A stretch of 63,034 nt of DNA, counting the filler, from Octopus bimaculoides (Eukaryota), in the NCBI RefSeq assembly GCF_001194135.2. It is 4 parts of 3 records of this genome, joined end to end, with 100 filler letters (N's around TTAATTAATTAA, not from the genome) between each part and the next. Parts side by side here need not be neighbours in the genome. Positions count along the whole stretch, not along the records: positions 10,539 to 42,406 come from NC_068981.1; 3 more parts are not named here. The stretch is one strand, 5' to 3'. This document shows, piece after piece, positions 1 to 63,034 of the stretch (position 1 is the first letter of the stretch; every line of letters begins with the position of its first letter). The notes beneath the pieces are model-generated. The model saw only the letters and a list, made by a program, of their open reading frames with translations. It was not told the origin of the DNA and made no database searches. A program made the position numbers and the translations under genes.

Positions 1-100
1 TGCACATATATCGCGTTGCAGATCACCACCGCTTTATTGTTGTATATTTTTTCTGCTTACACCAATGACGCAGAGTTAGATAATACGCGGGAATGCAACA
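1..100 (+). CDS. Candidate coding exon, open from the window edge (CTYIALQITTALLLYIFSAYTNDAELDNTRECN), ending at a phase-1 donor; product unknown
   Basis: Stop-free frame 1-99 with a hydrophobic stretch then a polar tail; donor ACA|GTAAGC at 101-106; non-repetitive sequence. No homology recognised. Confidence 0.2.
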
Positions 101-218
101 GTAAGCATAATTCCAATCATTGACTGGGGGAACAGGAGACAGCGTTGCACATAGCGCAGATAAAACAAATATTAAAGGATTTGAGTTGAGGTCGGAGCTC
201 ATAGGTAGTACCTAATGT

Positions 219-256
<38 letters not shown>

Positions 257-720
257 CAGAGAGAGAGAGAGGAAGGAAGGATGATAGAGTAGCTGAGTTA
301 CTGATTCGAGCAGTCATTGATTGAGTATTGACCTTATAAGACATCAATAAACATCATGATGTATGGTGGCCATGTTCCGAGAAATATGAATACGTTGTCT
401 TTGACGTGTCTTTTAAAAATTTTCTTTTGCTTGAATAGTTTATATCACTTGCATATTCCATATCATAAATATTTCATTACCTTTCCGGGTCCACGCGCTA
501 TACTAATTCTATATAAGAATATAGATATATAAGAATATGTATGTGTTTGTATGTGTATGTGAGTGCGCGCGAGTGTGTGTGTGTGTGTGTGTGTGTGCGT
601 GTCTAGTTTTGATTTCTAATTATATCTGTTTTATAACCTTGAGTAAATATACCAGTCTGAGAGATAAAACCTCATGATAATCTCTGTAGTCGAGTATCAT
701 TCAATCCCAGAGAAGTTACA

Positions 721-823
721 ACTATAGCAGAAGACACTTGCCCAAGGTGCCACATAGTGGGACTGAACCCAGAACCATGTAGTTGGGAAGCAAGCTTCTT
801 ACCACACTACCACGCCTGCGCCT
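721..823 (-). mobile_element. tRNA-derived SINE family A, head fragment
   Basis: Reverse complement matches the head of the full copy at 55138-55545 (tRNA-like A/B boxes, GGCACCTTGGGCAAGTGTCTT). Confidence 0.8.
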
Positions 824-1350
824 ACATATAAAAATGTATATATACTAGCTACTTGATAACTTCTTATAAAAGAATTTATTCTATTCTTGAATTAATCACA
901 CACACACACACACACNNNNNNNNNNNNNNNNNNNNNNNNNNNNNNNNNNNNNNNNNNNNNNNNNNNNNNNNNNNNNNNNNNNNNNNNNNNNNNNNNNNNN
1001 NNNNNNNNNNNNNNNNNNNNNNNNNNNNNNNNNNNNNNNNNNNNNNNNNNNNNNNNNNNNNNNNNNNNNNNNNNNNNNNNNNNNNNNNNNNNNNNNNNNN
1101 NNNNNNNNNNNNNNNNNNNNNNNNNNNNNNNNNNNNNNNNNNNNNNNNNNNNNNNNNNNNNNNNNNNNNNNNNNNNNNNNNNNNNNNNNNNNNNNNNNNN
1201 NNNNNNNNNNNNNNNNNNNNNNNNNNNNNNNNNNNNNNNNNNNNNNNNNNNNNNNNNNNNNNNNNNNNNNNNNNNNNNNNNNNNNNNNNNNNNNNNNNNN
1301 NNNNNNNNNNNNNNNNNNNNNNNNNNNNNNNNNNNNNNNNNNNNNNNNNG

Positions 1351-2445
1351 CAGGAAATGGGGTTCTTATTTCTAGCGCAAGAGTCTGTGTGGCCACTGAG
1401 TGGAATTTGACGGTATTGTGGGAGATTCATTGGTTGTTTATGGACTGCTATTGTTCTGCGTAAAGGGGCTCGTTTCTCCGATATAATTGTGTTGGCAACT
1501 TGCGCATGTAAAGATGTAAATGAGGTTCTCGGAGGAACAAGAGAAGTTGGTCTTGATTTTAAACTTTGTTCCTTGTTTGAAAGTAAATTCCGAGCCTTCA
1601 TGTAGGTTAGGGCAGGTGCCACAGTTAGGGCGTGCACATTTTTTAACTGATGGGGGTGGATGTGTGTAGTTTGGCATTTGTTAAGATATTTTCAATGATT
1701 TGTGTTGCCTTTTGCATTTAAGGATTTTATGTGTATTGATAATATTATTCATTTTCGGGTCCGTGGTCAGTAAGGGGAGGTTTTGTATGATTCGATGTTT
1801 TTGGGGTTGTGGGTGGAAATGTATGGAAATATTTTGAGGTTGGGTGTGTTACTGTGTTGGCTGGTTTTCAGTGTGTTATTGTCGAGTTCCTTGGCACGTT
1901 TTATTCCATAGTCTACGAGTGTGGAGGGATATTGGTGTTGTAATAGTGTTTTTTTTTTGAGGTCTTGTAGGCGTATTCCTCGAGTGGTTGGGTCAGAGAC
2001 AATGGTGCAAATCCTTTTAGCTAAGTTGAAGGGGATATTTATCTTGGTGTGTTTTAGGTGGCATGAGCTGAAGAGGAGGCATTGTTGTGAGTCTGTAGGT
2101 TTGTGGTAGATGTCGGTTGCGATTTGGTTGTTAGATGTTTTTATAATTAGGAGATCAAGAAAAGGGAGATGATGTTTGCTGAATTCCATAGTGAATTGAA
2201 TGTTGGGATGTATGTTGTTAAGTGTGGTTTTGAATTCCAGAAGTTTTTCATAAGATTCTTTCCATATGATGAAACAATCATCTAGGTATCTTTTCCAGTT
2301 TTCCATTAAGTAGGTGTGGAAAAGGTGTCCAAATTTCTGGTGTGATATCTCATAAAGTAATAGTTCGAAGCAACAAATACTAAGCAACAGCAACAAATAC
2401 CAAAGTATTAATGAAAACATATAGTAGTTCGGTGCGGGGAACAAA
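1351..2445 (-). mobile_element. Penelope-like retroelement remnant: RT C-terminus, Cys-rich linker and GIY-YIG endonuclease, frameshifted
   Basis: ORF 1767-2444 has WKRYLDDCFIIW...LPFLD...TDIYHKPTD (PLE RT); ORF 1438-1677 has CARPNCGTC...NLIYIFTCASCQHNYIGET (GIY-YIG); the next frame continues LRRTIAVHKQ...PLSGH. Confidence 0.9.
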
Positions 2446-2469
2446 GATTGAATAACTGAAGAACATTAT

Positions 2470-3450
2470 ATCAGGCTAAAAAAGATACGACATTCAAAGC
2501 TTTTCTCATACAACCAGACAATATTCCATAATACATTTATAAAACCATTGCAAATACCAGCATTTGAAATACTTGGTCGATCTATAGCGGAATCTCCATG
2601 ACATTAAAATCTCCAACGCATCCTGTGGGAGGAAATGCCGTCGGTAATATGAAATGAAAGACATTACTCATGTATCACTCTCAAAATCCAAGAGCTTTTA
2701 AGGGCTACACTAAATTTAATCTTCCTGTGAATTTACGTTCAAATAAGAAAGCTTGGATGGCTAGGTTTTTCCCAACACTGGCTACAAACATTTTTTTTAT
2801 TATCCTAAAAAAGCATTGTCACTTTTAGACAATGTACCAAGTCACCTATGGTTTTAAGTGATCTTTCTGATTGTGAGAGTAAAATATATACTCAAGAGCA
2901 TAATATCTTTGCTCCTACCGATAAATCAATATTTCATAGATAACTTCAAGGCATATTATTTAAAATGAACTTTGGAAGAACCTATAAAAGCAATTGATAG
3001 GGAAGTTAAACCTACAGATAGAGACTATTGGAAAACGTTTAGCGTTTTGAATGTAATGATAACACAGTCAGAACATGAGATGAAGTAATATACCCTCAGT
3101 TGTAAATGGGATTTTGCAAAACACAGCCATATTGTATCTAAGATTTTACAGGTTTCATATCAGCAGAAAAGCTAGATCAAGTTTAGTATTGTGACTGCTA
3201 AATGTAGGATCTGAAGAAATCAAAGAAGTTGATATAGTTGAGTTGCTAGTAACTTATAGAAAAAGTTTGTTTAATGTGTTGATGATATTTGGATGAGAAT
3301 AAACTTCAGGATAAGAAGAGGATGCAGAAGATCCATTCACTCAGCTTCAATTGATTGCAAAGAATATGGCTAAATATTTGGTACAAACAGTAGAAAGTCT
3401 GCAAATGTAGTCTGATAAAAAAATCTAATCTTAGAAGAGGAGTTCATAGT
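2470..3450 (+). mobile_element. Tigger/pogo-like (DDE_1) transposase pseudogene
   Basis: Hand translation gives LLMYHSQNPRAFKGYTKFNLPVNLRSNKKAWM, KALSLLDNVPSH and FKAYYLK, the TIGD1/Tigger motifs, with many stops and frameshifts. Confidence 0.75.
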
Positions 3451-3517
3451 CTACTCAGTCTCTTCACTGGGCTATATAAAAATACGGTGCGCCGTACAGC
3501 CTTGACTCTCTCCCATT

Positions 3518-3718
3518 TACTCTTTTACTTGTTTCAGTCATTTGACTGCGGCCATGCTGGAACACCACCGTTAGTTGAGCCAATCGACCCCAGGACTTAT
3601 TCTTTGTAAGCCTAGTACTTATTCTTTCGTTCACTTTTGCCGAAGCGCTAAGTGACGGGGACGTAAACACACCAGCATCGGTTGTCAAGCGATGCTGGGG
3701 GGACAAACACAAACACAT

Positions 3719-3749
<31 letters not shown>
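3518..3749 (-). mobile_element. SINE family A, 3' half, running into (CA)n and a gap
   Basis: Matches the reverse complement of 55340-55545; tail TACTCTTTTACTTGTTTCAGTCATTTGAC. Confidence 0.85.
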
Positions 3750-4359
3750 NNNNNNNNNNNNNNNNNNNNNNNNNNNNNNNNNNNNNNNNNNNNNNNNNNN
3801 NNNNNNNNNNNNNNNNNNNNNNNNNNNNNNNNNNNNNNNNNNNNNNNNNNNNNNNNNNNNNNNNNNNNNNNNNNNNNNNNNNNNNNNNNNNNNNNNNNNN
3901 NNNNNNNNNNNNNNNNNNNNNNNNNNNNNNNNNNNNNNNNNNNNNNNNNNNNNNNNNNNNNNNNNNNNNNNNNNNNNNNNNNNNNNNNNNNNNNNNNNNN
4001 NNNNNNNNNNNNNNNNNNNNNNNNNNNNNNNNNNNNNNNNNNNNNNNNNNNNNNNNNNNNNNNNNNNNNNNNNNNNNNNNNNNNNNNNNNNNNNNNNNNN
4101 NNNNNNNNNNNNNNNNNNNNNNNNNNNNNNNNNNNNNNNNNNNNNNNNNNNNNNNNNNNNNNNNNNNNNNNNNNNNNNNNNNNNNNNNNNNNNNNNNNNN
4201 NNNNNNNNNNNNNNNNNNNNNNNNNNNNNNNNNNNNNNNNNNNNNNNNNNNNNNNNNNNNNNNNNNNNNNNNNNNNNNNNNNNNNNNNNNNNNNNNNNNN
4301 NNNNNNNNNNNATATATATATATAAGAGACATAATGTACGTACGCCGCTATATACATAT

Positions 4360-4980
4360 ATAATACAAATTGGGACAAGAACGCAAAACATCCAGACAGT
4401 TAGGTGATACAAGAAAGGGACAACAAAACATCCAGATAGACGATACAAAGAAAACAAGGACGGGTCATTCGGAGTTTTTCTTTCATCAGTCGAGATCCAG
4501 ATTATCTTTGCAATTTCGGCTGGTTATACTCGAGAGAAAGAGAGGGAGGGAGAGTGATGTGAGATAACGTCTCTTTTACTTTTGCTTCTTGTCCATTTCT
4601 CTCTGTTTGTTCTATTTATCTGTCTGTCTCTCTCTTTCCCCCCTCTATCTCTCAGCATAAATGTCATTCATTCTCCTTTTCGTAAGCAGAATTCCTCATC
4701 CTATTATGTTCAGGCCCCAATACTCTCAATTCTAATTGTTTCTCCTTCACATCTTTCTATCTCTCTCTCTCTCTTCTACTATTACTTTCACATACACCGC
4801 TTCCTTCCATTTACCGATACCGATACATACACACAATCAAACACACCCACGTCACGTGCATAGAGACACGCCTACCGACTTCACACTGCGCGTACACTAT
4901 AGTCATCAAGCTTTCTCGATACATTGTAGGCCAATCACCATCGCCACGTCTCTCCTCTTACTCTTTCTTCTTCTCCTTCT
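4360..4980 (-). mobile_element. Non-coding interspersed repeat, probably derived from a Penelope-like element, with a hammerhead-like motif
   Basis: Short direct repeats (CAAAACATCCAGA x2), CTGATGA and CGAAA blocks on the minus strand, long pyrimidine/purine-skewed tract, flanked by (AT)n. The PLE assignment is inferred from architecture only. Confidence 0.4.
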
Positions 4981-5049
4981 CCTTCTATCTTTCTATACAT
5001 ATATATATGTATGTGTGTGTGTATATACACACATATGTATATATATATA

Positions 5050-5099
<50 letters not shown>

Positions 5100-5938
5100 N
5101 NNNNNNNNNNNNNNNNNNNNNNNNNNNNNNNNNNNNNNNNNNNNNNNNNNNNNNNNNNNNNNNNNNNNNNNNNNNNNNNNNNNNNNNNNNNNNNNNNNNN
5201 NNNNNNNNNNNNNNNNNNNNNNNNNNNNNNNNNNNNNNNNNNNNNNNNNNNNNNNNNNNNNNNNNNNNNNNNNNNNNNNNNNNNNNNNNNNNNNNNNNNN
5301 NNNNNNNNNNNNNNNNNNNNNNNNNNNNNNNNNNNNNNNNNNNNNNNNNNNNNNNNNNNNNNNNNNNNNNNNNNNNNNNNNNNNNNNNNNNNNNNNNNNN
5401 NNNNNNNNNNNNNNNNNNNNNNNNNNNNNNNNNNNNNNNNNNNNNNNNNNNNNNNNNNNNNNNNNNNNNNNNNNNNNNNNNNNNNNNNNNNNNNNNNNNN
5501 NNNNNNNNNNNNNNNNNNNNNNNNNNNNNNNNNNNNNNNNNNNNNNNNNNNNNNNNNNNNNNNNNNNNNNNNNNNNNNNNNNNNNNNNNNNNNNNNNNNN
5601 NNNNNNNNNNNNNNNNNNNNNNNNNNNNNNNNNNNNNNNNNNNNNNNNNNNNNNNNNNNNNNNNNNNNNNNNNNNNNNNNNNNNNNNNNNNNNNNNNNNN
5701 NNNNNNNNNNNNNNNNNNNNNAATTAAGGTACTCAGAAACCTGGATGTTTGTACATTTACAGATTTTTATTAATGTCACATATTAAATGAAACGCTTTTC
5801 ACCTAGTCGTGTAGGTTTTTCAAATTGTTATATATATATATATATTTGCATATATGTGTGTATTAATAGCTATGTATGTATGTATGTATGTATGTATGTA
5901 TGTATGTATGTATGTATGCAGGCATGCATGCATGCATG

Positions 5939-5984
<46 letters not shown>

Positions 5985-6559
5985 CCTATCTATCTATCTA
6001 TCTATCTATCTATTTATCAAATCTATCTATGGGTGTGTATCTCGTTTTCTCGCTTTTCCTCCCACTCTTTTGCGTTTTCTTTTCTCCCCTTTCTCTCTCT
6101 CCCACAGTCTCCCTTTCCACTCTTTCTCTCTCTCTCTCTTACACCATTTCATTTATTTCTTTCTCTCACTCTCTCCTTCTAATCATCTCCACTCATCCTA
6201 TCCCCCACCCCTCTCTCTTCTTATGACCAGAAGCTCCATTATACGATATTGTTATTGTTGTATTTTATTCTTACCTTTTCAAATTTCCCATGTGTCCCTA
6301 GACTAACCAAAAATCAAATGTTATATTTACTGATGGACTGTTCACTCACGTGCCCAAGTCTCTCTCTCTCTCTCTCTCTATCTTAGACATTCATTTCCTC
6401 TTATTTTTTCCCCTCCCATTATTTTTCTTTCTCTGACTACCTTTCTTCTCTTAATATTCGTCTTAGTTCTTTGTTTCTTTCGTTACTTCTTTCCTTCTCC
6501 TTGTCCTCTTCCTCGTCCTCGTCTTCGTCTTCCTCGTCCTCGTCTTCGTCTTCCTTCTC

Positions 6560-6683
6560 CTCCTCCCCTCCTTCCCCTCTTCATCCCTTCCCCTTCATCC
6601 CTTCCCCTCTTCATCCCCTTCCCCTCTTCATCCCCTTCCCCTCTTCATCCCCTACCCCTCTTCCTCCCTGCCTCCCCCTCTTC
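6560..6683 (+). repeat. Pyrimidine-rich minisatellite, unit about CTTCCCCTCTTCATCCC, running into a gap
   Basis: About 5 imperfect 17-18 bp units read directly. Confidence 0.75.
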
Positions 6684-7403
6684 NNNNNNNNNNNNNNNNN
6701 NNNNNNNNNNNNNNNNNNNNNNNNNNNNNNNNNNNNNNNNNNNNNNNNNNNNNNNNNNNNNNNNNNNNNNNNNNNNNNNNNNNNNNNNNNNNNNNNNNNN
6801 NNNNNNNNNNNNNNNNNNNNNNNNNNNNNNNNNNNNNNNNNNNNNNNNNNNNNNNNNNNNNNNNNNNNNNNNNNNNNNNNNNNNNNNNNNNNNNNNNNNN
6901 NNNNNNNNNNNNNNNNNNNNNNNNNNNNNNNNNNNNNNNNNNNNNNNNNNNNNNNNNNNNNNNNNNNNNNNNNNNNNNNNNNNNNNNNNNNNNNNNNNNN
7001 NNNNNNNNNNNNNNNNNNNNNNNNNNNNNNNNNNNNNNNNNNNNNNNNNNNNNNNNNNNNNNNNNNNNNNNNNNNNNNNNNNNNNNNNNNNNNNNNNNNN
7101 NNNNNNNNNNNNNNNNNNNNNNNNNNNNNNNNNNNNNNNNNNNNNNNNNNNNNNNNNNNNNNNNNNNNNNNNNNNNNNNNNNNNNNNNNNNNNNNNNNNN
7201 NNNNNNNNNNNNNNNNNNNNNNNNNNNNNNNAATCTACTCTTCTCCTTCTCCCTCTCCTTTCCCCCCTTCTTCCCCTTCTTTTCCTCCTTCTCTCCTCGT
7301 TCTCCTCTTTGCCTCATCTTCTCTTCCTTCTCCCCTTCTTATTCTCTGTCTCCCCCTCCTCCTCCTCCTCCTCCTCCTTTCCATCATTCTCTGTATCCCT
7401 CTC

Positions 7404-7440
<37 letters not shown>

Positions 7441-7779
7441 CTCTCTCGCTCTCTCTCTCTCTCTCCTCTTAGTTCGCCTTCCATCATTCACAATGTGCAT
7501 TATCTATTATTGTTACCGGAAACGTTTCTATTTTGGAAGGATAGATCGAAAGTGCAGAAGAACGAGAAGAAATAAAGAAAATAAAAACTGCATATGTGAT
7601 CTGATTTCCGATATCTTTGAGTCTGTCTTTACCTGTTAACATTCAAGGGTCATTCAGAGATGTAAGTTCTTGTCAAGTCCTCACCTTGCTCTTAATAATG
7701 TATCCCAGAATTGGCAAGTAGAAAAACCAGATATTTGGGCATACTGGTAAATGGTGGGGCATTTTAGATGCCCTTAAAT

Positions 7780-8027
7780 CAGTGGTTCTCAACCAGTTTT
7801 CCTATGGACCCCTTTGAATTCTATTCAGATGGGTCCTCATACCCATTCGATGTTTAAGAAGTGTATTATATTTTTATAAATGAATATTATTAGGAATTGT
7901 ATTAAAAAAATTGTTTGAACTATTATATGTATCGTAGAAATATAACCAAATTATTGCATATAAATTTCAACAACAAAATCTTATATGAATCCCCAAAGGT
8001 TCTACGGACCCCGGTTGAAAACCATTG
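7780..8027. mobile_element. hAT-type (Charlie/Buster-like) MITE
   Basis: TIRs CAGTGGTTCTCAACC and GGTTGAAAACCATTG; decayed 8-bp TSD CCTTAAAT/CCCTAAGT (6 of 8 match, central TA). Confidence 0.85.
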
Positions 8028-9462
8028 CCCTAAGTCAATGACTGGAAGAGGTTCTGTTCGACCCGTGAATAGAAAAACACTTTCCAAGGTTAAAGCCTAC
8101 ACAAATCTAGGATATGAGACATTTGACCGCTTATTTGGAATCGCTAATTCGACGCTGACTTCTTTGACATCAGATGTTTTAATGTTTCTTTCGTTCACTC
8201 CACTCACCTGTCTGTCTACCTGTCTGTGTTTATCTGTGTGAGCATCTAGTTTGTATGCATGAGTAATGTCTCTCTCTCACACTCACTTTTTCTGTGTGTG
8301 TATATATCTGCGAGCAAGTGTGCTTCTCTCCAGTGCCAAAAAGTGCTGTTGCCTAAACATGTTGAATGTAAAGTCAAGCCAACCTGATATTTACAAGAGA
8401 GAACACGGCGAAGAAACAAGCCGAAATTGTGAGGTGTAACACGTCCTTATATTTGGGTCCCGATTATTAAGTTAAAGAAATATAGTCAGGTGTCCCAGTC
8501 TCTACTTGTTGTCACCTGACCCGTTGTCACTTTAGTATCGCAATATGGTAGGGTAAGTAGTGCAGAGATAACAAAAGAAGATATGTAATTTGGAGATGAT
8601 GAGGAACTTACGAGTGCTAATGATCCCCTAAAGGCGAAGTATCCATAATGGAGCTGTGCCCTATTGAGGGTGCAGAAGTGACGCACATGAGACCGGTGTA
8701 TGATTAAACGGCCAGGGGCTAAAGTTATGTTAACCAGAGACATCTGCGATTCTTTGGTTTTAGAGAATGGGAGAAGCGAAAGAGAGAAGGCAAGGTACGG
8801 AGAACAGGCCACAGTCTCCAGAGTGCTATAGATCTGCAGATAGCAAAGGTCATATCGTGCCCAACCGTCAAAGCTATCAAAAAGACACCATTGCAACCCT
8901 TATCTTAGCAGTTTCAGAACCCCACCACCACCACCATTTGCACAGGAGATGGAAGAGAGGGGAAAAAACTGCCGGTAACAAAGAGAAAAGGACTCCGAAG
9001 AAGAGGAGCAAATATCAAGAATGTGACCAAAACGAGTGAGAAAGCACTCTTCCTCCAAACAGCATCATGTGGCTCAGAATCGTGAGGCTGAGCAGAGAAG
9101 GGACAATAGAATTACCTGTTTCAATGAACGATATACTTTCGACGGTTTAGATGTTCTCGTGTAAATCGGTACTTCAACTCAGCAGACTTTTCGATCAAAA
9201 GGCAAAACGTATCCTATTTCATAAATAGTGATAGATAAATTAAGTACCCAACTGAAAAATGCTCGTGGGTTGGTATAATCAGCTATAACTCAAAATAGTG
9301 GTGCCCTAGCATGGTTACAGCTCAGTCACTAAAGCTAGTAAAAGAATGGTTGCAAACACAAATTATAAATCATCAAGGCCGTAACTGAATTCTGTAGTCG
9401 AAGGAGAAGAATTTGGATAAGGCATAGGTTGATTCCTAGAATATTTTGGCAATGATACCCAC

Positions 9463-9670
9463 TACTCTTTTACTTGTTTCAGTCATTTGACAGTGGCCAT
9501 GCTAAAGCATCACCTTTGGTCGAGCAAAGCGACCCCAGGACTTATTCTTTGTAAGCCTAGTACTTACTCTATCAGTTTCTTTTGCCGAACCGCTAAGTTA
9601 CGGGGGACATAAACACACTAGCATCGATTGTCAAGCGATGTTGGGGGGACAAACACAGACACACAAACAT

Positions 9671-9722
<52 letters not shown>

Positions 9723-9885
9723 GACGGGCTTCCTTCAGTTTCCGTCTACCAAATTCACTCACAAAGTTTTGGTCGGCCCGAAGCTATAGTAGAAGACACT
9801 TACCCAAGATGTCACGCAGTGGGACTGAACCCGGAACCATGTGGCTGGTATGCAAACTACTTACCGCGCAGCCACTCCTACGCCT
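9463..9885 (-). mobile_element. SINE family A, full length, with internal (TA)n(TG)n microsatellite
   Basis: Colinear reverse complement of 55138-55545. Confidence 0.9.
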
Positions 9886-9974
9886 AGAAAATTTTAGAAA
9901 CATTTCCATAAATAGGTTATCATTAATAATTCATTCTAATCATGGCACAAGGCCAACAATTTTGAGGGATACAG

Positions 9975-10160
9975 TCAAATCGATTACACCGACATCTACC
10001 ATTTGAATGGTATATTAATTTATTGACAACTGGACCCCTGAAAGGATAAAAGGCAAAGCTAACATGGATAGGATTTGAACTCAGAACATAAGGTAGAAGA
10101 AATGCCACTAAGTAATTTGTCAAGTGTGCTAACGCTTCTGCCAGCGGGTTGCCCTTCAGG
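9975..10160 (-). mobile_element. tRNA-derived SINE family B (Meta-domain-like core), decayed
   Basis: Similar to 62675-62900: ...CCCCTGAAAGGATAAAAGGCAAAG...GATTTGAACTCAGAAC...GCTAACGCTTCTGCCAGC. Confidence 0.7.
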
Positions 10161-10389
10161 ATATCACTAATAGCAATAAGCATGTACATCAAACATGTTA
10201 CGAATAAACAGGAAATAATTCTGCAGGCATACAAGAGAGAATTACAATAATCAATCTTAACTATATTAGAAGAGAAATATCTCAAAGGAGCTTACTCCGC
10301 TCCTATTCTGTCAGACGTTCGTTACAATCATGCGAAATCAGCTTGGACTCGTATTTACAGGCTACAGAAGAGCAATCTTTTATATATAT

Positions 10390-10438
<49 letters not shown>

Positions 10439-10482
10439 NNNNNNNNNNNNNNNNNNNNNNNNNNNNNNNNNNNNNNNNNNNN

Positions 10483-10494
10483 TTAATTAATTAA
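10483..10494. other. Artificial scaffolding spacer TTAATTAATTAA inside a 100-bp gap (also 42451-42462 and 58682-58693)
   Basis: Identical palindromic 12-mer centred between 44-N runs at three places. Confidence 0.9.
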
Positions 10495-10550
10495 NNNNNN
10501 NNNNNNNNNNNNNNNNNNNNNNNNNNNNNNNNNNNNNNATATATATATTC

Positions 10551-11110
10551 TAGGGCTGATCAACAAGTATCTGGATTATTGCCATAATAACAACTCTAAG
10601 GCATGCAGAGTAAAGGGGCTTGGCAAAGAATGACCTTGAACTCTGCTGTGCATGTGCACTAACATTAAATGGTGTAGCTCCCTTCTGCTGTAGCATGGGA
10701 TTGTCGCATTGACCATGACAGAGAAGATTGTGATGGCGATACCTGCTCAGAGGCTGACAGAAAGTTGCAGAAAGTGTATCGAGAGAAGTGTATCAGCTGC
10801 ACATAAGAGTATGAGTTGTTCAAACGTTTTCAACATGGCAGAATAAATGTCGATATTGATGAACGCTTTGAGAGACCCGCAACCAGCAGAAATGAGAAAA
10901 TAAACATCGAATGTTTGCGTGCAACAGTCAAGGGAAATCACCATCCCTGAGATATCAGAGGATTAATAACTGTTCAGACTATTATCACAGAAGATTTGGG
11001 TATGAGACGTGTGTCTGTCAAGTTTATACCAAAATTGCTTTCAGCTGACCAAAATGATACTCGGGTTTCAGTTAAACAAGATCTTGCTTGTGTCGAGAAG
11101 GTTGGAATTT
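10551..11110 (+). mobile_element. mariner-like transposase remnant, 5' end and HTH region
   Basis: YELFKRFQHGRINVDIDERFERPATSRN...TVQTIITEDLGMRRVSVKFIPKLLSADQ; TIR-like start TAGGGCTGATCAACAAGTATCTGGA. Confidence 0.8.
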
Positions 11111-12099
11111 TGTTCTCTGCTCAACGTCCTCTGTCATGGTCAATGAGACGACCACACGTTACACACCTTCTTTCCAAGCCTTAATGTAAACAGCGAAGGT
11201 GAGGCAGAAAGTAAAGACTTACTGCAAATACACAGCCAAGTTCAATGTTAGTCTGTGGTAAAGGGGTTTACTCTACGTGCTTATTGATCATACCATGTAT
11301 ACGCACACACACACACGCACATACATACATATATATATATATATATATGTATTGAAGATAAACAAAAATGAAAATGCCACTTTTAAAAAATTGGGTCTTT
11401 AATTAATTAACATTACATGTTTCGGATTTTTTGAAAAACCTTATCAAAAATGCGTATAAAATATGTGAGAAAAGAAGAGGGATATTAATAAAATAAAATT
11501 GAAATTAAAATTAAGAATGACATTCATAGTTTACTGTTATTTCTTGCATGCGCACGTGGTCCTTTTGTTTTGTTCTGAAGGCATGGTAATTTCAACTCGC
11601 CATGATAGTAGATTGCTTCTATATGCTTTTGTAAATTGAATAGAAAATACCGACCAAGTCTAAATTCTCTAAACTAGCAACACTGAGACATTCATATATA
11701 TTTTTATATATTTATATGTGGATTTGCAAGTTATTCAAAAGAAATAAACAAAGGGGATCGAAGAACCCGGTTTCTATTAAAGCCACAGCGGAACAGCTTC
11801 ACCACGACTGGTACTACCACTACTACTACTATTGTTATTATTACTGCTGCTGGTTATTCGACGGCTACAACCACTCCTAGAAAACAAGTCTTGACCATTA
11901 AGTCCAAGGCCGCACACAACATGGTTTAAAAAATTTGCGTTGTTTTAAGTTCCAATTGCACTGGTGAAGTGCGTGTGTTTTAGATATTAAATGAAGTGAA
12001 TAAGTATTCTCAATGCAACAGCTTTCAAATTTCTACGTTCAATTCTGCAAGACTCATTATTCCTTGGACTGTCGCTTTTCTGCATGCAGCCTTTGAATA

Positions 12100-12865
12100 T
12101 AATCTGTTTGATAGACATTAGCATGCATTAGCCGTCAAGGTCTCGTTAGCTCTAGATTCATCAGTTCACTGAGATATGGTGTTACAAGGAGTTTATTTGG
12201 TCTCTCACTCAACTGCGCTCAGCACATAATAATCGAATGGTTGCAGACTGGGGAGTTAGATGGCCAAATGTTAGGGGTGATGTGGTCGTAGAAATTGTCT
12301 GACAGCCATGACTGCCTTCTTCTGCTTCTGTGGCATCTTGCAGAATCCTCTTGCCAGACACATGGTCTTCCAGTGTTTACCCTCTTGAACCAGGGTAGCA
12401 CTACTTCTTCCAAGCATTATATGTTGGCCCACCTGTTGAGTCTAATGCCGTGTGGGAATATGAATACAGGCATAACATCACCATCACTAGTGATCACGCC
12501 AAACACCATGAAGTTGACAGAGGCACAACCTCGCCATCACTAGTCATCATGTTAAGGATCGTGACATTGACTGAATGTTTGAATTTTATCACTCACGGTA
12601 CATGTCCTCAGAGTTTAAATCCTCCGATTGACACCCAAACATTCTGATATGTTCGTATTGGATCTTCCGGCGTCAATGTTAAGCAGTACAACAGTTCGTT
12701 TCTAAGTTTCTGCCACAGTGGATTGCGTCATGGTGCTGTTTTTTCTCAGACGGTGCCCAAATGTCTCTACTATACTGTGTAGTCAACAAAATCAAAAGCA
12801 AATCATGGGCTTGCTCAAAATTTCAAAATTATACAATGACGATAATTTACCCATCGCTCCCTGTG
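12100..12865 (-). mobile_element. maT/DD37D-type Tc1/mariner transposase remnant
   Basis: EEVVLPWFKRVNTGRPCVWQEDSARCHRSRRRQSWLSDNFYDHITPNIWPSNSP and NFMVFGVITSDGDVM, with a small internal duplication. Confidence 0.8.
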
Positions 12866-13625
12866 TATATATGCGCGTGCACGTCTTGGTGTGTGCTTCT
12901 GTATGTATTTAATAGTTGTGTATAATTTATGCTTGTTGTTGATTTTGTATCTTTTACTTTGATGTGTAATAGATTTTTCAGAATAATCTTCCGTAACGTA
13001 TAATGATATGTTTCAAGACGCAGCATCTCCGCAAAAGTTTCTCCTCTCTAAACGACTCTAAAGATGAATTGATTATCAGAACATATTTTAATGTTACTTT
13101 CCCATATTTGCTCTCTTTCATTTGTCACTTGATTTTCTTTCAGTCTTAACTTATTCGCTAATTCATTGGATATTGTTCAAATAAGTACCAACATGATCTT
13201 CAAAGTATCGGGTGAAATAAACCAAAAGCCATTAATATATTCGATCAGAATAATTTGTTATAGAACAACAACAAAAGGAAGAAGGCCTTCTGGAAAATTT
13301 AATATTGGCAATTCAATATCCGATTTAGATGCTGTTGTATAAACTGTTGCAGTTTCCCTATATTATTTATATCACACGTTCATACGTATTTAACTAGCCT
13401 ATGTCGTCACATGACTCTTGTAAATAATCTAAATCAAGAAGTTCTCGATACAGACCCCTAGCAAATTTTATAGTAAGCACATATGAAAACGTTTACTCTT
13501 AGCCATGAAAGTTGACACAGCTTTATATATATGTTTACTTTTATTTTATTACTAAACTGAGTGCTGTATAGACTTCGAAAATTTTGCTGATGTTTTTAAC
13601 ATCATCATCATCATCATCATCATCA

Positions 13626-13673
<48 letters not shown>

Positions 13674-13875
13674 GAAAATTCACAGTTTATTTTGGTGGGC
13701 ATGATGGAAAGTATCAACTGTCCACAGCCAGCAGATTGAAATGACACTTGTTTACTGGTCATGCTTCAAGAGCCCTACGAATAATTTTTGCAGTTCCAAA
13801 CAATGCTAACTAGGCCCCCACCTGCAAGGTCATGCGCTGTTTATCGCTGTTTATAACTATTATTATTATTATCAC

Positions 13876-13914
<39 letters not shown>

Positions 13915-13920
13915 TATTAC

Positions 13921-15441
13921 TTATCGTCTTTGCACAGATTCTACTACTGGAAATGTACTACAGTGTCAGCTGTTCACTACCAGTGAACTAAGGTAACGGC
14001 CTTGATTCTTCGAGCACTATCCGGAGTATTCGATCGGTTCCATGCAGCACTGTTTTCTGCAAGTGATCCACACTCTATTTGTGCGATGTACTTCTCAAGA
14101 TTTTTACTCACTGTTCCTAGGTCTCAGACAATTATTGGTATTACTACCAGCTTTTTCATCGACCACAATTGCTTAAAATCCCGAGTTAACCTCTAATATT
14201 TATCGAATTTTCTTTCTTTCTCATCACCGTACCTTGTTGTCAGCTGGGCATGCTATATCTATGATGATGTATCGTTTTCTTTCATTCTTAATTAACACTT
14301 TTTGGCTTCTTATTCTCTATATCATGGTCACACTGAATCATAAAATACTATAGGACCTTTGCATTATCATTTTCGATGATTCGTTCGGGTTTATATTTTC
14401 GTACCACATTTTAGCATTGTCAAGTCCGTAATTATTGCAAAGTGTCCAATGGAAAATCCTTTCTATATTGTCATGACGTCTCTTATATTCTTTCTGGGAT
14501 AGCGCCGTATATTGACTGGTAATATGCCATATGTTTTCACCATTTTCTGCACTTACCACTTTCTGATGTGTTGTCTATTCTATATTTGATATAATTCATT
14601 CTTAGTGCTTCTTCTTGGGCAACACATGTTAGAGCCACCGTTTCCGGTTTTAAATCACATTTAGTCATCCCTAGCCATGTTTTTTTTCTCTGTCTTGTCT
14701 TCAACATTTTTATGAAATTGTCCATGCAATCTTTTCTCTATCGACCTATTTTCAGTTTCATTCATTCTCAAGTGCTTGTACAGTACTTTATCTTTGAAAT
14801 CTTCTCTCCTACACAAGCCTGACCTTCTTACTGCAAATAATAGTGGTTCTATTGCATTTTTTACATACCATGCTATGTTGCTTTCTTCTGCTGTAATGAT
14901 GTATTCGCATCCAATCAATCTCTTCCTCCTGTTTTTCTTGGTACATATAGTCTGACTTTGTCACTTTTGGGGTGAACTATCCCATATCTAGTCAGCAATT
15001 TCCTTGTCTTTCTGTCTAAGCTTTTAAATTCGTCTACTGTCCATGAATTAACTCTTCTCCATATCTAAGGAGTGAAACCGCCCAGGTTTTGATAGCTTCA
15101 ATTCTTATTCGGTCCGTTTTATTTCGACTTAAGGATCACTCTCAATTTGCACAAGTACTCCACCTTAAATTTTTCTGTCATTTCTTTCTCTATGAAAACA
15201 TCAATTTCCAATATCCCCAAGTACTTTTAGCCCGTCTTTTCTATCTGATTCATAACCTCCCCCGACGGTATCGCTAGCCCGTCCATACATTTGAATTTGC
15301 CTCTCTTCAATTCTAACACACCACACTTTTTCAGTTTAAACTCCACTCTCATATCGCACTGAAAGTGTCAACGAGGAAATTGACTTGGGATTCATCCTTA
15401 CCATATACTGTGAGATCACCCACATATAACAAGTGATTGAG

Positions 15442-15445
<4 letters not shown>
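13921..15445 (-). mobile_element. R4/Dong-clade RLE non-LTR retrotransposon, 5'-truncated and decayed, flanked by (TAA)n on both sides
   Basis: KLNHLLYVGDL (RT YxDD region), LHGQF, DLKPETVALTCVAQEEALRMNYIKYRID...KCR, EYKRRHD (CCHC/RHD motif); (TTA)n at 13855-13920 and 15443-15487. Confidence 0.85.
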
Positions 15446-15488
<43 letters not shown>

Positions 15489-15847
15489 TAATGATTGTGA
15501 GGTCAGTGCACACCATCGAATGTGTTTGCATATGATTCGATAATATTTTGATAGTGACATACTGACGTATATTTCATCAACCACTGAATGTTCTATATTC
15601 TTGAATATCTTGTCCTTTGCTTAACTCAGAAATCTATATGTAATAAAGGATTACAATATACAGAGAATCCATGAAACGCTGTCATCGAGCTTTGAAAAAC
15701 ATCTGACTAAAACGTATAGCAGTTATATGTGTACAAAACTCTACAGACGGCAAGAATTATATTGCAGTAAAATAAGTGCAACATAAGACTATTTCAAATT
15801 GTGTATGATCATGACAAAGAGCAAAATATTATACTCCAATTGCTCAG

Positions 15848-16015
15848 GGTTGATTAAATTCAAATCTGTAATCCTTGTCGACGAAATAACAACAGGAATG
15901 ATCATGCCAATGGCGGAGACTCGTTCAGGAATGGCATACGAAGACGAATATATTGGAAATTGTGGCACTTTATTACAAACACCTAAACCAATTATGATCT
16001 ACATTGGAAATGCAG
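15848..16015 (+). CDS. Candidate 168-nt symmetric phase 1-1 internal coding exon (LIKFKSVILVDEITTGMIMPMAETRSGMAYEDEYIGNCGTLLQTPKPIMIYIGNA); product unknown
   Basis: Acceptor ...TACTCCAATTGCTCAG|G, strong donor GCAG|GTGAGG, length 56 codons, stop-free in only that frame, non-repetitive. Confidence 0.3.
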
Positions 16016-16661
16016 GTGAGGATCAATGGATCTAGATGTAGCATCAACTAGATAAAATCATCCGAAGTAAAGATTTGAAATTGTTCATATAGACCACGAA
16101 GACGAGAAACAAATTACTGTACTCAGCTTGTATGTATTTCTACATAATGCATAGAGTTATGATCGGCAGGTTAGATATATTTGTTTAGAGATTATCTAAA
16201 ATCTACCATTGCTAGATTAGAAGCTATATAATTCTGTGAAATTTGCTGTAACGGACCCAGCGTAAACAAATTAATATTAGGCGTACTACTGTACATTAAC
16301 AGGTATTTGCTTGCTACTTGATGCTATATAATCATTAAAAGATCAAAAAAGAATTTCCGTGTTGATTATTTTTTAATCTTGTTTAAGAGATACTGATTTG
16401 CGTTCACACAAAGTAATAATTTTACATCACAACATGCTTCATGCATTTGGCTATATTATTATTAGGATACGTCAGTAAATAGGGACACAACATATATAAC
16501 GTCACAATAAATTGAAAACACACGTAAAATTTGCTAAACAGTTGGTCATAATGCGTTCAAACTTAAAGCAATTTTACCACAAATAAACTAAAATTTAAAC
16601 AAAAGCTGGTGCTAAATTGGAATGAATCATCTGGTTTTGAAATACACGCCTAAAGTTTGAC

Positions 16662-16721
<60 letters not shown>

Positions 16722-18224
16722 TACACACATGTATTCATGCATGTAATAAAGTTGAATTTTTCCTGACGCTAAACTATCAGTTAAATATAATTACACGTGA
16801 TGTTAACTCCTAACTACTATTCATGTGAGAGCTCAACTGAAACGACAGATCGTATAATTTCACGTTGACAGTGACACGAAACACAATAAACTTGTCACAA
16901 ACATACACTGGTGTTTGCGTAAATGCTATGGGCTAGTAGAGTTGGCCGTGTAATTTAACTATAACCCTGTCAATGTCGTAGGCAATAAGCTATTTAAGGT
17001 TTTATGAGTCTTTGCAATCCAAAGGGATTTTATAAAGAGTTATAATGACGTAGGTACGTTGCAAACAATAACATATCGTTGAAAGGATAATAAATATAGG
17101 TTAAAGAATAATAGCCTAGCAGTAGAAATTTAAAATATTAGTAAAATAGTGATCTCATTCAATGCTAATAACTTTAAAGCTGTCAACTTATATTGGCAGT
17201 CACTTGAATAGAAAGCGGTATCAAACTTTTATCGATAGATCACTACAGTAACGTTCCACGATATTGAAGAAGAAATAAAACTGCTAAAACACGCATTCAC
17301 TTCGACAATAATGTGTGGTGTAAATTGTACCCGCACGCGTACAGATAAGCGTACATGCACATACATACACATATGCATGCACACACACACACGCGCGCGC
17401 GCATTGAGAGAGAGAACGTGACAGAGAAGAGAGAGAGATTATTGCCAGGGATCATTACGGAGCATGTATAGTTTGTTAGTATATATATATATATTTCGCT
17501 ATTTGTTTCAAATGCCTAGAAATCATAGACACAACCCCTGTTCATTCACGTTTAAGCACGAAACATCGAGAATAACAGGATAGCATGAAACACCTCGAAT
17601 TGGTAGAGCAAACAGTCAGTACCCATTGCAGCAGATTAAATCGATTCACCGCAACACGCATTATTTTACAAGAGCACACAACGCGCAGTTCAGTGAAAAA
17701 TTCAGACACAGATGGTAAGATCATGAACCGAACACACCAGAGTCTAGACCATAAGGTTTATCAACTCGCCCCCGCACACATACACACATAGACACACCCA
17801 CAGACACACACACATACAGACACACACACACACACACAGACACATGCGCGCGCGCACACACACATACACGCACGCACGCACACACACACACACACACACA
17901 AACATTCACATATATGTCCTCACACATACAGACATACAAATATATACACAGATACACAAACAAGCAATAACAAGTAAACTTTCATTCTCAAATGCATACA
18001 TAGGCACACATATATACAGATATATATTACACACAAGTGAAATAAAATAAATATGGACATCTACATCAGAACCTCCAGCTTTTGTGTCCAGAATATAAAT
18101 TCATATTTATATCAATACTATTTGCTGCGATTCGTTTTTAAGTGGCAATCGGGATAATCTACGAGTTCAGTCTCTTGGAGAGGCAGGGATCAGCTCGTAT
18201 AAAGGACGAGCAGAATGATATTGA

Positions 18225-18275
18225 TAGCAACAACGACGACGACGACGACGATGATGATGATGATGATGATAATGG

Positions 18276-18315
<40 letters not shown>

Positions 18316-18340
18316 AATGACGATGACGATGATGATGATG

Positions 18341-18376
<36 letters not shown>
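18225..18376 (+). repeat. Compound (GAC)n(GAT)n(AAT)n microsatellite
   Basis: Read directly. Confidence 0.95.
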
Positions 18377-18379
<3 letters not shown>

Positions 18380-19195
18380 CCTACATGAACTTCTAACTTG
18401 TTGTCTCTTGAGGTCTCTGGGTGAGACTTGGATTCAACTTGTACAAATGCAAAACAAAAGTCAAACATAAAATAACAAGTAACTGTAGAATATGTGGAGA
18501 TGGACAAGAAACAATAAATCATGTTATCTCTGGCTGCCCAGTCCTGGCTAATAAGGAATATATTCACAGACTCGACAGAGCTGGGACCTATANNNNNNNN
18601 NNNNNNNNNNNNNNNNNNNNNNNNNNNNNNNNNNNNNNNNNNNNNNNNNNNNNNNNNNNNNNNNNNNNNNNNNNNNNNNNNNNNNNNNNNNNNNNNNNNN
18701 NNNNNNNNNNNNNNNNNNNNNNNNNNNNNNNNNNNNNNNNNNNNNNNNNNNNNNNNNNNNNNNNNNNNNNNNNNNNNNNNNNNNNNNNNNNNNNNNNNNN
18801 NNNNNNNNNNNNNNNNNNNNNNNNNNNNNNNNNNNNNNNNNNNNNNNNNNNNNNNNNNNNNNNNNNNNNNNNNNNNNNNNNNNNNNNNNNNNNNNAACTG
18901 GAAATAGAGGTAACTCGAATGTGGAATCTAAAAACAGAAACAATTCCTATCATAGTAGGTGCCTTAGGTATAATAAAAAAAATATTCAGACACATACATA
19001 ACAAAAACACCAGGACTTACAAATATATATAACATACAGAAAATTCCACTACTGGGCACTACACACATCCTACGCAAAACACTTTCAATACAGTAACCAT
19101 AAGAGCATCACAGCAAACCACAGCACATACTCAAGGCACACAGAGCTGCGCTCGGTAGTGAAGTGAAAGCACGTTATAAAAATAAAATTACTGAA
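18377..19195 (+). mobile_element. R4/Dong-like LINE 3' fragment, chimeric: 3'UTR of one subfamily joined to the CCHC/RLE region of another
   Basis: NCRICGDGQETINHVISGCPVLANKEYIHRLD and LEIEVTRMWNLKTETIPIIVGALG; 3'UTR GAGCTGCGCTCGGTAGTGAAGTGAAAGCACG repeated at 20775 and 42938; (AAT)n on both sides. Confidence 0.85.
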
Positions 19196-19227
19196 TAATA
19201 ATAATAATTATTATAATGATAATAATA

Positions 19228-19684
19228 GGCCATACATTGTATTGAAAGACCAGATATTATATTGAAAGGCTTTAGACAAAAATCATGCCTCCTCATTGAT
19301 ATGAGTGTCCCACTCGATATAAATATATCTCAAGACCTATCAAAAACTTAGCATATATAAAGACTCTGAAATAGAAATTGGCAAAATTTTGAACTTCAAG
19401 CCTAAAACAATACCTGTTGTCATAAGTGCTCTAGGAATGATAGCAAAAGAGGCTGGATTGCTATCTAGCTCAGATCCCAGGAAATACCAAAATGGCATAA
19501 ATCAAACGATAGTGCTCATAGGAACTGCCCATATCCTACATAAAATACTGTCAATGTAATATCAAATTTTAAAACAAACTCCTAATTTTCTTATGTTTTT
19601 TCAACATTCTCTAGAACAATACTATACGCAAAACCAAATATATGACACCTTAGGCATAACACCTATATGAACTTCTAACTTGTT
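19228..19684 (+). mobile_element. R4/Dong-like LINE 3' fragment, second subfamily
   Basis: Decayed RLE region (LIDMSVP...KTIPVVISALGMI...LIGTAHIL); its 3'UTR ACACCTATATGAACTTCTAACTTGTT is shared with 18377-18402. Confidence 0.75.
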
Positions 19685-19985
19685 ATCTATATTTCCTGGA
19701 GGAGTAACCTCAATCCTATAAATATTACCAAAATGAAGTAGAGTGACACGTTTATTGCTTTCTTTTTTCTTGAGCCTGTGGAAGGCACACGAGATGTCGA
19801 AATATCGTTCACTTGATAGCAATAGCACTCTTCCATTTTTGCTCCTATATTTCCTGAAAGAGTAACCTGAAACCTATAAATATTACTAAAAAAAGTTGAC
19901 TGACAAGTTTATTTTTTGAACCATTGGAAGAGACACGAGATGTCGAAGTATCGTTCACTTGACAACAATGGCACTTTTTTTTTTA
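19685..19985 (+). repeat. About 158-bp tandem repeat, 2 diverged units; related copy at 42507-42764
   Basis: Unit starts CTATATTTCCTG at 19687 and 19845; both units contain CACGAGATGTCGAA(A/G)TATCGTTCACTTGA. Confidence 0.8.
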
Positions 19986-20002
19986 CTTTAAAAATAATAA
20001 TA

Positions 20003-20108
<106 letters not shown>

Positions 20109-20110
20109 TG

Positions 20111-20165
<55 letters not shown>

Positions 20166-20510
20166 TAANNNNNNNNNNNNNNNNNNNNNNNNNNNNNNNN
20201 NNNNNNNNNNNNNNNNNNNNNNNNNNNNNNNNNNNNNNNNNNNNNNNNNNNNNNNNNNNNNNNNNNNNNNNNNNNNNNNNNNNNNNNNNNNNNNNNNNNN
20301 NNNNNNNNNNNNNNNNNNNNNNNNNNNNNNNNNNNNNNNNNNNNNNNNNNNNNNNNNNNNNNNNNNNNNNNNNNNNNNNNNNNNNNNNNNNNNNNNNNNN
20401 NNNNNNNNNNNNNNNNNNNNNNNNNNNNNNNNNNNNNNNNNNNNNNNNNNNNNNNNNNNNNNNNNNNNNNNNNNNNNNNNNNNNNNNNNNNNNNNNNNNN
20501 NNNNNNNNNC

Positions 20511-20850
20511 GACAGAGCTGGGACCTATATACACTGGAAGCTATGCCAACACTATGGAATAACAACAGAAACAATTCCTATCATAGTAGGTGCCTTAGGT
20601 ATAATTAAAAAAATATTCAGACCAATACATAACAAAAACACCAGGACTTACAAATATATATAACATGCAGAAAATTGCACTACTGGGCACTGCATACATC
20701 CTACGCAACACACTTTCAATTCAGTAACAATAAGAGCACCACAGCAAACCACAGCACATACCCAAGGCGCACAGAGCTGCGCTCGGTAATGAAGTGAAAG
20801 CACGTTATAAAAATAAAACTACTGAACAATAATAATTATAATAATAATAA
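20511..20850 (+). mobile_element. R4/Dong-like LINE 3' end with internal deletion and (AAT)n tail
   Basis: Near-identical to 18575-18592 and 18938-19195. Confidence 0.85.
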
Positions 20851-20859
20851 TAACTGTAA

Positions 20860-21750
20860 TAAGGGAACAACCCATCAGTGGCTGAGAAACTCACGACTGA
20901 AAGCAGAGACTGAAGGTTTCATATAAGCGGCACAGGGTGAAAGCTCGTTTAGTAAAAACTACCAGGTTAACGTTCTGCAAAACGGCTCTGGCCGTAAATG
21001 AAACTTCTGCAATGAATCTGATGAAACAATAGACCATTTTGTCTCGGGATGTCTTGTGCTGACACCAAACGAATACAATAAATCGCCACGATACATTAGG
21101 ACAATATTTACATTTAAAAAGATGTAAACACTAAAAAGTCAGCATTCCTGCTTTGTGGTATGAACATCATCTTAAGCCACTCGTTGAAAGTAAATATGTA
21201 ACTATCCTCTGGGATCTTCTAGTCAGCACCATGAAAATGATCCAGGTTAATCGACCAGACATAGTCATTACAGACAGGAAGGAAATACTTGTAGACGATT
21301 AGATGTAAGTGTTCCCACGCATAGAATATATCCGTAAAGGAATTTGACAAATTAAGTAAATTTAACAACTTGAAATTTAAATACAAAAGATGTGTCACCT
21401 TAAATCGAGATCTGTTCCTGTGGTTGTGAGTGACATAGGTGTAACGAGAAAGAGATGTCAGAAACATCTAGATAATATCCCAAGGGAACAGTGAAAGACC
21501 CGCCTGATATGAAAGAACTAATGACATTTTGGAAAATTATATGGGGTCATAGAAAGGAATTCAACAGGAAGCTGAATTGTTTAGGAGAAAAGAAGAAAGA
21601 ATGGCTAAGATGAAAGAACAAGGATGGAACGGTATTACAATCCAGGAACTAACTCGTTCTGACTAAAGCTCATGTGTCAAAGTCTCCTGGATATGATAAA
21701 ATCGCAAACTTCTCGCTTAATAGCCTCTCGTCATCATACCATCAATTAAT
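20860..21750 (+). mobile_element. Decayed R4/Dong-like LINE fragments: CCHC/RLE part, then a pre-RT part
   Basis: HQWLRNSRLKAETEGFI.AAQ...FCNESDETIDHFVSGC...RHD; later KSPGYDKIANF. Confidence 0.7.
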
Positions 21751-21884
21751 ATGATGTTTCTCTAACAAACAACACAAACATACAAAATAATACAGGATCA
21801 TCATTTGTTTGATCAGCATGTACGAATCTCTTACATCCATCCTCAGCTAAATTATGTATGTATTTCTCGATGAAAGCAACATCT

Positions 21885-23960
21885 TTACCGTACAAAATTA
21901 TGATCTAAATAGGCGACCGTTGTAAAAAGTGGACATCCTCTACTACTACTATATATTTTCCTAGTGAAATGCCTATCTATATACGATCTCGATGACCCTA
22001 AACTGTTGGTCCACGTCCACACGGGCGCATTAGACAAATCTCGTACCTGTAATCTCGGTACCTGTAAGACAGTTGGAACTGGCTGATCAGGTGCTTCAGG
22101 CTTTTGCAACCTCCGCATCTATCAGGCACTCCCACAAAATCCCAGCCTTGATCAGTCGCACACTAACAGATGCACCAAGAAAATCTACCTGACGACTAAA
22201 TAAATCCAGCTGTTTGGCTTCAGTAGGGCCGTATACGGCTACCAGTCTCATTGTACCACTTTCACTATTGCTCACGTTCAGGATCACCAACTTCCCGTCC
22301 AAGTCCCGGAAGAGCGACCTTACCTCGTGATCCAGTTCTTTCCTTCAACAGCACAGCCAATCCACCTCCATACCCGGCCGAGTAACAGATGCACATATCC
22401 GATAATCGTCGAAGATAGGGGCCAGTGCCCGTGTATTGGAAATCCTGGTTTCACTGACAGTAATTACATCCAATTCTAAAGATTTGAGGTCGTTGAGAAG
22501 GCACCCTTGCTTACAGGGCGACCCCAGTCCCCGAACATTAAAAAATCCTACTCTTAAAATGACCATGTTGGTAAGTTAAAGAGAGAAGGGAAAGGTTTAC
22601 TTACATCCCAGTGTCTTGTAAAGGTCGTGTGGGTCGACATCTGTAATTCGTGGGATGTCTTTTGGGAACCCTTTTAGGTGTCACGATGTGGGTCTCACAT
22701 TCGCGGTGTCCACGTCCCCAGGAAACAATCTCGAATTATTGTGTAGGAATCGAGCGACATTCGCACTAGAAGCAAATCTCCCTCTGTTTCAAATTCAATG
22801 TTTTGTGTTACGAGAGCCATGAGTACGAAGTTGGGTCCTTTGTGTTGATTTTGTTTTCATAAGTGTGCTTGAATACAGTGTGGTGGTTTGTTGTTGCTGT
22901 TTCGGTTGTGTCTGTGTTTGCTGTGAGTGTGATATCTGCAGTTTTAGATGTGTGTATGAGTGTTTATTCTTGTGTCTGTTTAGGGTGTTTGCGTTTGGGG
23001 GATTCGGTTGATAGTGATGGTGTTGGTTGTGTTAGTGTTGTTAGAGAGATGCTTGTGTGGGTGATGTTTGTATTTTTTATTGTGAGTGTTGTTAGGCGTT
23101 GTTGAGTTTTTCTTTTCCGTGTTTTTTTTTTATTTTGCTGTTTCGGACCTTTTGGTTTTCCTTCATCTTGATTACTGAAAAATGAGGGCATCTGTAGCTG
23201 TAAGTGTGTCTGTGGGTATGTTTATATTCTTGTTTATGTTGGTATTTTGTTTGGTGTGAGTGGGTGCTATAGGTTCCCTCATTTCTCCCTACAGTGGTTA
23301 ATGTCTTTGGTGATTCGTTTGTTGCCGCTGGTGGTTTTGACGGTACTGGTGCCGTTTGTGGTCCTCGTCCCAGGGTAGTCAGCAGTGGAGGCCTTTGACC
23401 CTTTGCCCCTTTTACTATTTTGGGGCAGCAAACTCTCAGATGAGTAGTTTTCCCAAAAGCGATACAATGCGTCCTTTTGTCAATCCCGGACCAGTCTTCC
23501 CTAGAAGCTATTGTCACCTCTATCGGGACGGTATCCATCCTTTCCAGAATTATGCATTCCAGAAGCCACCACATATCAACTCCGGGTGGGATCCTAGGAA
23601 TGCAGACACGTGAAGTACCTATCCTCATTTGGGAGGGTACATATTTTGCTGGTTTTCAAGGGGTCATTGAATGTTTCGCAGCCAGAACTTCTGACTTAAA
23701 TAGCACCGAAATGGTACCGTAGTGTTTTCCCCTTGCTATGTTCTCTGTGTTATCTCTGATGCACCTCAGTGCCGCTTCAATATGTACTTGGGCCATAAAA
23801 GCCGCTCGTCTCGTCTCTGCTGAGATATATCTGAAAATCACCCACTGCTCTGATGGAATAGTTAGGTTGAGCAATGTTTGTTCTTGTTTATTTAGTTTTC
23901 ATGCCTGGATCAACATTTCATCTCTATTTGTGAGGCCCACTGTAAAGCGTAGCGTCTTTT
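21885..23960 (-). mobile_element. L1/Tx1-like LINE 5' half: ORF1 and the whole APE endonuclease of ORF2, frameshifted, RT absent
   Basis: ORF2 start MVILRVGFFNVRGLG...DVITVSETR, LVAVYGP, WTWTNS...RSYIDR...LDHNFV (APE motifs); upstream ORF1-like frames at about 22600-23874. Confidence 0.85.
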
Positions 23961-25005
23961 TCGCTGCTGTTGGTGGTGATGGCGGTGGTGGTGGTGGTGG
24001 TGGTGCTGCTGCTGCTGCTGCNNNNNNNNNNNNNNNNNNNNNNNNNNNNNNNNNNNNNNNNNNNNNNNNNNNNNNNNNNNNNNNNNNNNNNNNNNNNNNN
24101 NNNNNNNNNNNNNNNNNNNNNNNNNNNNNNNNNNNNNNNNNNNNNNNNNNNNNNNNNNNNNNNNNNNNNNNNNNNNNNNNNNNNNNNNNNNNNNNNNNNN
24201 NNNNNNNNNNNNNNNNNNNNNNNNNNNNNNNNNNNNNNNNNNNNNNNNNNNNNNNNNNNNNNNNNNNNNNNNNNNNNNNNNNNNNNNNNNNNNNNNNNNN
24301 NNNNNNNNNNNNNNNNNNNNNNNNNNNNNNNNNNNNNNNNNNNNNNNNNNNNNNNNNNNNNNNNNNNNNNNNNNNNNNNNNNNNNNNNNNNNNNNNNNNN
24401 NNNNNNNNNNNNNNNNNNNNNNNNNNNNNNNNNNNNNNNNNNNNNNNNNNNNNNNNNNNNNNNNNNNNNNNNNNNNNNNNNNNNNNNNNNNNNNNNNNNN
24501 NNNNNNNNNNNNNNNNNNNNNNNNNNNNNNNNNNNNNNNNNNNNNNNNNNNNNNNNNNNNNNNNNNNNNNNNNNNNNNNNNNNNNNNNNNNNNNNNNNNN
24601 NNNNNNNNNNNNNNNNNNNNNNNNNNNNNNNNNNNNNNNNNNNNNNNNNNNNNNNNNNNNNNNNNNNNNNNNNNNNNNNNNNNNNNNNNNNNNNNNNNNN
24701 NNNNNNNNNNNNNNNNNNNNNNNNNNNNNNNNNNNNNNNNNNNNNNNNNNNNNNNNNNNNNNNNNNNNNNNNNNNNNNNNNNNNNNNNNNNNNNNNNNNN
24801 NNNNNNNNNNNNNNNNNNNNNNNNNNNNNNNNNNNNNNNNNNNNNNNNNNNNNNNNNNNNNNNNNNNNNNNNNNNNNNNNNNNNNNNNNNNNNNNNNNNN
24901 NNNNNNNNNNNNNNNNNNNNNNNNNNNNNNNNNNNNNNNNNNNNNNNNNNNNNNNNNNNNNNNNNNNNNNNNNNNNNNNNNNNNNNNNNNNNNNNNNNNN
25001 NNNNN

Positions 25006-25075
<70 letters not shown>

Positions 25076-25136
25076 TGAAGAAGAAGAAGAAGAAGAAGAA
25101 GAAGAAGAAGAAGAAGAAGAAGAAGAAGAAGAAGAA
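25006..25136 (+). repeat. (AAT)n followed by (AAG)n microsatellites
   Basis: Read directly. Confidence 0.95.
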
Positions 25137-25297
25137 GGTGAATAAATAAATAAATAAGTGAAACAGAAGCTTCAATATAGGACGAATCACGTAGTATCTT
25201 GATCTGTGAAAAATTTCACTCAAATTCGCTCAGGTTACATCCAACCGCCTTATCGCATTAACAATATCATTTATGCAGACATATTGTGATATACAAA

Positions 25298-25488
25298 GGC
25301 GGTGAGATGGCATAAACTTTAGCACGCAGCGCGTAATACTTAGCGGTATTTCTTCTGTCTTTACGTTCTAAGTTCCGACGAGGTTGATTTTGACTTTCAT
25401 ACTTAAGGGGTTGACAAATTAAGTAGTAGTTGCGTACTGGGTCGATGTAATCCACTGCCCCTCCCGCATTGGGTCCAGATTAGAAAGA
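25298..25488 (+). mobile_element. SINE family B, full length, with a 17-bp TSD
   Basis: TSD ATATTGTGATATACAAA at 25281-25297 and 25489-25505; tRNA-like head GGCGGTGAGATGGC; Meta-like core. Confidence 0.9.
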
Positions 25489-25627
25489 ATATTGTGATAT
25501 ACAAACGAGATGTCGTCTTTGTTCAGAAGCCTGTGAAATTACTACTGACCATGGGTTAAACGGCAATAACCAGTTAGAGTTCATATGCGTGCTTTGTTAA
25601 TATTGGTCAGCGGCTAAACATCTAATG

Positions 25628-25639
25628 TTGCTGCTGCCG

Positions 25640-25700
<61 letters not shown>

Positions 25701-25810
25701 AACAACAACAACAACAACTGCCGCTGCTATTATTAAAACTACTTCTGATGATAATGATACTACTACTACTACTACTGCTACTACTACTACTACTAATGCT
25801 GCTTCTGCTG
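25628..25810 (+). repeat. (ACT)n/(AAC)n microsatellite cluster; similar (GGT)n and (ACT)n tracts at 27080-27395
   Basis: Read directly. Confidence 0.95.
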
Positions 25811-27278
25811 TTATATTAGTGCAAGAGAAACATGTTGACAACTTGATGTTTACTTCAGTCTCACTATCCTAGTTAATTTTCCTATAAGCACTCCACCTTC
25901 AATGCATACGATACCAAACATCATTGACGCTGCTGATTAGTAACATTGTCATTTAGGCTGTTGACAGTAATGCTGCCGCTGCTGCTGCTGCTGCTGAAGA
26001 TGATGATGACGATCCTGATGTTGATCGTGATGACTATTCTACTAGTGCTCCCGGTACCACAATTACTGTCATTTCTACTACTACAATCTCTCCAAGTATT
26101 GCTGTCGCTATTACTACGTCACTGATTGCTGATTTATTGCTTCTGCTTTTCTGCAGTAATTCTTACTAGCACGATATCACTTCCAGTTTTTCAGAAGCTA
26201 CATAATTTAAAAACTGTTGAGACTAGAGTAACTGTTGATACTGTTATTGAATGTAGGCAAACTAGCCGAGACTACAATACGTCTCACAAATATTATAATA
26301 TATTTACTTTCATTCCCTGACGCTCTGATTTCAAATCTTACCGAGTTCAATGCTGCTGTCTACCTCTGTGTTCAAAGCGTATAATGTGTGGAAAGAGAAC
26401 CTGTGAGACTTCTTTCCTATATCCAAATGAAGAAATGGAGGAAATTTAAACGATTAATTCTCTCCAGTGACCAAAATTTGTCTTTGTGTCTGTGTAAGAA
26501 ATTATCAAGTACAGTGAGTTGGACGTTAGTTGCTACAGTGATGCACAAAAATGTGGTGTCGTACTTTACTGGCTCGAATTCTGCTTAGCTCAACTTTACC
26601 TGCAGCACTATGAATTATGATCTCAAACTAGCACTAGGTCGATGATTATGATTACACTTTTCTCTTCGAAATTACTAGTCTAAAGATTAGAAGCAATGAC
26701 GTCTACTACAGAGTCATTACAATTTTGTAAAAAAGAAAAGAGTATTTCTAGTTTAATCACATAAAGTATCAATGAAGTACAGAGGTTAATTATATTGACT
26801 AGCAGCCTCCATTGCTGGAACTGTTGCTTAAATTAGAAAAGGATAACGGTAAGTAAGTAGAATATTAAGAGATTTAAAAAAAAAAAAAATGTTGCTCTTC
26901 ATTCAGCATTTTATATTATGATTTTAAATCACACCAGGTCAACTTTGCCTTCATCCTTTCACAGCTGATAGGATAAAGTACCATTTACACAATGGGGCGT
27001 TTGCATCGACTAACCCATTTCCGCACAATAGCTGGACTTGTGCCTATATTACGAATAAGTAATAACAGTAGTAAGGAAAATAGTAGTAGTAGTAGTAGTA
27101 ATGGTGGTGGTGGTGGTGGTGGTTGTGGTAGTGGTGGTGGTGGTGGTAGTGGTAGCGGTGGTGTTGGTATTGGTGGTGGTTGAATTTCTACGTTTCTAAT
27201 TTTCAATGCAATCCACTACTACTACTACTACTACAAATACTACTACTACTACTGCTGCTGCTGCTACTACCACTACTT

Positions 27279-27325
<47 letters not shown>

Positions 27326-27338
27326 GATGCTGCTGCTG

Positions 27339-27397
<59 letters not shown>

Positions 27398-27987
27398 GTA
27401 GTCTATTCTTATTTGTGACGATGCTCTTGCTGATAATTATATTGAGGATAATATTGTAAACATTGTAAATATTGTTCAGCGTTTATTTTCACATTTTTTT
27501 TCCAAGTGTAAAGAATATTTTAAAAAGCGGATGCTTTAGTCTCTTCTTTCAAAATATTAAAAAGAAATTCTAATCCAGGGTAAACAGTAGTTCCAAGGCA
27601 GATCATTTACCAAACAAAAGCATGAAAAAGTCATCATCATATTTTTTATTTTATCTTTTAATAGAGTTTTTTATATTTTCTCTCGTTTCTTAGAGACAAT
27701 GCTTCGTAGAAAGAACAATTATAGCTAATCTTTACTTTAAAAGAAATCTCTACTCAGTTATGCTGCAGTTTTATTTTTTTTATTTATTGATTGGTGTATT
27801 AAGAATGAACAATAATTTTGTTTCTTTTCATATTGTTTCTTTTTTTTTTTGTAATTTTTCGACAAATTTTTCCAGCAAATTTAGCTTTTTGTTTGCTTTA
27901 ATTTTCGGGTCTTTCTAAATTTATCTTCTTACGCATCTTTCAATCTCTCTCTTTCTCCCTCTCTCCCTCTCACTTTCTGTATCTCTT

Positions 27988-28018
<31 letters not shown>

Positions 28019-28887
28019 ATGTCTTTTTCTCTCTCTTTATTTTTTAACTTTTTCCTCTTTTCAAAGACTTTCACTAAGATATTTCAAATATTGTAGCTGA
28101 AACTTTCTTTATTAGAAACGAAGTGTTCTAGTATTCGAGCTGTTGAATTATAAAATCACGTGTCAGGAATCTGAATATGCTGAAGGCTTTCTGATGAATT
28201 TTTCAGCAAAACATGTTACTCTGTCTAACCTCTCTATCACACCACTAAATGCATGTAATATTGTTTTATCTATGCGTGTCATACGCATGGGTTGGGAGAT
28301 AGATTACCAGATAAAGTGTTTGATAAAATACATCAAGGTGTTTAGTTCTTCGTGGAAACATTGTCTTTCATCGCTCTCGAGTCAATATATTAAGCACTAC
28401 CGTAACCAAAATGCTATGTGTGGCCGCAACAATAGGACTGGTCAACTTTTACGAGGTAACACTGAACCTTGAAACAACAAGCGGTTGGCGCGTGTATATG
28501 AACAAAATGTTATAGTAGGATATCATACGAGAAGCCTATGCCACAAATTCCTTAGTTATTGAAAAAAGAGAAAAAATAAAACGAGAAATCCGGCCGCACT
28601 TCACAAACATCCCACCTGTAGTCTTATTAAATTTACAAGAGTATTAGGTCTCGTGAAATAAAAAAAAAAGATAACGGCAAAAATCAAAACATCTCAACGA
28701 TGATGTAAGTAACAAGGTAAGGAACTACCATTTTCTTTCAGCAGATTTCGGTCCTATTCTGTGAATGACTTACATAATTGGTTCGTTTCAATGACTACAA
28801 ACACGTGTTTCTTAGTGATGTTAGATTCTGATTTGCAATTATCTGAATGGGCACTGCTGTGGCATGGAACAACTATCTACCTGTCTG

Positions 28888-28936
<49 letters not shown>

Positions 28937-29007
28937 CAGAAGCAAAAGGAAATGGAGATTGGGAAGTGAATAAATGCTTATTATTAACAGCAAATTAATC
29001 ATCATTC

Positions 29008-29303
29008 CTTACAGTTGTTTCAGTTAATACCCCAAGAATATTAAGTAAATGTTAAATATATGTGACCTTAGTGTAATATCTTCAGATGGAACAAATATAC
29101 CCTTGGAATGTGAGATGAAGTGTTTTGTTCAAGAACACAACGGTCCTTCCNNNNNNNNNNCTTACAGTTGTTTCAGTTAATACCCCAAGAATATTAAGTA
29201 AATGTTAAATATATGTGACCTTAGTGTAATATCTTCAGATGGAACAAATATACCCTTGGAATGTGAGATGAAGTGTTTTGTTCAAGAACACAACGGTCCT
29301 TCC
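29008..29303. other. 143-bp exact duplication across a 10-N gap (29008-29150 = 29161-29303), probably an unmerged contig overlap
   Basis: Identical sequence on both sides of a fixed 10-N spacer. Confidence 0.85.
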
Positions 29304-29371
29304 AGTCCGAGAATTGAGACCACGATTTCGCGGTCATAAATCCAGCAAACTAAACAGTAGGTCATGCACCT
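29255..29371 (-). mobile_element. tRNA-derived SINE family C, head fragment
   Basis: Minus strand reads GGTGCATGACCTACTGTTTAG...GGTCTCAATTCTCGG...GTTGTGTTCTTGAACAAAACACTT: tRNA-like boxes plus a V/CORE-like block. Confidence 0.55.
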
Positions 29372-30176
29372 AATTACCCATTCTAAAATTTATACTACCG
29401 TCCTTAAAAAAGCAAACCTTTCTTTATCTCAATCCCGTATTTATGTTTCTCCATACCTTGTATTATATTTTTTAATTCATTTTTTAAATATTTTTATTAC
29501 ATGTTCTCTTTTTTATCAAATGGATTATTAATTACCGCATAATGGTGAACCATATCTTCATGATAAAATCAGGTTTTCTTAATTCTTTGAAAGTGTTTGA
29601 TTCTCCTCAATATCTAGTCAACAACACTATCCCCGCTTTCTCAGTACGCTCTATATATGGTAATTCTAGTATTAGAAAGGATGAGGTCTGCGGAATTCAT
29701 ATATTGTCTGAGACTATAAAATAAAATATATTTACAAATTTGTTATAGAGATTGGTGTTTTCTGATGTGGAGTCTGGACGTTACGCTGCATATATTTATA
29801 TAAGTATAACAAGTGAAGTGTCGCTTATGTAACAGGTCGTTTACATTACAGGTATTAAATAGAATAAACATCTCTTTTCTTAAATTACTTCCCCAATTGA
29901 TTGATTTATATATGTATATGCATATATNNNNNNNNNNNNNNNNNNNNNNNNNNNNNNNNNNNNNNNNNNNNNNNNNNNNNNNNNNNNNNNNNNNNNNNNN
30001 NNNNNNNNNNNNNNNNNNNNNNNNNNNNNNNNNNNNNNNNNNNNNNNNNNNNNNNNNNNNNNNNNNNNNNNNNNNNNNNNNNNNNNNNNNNNNNNNNNNN
30101 NNNNNNNNNNNNNNNNNNNNNNNNNNNNNNNNNNNNNNNNNNNNNNNNNNNNNNNNNATATATATATATGAATGTG

Positions 30177-30211
<35 letters not shown>

Positions 30212-30522
30212 ATGTGTATATGTATACATATATGTATAAAGTGAGAGAGAGAGGGAGTGATAGGGAGGGTGAGAGAAAGAAATGCTAATAATATTGATAT
30301 AATGCTTTCAAATAAATGCATTTTGAATAATCCTTTCAAGTTCTGTAGGAAAATGTAATCTCTTCGTTTATTTGGTTTCAAAATCTTATTGATAGCATTT
30401 AATTTAAAATGCATTGCAAATGGATTTCTGATGCACTGAAAGGAAAGCGATATATGAAACATCACTGTTGTCTGTATCATATATTTCAATCTACTAAATT
30501 TAACAATATCGTTTAACTTTAC

Positions 30523-30572
30523 ATGATGTTTTAAAATATGATGTTTTAAAATATGATGTTTTAAAATATGAT
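30523..30572 (+). repeat. 15-bp tandem repeat (ATGATGTTTTAAAAT) x3.3
   Basis: Read directly. Confidence 0.95.
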
Positions 30573-31946
30573 TTACTTATAAAATGTGTCCTTAATTTAT
30601 GAAAACTTTACTCATTAGAAAATGGCCCTTATAATCATAACGCGAAAAAAATCAAAAAAACACCTAAAAGTCTTCATCTCCGTATCTCCTTTTTTGCTGG
30701 GCGTCTGTGTTTCTCATCATATAGTCAGTCGTCTGGCATGTCATCCCATCAAATTATACGATTTACTTTGTTTCTGCTTTTCTGCTCATAGATGTTCCTC
30801 CTCTCGAAAAATTCTTTGCGACGTTGTGATATCAGAATAATTGATATCGACAAAGTATGTATTGCACGTTACTTTCTTCGAAAGATTTTTTTAATATCAC
30901 ATGTGATGCGTCAGTAGATAAAATATTTCTCAAATCGTTATGATATTGTAAGATCTAAGTGAAATTTTAGCATTATCTTGGCACAGAAATTCAGCTATAT
31001 AAAGATATTACCTCCGCAATGAAAACGAAATTGAATTAGACATGAAATAAATCATACGCTCGTAACCCTTAATTTATTAAAGAATTAGCCACCTAAAAGT
31101 TTACACACTTGGAATTATAATCGTATGATATCTTGAATATTATTTTGATTTTCTGCAAAGTCGAGTGAAAATAAATAATTGAAATGCTTGCTGGAATATG
31201 TGGAGAATAAGCATTTTCATACTCCAATTAACAGATTGTAATTTACTGAGCTAGTTTATTATTTAGATAATTTATTGAGACATACTTCATTAGCAGCTTC
31301 ACATTTAATGCATATATTAGAAAATTACGAATAATTACTCATTGAAAGAAAATTAATTCACATTTCCTTAAGTAAACACTGTTAGCGCGTTATAGTCGTA
31401 CCAAATAGGATGATGTAATTTAATATGGGAAAATGTATTGGAAAAGGATTAGCGCATAAGTGAACTGCAATAATACATATAAAGAAAATCAGGAACTCAG
31501 GAAGATGTATAACAAGTCATTTTAACACGAAGATATGACACTTATTTACGCCCCAGTAGGAAACTGGTAAATTTGACATCCTACAATAAATAGATATGAA
31601 TTTGCACATAGCACGGAGGCACACAAGCACAGACAGCAGGGTTCAACTACCTCTTCCTATCTGCCAGGGTAGTGATAGTATTAGTACATAACGTTCGGGT
31701 TTAAAAAGAAAATGCAAAAATCTTCGCCTGATATATTTTTCCCTTTCCAATTTCACGCTAAAATCTGTCGTCACAAAACAACATGGGAATTATTAACTTT
31801 TCAGCCGCTTGGAAAGCAACTCTGCTTAATTACTGCTCACACTGAAGGATTCATCTAAATCAATCATTAAAACATTAGTCCCTTATATGGTGTGCTACAG
31901 ATTTAGGAAATCACAAATAAGTAGTGCTACAAGTATAGTGAAGGAT

Positions 31947-32029
<83 letters not shown>

Positions 32030-33308
32030 TGTGCGTGTGTGTGAGTGCACGTGTATGCTAGTTGCGTGCAGTGTATTTGTATATTATGCGCACCACGGAT
32101 AACATAAAAATACGCTAATCGCAACCAGCATACACACACTCTCTCACACACACACTGTGCCAATTTTTATACTCTGCTGCCTTCAAAGGCCTCATCTTCT
32201 ATCTTTCTCCCAAGATCGAACTTTGCTTAGGAGAGACAATCATAATATCGCAGCATCCACTCGGATAATACCAATGTTGGTTTTTGACTTCTAATTTAGT
32301 TTAAAAGTATACATACATAATACAAATACCACATAATAAGAAACCCATAAAATGACTTATTTTATAACTATCAATGTTGCTCAGTCTTTCACAGATCTCG
32401 ATATAAATTACCTGACATCTCGGGATCCAGAATAAACCTCTCTACCGTCATACTTCACATAAAAAACATATTTTATATCAATACCTCTTAATAAAAAAAA
32501 TAAAAAGTTAAAAGCGAATTTCAATTTAAACAATTAGTTGTTTTTCGTTTTATCAACATGTTTGGAACGGCAAACTAAATGCACTGTATTTGGTTAATAC
32601 ATTTGAGCATTTGCAAATACAGGAGTATGAAAGATAAGGTAAACTTTCCTCTACTGCAAATTCAGATATTGTAAATATCTAATTCTGTACGAGATGCACC
32701 TGGAGAGCCTATGAATGTTCCTTCTGAAAAGTATGTTCATAACAATTAATAGGAAATAGACTCCTCATCTATGATTGGAAGCCTCGAGGTCTCCAAACAT
32801 TATAAATAATATACATAACACTCTTTATAAGACGTATTATCTATTCATCTTTTATGAATCCGCATAGCTGCATGCGAAGTATAATTCTTTCGTTTTTGCG
32901 ATGAGAAAATAGCCTAATTATTTAAGCAAATATTTAGTCATCTTGATGGATTATAGTAACGACAGCTAAATTTTATAAGTGGATTATACAAACCAAAAAA
33001 TTAATTGTCAGCATATATGTACATAATTCACACATGTAAACATTGAATATGTAACCAATCGCTGCTAAACACTCATCCCGTTTAATCAACGCTATTGATT
33101 TAAACTATCACTAAATAACAAACATAAAACATGCTGGAATCATGTATATTTACACAATAAAACCATATAATTTTCGTTTACTCCAATTACCACACAGTCA
33201 TCTAACTCCGTTTGCCATTTATTTCTATATCTCCCACATAACATGCTTATGTAAAAACAAAATTTAATAAAAAAACAAAGCCAGTTAAATTAAGTAAAAT
33301 GTATATTT

Positions 33309-33365
33309 ACATACCAATAGTAAATTCTTTATGATTCTTACCTGGAAAGACAAAAGAAATAAAAA
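33309..33365 (-). other. Abutting 3' and 5' splice signals (recursive splice site candidate) with a 27-nt cryptic exon or microexon at 33341-33315
   Basis: Minus strand: TTTTTATTTCTTTTGTCTTTCCAG|GTAAGAATCATAAAGAATTTACTATTG|GTATGT, in unique AT-rich DNA. Confidence 0.55.
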
Positions 33366-33744
33366 CTGTATTTAATATATTTGGCAACGTATAAATATTG
33401 ACTTAACATTGTAAAGTAAAAACAAAAATAATCGGTGTATTCCTCTCAAAATCCCACATTTCCAATATACAACGTATAAAATGCATTTTTTTTTTTTTAC
33501 ATATGCGACCCATGGAACGCAATTATGTGCTTAATAATTTTGTCTTAGCTGCTATTGACAGCCTATTTTCTTCACAAAAATGATCGATAAAATTCTGTTT
33601 CTTTACTATATCGCACAAAGAAAACAATAGAGTGCAAATACCCTCTGCTCTGGGATTCCTGAAAATACAGCCCCACACTTCTCGGCAAAAAATAAANNNN
33701 NNNNNNATATAACATATATACATACACATGTATGTGTGTGTGTA

Positions 33745-33793
<49 letters not shown>

Positions 33794-34229
33794 GTATGTG
33801 TGTGCGTGACTGTCTGTGTGTACACAAATACAGGAGGAAGATTATAATGAGATGTTTGATTAGGTAACTCTCCGCACTATTAAACCGTAGGTTAATTTAT
33901 GCACATCTGAAGTATTTCATCACATATTTTTAGACAATACTATAATTATTTTAAATTCAAGTGAACTTAGCTAACAGAATCTTCCGTGTTCAAGTTCAAT
34001 CGAGGTCAATTTTGATTTTCATCCTTACGCGATCGATAAAAAATAACCAGTCAAGCACTGGTATCGATATAAAATATCATCGAATAACCATTCTCCCTCT
34101 CTAAATTTCAGGCATTTTGCCTGAGAGAAAATTATGCGAAAGAGATACCTTCCTCTTCTTCCTGCTACTATTCCACGAACAACTCGTACGCCTTAAAAGT
34201 GAATCTGGACATTCTGCATCTGGCAAACT

Positions 34230-34500
34230 TTCTTAAATACCAATCTTAAAAATGTTTGGACAGCCAGAAGTTCGCTTATTGCATGCAGTGTAAGTGGCCC
34301 ACACGGATATTACCGAATCCAAAATTTCATATCTGGTATTCAGTAGTGTTGTGGAATACTTAGACCTATGTAGAACATACGATATTTCAGCTACACATGA
34401 TTTGCATTTCTTTGGCTCATTAACATATGACATGATTTTCCCTACGATCCTCCACTTGCAATTGTACGTAGGACGCACACCACACACAGACATATAACAT
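34230..34500 (-). mobile_element. Penelope-like element, C-terminal GIY-YIG tail fragment
   Basis: YNCKWRIVGKIMSYVNEPKKCKSCVAEISYVL...LLNTRYEI fits the W..L...CxLC..EK...LN.R.E C-terminal motif of invertebrate PLEs. Confidence 0.6.
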
Positions 34501-34517
34501 CATTTTATCAATTACAA

Positions 34518-34620
34518 CAAATACATGTATGTGGACAAACATGTGGACAATTATACCAAATGCAAACATTTGGACAAACATGTGGATAATTACACCAAAT
34601 ACAAACATGTGGACCAATTA
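34518..34620 (+). repeat. Short imperfect tandem repeat built from ACAAACATGTGG modules
   Basis: CAAACAT(G/T)TGGA occurs 4 times within 100 bp. Confidence 0.7.
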
Positions 34621-35327
34621 CTTTTGGCTTGCGGACACCACTCTCTCTGTATTGCGCAACTGCTTCGCAGACTTGGTCTTTTCTCCGTTGAATTATTGTA
34701 AAACAACTATCTTAATTATGGCTTTACCTGTAAAGCACTAAATTTGATGTGTACGACTATATTTATATGGATGCCATTCCACCCATGTTTCAAGAAGTTA
34801 TTTCAAGACAATCATAATCTATCCATCGCCCGTTCCTTGCAAATTTATACAATACCGAGTGGATAATTACATTCCATAGTATCGGAATCAATAAAAATAT
34901 CTGCCAGTCATGTAATGTCGTTGATTTAATCCTCGTTTTAATTTTTATAAAAATCAATATTTCGTTAATAAAGATAAAATATTATAAATATCATTCAGCG
35001 CAAGTTTTTTATCACATACTTCTACACACATTCATTACTTAATATTCAAATACAGTGGCATACTCGAGAGTTCTGACCGTTACTAGATGCACAATCAGTG
35101 CCATATAAATGATTTCAGCTTCTGTTTTTCAGTGTTTGATTGTTCACGGTCTATCGATTCTTGATATTGTTCTTATCACTGCATTCTGTCTTCCATAGAA
35201 TATTCAAATCTGCGAGAAGATCTTATTCTGATGTCTTAAATCAACATAGCATGACGTTAATATTACAAAATCTGTTCTCCGTACATCTGTACAGAAATGC
35301 ATACCTGCATATTGTCATAGAAGTATA

Positions 35328-36851
35328 GAGTAGAGGCCATAATGTAAGGATCAGTAAGAACAAGTGTATTGAAATATTTATTATAGAAGATTAACAAAAC
35401 GTTGAGACTAGATATTTTACACATATTTAGATTTATCTAATATCTATCTTTCATGATTGGAATAAATATTTCGTAAGTTATGAGATAAACAAATTATCTT
35501 CCAAACTGCAACGGCCAGAATTTCAGAGTCACTTAGAAAATCAATGAAAAATGGAACAAGAACAAAAACGGTACTCTTAGTATTAATATTTTGTGAACAT
35601 CTCTTTACTATCAATGACTTCCTGACATCCGTTACCACAGGACTGAACTAATTTCTTGCAAAACTATGGAGTAATACTGTTCCATTTGTTTTTCAATAAT
35701 TCCAAGTGTTCAACTTGGTTCTTTGGATTACTCCTTCGCGGTCCATCTTCACAAATATTCCAAATGTTTTCAATAAGTTTGAAATCAGGATTTTCAGGTG
35801 GCTTGTCCATGAAATCAACCCCTTAATTACTCAAAAAATCTTTGACTCTCTTCGCAGGTGCGATAGAGTGCTTTGTGCTACAGGAAGATAAGAGGTTGAA
35901 TTGATGAGGATCGGAGATGTGGAAGGGCGTACTATCTAAGAATCGGCTTGTAGATTTCAGCATTGACAGTCTCTTGTAGGCAAATACGTGGTTAAGGTCT
36001 AGCAGCAGGGAACACACCCCATAGCATTTCACTGCCTCCTCCATATTTCAGTGTCTTCTTCATACATGCACGACATAACCTTTCGCTACTTGTTCGTCGG
36101 ACTTATGTCCCACCATCGGAACCAATCACATTAGACATTGATTCATCGCTAAAATGAACCTGCATCCACTAATCTTTTGTCCAAACCACAAGTTCGTGAA
36201 CGAAACGAATACGGGCTCTTTGATTCTTCTTGGAGATTTTTTTGTGGGTTTCTTTGCCGGTGTTCGTTGACATCGGAAGTGGAGCTTCGCGGGATATCTC
36301 AGCAGCACTCTTAAACCGGCCCTTCAGTGACATTCTAACCATAATACGAGCCTGTCTTGGTGACCTATTACGAAGTCTATTGGTTTGGGGTTTAGCATCT
36401 GTCGAGCTACAATTCGTTGCACAATACTTCTAGACCTTCCTACAGTAGTTGACCGTTTAGTGATGGCACGCAATCCTTTGATTTTCATTACAAGACAGAC
36501 ACGAGTCGTCTCTCACAACGCGCCACGTTGAGTGTTGAATATTCCACTAATGTAAGATCATAAGAAGTTGCTGTTAGCTTATAAACAGTCTTCTAAACAA
36601 CAAATACCTCGGTTAGTACATTTTTTTCTAAGTGGCCCTTAACTTTTAGCCCCTGTAATTTGGAAGATTGTTTCTTTCTTTCCCCATAACTTAATAAATA
36701 TTTCTTCCATTCTCTTGAAATTTTCAAGAAAGATAGATATTAAATATATATATAAATATGTGTAAAATAACTAGTCTCAACGTGTAATTCTTCTAAAATA
36801 ACTATTTCAATGGAGTTGTTCTGACTGACCCTTATATTCTGGCCGCTACAG
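35328..36851 (-). mobile_element. Full-length but dead Tc1-type transposon with IR/DR long TIRs of about 215-230 bp
   Basis: Arms 35328-35540 and 36624-36851 are reverse complements, each with outer and inner direct repeats (GGCCAGAAT..AGGGTCA..AGAA). Internal frames give VHFSDES, KYGGGS..LWG, and PENPDFKLIENIW...KEMFTKY*. Left TA intact. Confidence 0.85.
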
Positions 36852-37382
36852 TGCATACACGCGTAGATAAATGCATGCACATACAAACCTTGATCATATA
36901 TGCAAGTATGGACGATGGGGAATAGACAAAATTAATAGGAATTCGGACAAACAATTTACTATTCAATATTTACAATTATTTAGCATCTCATATTCAAAAT
37001 AAACACCCTTCAAACTCATATTATGTCAGCAATATAATTGAATGGTTTTTGTAAATATTTTCTTTGCCTTGGTTAATTTCAACCCCCAGTGCATTTTCAG
37101 GTATTCGTCATATAAGGATTTTTAATGATGTACCATGAAATTTTATATCCCAAATTTTAGCTCCTGTTTTTCCGTTTTCAGTAGCGGTAACAAAATACAA
37201 CAACAAGTACAAAAAGCTACGAGATTTCAAGCATCTTCACATCGCACCACCAATTCCAATTCCGACGATGACGAATAAATTCCCCTTGTCATCTGTGCAA
37301 CACTGGACAAGCAACTATAACACCACATAATCTTCAGTTCATAAGGAGAGGATGTGAAATGAAATCAGTAGGGAAAGAAAGC

Positions 37383-37506
<124 letters not shown>

Positions 37507-38120
37507 TGGAAAATTAATATTCACCCATAATAAAATCAAGTAGAATGAAGTAAGAATGGTGACGAAGAACGTAATTTTTCGAGAACACGTATTCTCATAA
37601 CTTCAAGCAGCAAAAGAGACATTGATAGTGGATTTGAATAGACAGCAGGGAGATAATCAAAACATATGTTGCAGGAGACAGGCTTCAGCTATGTGGCGGA
37701 CACAAGCAATATACTCCTTATTAGAACCAATTTAAGAGATTATGTGTTGTCATGGATTAATCATCAGACGAACGTGCATCTATGCCTATTCTTACACTCA
37801 CCAAAACTTAGCTATTTTTACCATCGGGATTCAAAATTAAGAGGACATTCTGCAGGAGAAATACGAACAAAAGATAGTTCATATGGAAACGTGCCGTAGG
37901 TCGTTTTGCAGCCCACACTGTTTACGTTATTTTTCACTAATTTTATTTATTTTATTTTAAACAGTATTTTGTTGTAACAAATTTCTCTTACCATACAGTA
38001 ATATTAAGCCATGTTCATATATCTACGAACATCCCTATAATTCCGATTTGTAAAGCTTTGTTGCATGTATTAATAGCCGCTGGTGGTATAGAATGTACTC
38101 TGTTTTTCTTCTTTTGCATT

Positions 38121-38173
<53 letters not shown>

Positions 38174-38254
38174 TGTTATTTTTTATTTATCACAGGTTTT
38201 GCTGGAGCTACTGGAGTCTTGAATGCATAGCGGGCTTACTACCTGCAGCCTACG

Positions 38255-38286
<32 letters not shown>

Positions 38287-38301
38287 TTCATCATCGTCAT
38301 A

Positions 38302-38425
38302 GGTGTTGAGCTGGCAGAAGCGTTAGCTCGCTGGAAGAAATGCTTAGCGGTATTTGCTACGTCCTGAGTTCAAATTCCGACGAGGTCAACTTTACTTTTT
38401 ATCTTTTCGGGGATCGATAAATTAA
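38302..38425 (+). mobile_element. SINE family B, 5' part
   Basis: GAGCTGGCAGAAGCGTTAGC...GAGTTCAAATTCCGACGAGGTCAAC...GATCGATAAATTAAG. Confidence 0.75.
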
Positions 38426-40003
38426 GAACAAATACAACCACTACTAGGCAGCAAAGTCTATATTTGTTGTATCACCTTGAAATTTTTCTATGACAACTAA
38501 CACAAGATAGTTTTTGTGTTGTATGCGTACATAGTTAAGACTAAAATATGTGAAGACAAAATCATATTCAACATGAAAATATATAATCGGCAAAAAGTGC
38601 ATTAGTCATTATTAGCCGAATTTGGAAGATAAATCAGTATGATGATGCTTTATATAAATATTTATGAAAATACAAATGAAGATTTATAGGAAAGCAACGA
38701 CAGAAAAAGTAGCTCCAGGGCCATATTCATATTTATGTGTTTGTAATAAGTGACTATATTTGATACATTGTACAACAGTTATGATTTCTTCTATGTCTTC
38801 GCCTAATATATTGTCCGTGCTTACATTTACAGAAACGAAATTACTACTGGATTACTATAAATCCCCATATTAGCATTATTTGTTTCTTTATCGAGTATAC
38901 ATTTTACGAAATGGCTCGTAGACATACAATTTATAACTGCTTTGTGGTGACATTGTATTCAGGCATTGAAAAGTAGACAATGTTCGTGATAATAATCAAA
39001 TATATTTGGGTGGGGGGCAATATAAGCCACCATATTCCCAAACAGCTTTGCAACGATAATTTCAAGAAAGCATTTGCGGACTATATATTTTCATCATTTA
39101 ACCATCAGGCACTTGTCAACGTTTTATTTAATAACCTCGGCATTTATTCCATGACAAGCTTAGCATAGATAAGAATTTAAAGTTTTGTAGGTTCCTGGGT
39201 AACTTGCTATCCACATCACATCTCATTCCTTGTACAATTATTTCGTTTACAATTGAGAGAATATAGATATGTGTTAATACGTTTTCGAAAAGTAATATAA
39301 TAGCATAACTAACACTGGTTTATTCAAGTATGCGACCCGATATCTATTCCTATTTAAAGTCATTTCCCTGTGAAGTTTGGCGTATTCCCTTTTTATGACT
39401 AAATCTTGCCTTACAAAGGAAACATGTGAGACATTTTGCATCGTTACCTAATGACTGCAATAAATAGATGTGATATCATACTTAACATAGATACAAACTG
39501 TTCAGGCAAGATACCGTAAACTTAGTCCGAGATAAAATGTTATGTACATGTGTTAGATATAACGTCTATAGGAGGGAAAAAAGAAATCGACGCCACAAAG
39601 TATAAGGAGAACATCAGATTCATATCAACCTCGTTCGAAGGTGACCAAAAGATGTGCTGCAACTATATGCCTGTACAGAGTATATTATCTACTATATCCG
39701 GAAGTGGTAGTAATACTTGTAGAGATGTTGCAAATAGTTGCCGAGCTGAATTTAAATAAATCTAAAAAAACTCCTAGTTTTACATATTTGAATTAGTATT
39801 AAATTTCGAGACAGCCTGAGAACCATTCGCAATATCGCTGAATATATAGTTCCTTATTTTATACATAGCAGGCACCATATTTCGTCTGGTCATGTAGCTA
39901 CATGTGTTAGTGAGTAGTGCACGTATTCTGCAAGCCCAGAATGATTGCTCGTCTCCTACGAATATACACGCCCCCCCACTCATTCTCATACACACACACA
40001 CAC

Positions 40004-40064
<61 letters not shown>

Positions 40065-40694
40065 TTGGGTTTTTATCAACGCATCACGTTTGGAAGTATT
40101 TTAACGTGGATGAACTCCGCAGCGTAGTATCTTGATTGTTAGCGGTGTCTATCTTAATTTAATATTTCTCTCTGCAAGCGCTGGAGTATAAGAGCTATTA
40201 TATGAAAATGTATATGTATGAAATGTACTAATATAATAGAAAGTAATTAAATTTGTAAATTTATGTAGACTTTTATTATCTCTCGTACTATTTCAAATAT
40301 TTTTTTCCTAATACTTTTTGTTTTCATATTTATAATTCTAAATTATCTATCATTCTTTATCATTGACTTCTGTATTACTTTTATTCCTGTCTCTATACTT
40401 CTCTATTAATATTATTCCTGTCTCTGTACGTGTTGAAGGTTAAGTGAAATTCACATTTGCTTTTGCTTGAGGTATGTTTAACGGACATTTAAACCGTATA
40501 TTATTTGCCTTCTTCTTTTAAACAGAACAATTCAGTTGACCAATCCCTGAATAAGCGACTCCTTTCAAGAGCCTATACATTTTATTCCATGGAACTACAT
40601 CCCAGAGCATACATTAGTATATATATATGTTTGTCTATTTTTGTATGTAATAATCCGCTTCTCGCACTCTCTGTAGCCATATATACGTATATAC

Positions 40695-40940
40695 TTGCTT
40701 CAGTGATTTGACCAGCGTCTATGCTGGAGCACCGCCTTTTAGTTGAACTAATCGATCCAGGAATTATTCTTTGTAAACCTGTTATTTATCCTGTCGGTCT
40801 CTTTTGTTTTCCGACGGACATCTTTCAGTTTCCGTCTACCAAATCCATTCACAAATCTTTGGTCGGCTTGCGACTACAGCAAAAGACACTTGCCCAAGCT
40901 TTCACGCAGTGAGACTGAACATGGAACCACGTACTTGGGA
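40695..40940 (-). mobile_element. SINE family A, decayed, internally deleted
   Basis: Both halves are recognisable; the internal microsatellite segment is missing. Confidence 0.7.
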
Positions 40941-41478
40941 TTGAGGAAAGGATTTTATAGCATCAAGGATTTATATTGTATGTTATTTCTAATATTCGTA
41001 TTCGTCTAAGTTGTCCATATGCAAATCAATGAGGGCTATGTAATTTTTGTAGGTCATTCTTACTTAATTTACATAAATTACGTTGACATTAAATGTCTTC
41101 TACTTTCCTGCATATGTTTGTGTCTATAACCCTAGGGATTTTTGGAGATTGTTTAGAAGAAATGTCTTATAAATGAAGTATATCGTGTCAGAAATATGTG
41201 TGCTCCAGTGACTTCATATTCTTATCTCAAGATAATAAACCTGTCCATTTCTTTAAATGTATCTCAACTTTGAGAATTCTAGAGAGAGTCGATCATTACG
41301 TCTTCATATGTGGCGCTGTTCATATTATCTGTTTAGTAACTGCGACATATTGAGCAGGCTGAGGTTATTTCAATGAATCAAGAATTTATTCTATATAGCT
41401 TTTGACATGCCTGTATTTGTCTATGTTGTTCATATATTTGGCAGAATCAAATGTGAGCTTAATACATACGTGCACTGA

Positions 41479-41633
41479 GGAGGCAAGCTAACAGAATCGT
41501 TAGCACGCCGCGCGAAATACGTAGTCGTATTTCGTCTGTCTTTACGTTCGGAATTCAAATTCCGCCGAGGTCGATTTTGCCTTCCATCATTTTGGGGTCG
41601 ATAAAGTAAGTACCAGATGCATACTGGTGTCGA

Positions 41634-41636
<3 letters not shown>
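41479..41636 (+). mobile_element. SINE family B
   Basis: Matches the 62675-62900 head and core. Confidence 0.8.
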
Positions 41637-41689
<53 letters not shown>

Positions 41690-41880
41690 AGTGTTTGTAA
41701 GTTTGTGTGTCTCTGTTTTTTCCCTCTAGTATTGCTTGACAACCAATGCTTGTGTGTTTATGTCCACATCACTTAGTGGTTCGGCAAAAGTCACCGGTAA
41801 ACGTACAAAGAATAAGTCCTGCCATCGATTTGCTCGACTAAAGGCGGTGCTCCAGCATGGCTGCAGTCAATTGACAAACA
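41690..41880 (+). mobile_element. SINE family A, 3' half
   Basis: TTGCTTGACAACC...GGTTCGGCAAAAG...AAAGAATAAGTCCTG...GGCGGTGCTCCAGCATGG. Confidence 0.8.
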
Positions 41881-42257
41881 CACACACAAACGCACACACA
41901 CACACACAAACACACACATACAAACACATACACACATACACAAACACACACACACAAACAAAAGAGTAAAGAGTATACTTTTTTTCTATCCCAATCTAAG
42001 CATCTGCAAACGTACACACACGTGTTTGTTTAGCACACTTGCCCTACAAAAATCTCATATTCTTACATTCCGACTTTCTCTAAGCACAAATTCTAAACAT
42101 ATAGTACTTATCGCTTGACTAAAACGAAAAGATGGCAACCTTCCTTATACCTGCCGTAAACATTCTATGTTTTCGATAACATTGCCCGAGATTAATCTAC
42201 ATGCCATTCAACCTTATTCAAACAAATATTTACACAGACAGACACGTACTACGATCT

Positions 42258-42289
<32 letters not shown>

Positions 42290-42506
42290 AATTACGTAGA
42301 GATAATGAAAATTTCAGTTTCTTAAGCGTCTATTGAAAGCCGCTCGAGAAAGAGAATAATTGAAATCACAGACTATAGGAATTTAGAAAGATTATTGTGC
42401 ACTTGGNNNNNNNNNNNNNNNNNNNNNNNNNNNNNNNNNNNNNNNNNNNNTTAATTAATTAANNNNNNNNNNNNNNNNNNNNNNNNNNNNNNNNNNNNNN
42501 NNNNNN

Positions 42507-42764
42507 ATTTGTCAATCTACTTCATTTTGCTTAATATAGAAAGGATTGAGGTAATGGCACTCTTCTTTTAATTTTGTCTCTATATCTTCAGGAGGAGTTA
42601 CCTCAATCCTTTCTATATTAAGCAAAATGAAGTAGATTGACAAATCTATTTTTTGAACCAGTTGAAGACACACAAGATGTCGAAATATCGCTCACTAGAT
42701 AACAATGGCACTCTTCTTTTAATTTTGACTCTATATCTTCAGGAAGTGTTACCTTGCCTTAGGT
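42507..42764 (+). repeat. About 151-bp repeat related to 19685-19985, with a perfect 48-bp inverted repeat (42507-42554 / 42598-42645)
   Basis: Unit starts at 42580 and 42731; shares CAAAATGAAGTAGA, TTTTTTGAACCA and CACAAGATGTCGAAATATCG with the 19.7-kb copy. Confidence 0.75.
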
Positions 42765-43012
42765 ATAATAAAAAAATATTCAGACAAATACATAACAAAA
42801 ACACCAGGACTTACAAATATATATAACATACAGAAAATTGCACTACTGGGCACAGCACACATCCTACGCAAAACACTTTCAATACAGTAACCATAAGAGC
42901 ACCACAGCAAACCACAGCACATACCCAAGGCGCACAGAGCTGCGCTCGGTAGTGAAGTGAAAGCACGTTATAAAAATAAAACTACTGAACAATAATAATA
43001 ATAACAATAATA
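42765..43012 (+). mobile_element. R4/Dong-like LINE 3' end with (AAT)n tail
   Basis: Near-identical to 18960-19200. Confidence 0.9.
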
Positions 43013-43014
43013 AC

Positions 43015-43570
43015 TAGGCACTAGCCCTCATGGCTTCTCATCTTAACTGATTGGAAGTGTTAACATGTAAATGTTTTCTCATGGTATAAAAGATGGGATA
43101 CAGCAAATATTCTGCTCAATACCACAGATTTGCTTGTCAGTTGTTTGACCTTAACCAGTTGAGCATGTCCCTTGATAGCTAAGAATATCTGCATCTCTGA
43201 TCATGAGCAGAAGTTGGGGAGCAACATAGCCCCATGTTGAGAGGAATTCTTTGGGGTTTGAATAATTCACCTCTGGAAACATGGGTATTTTATTCATCCT
43301 TAAACAATCCTTTTTCAAAAACCTTTTGAGCGGGTGGGCTACTCAACCTGAAGAAAATCCTAACTTGTCCCCCACTTGCAAGGTCATGCGCTGTTTATCT
43401 TGATATGAAATCATCATGTCGCGCACGTATGGTTGTGATGCATGTGCCTGGTGTACCCATGTCAGACGGATAGTCATGATGGGTATACTGGGCTTCGTAT
43501 ATTTGTACCCCAGTGTCACTTTGATGGCGTGCATTCCCTCTCACTCAATAATAATAATAATAATAATAAC
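43015..43570 (+). mobile_element. Interspersed SINE-like repeat, 3' portion, ending in (AAT)n
   Basis: Internal 40 bp (CCCCAC(C/T)TGCAAGGTCATGCGCTGTTTATC) recurs at 13806-13845; simple-repeat tail. Family not identified. Confidence 0.5.
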
Positions 43571-43581
43571 ATTATGTCTCT

Positions 43582-43635
<54 letters not shown>

Positions 43636-44578
43636 NNNNNNNNNNNNNNNNNNNNNNNNNNNNNNNNNNNNNNNNNNNNNNNNNNNNNNNNNNNNNNNNN
43701 NNNNNNNNNNNNNNNNNNNNNNNNNNNNNNNNNNNNNNNNNNNNNNNNNNNNNNNNNNNNNNNNNNNNNNNNNNNNNNNNNNNNNNNNNNNNNNNNNNNN
43801 NNNNNNNNNNNNNNNNNNNNNNNNNNNNNNNNNNNNNNNNNNNNNNNNNNNNNNNNNNNNNNNNNNNNNNNNNNNNNNNNNNNNNNNNNNNNNNNNNNNN
43901 NNNNNNNNNNNNNNNNNNNNNNNNNNNNNNNNNNNNNNNNNNNNNNNNNNNNNNNNNNNNNNNNNNNNNNNNNNNNNNNNNNNNNNNNNNNNNNNNNNNN
44001 NNNNNNNNNNNNNNNNNNNNNNNNNNNNNNNNNNNNNNNNNNNNNNNNNNNNNNNNNNNNNNNNNNNNNNNNNNNNNNNNNNNNNNNNNNNNNNNNNNNN
44101 NNNNNNNNNNNNNNNNNNNNNNNNNNNNNNNNNNNNNNNNNNNNNNNNNNNNNNNNNNNNNNNNNNNNNNNNNNNNNNNNNNNNNNNNNNNNNNNNNNNN
44201 NNNNNNNNNNNNNNNNNNNNNNNNNNNNNNNNNNNNNNNNNNNNNNNNNNNNNNNNNNNNNNNNNNNNNNNNNNNNNNNNNNNNNNNNNNNNNNNNNNNN
44301 NNNNNNNNNNNNNNNNNNNNNNNNNNNNNNNNNNNNNNNNNNNNNNNNNNNNNNNNNNNNNNNNNNNNNNNNNNNNNNNNNNNNNNNNNNNNNNNNNNNN
44401 NNNNNNNNNNNNNNNNNNNNNNNNNNNNNNNNNNNNNNNNNNNNNNNNNNNNNNNNNNNNNNNNNNNNNNNNNNNNNNNNNNNNNNNNNNNNNNNNNNNN
44501 NNNNNNNNNNNNNNNNNNNNNNNNNNNNNNNNNNNNTATATATATATATATATTCATATATACATACATATATGTGCA

Positions 44579-45457
44579 TACCTACATATATATGTATATA
44601 TACATGCATATATGGGTACAGGACATTAAAAAACGTAGACAGAATAAGAAACAAGAACATAAAACACTAAAACATAAAAAACGAACTTTTTTCGAACAAC
44701 GAAAGAAAACGAACAGAGAAACGAGACATGCAACATAAAGAACATTCCCTTCATCAGTTGTCCCCTGTTTTATCTACTCTGCGTTTCGAAGGTAAGGACA
44801 AGACACGACTTTGTTAAAACAGTCCTTCCTGCAAAGCAAATTAAATAAAATTTGGAATTTTTTGCGGAGGGTGAAAGTGGTAACAAAAACAGAACAGTGA
44901 GAATAAAACAGTAAAAACAAACGGTGAGGACTGTTAAGCCAAGACGATATGAAGCGGTGAACGCTGGAAAAACGAGCTTTGAGAAGAGACAGATAAAAGC
45001 ACGCCTTGTCTTTTGGAAGGAAGTGGAAGAAAGAAAGAATGGCCGTTGGTCACGTGTGAGCAACGAGAGAGTCAAGGAGGAAGAGTGAGAGAGAGAGAGG
45101 GAACAGTGAAGGGGGAGGAGAAGAATAGGGTAAGGGTGGGAGAGAAACGAAGAAAGGAAGAAGAACAAGAGAGGGAGATAGATAGACAGAAAAGAAATTG
45201 AATAAGTGTGCGCATCGTAATTATTACGATAAAACTTACTTGGAAAAGGATGCGTGGCGTTCGAACATATAATAATATAAATAATATATAAATATATGCA
45301 TATATACATACAAATATGTACATACCTACATATATATGTATATATACATGTATATATGGGTACAGGACATCAAAAACACGTTTTTTTCGTTGTTCGAAAA
45401 AAGTTCGTCTTCTATGTTTTTGTTTCTCATGTTCTCGTTTCTCACTCTGTCTACGTT
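44579..45457 (-). mobile_element. Non-coding element, probably Penelope-derived, with pseudo-LTR-like ends, one internally inverted block and a hammerhead-like motif
   Basis: Direct repeat 44579-44632 / 45323-45376; 44632-44711 is the reverse complement of 45379-45457; GA-rich interior; (AT)n flanks. Confidence 0.5.
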
Positions 45458-46035
45458 NNNNNNNNNNNNNNNNNNNNNNNNNNNNNNNNNNNNNNNNNNN
45501 NNNNNNNNNNNNNNNNNNNNNNNNNNNNNNNNNNNNNNNNNNNNNNNNNNNNNNNNNNNNNNNNNNNNNNNNNNNNNNNNNNNNNNNNNNNNNNNNNNNN
45601 NNNNNNNNNNNNNNNNNNNNNNNNNNNNNNNNNNNNNNNNNNNNNNNNNNNNNNNNNNNNNNNNNNNNNNNNNNNNNNNNNNNNNNNNNNNNNNNNNNNN
45701 NNNNNNNNNNNNNNNNNNNNNNNNNNNNNNNNNNNNNNNNNNNNNNNNNNNNNNNNNNNNNNNNNNNNNNNNNNNNNNNNNNNNNNNNNNNNNNNNNNNN
45801 NNNNNNNNNNNNNNNNNNNNNNNNNNNNNNNNNNNNNNNNNNNNNNNNNNNNNNNNNNNNNNNNNNNNNNNNNNNNNNNNNNNNNNNNNNNNNNNNNNNN
45901 NNNNNNNNNNNNNNNNNNNNNNNNNNNNNNNNNNNNNNNNNNNNNNNNNNNNNNNNNNNNNNNNNNNNNNNNNNNNNNNNNNNNNNNNNNNNNNNNNNNN
46001 NNNNNNNNNNNNNNNNNNNNNNNNNNNNNNNNNNA

Positions 46036-47373
46036 TGGACGAAACCTAGAAATGTGGTATTGATCTCCCATTCTTGACTTTTGTTTGATTTTTGTTTGTT
46101 CTCAAATGTATTCCCTGAAGACGTGTAAGGCAACTTATATGTTTGACTTAAATTTGACAGTCAAATATAGCCTCATACAGAAATGTTGACATAGGAATAA
46201 ATTACAATAATAATGGATATTAGCGGACGTGTTTTCCACTGTTCGAAGCAGTCCAGGAACATATGCGAAGTGGTGCCTTTTAACGCCTCTGTCAATTTTT
46301 TCTTCTCCTCTTCCACATCTGTGAAACGTTTTCCATTAAGGAAAACCCCTTCCATTTGAAGTAACAAAAACAAGTCGCAGGGAGCAAGATCAACTTCCAA
46401 CTATTCTTTCAATTCATAACACACATTCACTCCTGACTGCTTTTAATCTTCCGTGAGCAAGCGAAACAAAAAGTTTGCTTTTTATTCGGAATTCCTCACT
46501 CAAAATTCCTTGGTAGGAGCTCCAGAACAGACCTGTCATATCAACAAGTTTATCAATTCTTCAGCGACGGTCCTCCGAGATCAGTTCATCAATTATCGTG
46601 ATGTTTTCATTTGTTCGGTAGGTCAACGGTCGTCCTGAACGAGGTTGGTCTTCGGGCGACAAGTGACCATTCCTAAAGCGTGAAAACCACTCGTAAACTT
46701 GTGTTTTGCTCATGGCAGCGTAATTATAAGCTGTTTGAAGNNNNNNNNNNNNNNNNNNNNNNNNNNNNNNNNNNNNNNNNNNNNNNNNNNNNNNNNNNNN
46801 NNNNNNNNNNNNNNNNNNNNNNNNNNNNNNNNNNNNNNNNNNNNNNNNNNNNNNNNNNNNNNNNNNNNNNNNNNNNNNNNNNNNNNNNNNNNNNNNNNNN
46901 NNNNNNNNNNNNNNNNNNNNNNNNNNNNNNNNNNNNNNNNNNNNNNNNNNNNNNNNNNNNNNNNNNNNNNNNNNNNNNNNNNNNNNNNNNNNNNNNNNNN
47001 NNNNNNNNNNNNNNNNNNNNNNNNNNNNNNNNNNNNNNNNNNNNNNNNNNNNNNNNNNNNNNNNNNNNNNNNNNNNNNNNNNNNNNNNNNNNNNNNNNNN
47101 NNNNNNNNNNNNNNNNNNNNNNNNNNNNNNNNNNNNNNNNNNNNNNTACATTTAAGAGAGAGATTTGACGCTAATATCCATATCAATGTTATTTATTCCT
47201 ATGTCAACATTTCTGTATAAAGCTATAGTTGACCGTCAAGTTTAAGTCAAACATATAAGTTGCCATACACTTCTTCGGGGAATAATCTTTTAGAACAAAC
47301 AAACAAACAATAAATAAATCAAACAAAAAATCAAAATTTGGAGATCAATACCGTATTTCTAGATTTCTTCCAT
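46036..47373. mobile_element. Foldback-like element with long inverted arms (at least 190 bp) enclosing an internally deleted mariner transposase on the minus strand
   Basis: 46036-46225 is a diverged reverse complement of 47169-47373; interior LQTAYNYAAMSKTQVYEWFSRFRNG...RSGRP and DLAPCDLFLL...KRF. Confidence 0.75.
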
Positions 47374-47518
47374 ATTTAAGTTTACCGTTAAGTGGCTCAA
47401 TAGTATTTCTGTCCCTCTCAAAACTAAGTCCATTATATTATATATATATACGTGCAAACACTCTCACACATACACACACAAACAAACATACAAACACAAA
47501 CACACAGAGAGCTGCTAT

Positions 47519-47640
47519 TTACCAAATCCACTCACACAAAGCTTTGATCAGTCCGAGGTTACACTATGGGACTGAGATGGACTGAGCCCGGAACCGTGTG
47601 GTTGGAAAGCAAACTTATCACGCAGTCACGCCTGTGCCTA
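47519..47640 (-). mobile_element. SINE family A, head fragment, decayed
   Basis: GAGCCCGGAACCGTGTGGTTGG...CACGCCTGTGCCTA. Confidence 0.65.
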
Positions 47641-47879
47641 TTGTCAGTTTTTAGACTGTTTGTGGTCAGTCTGGAGTCAGTATGTGGGCATTGTGTGGTC
47701 AGTTTGTGGACAATACATCTCCACGTGCGGATATAATAAATTTTAAAGATATGATTAAACGGAAACAAACAGATTGATGCAAATATTGTAATATTTTTTG
47801 TCAGTCAATAAATATTCAAAATCACATTTCCACCTCCATCACCAACCCCACGCCATCACTGCCAACACCACCACCGTGT

Positions 47880-48039
47880 AGAATGAATTGTGTGAGTGTG
47901 CGTATGTATCCGTGTGTGAGTGTGTGTGTGTGTGTGTGTGTATGTAGTGCGTGTGTGTGTGTATGTAGGTTTTGTAGGTGTTAGCTGTGAAGTGCAGGCC
48001 GTGGGCTTTATAGTAGAGTTTCACTGTTCATCTGATTGG

Positions 48040-48077
<38 letters not shown>

Positions 48078-48403
48078 ATTTGTACGCGCGCGCGTATGTG
48101 GGTATATGTGTGTATACGTATGAGTCTATGGTGTGTGCGTGTGTCTTTCTCTATGGTGTGTCTCTTACTAGTGTGTGAGTGTATGTATGTGTGTGTATGT
48201 GAGCGTGAGTGTGTGTTGTGTCTGAGAGATTGTGTGTCAAAGTGACCTTGTGGTGTTCTCAGACATAAAAACAAACATACACTCACTTATATACACTCAT
48301 ATACGATGGTTTGTACATGTGCGTGTATTTATATATTTATATTTATGTACATATGTATGTGTATATATATGTGTGTGTGTATGTATGTATGTATGTATGT
48401 GTG

Positions 48404-48457
<54 letters not shown>

Positions 48458-48462
48458 TGTAA

Positions 48463-48493
<31 letters not shown>

Positions 48494-48598
48494 TGCGTGT
48501 ATGTGTATGCGTGTGTTTGAATATATATATATATATATGTATATATATGTATGGTTGTGTGTGTAACATATTGGCTTACAAATATAGATAGGTAGATA

Positions 48599-48676
<78 letters not shown>

Positions 48677-50510
48677 TGAGAGTATACATATATATCTATA
48701 TCTATTTATATAGAGAGAGAGCGCGGGGGTGAGAGATAGATAGAAAGAGAGAGAGAGAGAGAGAAAGAGAGGGATAAAGTATACTCGTACACACACACAT
48801 AGAAAGAAAGAAAGAAAGAAAGATAGAAATAAAGAAAGAAAACAATGAAAGATTTTAGTGTATGTATGAAGTTTGAAGTTTAATGTGAAGTAGTGTTTAT
48901 GAGAACATGTGCACATATGCATGTGTTTGTGTGTACAATTGTGTGTAAAAACGAAAATCAGTGAATGTGTATACGTGTGTGTGTGTGTGTGCGACAGTGT
49001 GTCTGTGCGTGTATGTGTGTACGTCTTTGTGTGTGTGTGTGTGTGTGTTGTGAATACAAATAAACATGACTTAGAAACAGTCTGTGAGATATAGACAGAT
49101 ACCGTCACACAATCATGTATAGGCAGACAAACCAACACCCACCTATACACACATACACACACAAGCATTCACACACACACACACACACACACATGCACAC
49201 ACACACACACACACACANNNNNNNNNNACACATGCACACACACACACACACACACATCCATACACATTCACACACATGCACAATGCCCACAAACTGTGTC
49301 GATCTCCTCATCTAACAACTAGCAATGTTAAAAACATGTAACAAAAGATATTTGAAAAAAAAGAAAACAAAAATAAGAGAAATGAATAAATTAACCTAGT
49401 TTGTATGTTTATAACTTTTTTATCCTTTCGTTTTTCATTTATTTCTTCCCCACTCGTCCTGCTTATTCACTCTACACTCGCTTTCTTAGTCACTCACTCG
49501 TTCCCTATCTTCCATTCTTTCTATATATCTTTTTCTCTACATATTCATCTATCTGTTTATCAATATATCTGCCTAATCTATGTTGATCGGATCTATCTGT
49601 CCACCTACAATAGCTATCTCTGTCTATCAATCTATCACTTTATCAGTCTATCTATCGATCTTTCATCTATGTGTCTATGTATTTATCTCTCTTTCTGTCT
49701 ATGTGTCTTTGTATTTATCTATCAGTCTATCTATCGATCTATCTGCCAATGTATCTCTATATCTGTCTAGCTTTTTCTGTTTATCTATCTATCCACTTAT
49801 CTATCTCTCTGTCTATCTATCTAGCTAGCTAGCTAGCTATCTGTCTGTCTGCCTGTCTATTTCTCTGTCTNNNNNNNNNNNNNNNNNNNNNNNNNNNNNN
49901 NNNNNNNNNNNNNNNNNNNNNNNNNNNNNNNNNNNNNNNNNNNNNNNNNNNNNNNNNNNNNNNNNNNNNNNNNNNNNNNNNNNNNNNNNNNNNNNNNNNN
50001 NNNNNNNNNNNNNNNNNNNNNNNNNNNNNNNNNNNNNNNNNNNNNNNNNNNNNNNNNNNNNNNNNNNNNNNNNNNNNNNNNNNNNNNNNNNNNNNNNNNN
50101 NNNNNNNNNNNNNNNNNNNNNNNNNNNNNNNNNNNNNNNNNNNNNNNNNNNNNNNNNNNNNNNNNNNNNNNNNNNNNNNNNNNNNNNNNNNNNNNNNNNN
50201 NNNNNNNNNNNNNNNNNNNNNNNNNNNNNNNNNNNNNNNNNNNNNNNNNNNNNNNNNNNNNNNNNNNNNNNNNNNNNNNNNNNNNNNNNNNNNNNNNNNN
50301 NNNNNNNNNNNNNNNNNNNNNNNNNNNNNNNNNNNNNNNNNNNNNNNNNNNNNNNNNNNNNATATATATGTGTGTGTATATGTATATGTATATACATATA
50401 TATACATATACATATATATATGTTTGTGTGTGTGTGTACGTACGTATGTATGTATGTATGTATTATGCATGTATGTAGATATACATTTACAGACAGACAG
50501 ACAGACAGAC

Positions 50511-50577
<67 letters not shown>

Positions 50578-50608
50578 AATTTGGATGGATGGAGGGATNN
50601 NNNNNNNN

Positions 50609-50670
<62 letters not shown>
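47880..50670. repeat. Dense compound microsatellite field: (TG)n, (TA)n, (AGAT)n, (CA)n, (AGAC)n with several gaps
   Basis: Read directly; explains the HT/YI/CV-repeat ORFs. Confidence 0.9.
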
Positions 50671-50673
<3 letters not shown>

Positions 50674-51399
50674 CGAGCGAGTGAGAGCAAAATAAAATCA
50701 GTTTGAAAGTGACTGTATGAGTAATTTTAGTCGAGCTATTACAGAGGTAATAAGGTGGGGAAACAGTTACGCTTGAGACATATTTACATGGAATTCAAAA
50801 TACAGATTATAAAATAATGAAAAAATTACGTCTTATCACGACGGCTGTTTCAAGATAGCTATAACTTACATAATAACCATATTCATAAGTAATATATGCA
50901 TGATGTTAAAGGTGTGCGACCAGCAACAAGTCCAGGAGAAATTGTTAAAGTAAGTTATGCCTCTCGTTTCAAGAATAGTGTGGCAAATGTGAGTTGTGTA
51001 GAAGTATTTACAAATATAAAGGTTTTAAAGAGAAGAGAGGAATAGGGGCTAGAGGAATAGGGGCTAGAGGAAGCGGGCGGAAATGGTGAAGAGAGGAGAT
51101 AGTTAAGAGGCGAGACGAGATGAAGATATTGCTTGACAAAGGCCAGACTTAAAAAAGGTAAAGCTAATAGTTGGCCGAAGGAATATTGTAGTCATTGAAC
51201 TTTGCATGGAGACTCAAAGTAGTCATTCACAGACAATAAAGCGATTATCAGAGGCAATAGACATAGAGGCGTGGGAAAATTAAGCGTCAAGGGAAGAGAG
51301 TGGAAGTAGTAGGAGTATAAAAAGAAGTAAGGAGAGAAAAAAGAATTTTAGCTAAGATGAGGAGAAATTATAACCATTTTACATAATGAGCAAAAGTGC

Positions 51400-51950
51400 C
51401 ACAGAATTTATGACTCCTTGAGATTTCATCAAAGAATCGATTAAGTAAGGAGGTCTCATTTAGGCTTAATGTTGTAAGCGATCTCCGACAACATAATTTA
51501 TAAACACAAATGTTAGCATTGCATGTAGTTCCACCACAAACTATAGACCAGGATAAGGTATACGGTATGCCCTAGGACTTGAGATGGTGTGTGTAGGTAG
51601 TTAGGGGAAGTAGATTGTTTAGAAGCCCAATTTGAGAAGTAGCTCAGGTGAGCTGGGTAGTGTCCCTTGAAATCGATCGTACCCACTATCTAGATCCAAG
51701 CCCGGTGGGAACGTGGAGTTGTAACCAGACATTTATATACAATGTTATTGTGCAAACATTGCCCCTTTAACACACAGAATTGGAAGATTCAACAATTACA
51801 GGTTTTCTTCCAGCCGGTGGGCCTGTGCTCAGTAAATATCCTATGTTGTTCAATGCAATCGTTTATCCCGGAGGTGGAAACAGAGATGTTGGCGTCGCTT
51901 CTATGGAGGCATGAGGAGTTTTCATGATCAAGGAGAGTTTAAGTCGGGTT
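51400..51950 (-). mobile_element. Penelope-like element GIY-YIG remnant
   Basis: Hand translation gives CNC*IFQFCVLKGQCLHNNIVYKCLV..., TIDFKGHYPAH, then YTLSWSI...CVYKLC...SLLNR. Confidence 0.6.
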
Positions 51951-52140
51951 TAAGATTATTGCCAATAGGTGACTTGATCGATAACAAGTCCACCTATTGG
52001 CAATAATATTTTATTCCAGGGCCGAGACTATAGCGGCTACGAAAAACAGCGCTTCGATTTAACTGTAGTAATAGTACATTTATTTGTACACACAAGACAC
52101 ACTATATGTGTGTTCGCGCGCGTGTGTATGTTTATAAATA

Positions 52141-52268
<128 letters not shown>

Positions 52269-53910
52269 CATATGCATATATGCATATGCATATAAATACA
52301 CACGCACATATGTATACGTATATGAAAAATGCATCATCCTTATGGATTTAACTGGATGTATAAATAATGATATGCAGTTAGATGCACGCATTTGGCTACG
52401 TTTATATAAATATAAATATAAATAGCCACGCTAGAAATAGGTTAGAATACACCCCCAGAATATCTTATAATAACATAATCTTCCCAATCCAAACTTGTCT
52501 AAAATACCCATTTCGGAATTTCTTCAAAGAAAGCTACTAATATCAACAGTAAGTTTAACCCCTATATGACCTATGTTGTGTGGCAGGCCGACTCATATTA
52601 CATATAAACATTCTTCTGTGAACGCTAAGATAGCTAGAAACCAACATTGCATACAAAAGCTCTGTATTAGTCAAAAGAAAACTTCAACCAACATAAACTG
52701 TGTCCGGAATATGACACAGCTGTGTAATCCTTTACTTTCACGCCCGATTGAATCCGAAACATAAACACACTATCAAACCGAAATAACTGTCTCCACCACA
52801 TCTTCCTATCAACCCACACTGTACAAGAACATATATCCCTCCGAACCTTTCATCATTCTCTCCCATCCTACACAATCACTTGCCCTGTCTACTTACACTA
52901 CACTTAATTTCCATTCACATTACTCCATCGACCATAAGAACAACTTGTCCAAAACTATTTTAAACCAGAAAGAACCAAAATAAACCATAGTCGGATGGCA
53001 ACGAATAAGCCACAACTTCAAAGTTGCTTTTAATGCTTTCCTTGTAAGAATTAATAAATATTTACTCAACTGCAAGTATTGAGTGATCTTTCAGCTCAAT
53101 ATTAAATAGTTTCCTTCTTTTTTTTACATACGTAACTTGGCATTAACACGAACATTAATAGATAAATAGATATAGATATGCATACGTGTTTTTATATATA
53201 ACTTCACATAAAACCAAACATGTATGTGTGTACGTGTGTGTGTGTATTCTTTTTCTCTTATTTTTTCTTATATTTGTTTCAGCCATTCACTTATTAGTCA
53301 TTAATCATTTGACAGCTTACTTTGAAGGTCATAATCGATTACATAAATCCCAGTATATGCGTGTGTGTGTGTGTGCGCGTGCGTGCATTTATGCATGGTT
53401 GTATGTATATNNNNNNNNNNNNNNNNNNNNNNNNNNNNNNNNNNNNNNNNNNNNNNNNNNNNNNNNNNNNNNNNNNNNNNNNNNNNNNNNNNNNNNNNNN
53501 NNNNNNNNNNNNNNNNNNNNNNNNNNNNNNNNNNNNNNNNNNNNNNNNNNNNNNNNNNNNNNNNNNNNNNNNNNNNNNNNNNNNNNNNNNNNNNNNNNNN
53601 NNNNNNNNNNNNNNNNNNNNNNNNNNNNNNNNNNNNNNNNNNNNNNNNNNNNNNNNNNNNNNNNNNNNNNNNNNNNNNNNNNNNNNNNNNNNNNNNNNNN
53701 NNNNNNNNNNNNNNNNNNNNNNNNNNNNNNNNNNNNNNNNNNNNNNNNNNNNNNNNNNNNNNNNNNNNNNNNNNNNNNNNNNNNNNNNNNNNNNNNNNNN
53801 NNNNNNNNNNNNNNNNNNNNNNNNNNNNNNNNNNNNNNNNNNNNNNNNNNNNNNNNNNNNNNNNNNNNNNNNNNNNNNNNNNNNNNNNNNNNNNNNNNNN
53901 NNNNNNNNNN

Positions 53911-53943
<33 letters not shown>

Positions 53944-55137
53944 ATATATATATATATATACACACATATCTATGCATACATACATGTATATACATATACA
54001 TACATACATACATACATAAATACATACATGCATGCATGCATGCATACATACACGCACACACATACACACACACACACATACACATACATACATACATACA
54101 TACATACATACATACATACATACATACATACATACATACATAGACACGGCGCCGTCAATGTCAGACGTGCAAGCGCAGAGGACTGTTTAAAGTTCCTGTT
54201 TGAACGTTTGCTTCAACTCTTATACCAACTCTTCCACACTAAATCAGTAACAAGTTTACTTCTCTAAACACCTTTTACTTTATCAGCGTATTGTTATTCA
54301 GACCGGCTTAAAAAAATATATACGTTTTACCATGTGGAATTCCGTTAGCACGATATTGGTTGAAACTAATAATAATACCAGAGAGTACTACAGCCCCAGT
54401 AAGCTGTTTAAGAAGACGTCAGTACTCTTCTCGGTCTACTTGGAGTTTACACCTAAACCAAGATTTACTTCAGTGCAATGGAAAAGCTCATGACCCTTTT
54501 TTCGGTTATATGAAGCGATTAAATAAATACTAGGAGGAAACTCACTTAAATTTATCACCTTTACAGCGAAACGTCTTTTAAAAAAAGAACTGGCTTGCTT
54601 TTGTGATATTGATCGATCTTCTCAAAACACTGAAAACTGGCCAAAATCTACCATAAGATGAATTGGAAATCATACAAACAAATCGAGCCACCATCACTAA
54701 ATTCTCGTGCCTCTCCGAAGGCAGTTGAGTCAAGAGAGACGACTGTGGAATATATCTTATATAACTTTAAAACATCTTGAAACCACAGTTCGTCGAAAAC
54801 TCTTGTACTTTTTCGAAACTATACTTGAGCGACAGGCCATTCTCAAGAAGATTAAAGGGAAATTAAAAGTTATTGACGATGTTGCTGGCGAACACATGGA
54901 ATCATGTAATGTTAACTACTGAAATATTAATACCCTCATATACACAGCTGCTATCACTCTTAAAGAATGCCTAAGAGCAATCTGTTGTATGCATGGTAAT
55001 GAAATTACTATACGGTAGCAACGAATATGGAAAACAAAACTTGAAGAAAACAATCTGCACCGCCATATTGGATGGTTAGCTTCGATTACAACATGCAAGA
55101 GGAAATAATAAGTTCATGCCTCATTAATTATACTTTA

Positions 55138-55545
55138 GGCGTAGGAGTGGCTGTGTGGTAAGTAGCTTGCTTACCGACTACATGGTTCCGGGTTCATTCC
55201 CACTGCGTGGCACCTTGGGCAAGTGTCTTCTACTATAGCCTCGGGCCGACCAAAGCGTTGTGAGTGGATTTGGTAGACGGAAACTGAAAGAAGCCCGTCG
55301 TATATATGTATATATATATGTGTGTGTGTGTATGTTTGTGTGTCTGTGTTGTCCCCACAACATCGCTTGACAACCGATGCTGGTGTGCTTAGGTCCCCGT
55401 AACCTAGCGGTTCGGCAAAAGCGACCGATAGAATAAATACTAGGCTTCCAAAGAATAAGTCCTGGGGTCGATTTGCTCGACTAAAGGTGGTGCTCCAGCA
55501 TGGCCACAGTCAAATGACTGAAACAAGTAAAAGAGTAAAAGAGTA
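55138..55545 (+). mobile_element. SINE family A, full length and youngest-looking: tRNA-like head, CORE-like block, internal (TA)n(TG)n, (AAAGAGT)n tail
   Basis: A-box-like TGGCTGTGTGG, B-box-like GGTTCATTCCC, CCTTGGGCAAGTGTCTT; at least 6 other copies in the window. Confidence 0.9.
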
Positions 55546-56149
55546 TACATAAGTTTACAAAACTCTATGGTAACCTTCATAGCAAGCTCTTCAGGGAAAG
55601 CTAATCACTCTAAAGCACGAACTCAGGACGCTGTGAGAAAAACTCCGTTACTTTAGGGGAATGTTTTTAACGAGCCAGTATAAATAACAAGTTTGCTTCC
55701 AACTCACAATCATTATATAGAGAAATGAGTAATAAAAATAGTACTGTTAAGAAAATTACTTCTCGAAAAGATGACTTCGACCTTTATACATTGTGCATAA
55801 GTACAATTGGAGAGGATATTGTATCAACGACAGTATGTTTTACATAAACTGTTGACTCGGAAATTTTCACTATAGTTGTAAGCAAACTGCATAATGGAAA
55901 GATACCTCGAAGAACTTTAATGGTTGGATATTGTTACATTTTACAGAAAACAATTAATATGTAGGAAGCGCATTCTAGAAGTTTTGAGACTTTCTTGGGA
56001 GAGGCAGTTATAACTATCCTAGATCGGGGTACTGTTAGCATATCATTATTATACACCTAGTAAGCTGACCTGCCTTCTTTTTATTCCAAATTCAAGGAGA
56101 CGCTATAACAACACTTTGAACACATCCTACTTAATACTGCTTGACATAG

Positions 56150-57297
56150 CTGAGTAGTTGCAGAATGCAGTTGAAACGTTTGGCAGTTCGCTATGCAATA
56201 AAGTTTTGTTTTAAACTGCACAAAATCGCTTCAGAAACATATGAAATTTTCCAAACTGCTTATGAGCTAACTTTTTCGCTAGCACAAAAGATTCAATGAC
56301 TTTAGAGAGGAGATGAGAGGTGATAAGAGCTGCTTATGGATTAACTTGCATGAACCGATCATTTGTTTCGTTTTCTGCTGGCACAAGAAGTTCAAGAGAG
56401 ATGTTCTGACGGGTGTGTAAGCGAAAGGAATGTCAGAACATCAGATCTAGTTGAGAAAATTCACAATTCTCTGGATGAAGACCGTCGTGTGAATATAAAC
56501 AATAAGCATGCAGTTTGCTGTCGGTGAGGCAACTGCACACAGAATTATTCATGAAGATATGAACAATTGCAAAATTTGTGTAAAATTTATTCCCCGGATG
56601 CTCAGTGACGAACAGAGGGAAAGATGCGTTGGTGACAACATAGAAATACTTGATTTCATTATCTCCAATTCAAGAGTAACTGAGTCTCTAGTAATCTGTG
56701 ACGAAAACTGAATCTATTGCTATGGTCCAGAGGCCATGAGACAGAGTGCCCAATAGAAGCATACTGGCTCCCAAAAAGGCCATGCAAAGTAAATCCACCA
56801 AGAAATTCATGATGATTCCTTTTTTTCGACAGAAAGGGCGTCATCTACATCCACTGGGTTCGCTCTGGCCAGATGGTCAACAAAGAGTACTTTGTGGAGG
56901 TTTTGAGGGAGTTCAGCAAAAGCTTTCGTCGCCAAAGGCCAAAGCTTATCCTCTTAGGTCAGTGGTTCCTACACCAGGACAATACACCAATCCGCAATTC
57001 CATCCTGGTAACCAACTACTTGACAGAGCTGGGCATCAAAATTGTCCTGCGCCCTCCATACAGCCCAGGTCATGCTTCCTGTGACTTGACATTGAGAAGA
57101 TGAAGGAAGTTGAGACAAGAATCCTGGACATCATCACTTTGGAGGACTTCCATTGGGCCTTCATAAAGTTGTTGAAGCGTAACATTTGAATTGAAGTCAG
57201 AGGATCCTACTTTGAAGGAGATTAGTGTTTTGTATTTCTTTGAAATTAATAACTGTCTCTTTTGAAAAGTTTCAAAACTTCCGGAAAGCAATTCGTA
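56150..57297 (+). mobile_element. mariner (D,D34D) transposon, near full length, decayed
   Basis: YAIKFCFKL, VKFIPRMLSDEQ, VICDEN, WFLHQDNTP, PPYSPGHASCD; 3' TIR-like AAAGTTTCAAAACTTCCGGAAAGCAATTCG-TA. Confidence 0.85.
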
Positions 57298-59504
57298 CAT
57301 TCAAAAGGAACTACGGAAGGTCAGACTGACATACCAAATTGACTTGTTATAGCACGAACGAATCTTATGAGAAAGAATGAAATCACCGAGTTAGCAGAAA
57401 ACTATAAGCCCTTTGCTTACCTAAACATTACGTACAAGCTGCACACAAGCTACCTCAACAAATCCCTCCCGGGTCAGTGTGAATTCAACAACATAATGAG
57501 TGATGAGAAGGCAGGTGAAAAGAGGGGATTGTTGGGGCATACCGAACAACTTTTGATAAGCAAAGTTTTACTGTCTGAAATAAGAAAACACCATAGAAGC
57601 CTTGCGACAGTTGGCTTGATTATAGGAAAGCATTCGACTCTATTCCCCACTCATAGTTACTGATGTGCCGACATTTGGAAAAGTACCTGCTATTTTAGTT
57701 GCTGCCATTGAGAGACTTGCAAATACCTGGATAACAATTCTCACACTTACAACTTACAGTGGAACGATCTCTCCAATGTTATTAATATTTCAAAGGAAAT
57801 ATTCCAAGGAGATAATCTTTCTGTAATTCTATTCATTTTGACATTAAATCCGTTATCATACCTGCTACAAAAATCAAATGACTATATGCTAGGGTCTACA
57901 ACTGCTAGAGATATTAATGTAATCTATAATTTCTTTGTAGATGAACTCGAGTCTTATGTGAAGAATGTTAACAACGCCAAATAACAGCTGGAGTTAATTA
58001 CAACCTTTTCAGCTGATATAGTAATGGAATTTGGTCAAAAGAAACGTTCATATTCGATTGTTGTGCATCGACAGCTTCTCTATTTCTCCTGTTCCACACA
58101 AAGAATGCTACAAACTCCTAGGGACTCGTAACAACGTATACGAAGGTGTTCGGAATAAAGATAGAGTAACCCAAGAATATTGTACAAGACTTAGTCGGAA
58201 CTCTCCTCTCACAGCAAGACAATATCTCACAATGCATTTGCAGCACCAGGGCTGATTCCACCACTTGGGATACTTCACAGATCTGTAGAGGAAATCTATT
58301 CCATAGGCATTAAAACCCGCACACACAGGTAACGATATCATCAATGACTTTGCAATTTAAAAAATAAAAGGAGAAAACTTTTCAACTATAAATAAAATGG
58401 AAGCATACAAGAATAAAGATTATTTTCCATCTTACTGTGAATTTTGTTTCATTTTGAAAAATAAAAATTAATTTTAAGGTTTATGCTCGTTTACATTTTT
58501 AATTATTTACTTATACTTGAGGGCACCAAAATCTTCCAAGTGCTTAGGGCCTCTATGGGTCGTAATCCGGCCCTGTATGTATGTGTATATAAGCTTGTCT
58601 GTGTTTATATTTGTAGTAATCTAAAACTCTATGCTGCNNNNNNNNNNNNNNNNNNNNNNNNNNNNNNNNNNNNNNNNNNNNTTAATTAATTAANNNNNNN
58701 NNNNNNNNNNNNNNNNNNNNNNNNNNNNNNNNNNNNNTGTATGTATGTATGTATGTATGTATATACGTACGTATGTATGTATGTATGCATGTATGTAACT
58801 ATGTATGCATGCACGTATGTATATACGTATGTATGTATTCATGTATGTGTTTCCATGTACGCATGTATGTATGTACGTAAGTATGTATGTATGGATGTAT
58901 GTATGTATGTATGTATGTATGTATGGATGAATGTATGTCCGTATGTACGTCGGTATGTATATATGTATGTAAGTATATATGAATACAAGTTTGCATTAAT
59001 GTATATGTGTACAATTTCGTATGTATGTGTATGTATGCGTGATTGTGTGTATGTGTGTATATATATATGTATGTAAGTGTATATGTATGTGTGTATCTAC
59101 CTATGTATGACTACGTATGTCTGTATAGAAGGGTGGATATGAGCATTTATGTAAAAAGTTAAATACATATGCATGTAAGTGTGTGTGCATGAGTGTATGT
59201 GTTTGCAATACATATATGCTTTATGAGTTAGTGCTTAAATTTCATTAAGGTTAATTTTGTCTTTCAGGAGATCAAGTATAGTGTTACTGTATTCTCCCTC
59301 TTTGGCATAAAGATAAATGTAAATATTTATATACATACATCCCGCTCCCGATATATATANNNNNNNNNNNNNNNNNNNNNNNNNNNNNNNNNNNNNNNNN
59401 NNNNNNNNNNNNNNNNNNNNNNNNNNNNNNNNNNNNNNNNNNNNNNNNNNNNNNNNNNNNNNNNNNNNNNNNNNNNNNNNNNNNNNNNNNNNNNNNNNNN
59501 NNNN

Positions 59505-59558
<54 letters not shown>

Positions 59559-59897
59559 TATCATAAATATATTGTATGTATGTCTTTCATCTATCTATCT
59601 ATCTATCTAAATATCTGTGTGCGTGTGTGAGTAAATATGTGTGTGTACGTGTGTGTGTGTGTGTCAGTGTCTGTGTGCTTGTGTGCGTGTGTTTGTGCGC
59701 GCGCGCACGTGCGTGTGTGTATGTGTATGTGTATGTGTGTGTGGTTCTAATCTGGTGATCATACAATGTACAAGTATGAAAGAACTTCGTGTTTTAAAAC
59801 GAAAATTGCATAATTAAATTTATTCATATCCATACACTATGGACAGAACGTTTCAGCCAGGCATATATCCTGTAAACGTCATAAGAGGAAAAATATT

Positions 59898-60030
59898 CTT
59901 TTCTACTGTAATCACAAGACCCGAAATTCTTGTGGACAAGGCCAGTTGATTAGATCGATCCCAGTACGCAACTGGTACTTAATTTATCGACCCCGAAAGG
60001 ATGAAAGGCAAAGTCGACCTCGGCGGAATT
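59898..60030 (-). mobile_element. SINE family B, 5'-truncated, with a decayed 17-bp TSD
   Basis: TSD ATAAGAGGAAAAATATT (59881-59897) versus ATGAGAGGAGAAATATT (60031-60047). Confidence 0.85.
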
Positions 60031-60098
60031 ATGAGAGGAGAAATATTAAGGTGCTATCAATACTTACATACATATATGCATAAATGCACACATACATG

Positions 60099-60131
<33 letters not shown>

Positions 60132-61011
60132 TTTTTCTCTCGGTCCCTTTTGATCGAACTCCCCCCTTTTTTCCTTCCTACGATCCCTTTTGATCGACAC
60201 CCACCCCTACTTTTTTTTCTTCCTTCCCCCTCCCAAAAAGAAAAGCTCTACATTGTATTCGTCCCATCTTTGTTTAGCCCTGTGTGGCTAATAAAAGAAA
60301 TGTATCTATAAAATTCTTAGAAGGGAAATAGAAATCTATCGCTGTTATTTGGATAACGAACGATCATGTTACAAATTCAAGTTCAGGAAAATCTTATATA
60401 CATTTTACTGCTCTACTTACATATTGTATCGGTAAAGTTCGAGTTAGCTTGCCTTTTCCATATAGTCATTTAGGTATTTCCTAACGTAACCAAGTGCACC
60501 AATGATTATTGGTATAAAAGTGAATATGTAGCAAGGAGAAAGAAGCTGTTGGTTCTCATATGATAACACATACATACATACATACATACCTGTAATTATT
60601 GGAGCACTGGGCTATGTAGCATAATACCTAAATATCAATTAGGCTTCTCAAAAGTAGAAAAGAGAAGGCTGATTCGAAGACTAAATATCCACTCCATCAC
60701 CAGGAATGTAAGTATCTGTAAAACTTTCCGGAAGTTTATCATTTAAATATATATCAGCATATCTAGATGTGCAAGTATATGCATGAGAAGATATTCATAA
60801 AACGAAACATACAAATCTGCACGTATAGATACATGCAAACATAGAAAAATAGCCTGTCGATGGTGTTGAAATTCCAATAAAGGAGCCTTGGATCAAGGTT
60901 AGAAACTGGCTCTTTCTCTGTTGGCAATGAATTTTGAAATAAAACTGAATAATGACATACACGCATACATATATACATACATGCATACATATATACACAC
61001 ATGCGTGAGTA

Positions 61012-61088
<77 letters not shown>

Positions 61089-61159
61089 CAAGCACGCATA
61101 TACATACAAACGTACATCAAACAAGTTTGTCTTATTAGATGTCCGTTTTTATGTTCTTA

Positions 61160-61300
61160 GTTCAATTTCCTACAAAGTCGACTTTGCCTTTACTCCTTTC
61201 CGAGTCTATAAAAGAAGTACAAGTGGAACTCTGGAGTCATTCTAATCGACTTACCCACTTCCTCGAAATTACCGGCCTTGTGCCAAAATTTGAAATCAAT
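61160..61300 (+). mobile_element. SINE family B, decayed core and tail
   Basis: GTCGACTTTGCCTTTACTCCTTTCCGAGTC...CTAATCGACTTACCC...GGCCTTGTGCC. Confidence 0.7.
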
Positions 61301-62674
61301 ATTAAAATGGCAAAGAAAAAATGCTTTTTATGCAAATTATATATACGTATATAATTTGATTCCTGTTTTCAATCAATTGAACAAATAATGCTTCTAGAGG
61401 ATGCATGATCGCCTTAACTTCCCATTTAACTTGTAACATAAATCTAATTATGCTATCATTATTTATTTTGTCATTCAATCGTACATCGTGCAAATTGATT
61501 TGGCATCAAAATCTCATAGAATCTGCAGGATAAGAGACAGAATTTTTTACAAATCTATGGTAGAACTACTGTTATTGTATAATTGAATGTTTGACTATAT
61601 AATTACCCCGTTCCCGAATTTGTTTAATAATATAATCTTGCGTGAAGGTCACCCAGTTTTATACTCACTGTGTCGACTGGTTACTGTGACGCAAACATAA
61701 GGCGGAAATTACTTGTGACTTAACGTTCAGTTCTTACTTAATCTGTGTTTTCATTTTAAACAGCACGTAGCGGAATATAACATTCAGACAGCATCCGGAA
61801 GTTGATTCAACAGCACAACATCCTGTCAAATCGACTCCTGCAGGCAGTCGACAGATGAAGTATCATAATTTACAAGTCAGGCAATATTAGTGACGCAGAG
61901 TGAGGAAGTTTTAAGTTGAACGCCGTTATTTGTTCGTAAAAGTAGCAAAAGAATGAGTTAAAAGGAAATAAAGGGGAAAATAATAACGAAAAAGCTGACT
62001 CATGTAATTACTATGTAATTAGGGAAAACTGACGAAGCCGGCTCGAACGACTGAGAGCCAGGTCCCATATTCGTATTCCAGTCTGATATTATTTTAATTT
62101 CATAAATATATATTTCTAAAGTTCTAGATCAGTCCACATACACCATGATTAGCATTCTCTGCTTAAAGTTATTGTTGTTGTCAAACACGCAGGTCTATGT
62201 ACTTATAGCAATCTTTTCTCTTTTGTACTTCTCTCTATTTATTAAATCTCAACATATACATTATAATTGACGTCTTAATTAATAAGTTAGTAAATCCATT
62301 TACACTATAATTGGCGTTTTCCTTTTAGTATTGCTACTGTTGTTGTTAAACTTCAGGTGTGCTGTATTACTGCAAACATTTGAACATAAGTGTTTTAGAT
62401 AGAAAAACATTAAAATAATCCAAGGACTATGACTTATAGAAGACAATTAAATGAATGTGGGTAATGAAGTGAAGATGTGATGTACAGAATCCTTAATAAA
62501 CTGGTATGATTTCCTCGGTAGGAGAAAGAAGACAAAGACAAAGAATCGAAATTATTAGCAGCTCTCAAACAAAAGAGATGAAAATTTCAAAAAACTAAGA
62601 ATTATTTTACATGCTTAGGGGAAAGTTTGATATTTGATTACGAGCAAGTGGAGCAGCTATAAATATATATTTCT

Positions 62675-62900
62675 TATTTCTTTGAAGCCCACAAGGGGCT
62701 AAACATAGAGGGGACAAACAAGGGCAGACAAAGGGATTAAGTCAATTACATCGACCCTAGTGCGTAACTGGTACTTAATTTATCGACCCCGAAAGGATGA
62801 AAGGCAAAGTCGACCTCGGCGGAATTTGAACTCAGAACATAAGGACAGACGAAATACCGCTAAGTATTTCGCCCGGCGTGCTAACGTTTCTGCCAGCTCG
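62675..62900 (-). mobile_element. SINE family B, young copy with an alternative 3' tail and a 21-22-bp TSD
   Basis: TSD (G)CAGCTATAAATATATATTTCT at 62653-62674 and 62900-62921; core GTCGACTTTGCCTTTCATCCTTTCGGGGTCGATAAATTAAGTACCAG. Confidence 0.9.
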
Positions 62901-63034
62901 CAGCTATAAATATATATTTCTGTCTACTTAAACCTCATTAGCGCAGCTTTGTCAAATCAAGCTTTATCAGCTAACAAAGGTTGACCAGTACTATTTACAT
63001 GATTTTAAATTAAAATGAGCTAACGAAAATGACT

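What the first reader, a model, noticed from the sequence alone, without database searches (positions are those of the whole stretch)
33309..33370. Candidate recursive splice site with a 27-nt cryptic exon, or a neural-type microexon, on the minus strand
Seen: a 21-nt pyrimidine-rich tract, then CAG, immediately followed by a near-consensus donor GTAAGA (junction 33342/33341). A second good donor TTG|GTATGT lies exactly 27 nt downstream. The 27-mer is stop-free in two frames (VRIIKNLLL; KNHKEFTI). It lies in kilobases of unique, transposon-poor AT-rich DNA. Established: AG|GTAAG ratchet points with short cryptic RS-exons remove very long introns in Drosophila and vertebrates, and 3-27-nt frame-preserving microexons form a neural splicing programme. 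Inference: much of this window may be a giant intron of a minus-strand gene that is spliced recursively. I do not know of this being characterised in cephalopods.
Basis: partly seen in the sequence, partly recalled or inferred. Interest (0 to 1): 0.7.

Follow-up and report, generated by a model that had tools for sequence, protein, structure and literature searches.

The report
Splice-site look-alike, function unproven
The acceptor-plus-donor motif is really there and looks like a textbook recursive splice site, but nothing available here shows that it lies in a transcribed intron, and a genome this size should hold hundreds to thousands of such motifs by chance.

Summary
On the minus strand there is a 21-nt tract with 19 pyrimidines, then CAG|GTAAGA (junction 33342/33341). 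A 27-nt stretch open in two frames follows, then TTG|GTATGT. It ranks first of 147 AG|GT sites in the piece. It also meets every sequence-level criterion published for fly ratchet points, including TT at -5/-6.

The function could not be tested. I found no exon, gene, non-coding RNA or strand signal in the 32-kb piece, and no orthologous or RNA data were reachable.

Chance gives about 0.03-0.11 such acceptor/donor cores per piece. The second donor is of a common class, so it adds little. Scaled to an assumed genome of about 2.7 Gb, that is roughly 500-2,500 chance composites. High-confidence recursive sites in a genome of similar size (human) number only tens to about a hundred.

The features of neural microexons (nearby UGC, long AG-free zone, UCUC tract, CUAAY branch point) are absent.

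My estimates: a chance splice-site look-alike about 0.7; a real recursive site with a suppressed 27-nt cryptic exon about 0.14; an included microexon about 0.03. It is a legitimate candidate, not a finding. Interest is low.

The parts
33345..33365 (-). Pyrimidine-rich tract, 19 of 21 Y (18 of the 20 nt before CAG), with TT at -5/-6
   Evidence: It is the only YAG in the piece with >=18/20 Y upstream.
33359..33363 (-). Only branch-point-like pentamer near the acceptor: TTTAT (yUnAy), with its A at -19. This is a weak match.
   Evidence: There is no CURAY or CUAAY within 150 nt upstream.
33342..33344 (-). CAG acceptor-like trinucleotide; junction 33342/33341
33336..33341 (-). GTAAGA donor-like hexamer directly after the AG (the ratchet-point arrangement)
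33315..33341 (-). 27-nt candidate cryptic recursive exon or microexon, open in frames 0 and 2
33309..33314 (-). Second donor-like hexamer GTATGT, preceded by TTG; 6 of 9 matches to MAG|GTRAGT

Best explanation
The site is most likely a chance juxtaposition of an acceptor-like and a donor-like motif in AT-rich, T-tract-rich, microsatellite- and repeat-laden non-coding DNA. In other words, it is a pseudo splice site or pseudo-exon with no demonstrated use.

The sequence would be competent. If a minus-strand pre-mRNA runs through it, the spliceosome could define the 27-nt unit by exon definition and join the upstream exon to 33341. It could then re-splice from the rebuilt donor xAG|GTAAGA. That donor pairs better with U1 than TTG|GTATGT does, so the 27 nt would be removed rather than included.

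Shown here: the motif, its rank in the piece and its chance frequency. Inferred: everything about use.
For: - The number of AGGTRAG cores is at expectation: 5 observed against 3-5 expected.
- Core + tract is expected 0.03-0.11 times per 30-kb piece from the real frequency of Y-rich windows. Block shuffles give 0.001-0.04, depending on the Y threshold.
- A second donor of this class occurs 4-9 times per kb.
- Scaled to an assumed genome of about 2.7 Gb, this gives roughly 500-2,500 chance composites.
- High-confidence human recursive sites number 5, 19 and 100 in three studies (PMC10156609).
- No exon-like ORF anywhere in the piece matches a known protein.
- The longest ORF lies in a dispersed repeat.
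- No RNA gene was found.
- There is no consistent strand signal: AATAAA occurs 50 times on + and 39 on -, and GTRAGT 19 on + and 10 on -.
- There is no CURAY branch point within 150 nt upstream.
Against: - It is the best of 147 AG|GT sites in the piece and the only YAG with >=18/20 Y upstream.
- It has TT at -5/-6, as 99.5% of fly ratchet points do.
- GTAAGA is the very hexamer at the 5' end of the Ubx recursive microexons.
- A downstream donor sits at a distance fitting a short cryptic exon.
- The rebuilt donor would be stronger than the exon's own donor, as in known ratchet points: -9.5 to -12.3 against -6.9 kcal/mol with a typical exon end.
- Block shuffles put the full composite at 0.001-0.005 per piece or less.
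- If cephalopods use recursive splicing as much as flies do, the posterior for a real site would be much higher.
Confidence: 0.72

Rival explanations
1. It is a genuine intronic ratchet point. The piece would lie in a long intron of a minus-strand gene. The 27-nt unit is recognised by exon definition and the upstream exon is joined to 33341. The rebuilt donor then outcompetes TTG|GTATGT, so the cryptic exon leaves with the rest of the intron ('zero-nucleotide' recursive splicing).
For: - All sequence-level criteria are met: AG|GTAAG, a prominent pyrimidine tract, TT at -5/-6, and a short downstream unit with its own donor.
- The predicted order of donor strength is right when the upstream exon ends in AG.
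- It is the top-ranked AG|GT site in the piece.
- No exon was found within at least 9 kb upstream or 22 kb downstream, which is compatible with a very long intron.
Against: - There is no evidence of a host gene, of minus-strand transcription or of conservation.
- Chance composites probably outnumber real sites several-fold in a genome of this size.
- The branch-point candidate is weak.
- An absence of exons fits intergenic DNA equally well.
Confidence: 0.14
2. It is a 27-nt frame-preserving microexon that is included in mRNA, neural or otherwise, and encodes VRIIKNLLL or KNHKEFTI.
For: The length is 27 nt. Two frames are open, and a strong acceptor-like and a usable donor-like site flank it.
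Against: - The cis code of eMIC-dependent microexons is missing. The nearest UGC is at -45, an AG sits at -26 so the AG-free zone is short, and there is no UCUC and no CUAAY (PMC8797185).
- A GTAAGA at the exon's first base would favour its removal.
- No flanking coding exons were detected.
- The peptide is AT-codon-biased, like the surrounding non-coding DNA.
Confidence: 0.03
3. It is the acceptor of a cryptic or alternative last exon. Splicing into 33341 would be followed by cleavage at a downstream poly(A) signal. U1 bound at the adjacent donors would normally repress this.
For: ATTAAA lies 74 nt and AATAAA 119 nt downstream of the junction on the minus strand. Cryptic last exons in long introns are a known class (PMC7997972, listed).
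Against: AATAAA occurs 89 times in the piece, so its presence says nothing. There is no transcript evidence.
Confidence: 0.03

Closest known systems
Drosophila intronic ratchet points with cryptic RS-exons (kuz, Bx and more than 500 others; Duff 2015, Joseph 2018/2021, Pai 2018)
   Same: - A juxtaposed acceptor and donor, AG|GTAAG.
- A long pyrimidine tract with TT at -5/-6.
- A short downstream unit ending in its own, weaker donor.
   Different: The fly sites are defined by junction reads, sawtooth coverage, lariats and ultraconservation, inside introns longer than 11 kb. None of that is known here. The cryptic unit is 27 nt against about 50 nt in flies.
Ubx microexons mI/mII (recursively spliced expressed exons)
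   Same: A short exon-like unit that starts with GTAAGA directly after an acceptor AG.
   Different: The Ubx exons are 51 nt, are included in some isoforms and were shown by experiment. Here there is no host gene or transcript.
Vertebrate RS-exons in long neuronal introns (Sibley 2015; Blazquez 2018)
   Same: The exon-definition logic: a cryptic exon whose 5' end rebuilds a donor, with competition between the two donors deciding inclusion.
   Different: Only a handful to about 100 high-confidence sites are known in a 3-Gb genome. Those sites sit in introns of hundreds of kb and are conserved. This is not testable here.
Pseudoexons or decoy splice sites in long introns (for example the DMD pseudoexons, PMC7175933)
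   Same: An acceptor-like and a donor-like site a short distance apart in deep non-coding DNA, with no known use.
   Different: Pseudoexons are usually recognised only after a mutation activates them. This one has an unusually good acceptor and a donor at its first base.
eMIC/SRRM4-dependent neural microexons
   Same: A length of 27 nt or less that is a multiple of three.
   Different: It lacks the nearby UGC, the long AG exclusion zone, the UCUC-rich tract and the CUAAY branch point.

Membership tests
Intronic ratchet point (recursive splice site) | [quoted passage not shown] | tested here: met
   CAG|GTAAGA at 33344..33336 on the minus strand
Intronic ratchet point (recursive splice site) | Prominent pyrimidine tract with TT at -5/-6 (99.5% of fly sites) | tested here: met
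   18/20 Y upstream; -5 and -6 are both T (criterion)
Intronic ratchet point (recursive splice site) | Short cryptic RS-exon bounded by a downstream donor | tested here: met
   TTG|GTATGT lies 27 nt downstream. Donors of this class occur 4-9 times per kb, so this criterion discriminates weakly.
Intronic ratchet point (recursive splice site) | Rebuilt ratchet-point donor stronger than the RS-exon donor | tested here: inconclusive
   The U1 duplex is -12.3 or -9.5 kcal/mol if the upstream exon ends in CAG or AAG, against -6.9 for the RS-exon donor. It is only -4.3 with a poor exon end, and the upstream exon is unknown.
Intronic ratchet point (recursive splice site) | Lies on the sense strand of a long (>10 kb) intron of an expressed gene | tested here: inconclusive
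   No exon or gene was found in the 32-kb piece. Strand indicators contradict each other. No annotation was reachable.
Intronic ratchet point (recursive splice site) | Motif conserved across related species well above its flanks | not testable with these tools
   No cephalopod genome collection is on hand. A scan of metagenome contigs for the 24-mer found nothing.
Intronic ratchet point (recursive splice site) | Junction reads into the site, sawtooth intronic coverage, recursive lariats | not testable with these tools
   No RNA-seq data are accessible.
Neural (eMIC-dependent) microexon | Length 3-27 nt, frame-preserving | tested here: met
   27 nt; two open frames
Neural (eMIC-dependent) microexon | UGC motif close to the 3' splice site | tested here: not met
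   The nearest TGC is at -45 (criterion).
Neural (eMIC-dependent) microexon | Long AG exclusion zone, UCUC-rich tract and a strong CUAAY branch point | tested here: not met
   AG at -26; no TCTC and no CTAAY in the 150 nt upstream
Neural (eMIC-dependent) microexon | Sits between coding exons of a gene and is seen in mRNA | tested here: inconclusive
   No coding exon was detected in the piece. There are no transcript data.

The most novel reading that the evidence does not exclude
The site is a working ratchet point in a giant intron of a minus-strand gene. It would be the first recursive splice site, complete with a suppressed 27-nt cryptic exon, described in a cephalopod or any lophotrochozoan. 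That would show that the exon-definition mechanism of recursive splicing is shared by all three bilaterian superclades.
Probability: 0.13. Interest if true: 0.5.

Novelty: not a real feature. Interest (0 to 1): 0.14.

Why it matters
Cephalopod genes have very long introns, and how those introns are removed accurately is unstudied. No paper in the held library treats recursive splicing in cephalopods. A verified ratchet point would extend a mechanism known from flies and vertebrates to a third major animal lineage. It would also give a handle on the splicing of giant neuronal genes in octopus.

One motif match without transcript or conservation data does not do that. The useful outcome here is a clear statement of what the motif is worth, and a cheap genome-wide test that would settle whether such motifs are under selection.

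Tried and rejected
1. Exon hunt. I joined all stop-to-stop ORFs of 40 aa or more, with low-complexity stretches masked, into three long queries covering the whole piece. None gave a hit at E<=1e-3. Caveat: the word prefilter means that only near-identical proteins would have been caught. It also missed a 57%-identical repeat ORF that HMMER found later.
2. Pfam scans of 17 ORFs or ORF joins gave only a sub-threshold zf-RVT match on a LINE tail.
3. I looked up five window ORFs exactly in the assembly collection, hoping for same-locus contigs or annotation. None is on record.
5. A metagenome scan with the 24-mer across the junction found no match.
6. Rfam gave only sub-threshold miRNA models on TG/TA microsatellites, and there is no tRNA, so no intronic RNA gene reveals a host strand.
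7. I tested whether the site lies in a local tandem duplication of about 160 bp. The two stretches (33120-33285 and 33280-33450) share only 80 identical columns of 174 aligned, with two exact words of 12-13 nt. I rejected this as chance in AT-rich DNA.
8. I tried to infer the strand of transcription from composition and from the balance of poly(A) signals and U1 sites. The signals are weak and contradictory.
9. I tried to identify the organism from the Logan run SRR11869391. No paper cites it.

Full report
**What is in the sequence.** Read on the minus strand, 33365..33309 is tttttatttcttttgtctttc CAG|GTAAGAATCATAAAGAATTTACTATTG|GTATGT.
- The tract has 19 pyrimidines in 21 nt, or 18 in the 20 nt before CAG.
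- The junction is 33342/33341.
- The unit between the two GTs is 27 nt (33341..33315).
- Frame 0 reads VRIIKNLLL, frame 2 reads KNHKEFTI, and frame 1 opens with a stop.

**Surroundings.**
- The kilobase around the site has 29% G+C.
- The 800 bp around it has no second copy in the piece.
- The piece (10539-42406) is scaffold-grade. It has six runs of N, one of them a 10-N gap 355 nt upstream of the site.
- It is dense in microsatellites: 41 Tandem Repeats Finder rows, with trinucleotide arrays of up to 60 copies.
- It is not transposon-poor overall. A 1.5-kb element bounded by 229-nt inverted repeats lies at 35330-36849. A SINE-like unit of about 140 bp occurs three times. A LINE 3' tail is present twice at 92% identity, and one copy gives a sub-threshold zf-RVT match.
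- The G+C-richer stretch at 22.9-23.8 kb holds the longest ORF of the piece. It aligns at 69-72% with an unrelated short-read contig and has only short, weak protein relatives, so it is a dispersed repeat and not a gene.
- Within about 2 kb of the site, only microsatellites interrupt unique DNA.

**Is it more than chance?**
- The piece has 5 AGGTRAG cores on the two strands. Markov models of order 1-3 predict 3-5.
- The upstream tract is what stands out. This is the only YAG of 1,601 with at least 18/20 pyrimidines before it. It is also the best of 147 AG|GT sites by a simple composite score.
- The expected number of core + tract per piece depends on the model:
  - Markov models: 0.007-0.04.
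  - Shuffles within 50-200-nt blocks: 0.03-0.04 at >=16/20 Y and 0.001-0.003 at >=18/20 Y.
  - The real frequency of Y-rich windows (0.6-2.3%): 0.03-0.11. I trust this estimate most, because shuffling destroys natural T-runs.
- The second donor adds little. Sites with at least 6/9 matches to MAG|GTRAGT occur 8.7 times per kb. GT[AG][AT]GT occurs 4 times per kb, partly because of TG microsatellites. One within 15-100 nt therefore has a probability of about 0.15-0.5.
- The multiple-of-three length matters only for the microexon reading. Cryptic recursive exons in flies are generally out of frame.
- Per piece, the composite has a probability of roughly 0.005-0.05.
- Scaled to a genome of about 2.7 Gb, this gives some 500-2,500 chance composites. 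The genome size is my own knowledge of octopus genomes, and the origin of the DNA is not verified here.

**Comparison with known recursive sites.**
- Ratchet points are tandem acceptor|donor pairs with a prominent pyrimidine tract.
- 99.5% of them have TT at -5/-6.
- They are ultraconserved.
- They sit in introns of 11 kb or more.
- They are followed by a short cryptic exon (about 50 nt) whose own donor is weaker than the rebuilt one.

This site has the pair, the tract, TT at -5/-6 and the downstream donor. GTAAGA is the same hexamer that starts the Ubx recursive microexons. Predicted U1 pairing is -12.3 or -9.5 kcal/mol for the rebuilt donor when the upstream exon ends in CAG or AAG. It is -6.9 for TTG|GTATGT, but only -4.3 for the rebuilt donor if the exon end is poor.

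If the site is used, the 27 nt should therefore be removed rather than included. One weak point is the branch site. There is no CURAY within 150 nt upstream, only TTTAT with its A at -19.

**Comparison with neural microexons.** The published cis code is a long AG exclusion zone, UGC close to the acceptor, a UCUC-rich tract and a strong CUAAY branch point. Here the nearest UGC is at -45, an AG sits at -26, and there is no UCUC and no CUAAY. Only the length fits.

**Gene context.** This decides the matter and I could not obtain it.
- Three protein searches covered every ORF of 40 aa or more in the piece and returned nothing. Only near-identical proteins would have passed the word filter. An annotated exon of the same species would have been seen, but a diverged one might not.
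- Exact look-ups of five window ORFs found no contig on record.
- Rfam and the tRNA scan found no RNA gene that could betray a host strand.
- Strand statistics are contradictory. There are fewer AATAAA on the minus strand (39 against 50) but also fewer GTRAGT (10 against 19). G exceeds C on the minus strand by about 4%, with no A/T skew.
- No cephalopod genome or RNA-seq collection is among the tools. A metagenome scan for the junction 24-mer found nothing.

An absence of exons fits a giant intron and intergenic DNA equally well.

**Weighing.**
- In flies more than 500 ratchet points are known.
- In human, a genome of comparable size to an octopus's, high-confidence sets hold 5, 19 and 100 sites. 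'Relatively few' have been identified.
- With some 500-2,500 chance composites and perhaps 100 to a few hundred real sites of this quality, a motif-only candidate has a chance of roughly 5-25% of being real.

My estimates are 0.14 for a working ratchet point, 0.03 for an included microexon, 0.03 for a cryptic last-exon acceptor, and about 0.72 for an unused look-alike. The rest covers readings I have not thought of.

**Novelty.** No paper in the held library treats recursive splicing in cephalopods. A 2026 preprint includes Octopus bimaculoides only as an outgroup in a survey of tissue-specific exons. A verified site would be a new member of a known kind in a new lineage. As it stands, it is a candidate that a genome-wide sense/antisense and conservation test, or one stranded total-RNA data set, would confirm or dismiss quickly.

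Noticed in passing
window 29008-29150 and 29161-29303: Two 143-bp stretches are 100% identical and directly flank the 10-N gap at 29151-29160. This looks like an assembly artefact (overlapping contig ends not merged) rather than a biological duplication.
   Followed up: partly
window 35330-36849: An element of about 1.5 kb is bounded by 229-nt inverted repeats at 75% identity (35330-35540 and 36624-36849). It holds broken minus-strand ORFs that recall Tc1/mariner transposase motifs; that resemblance is from memory, since Pfam gave no hit. It is the repeat nearest to the site, about 2 kb upstream on the minus strand.
   Followed up: partly
window 25294-25446, 38298-38429, 41486-41634: Three same-orientation copies of a unit of about 130-145 bp, at 71-77% identity. 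It looks like a SINE family and was not classified.
   Followed up: no
window 18421-19222 and 20555-20853: A LINE 3' tail is present twice on the plus strand at 92% identity, on either side of N gaps. One copy gives a sub-threshold zf-RVT match (E=1e-4, 23 bits against a 27.5-bit cut-off).
   Followed up: partly
window 22949-23790: This G+C-richer stretch (0.43) carries the longest ORF of the piece (187 aa, 23095-23655, minus strand). It aligns at 69-72% with a 1.5-kb short-read contig (L001, run SRR11869391). Its only protein relatives are short, unnamed ORFs from such contigs. It is a dispersed repeat, not a host-gene exon or promoter.
   Followed up: yes
window 33486-33498 (minus strand): A run of 13 A lies about 145 nt upstream of the site on the minus strand. 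It might be the tail of an old retroposed copy. No matching element was found in the piece.
   Followed up: no
window 10539-42406: Microsatellite load is very high: 41 Tandem Repeats Finder rows in 32 kb, including trinucleotide arrays of 52-60 copies (19989-20168, 25640-25795, 27215-27394). These produce all the sub-threshold Rfam 'miRNA' matches.
   Followed up: partly
window 33120-33285 vs 33280-33450: There is weak similarity at a spacing of about 160 bp, with two exact words of 12-13 nt and 80 identical columns of 174 aligned. I judged it chance in AT-rich DNA. The other 'copy' has no AG|GTAAG.
   Followed up: yes
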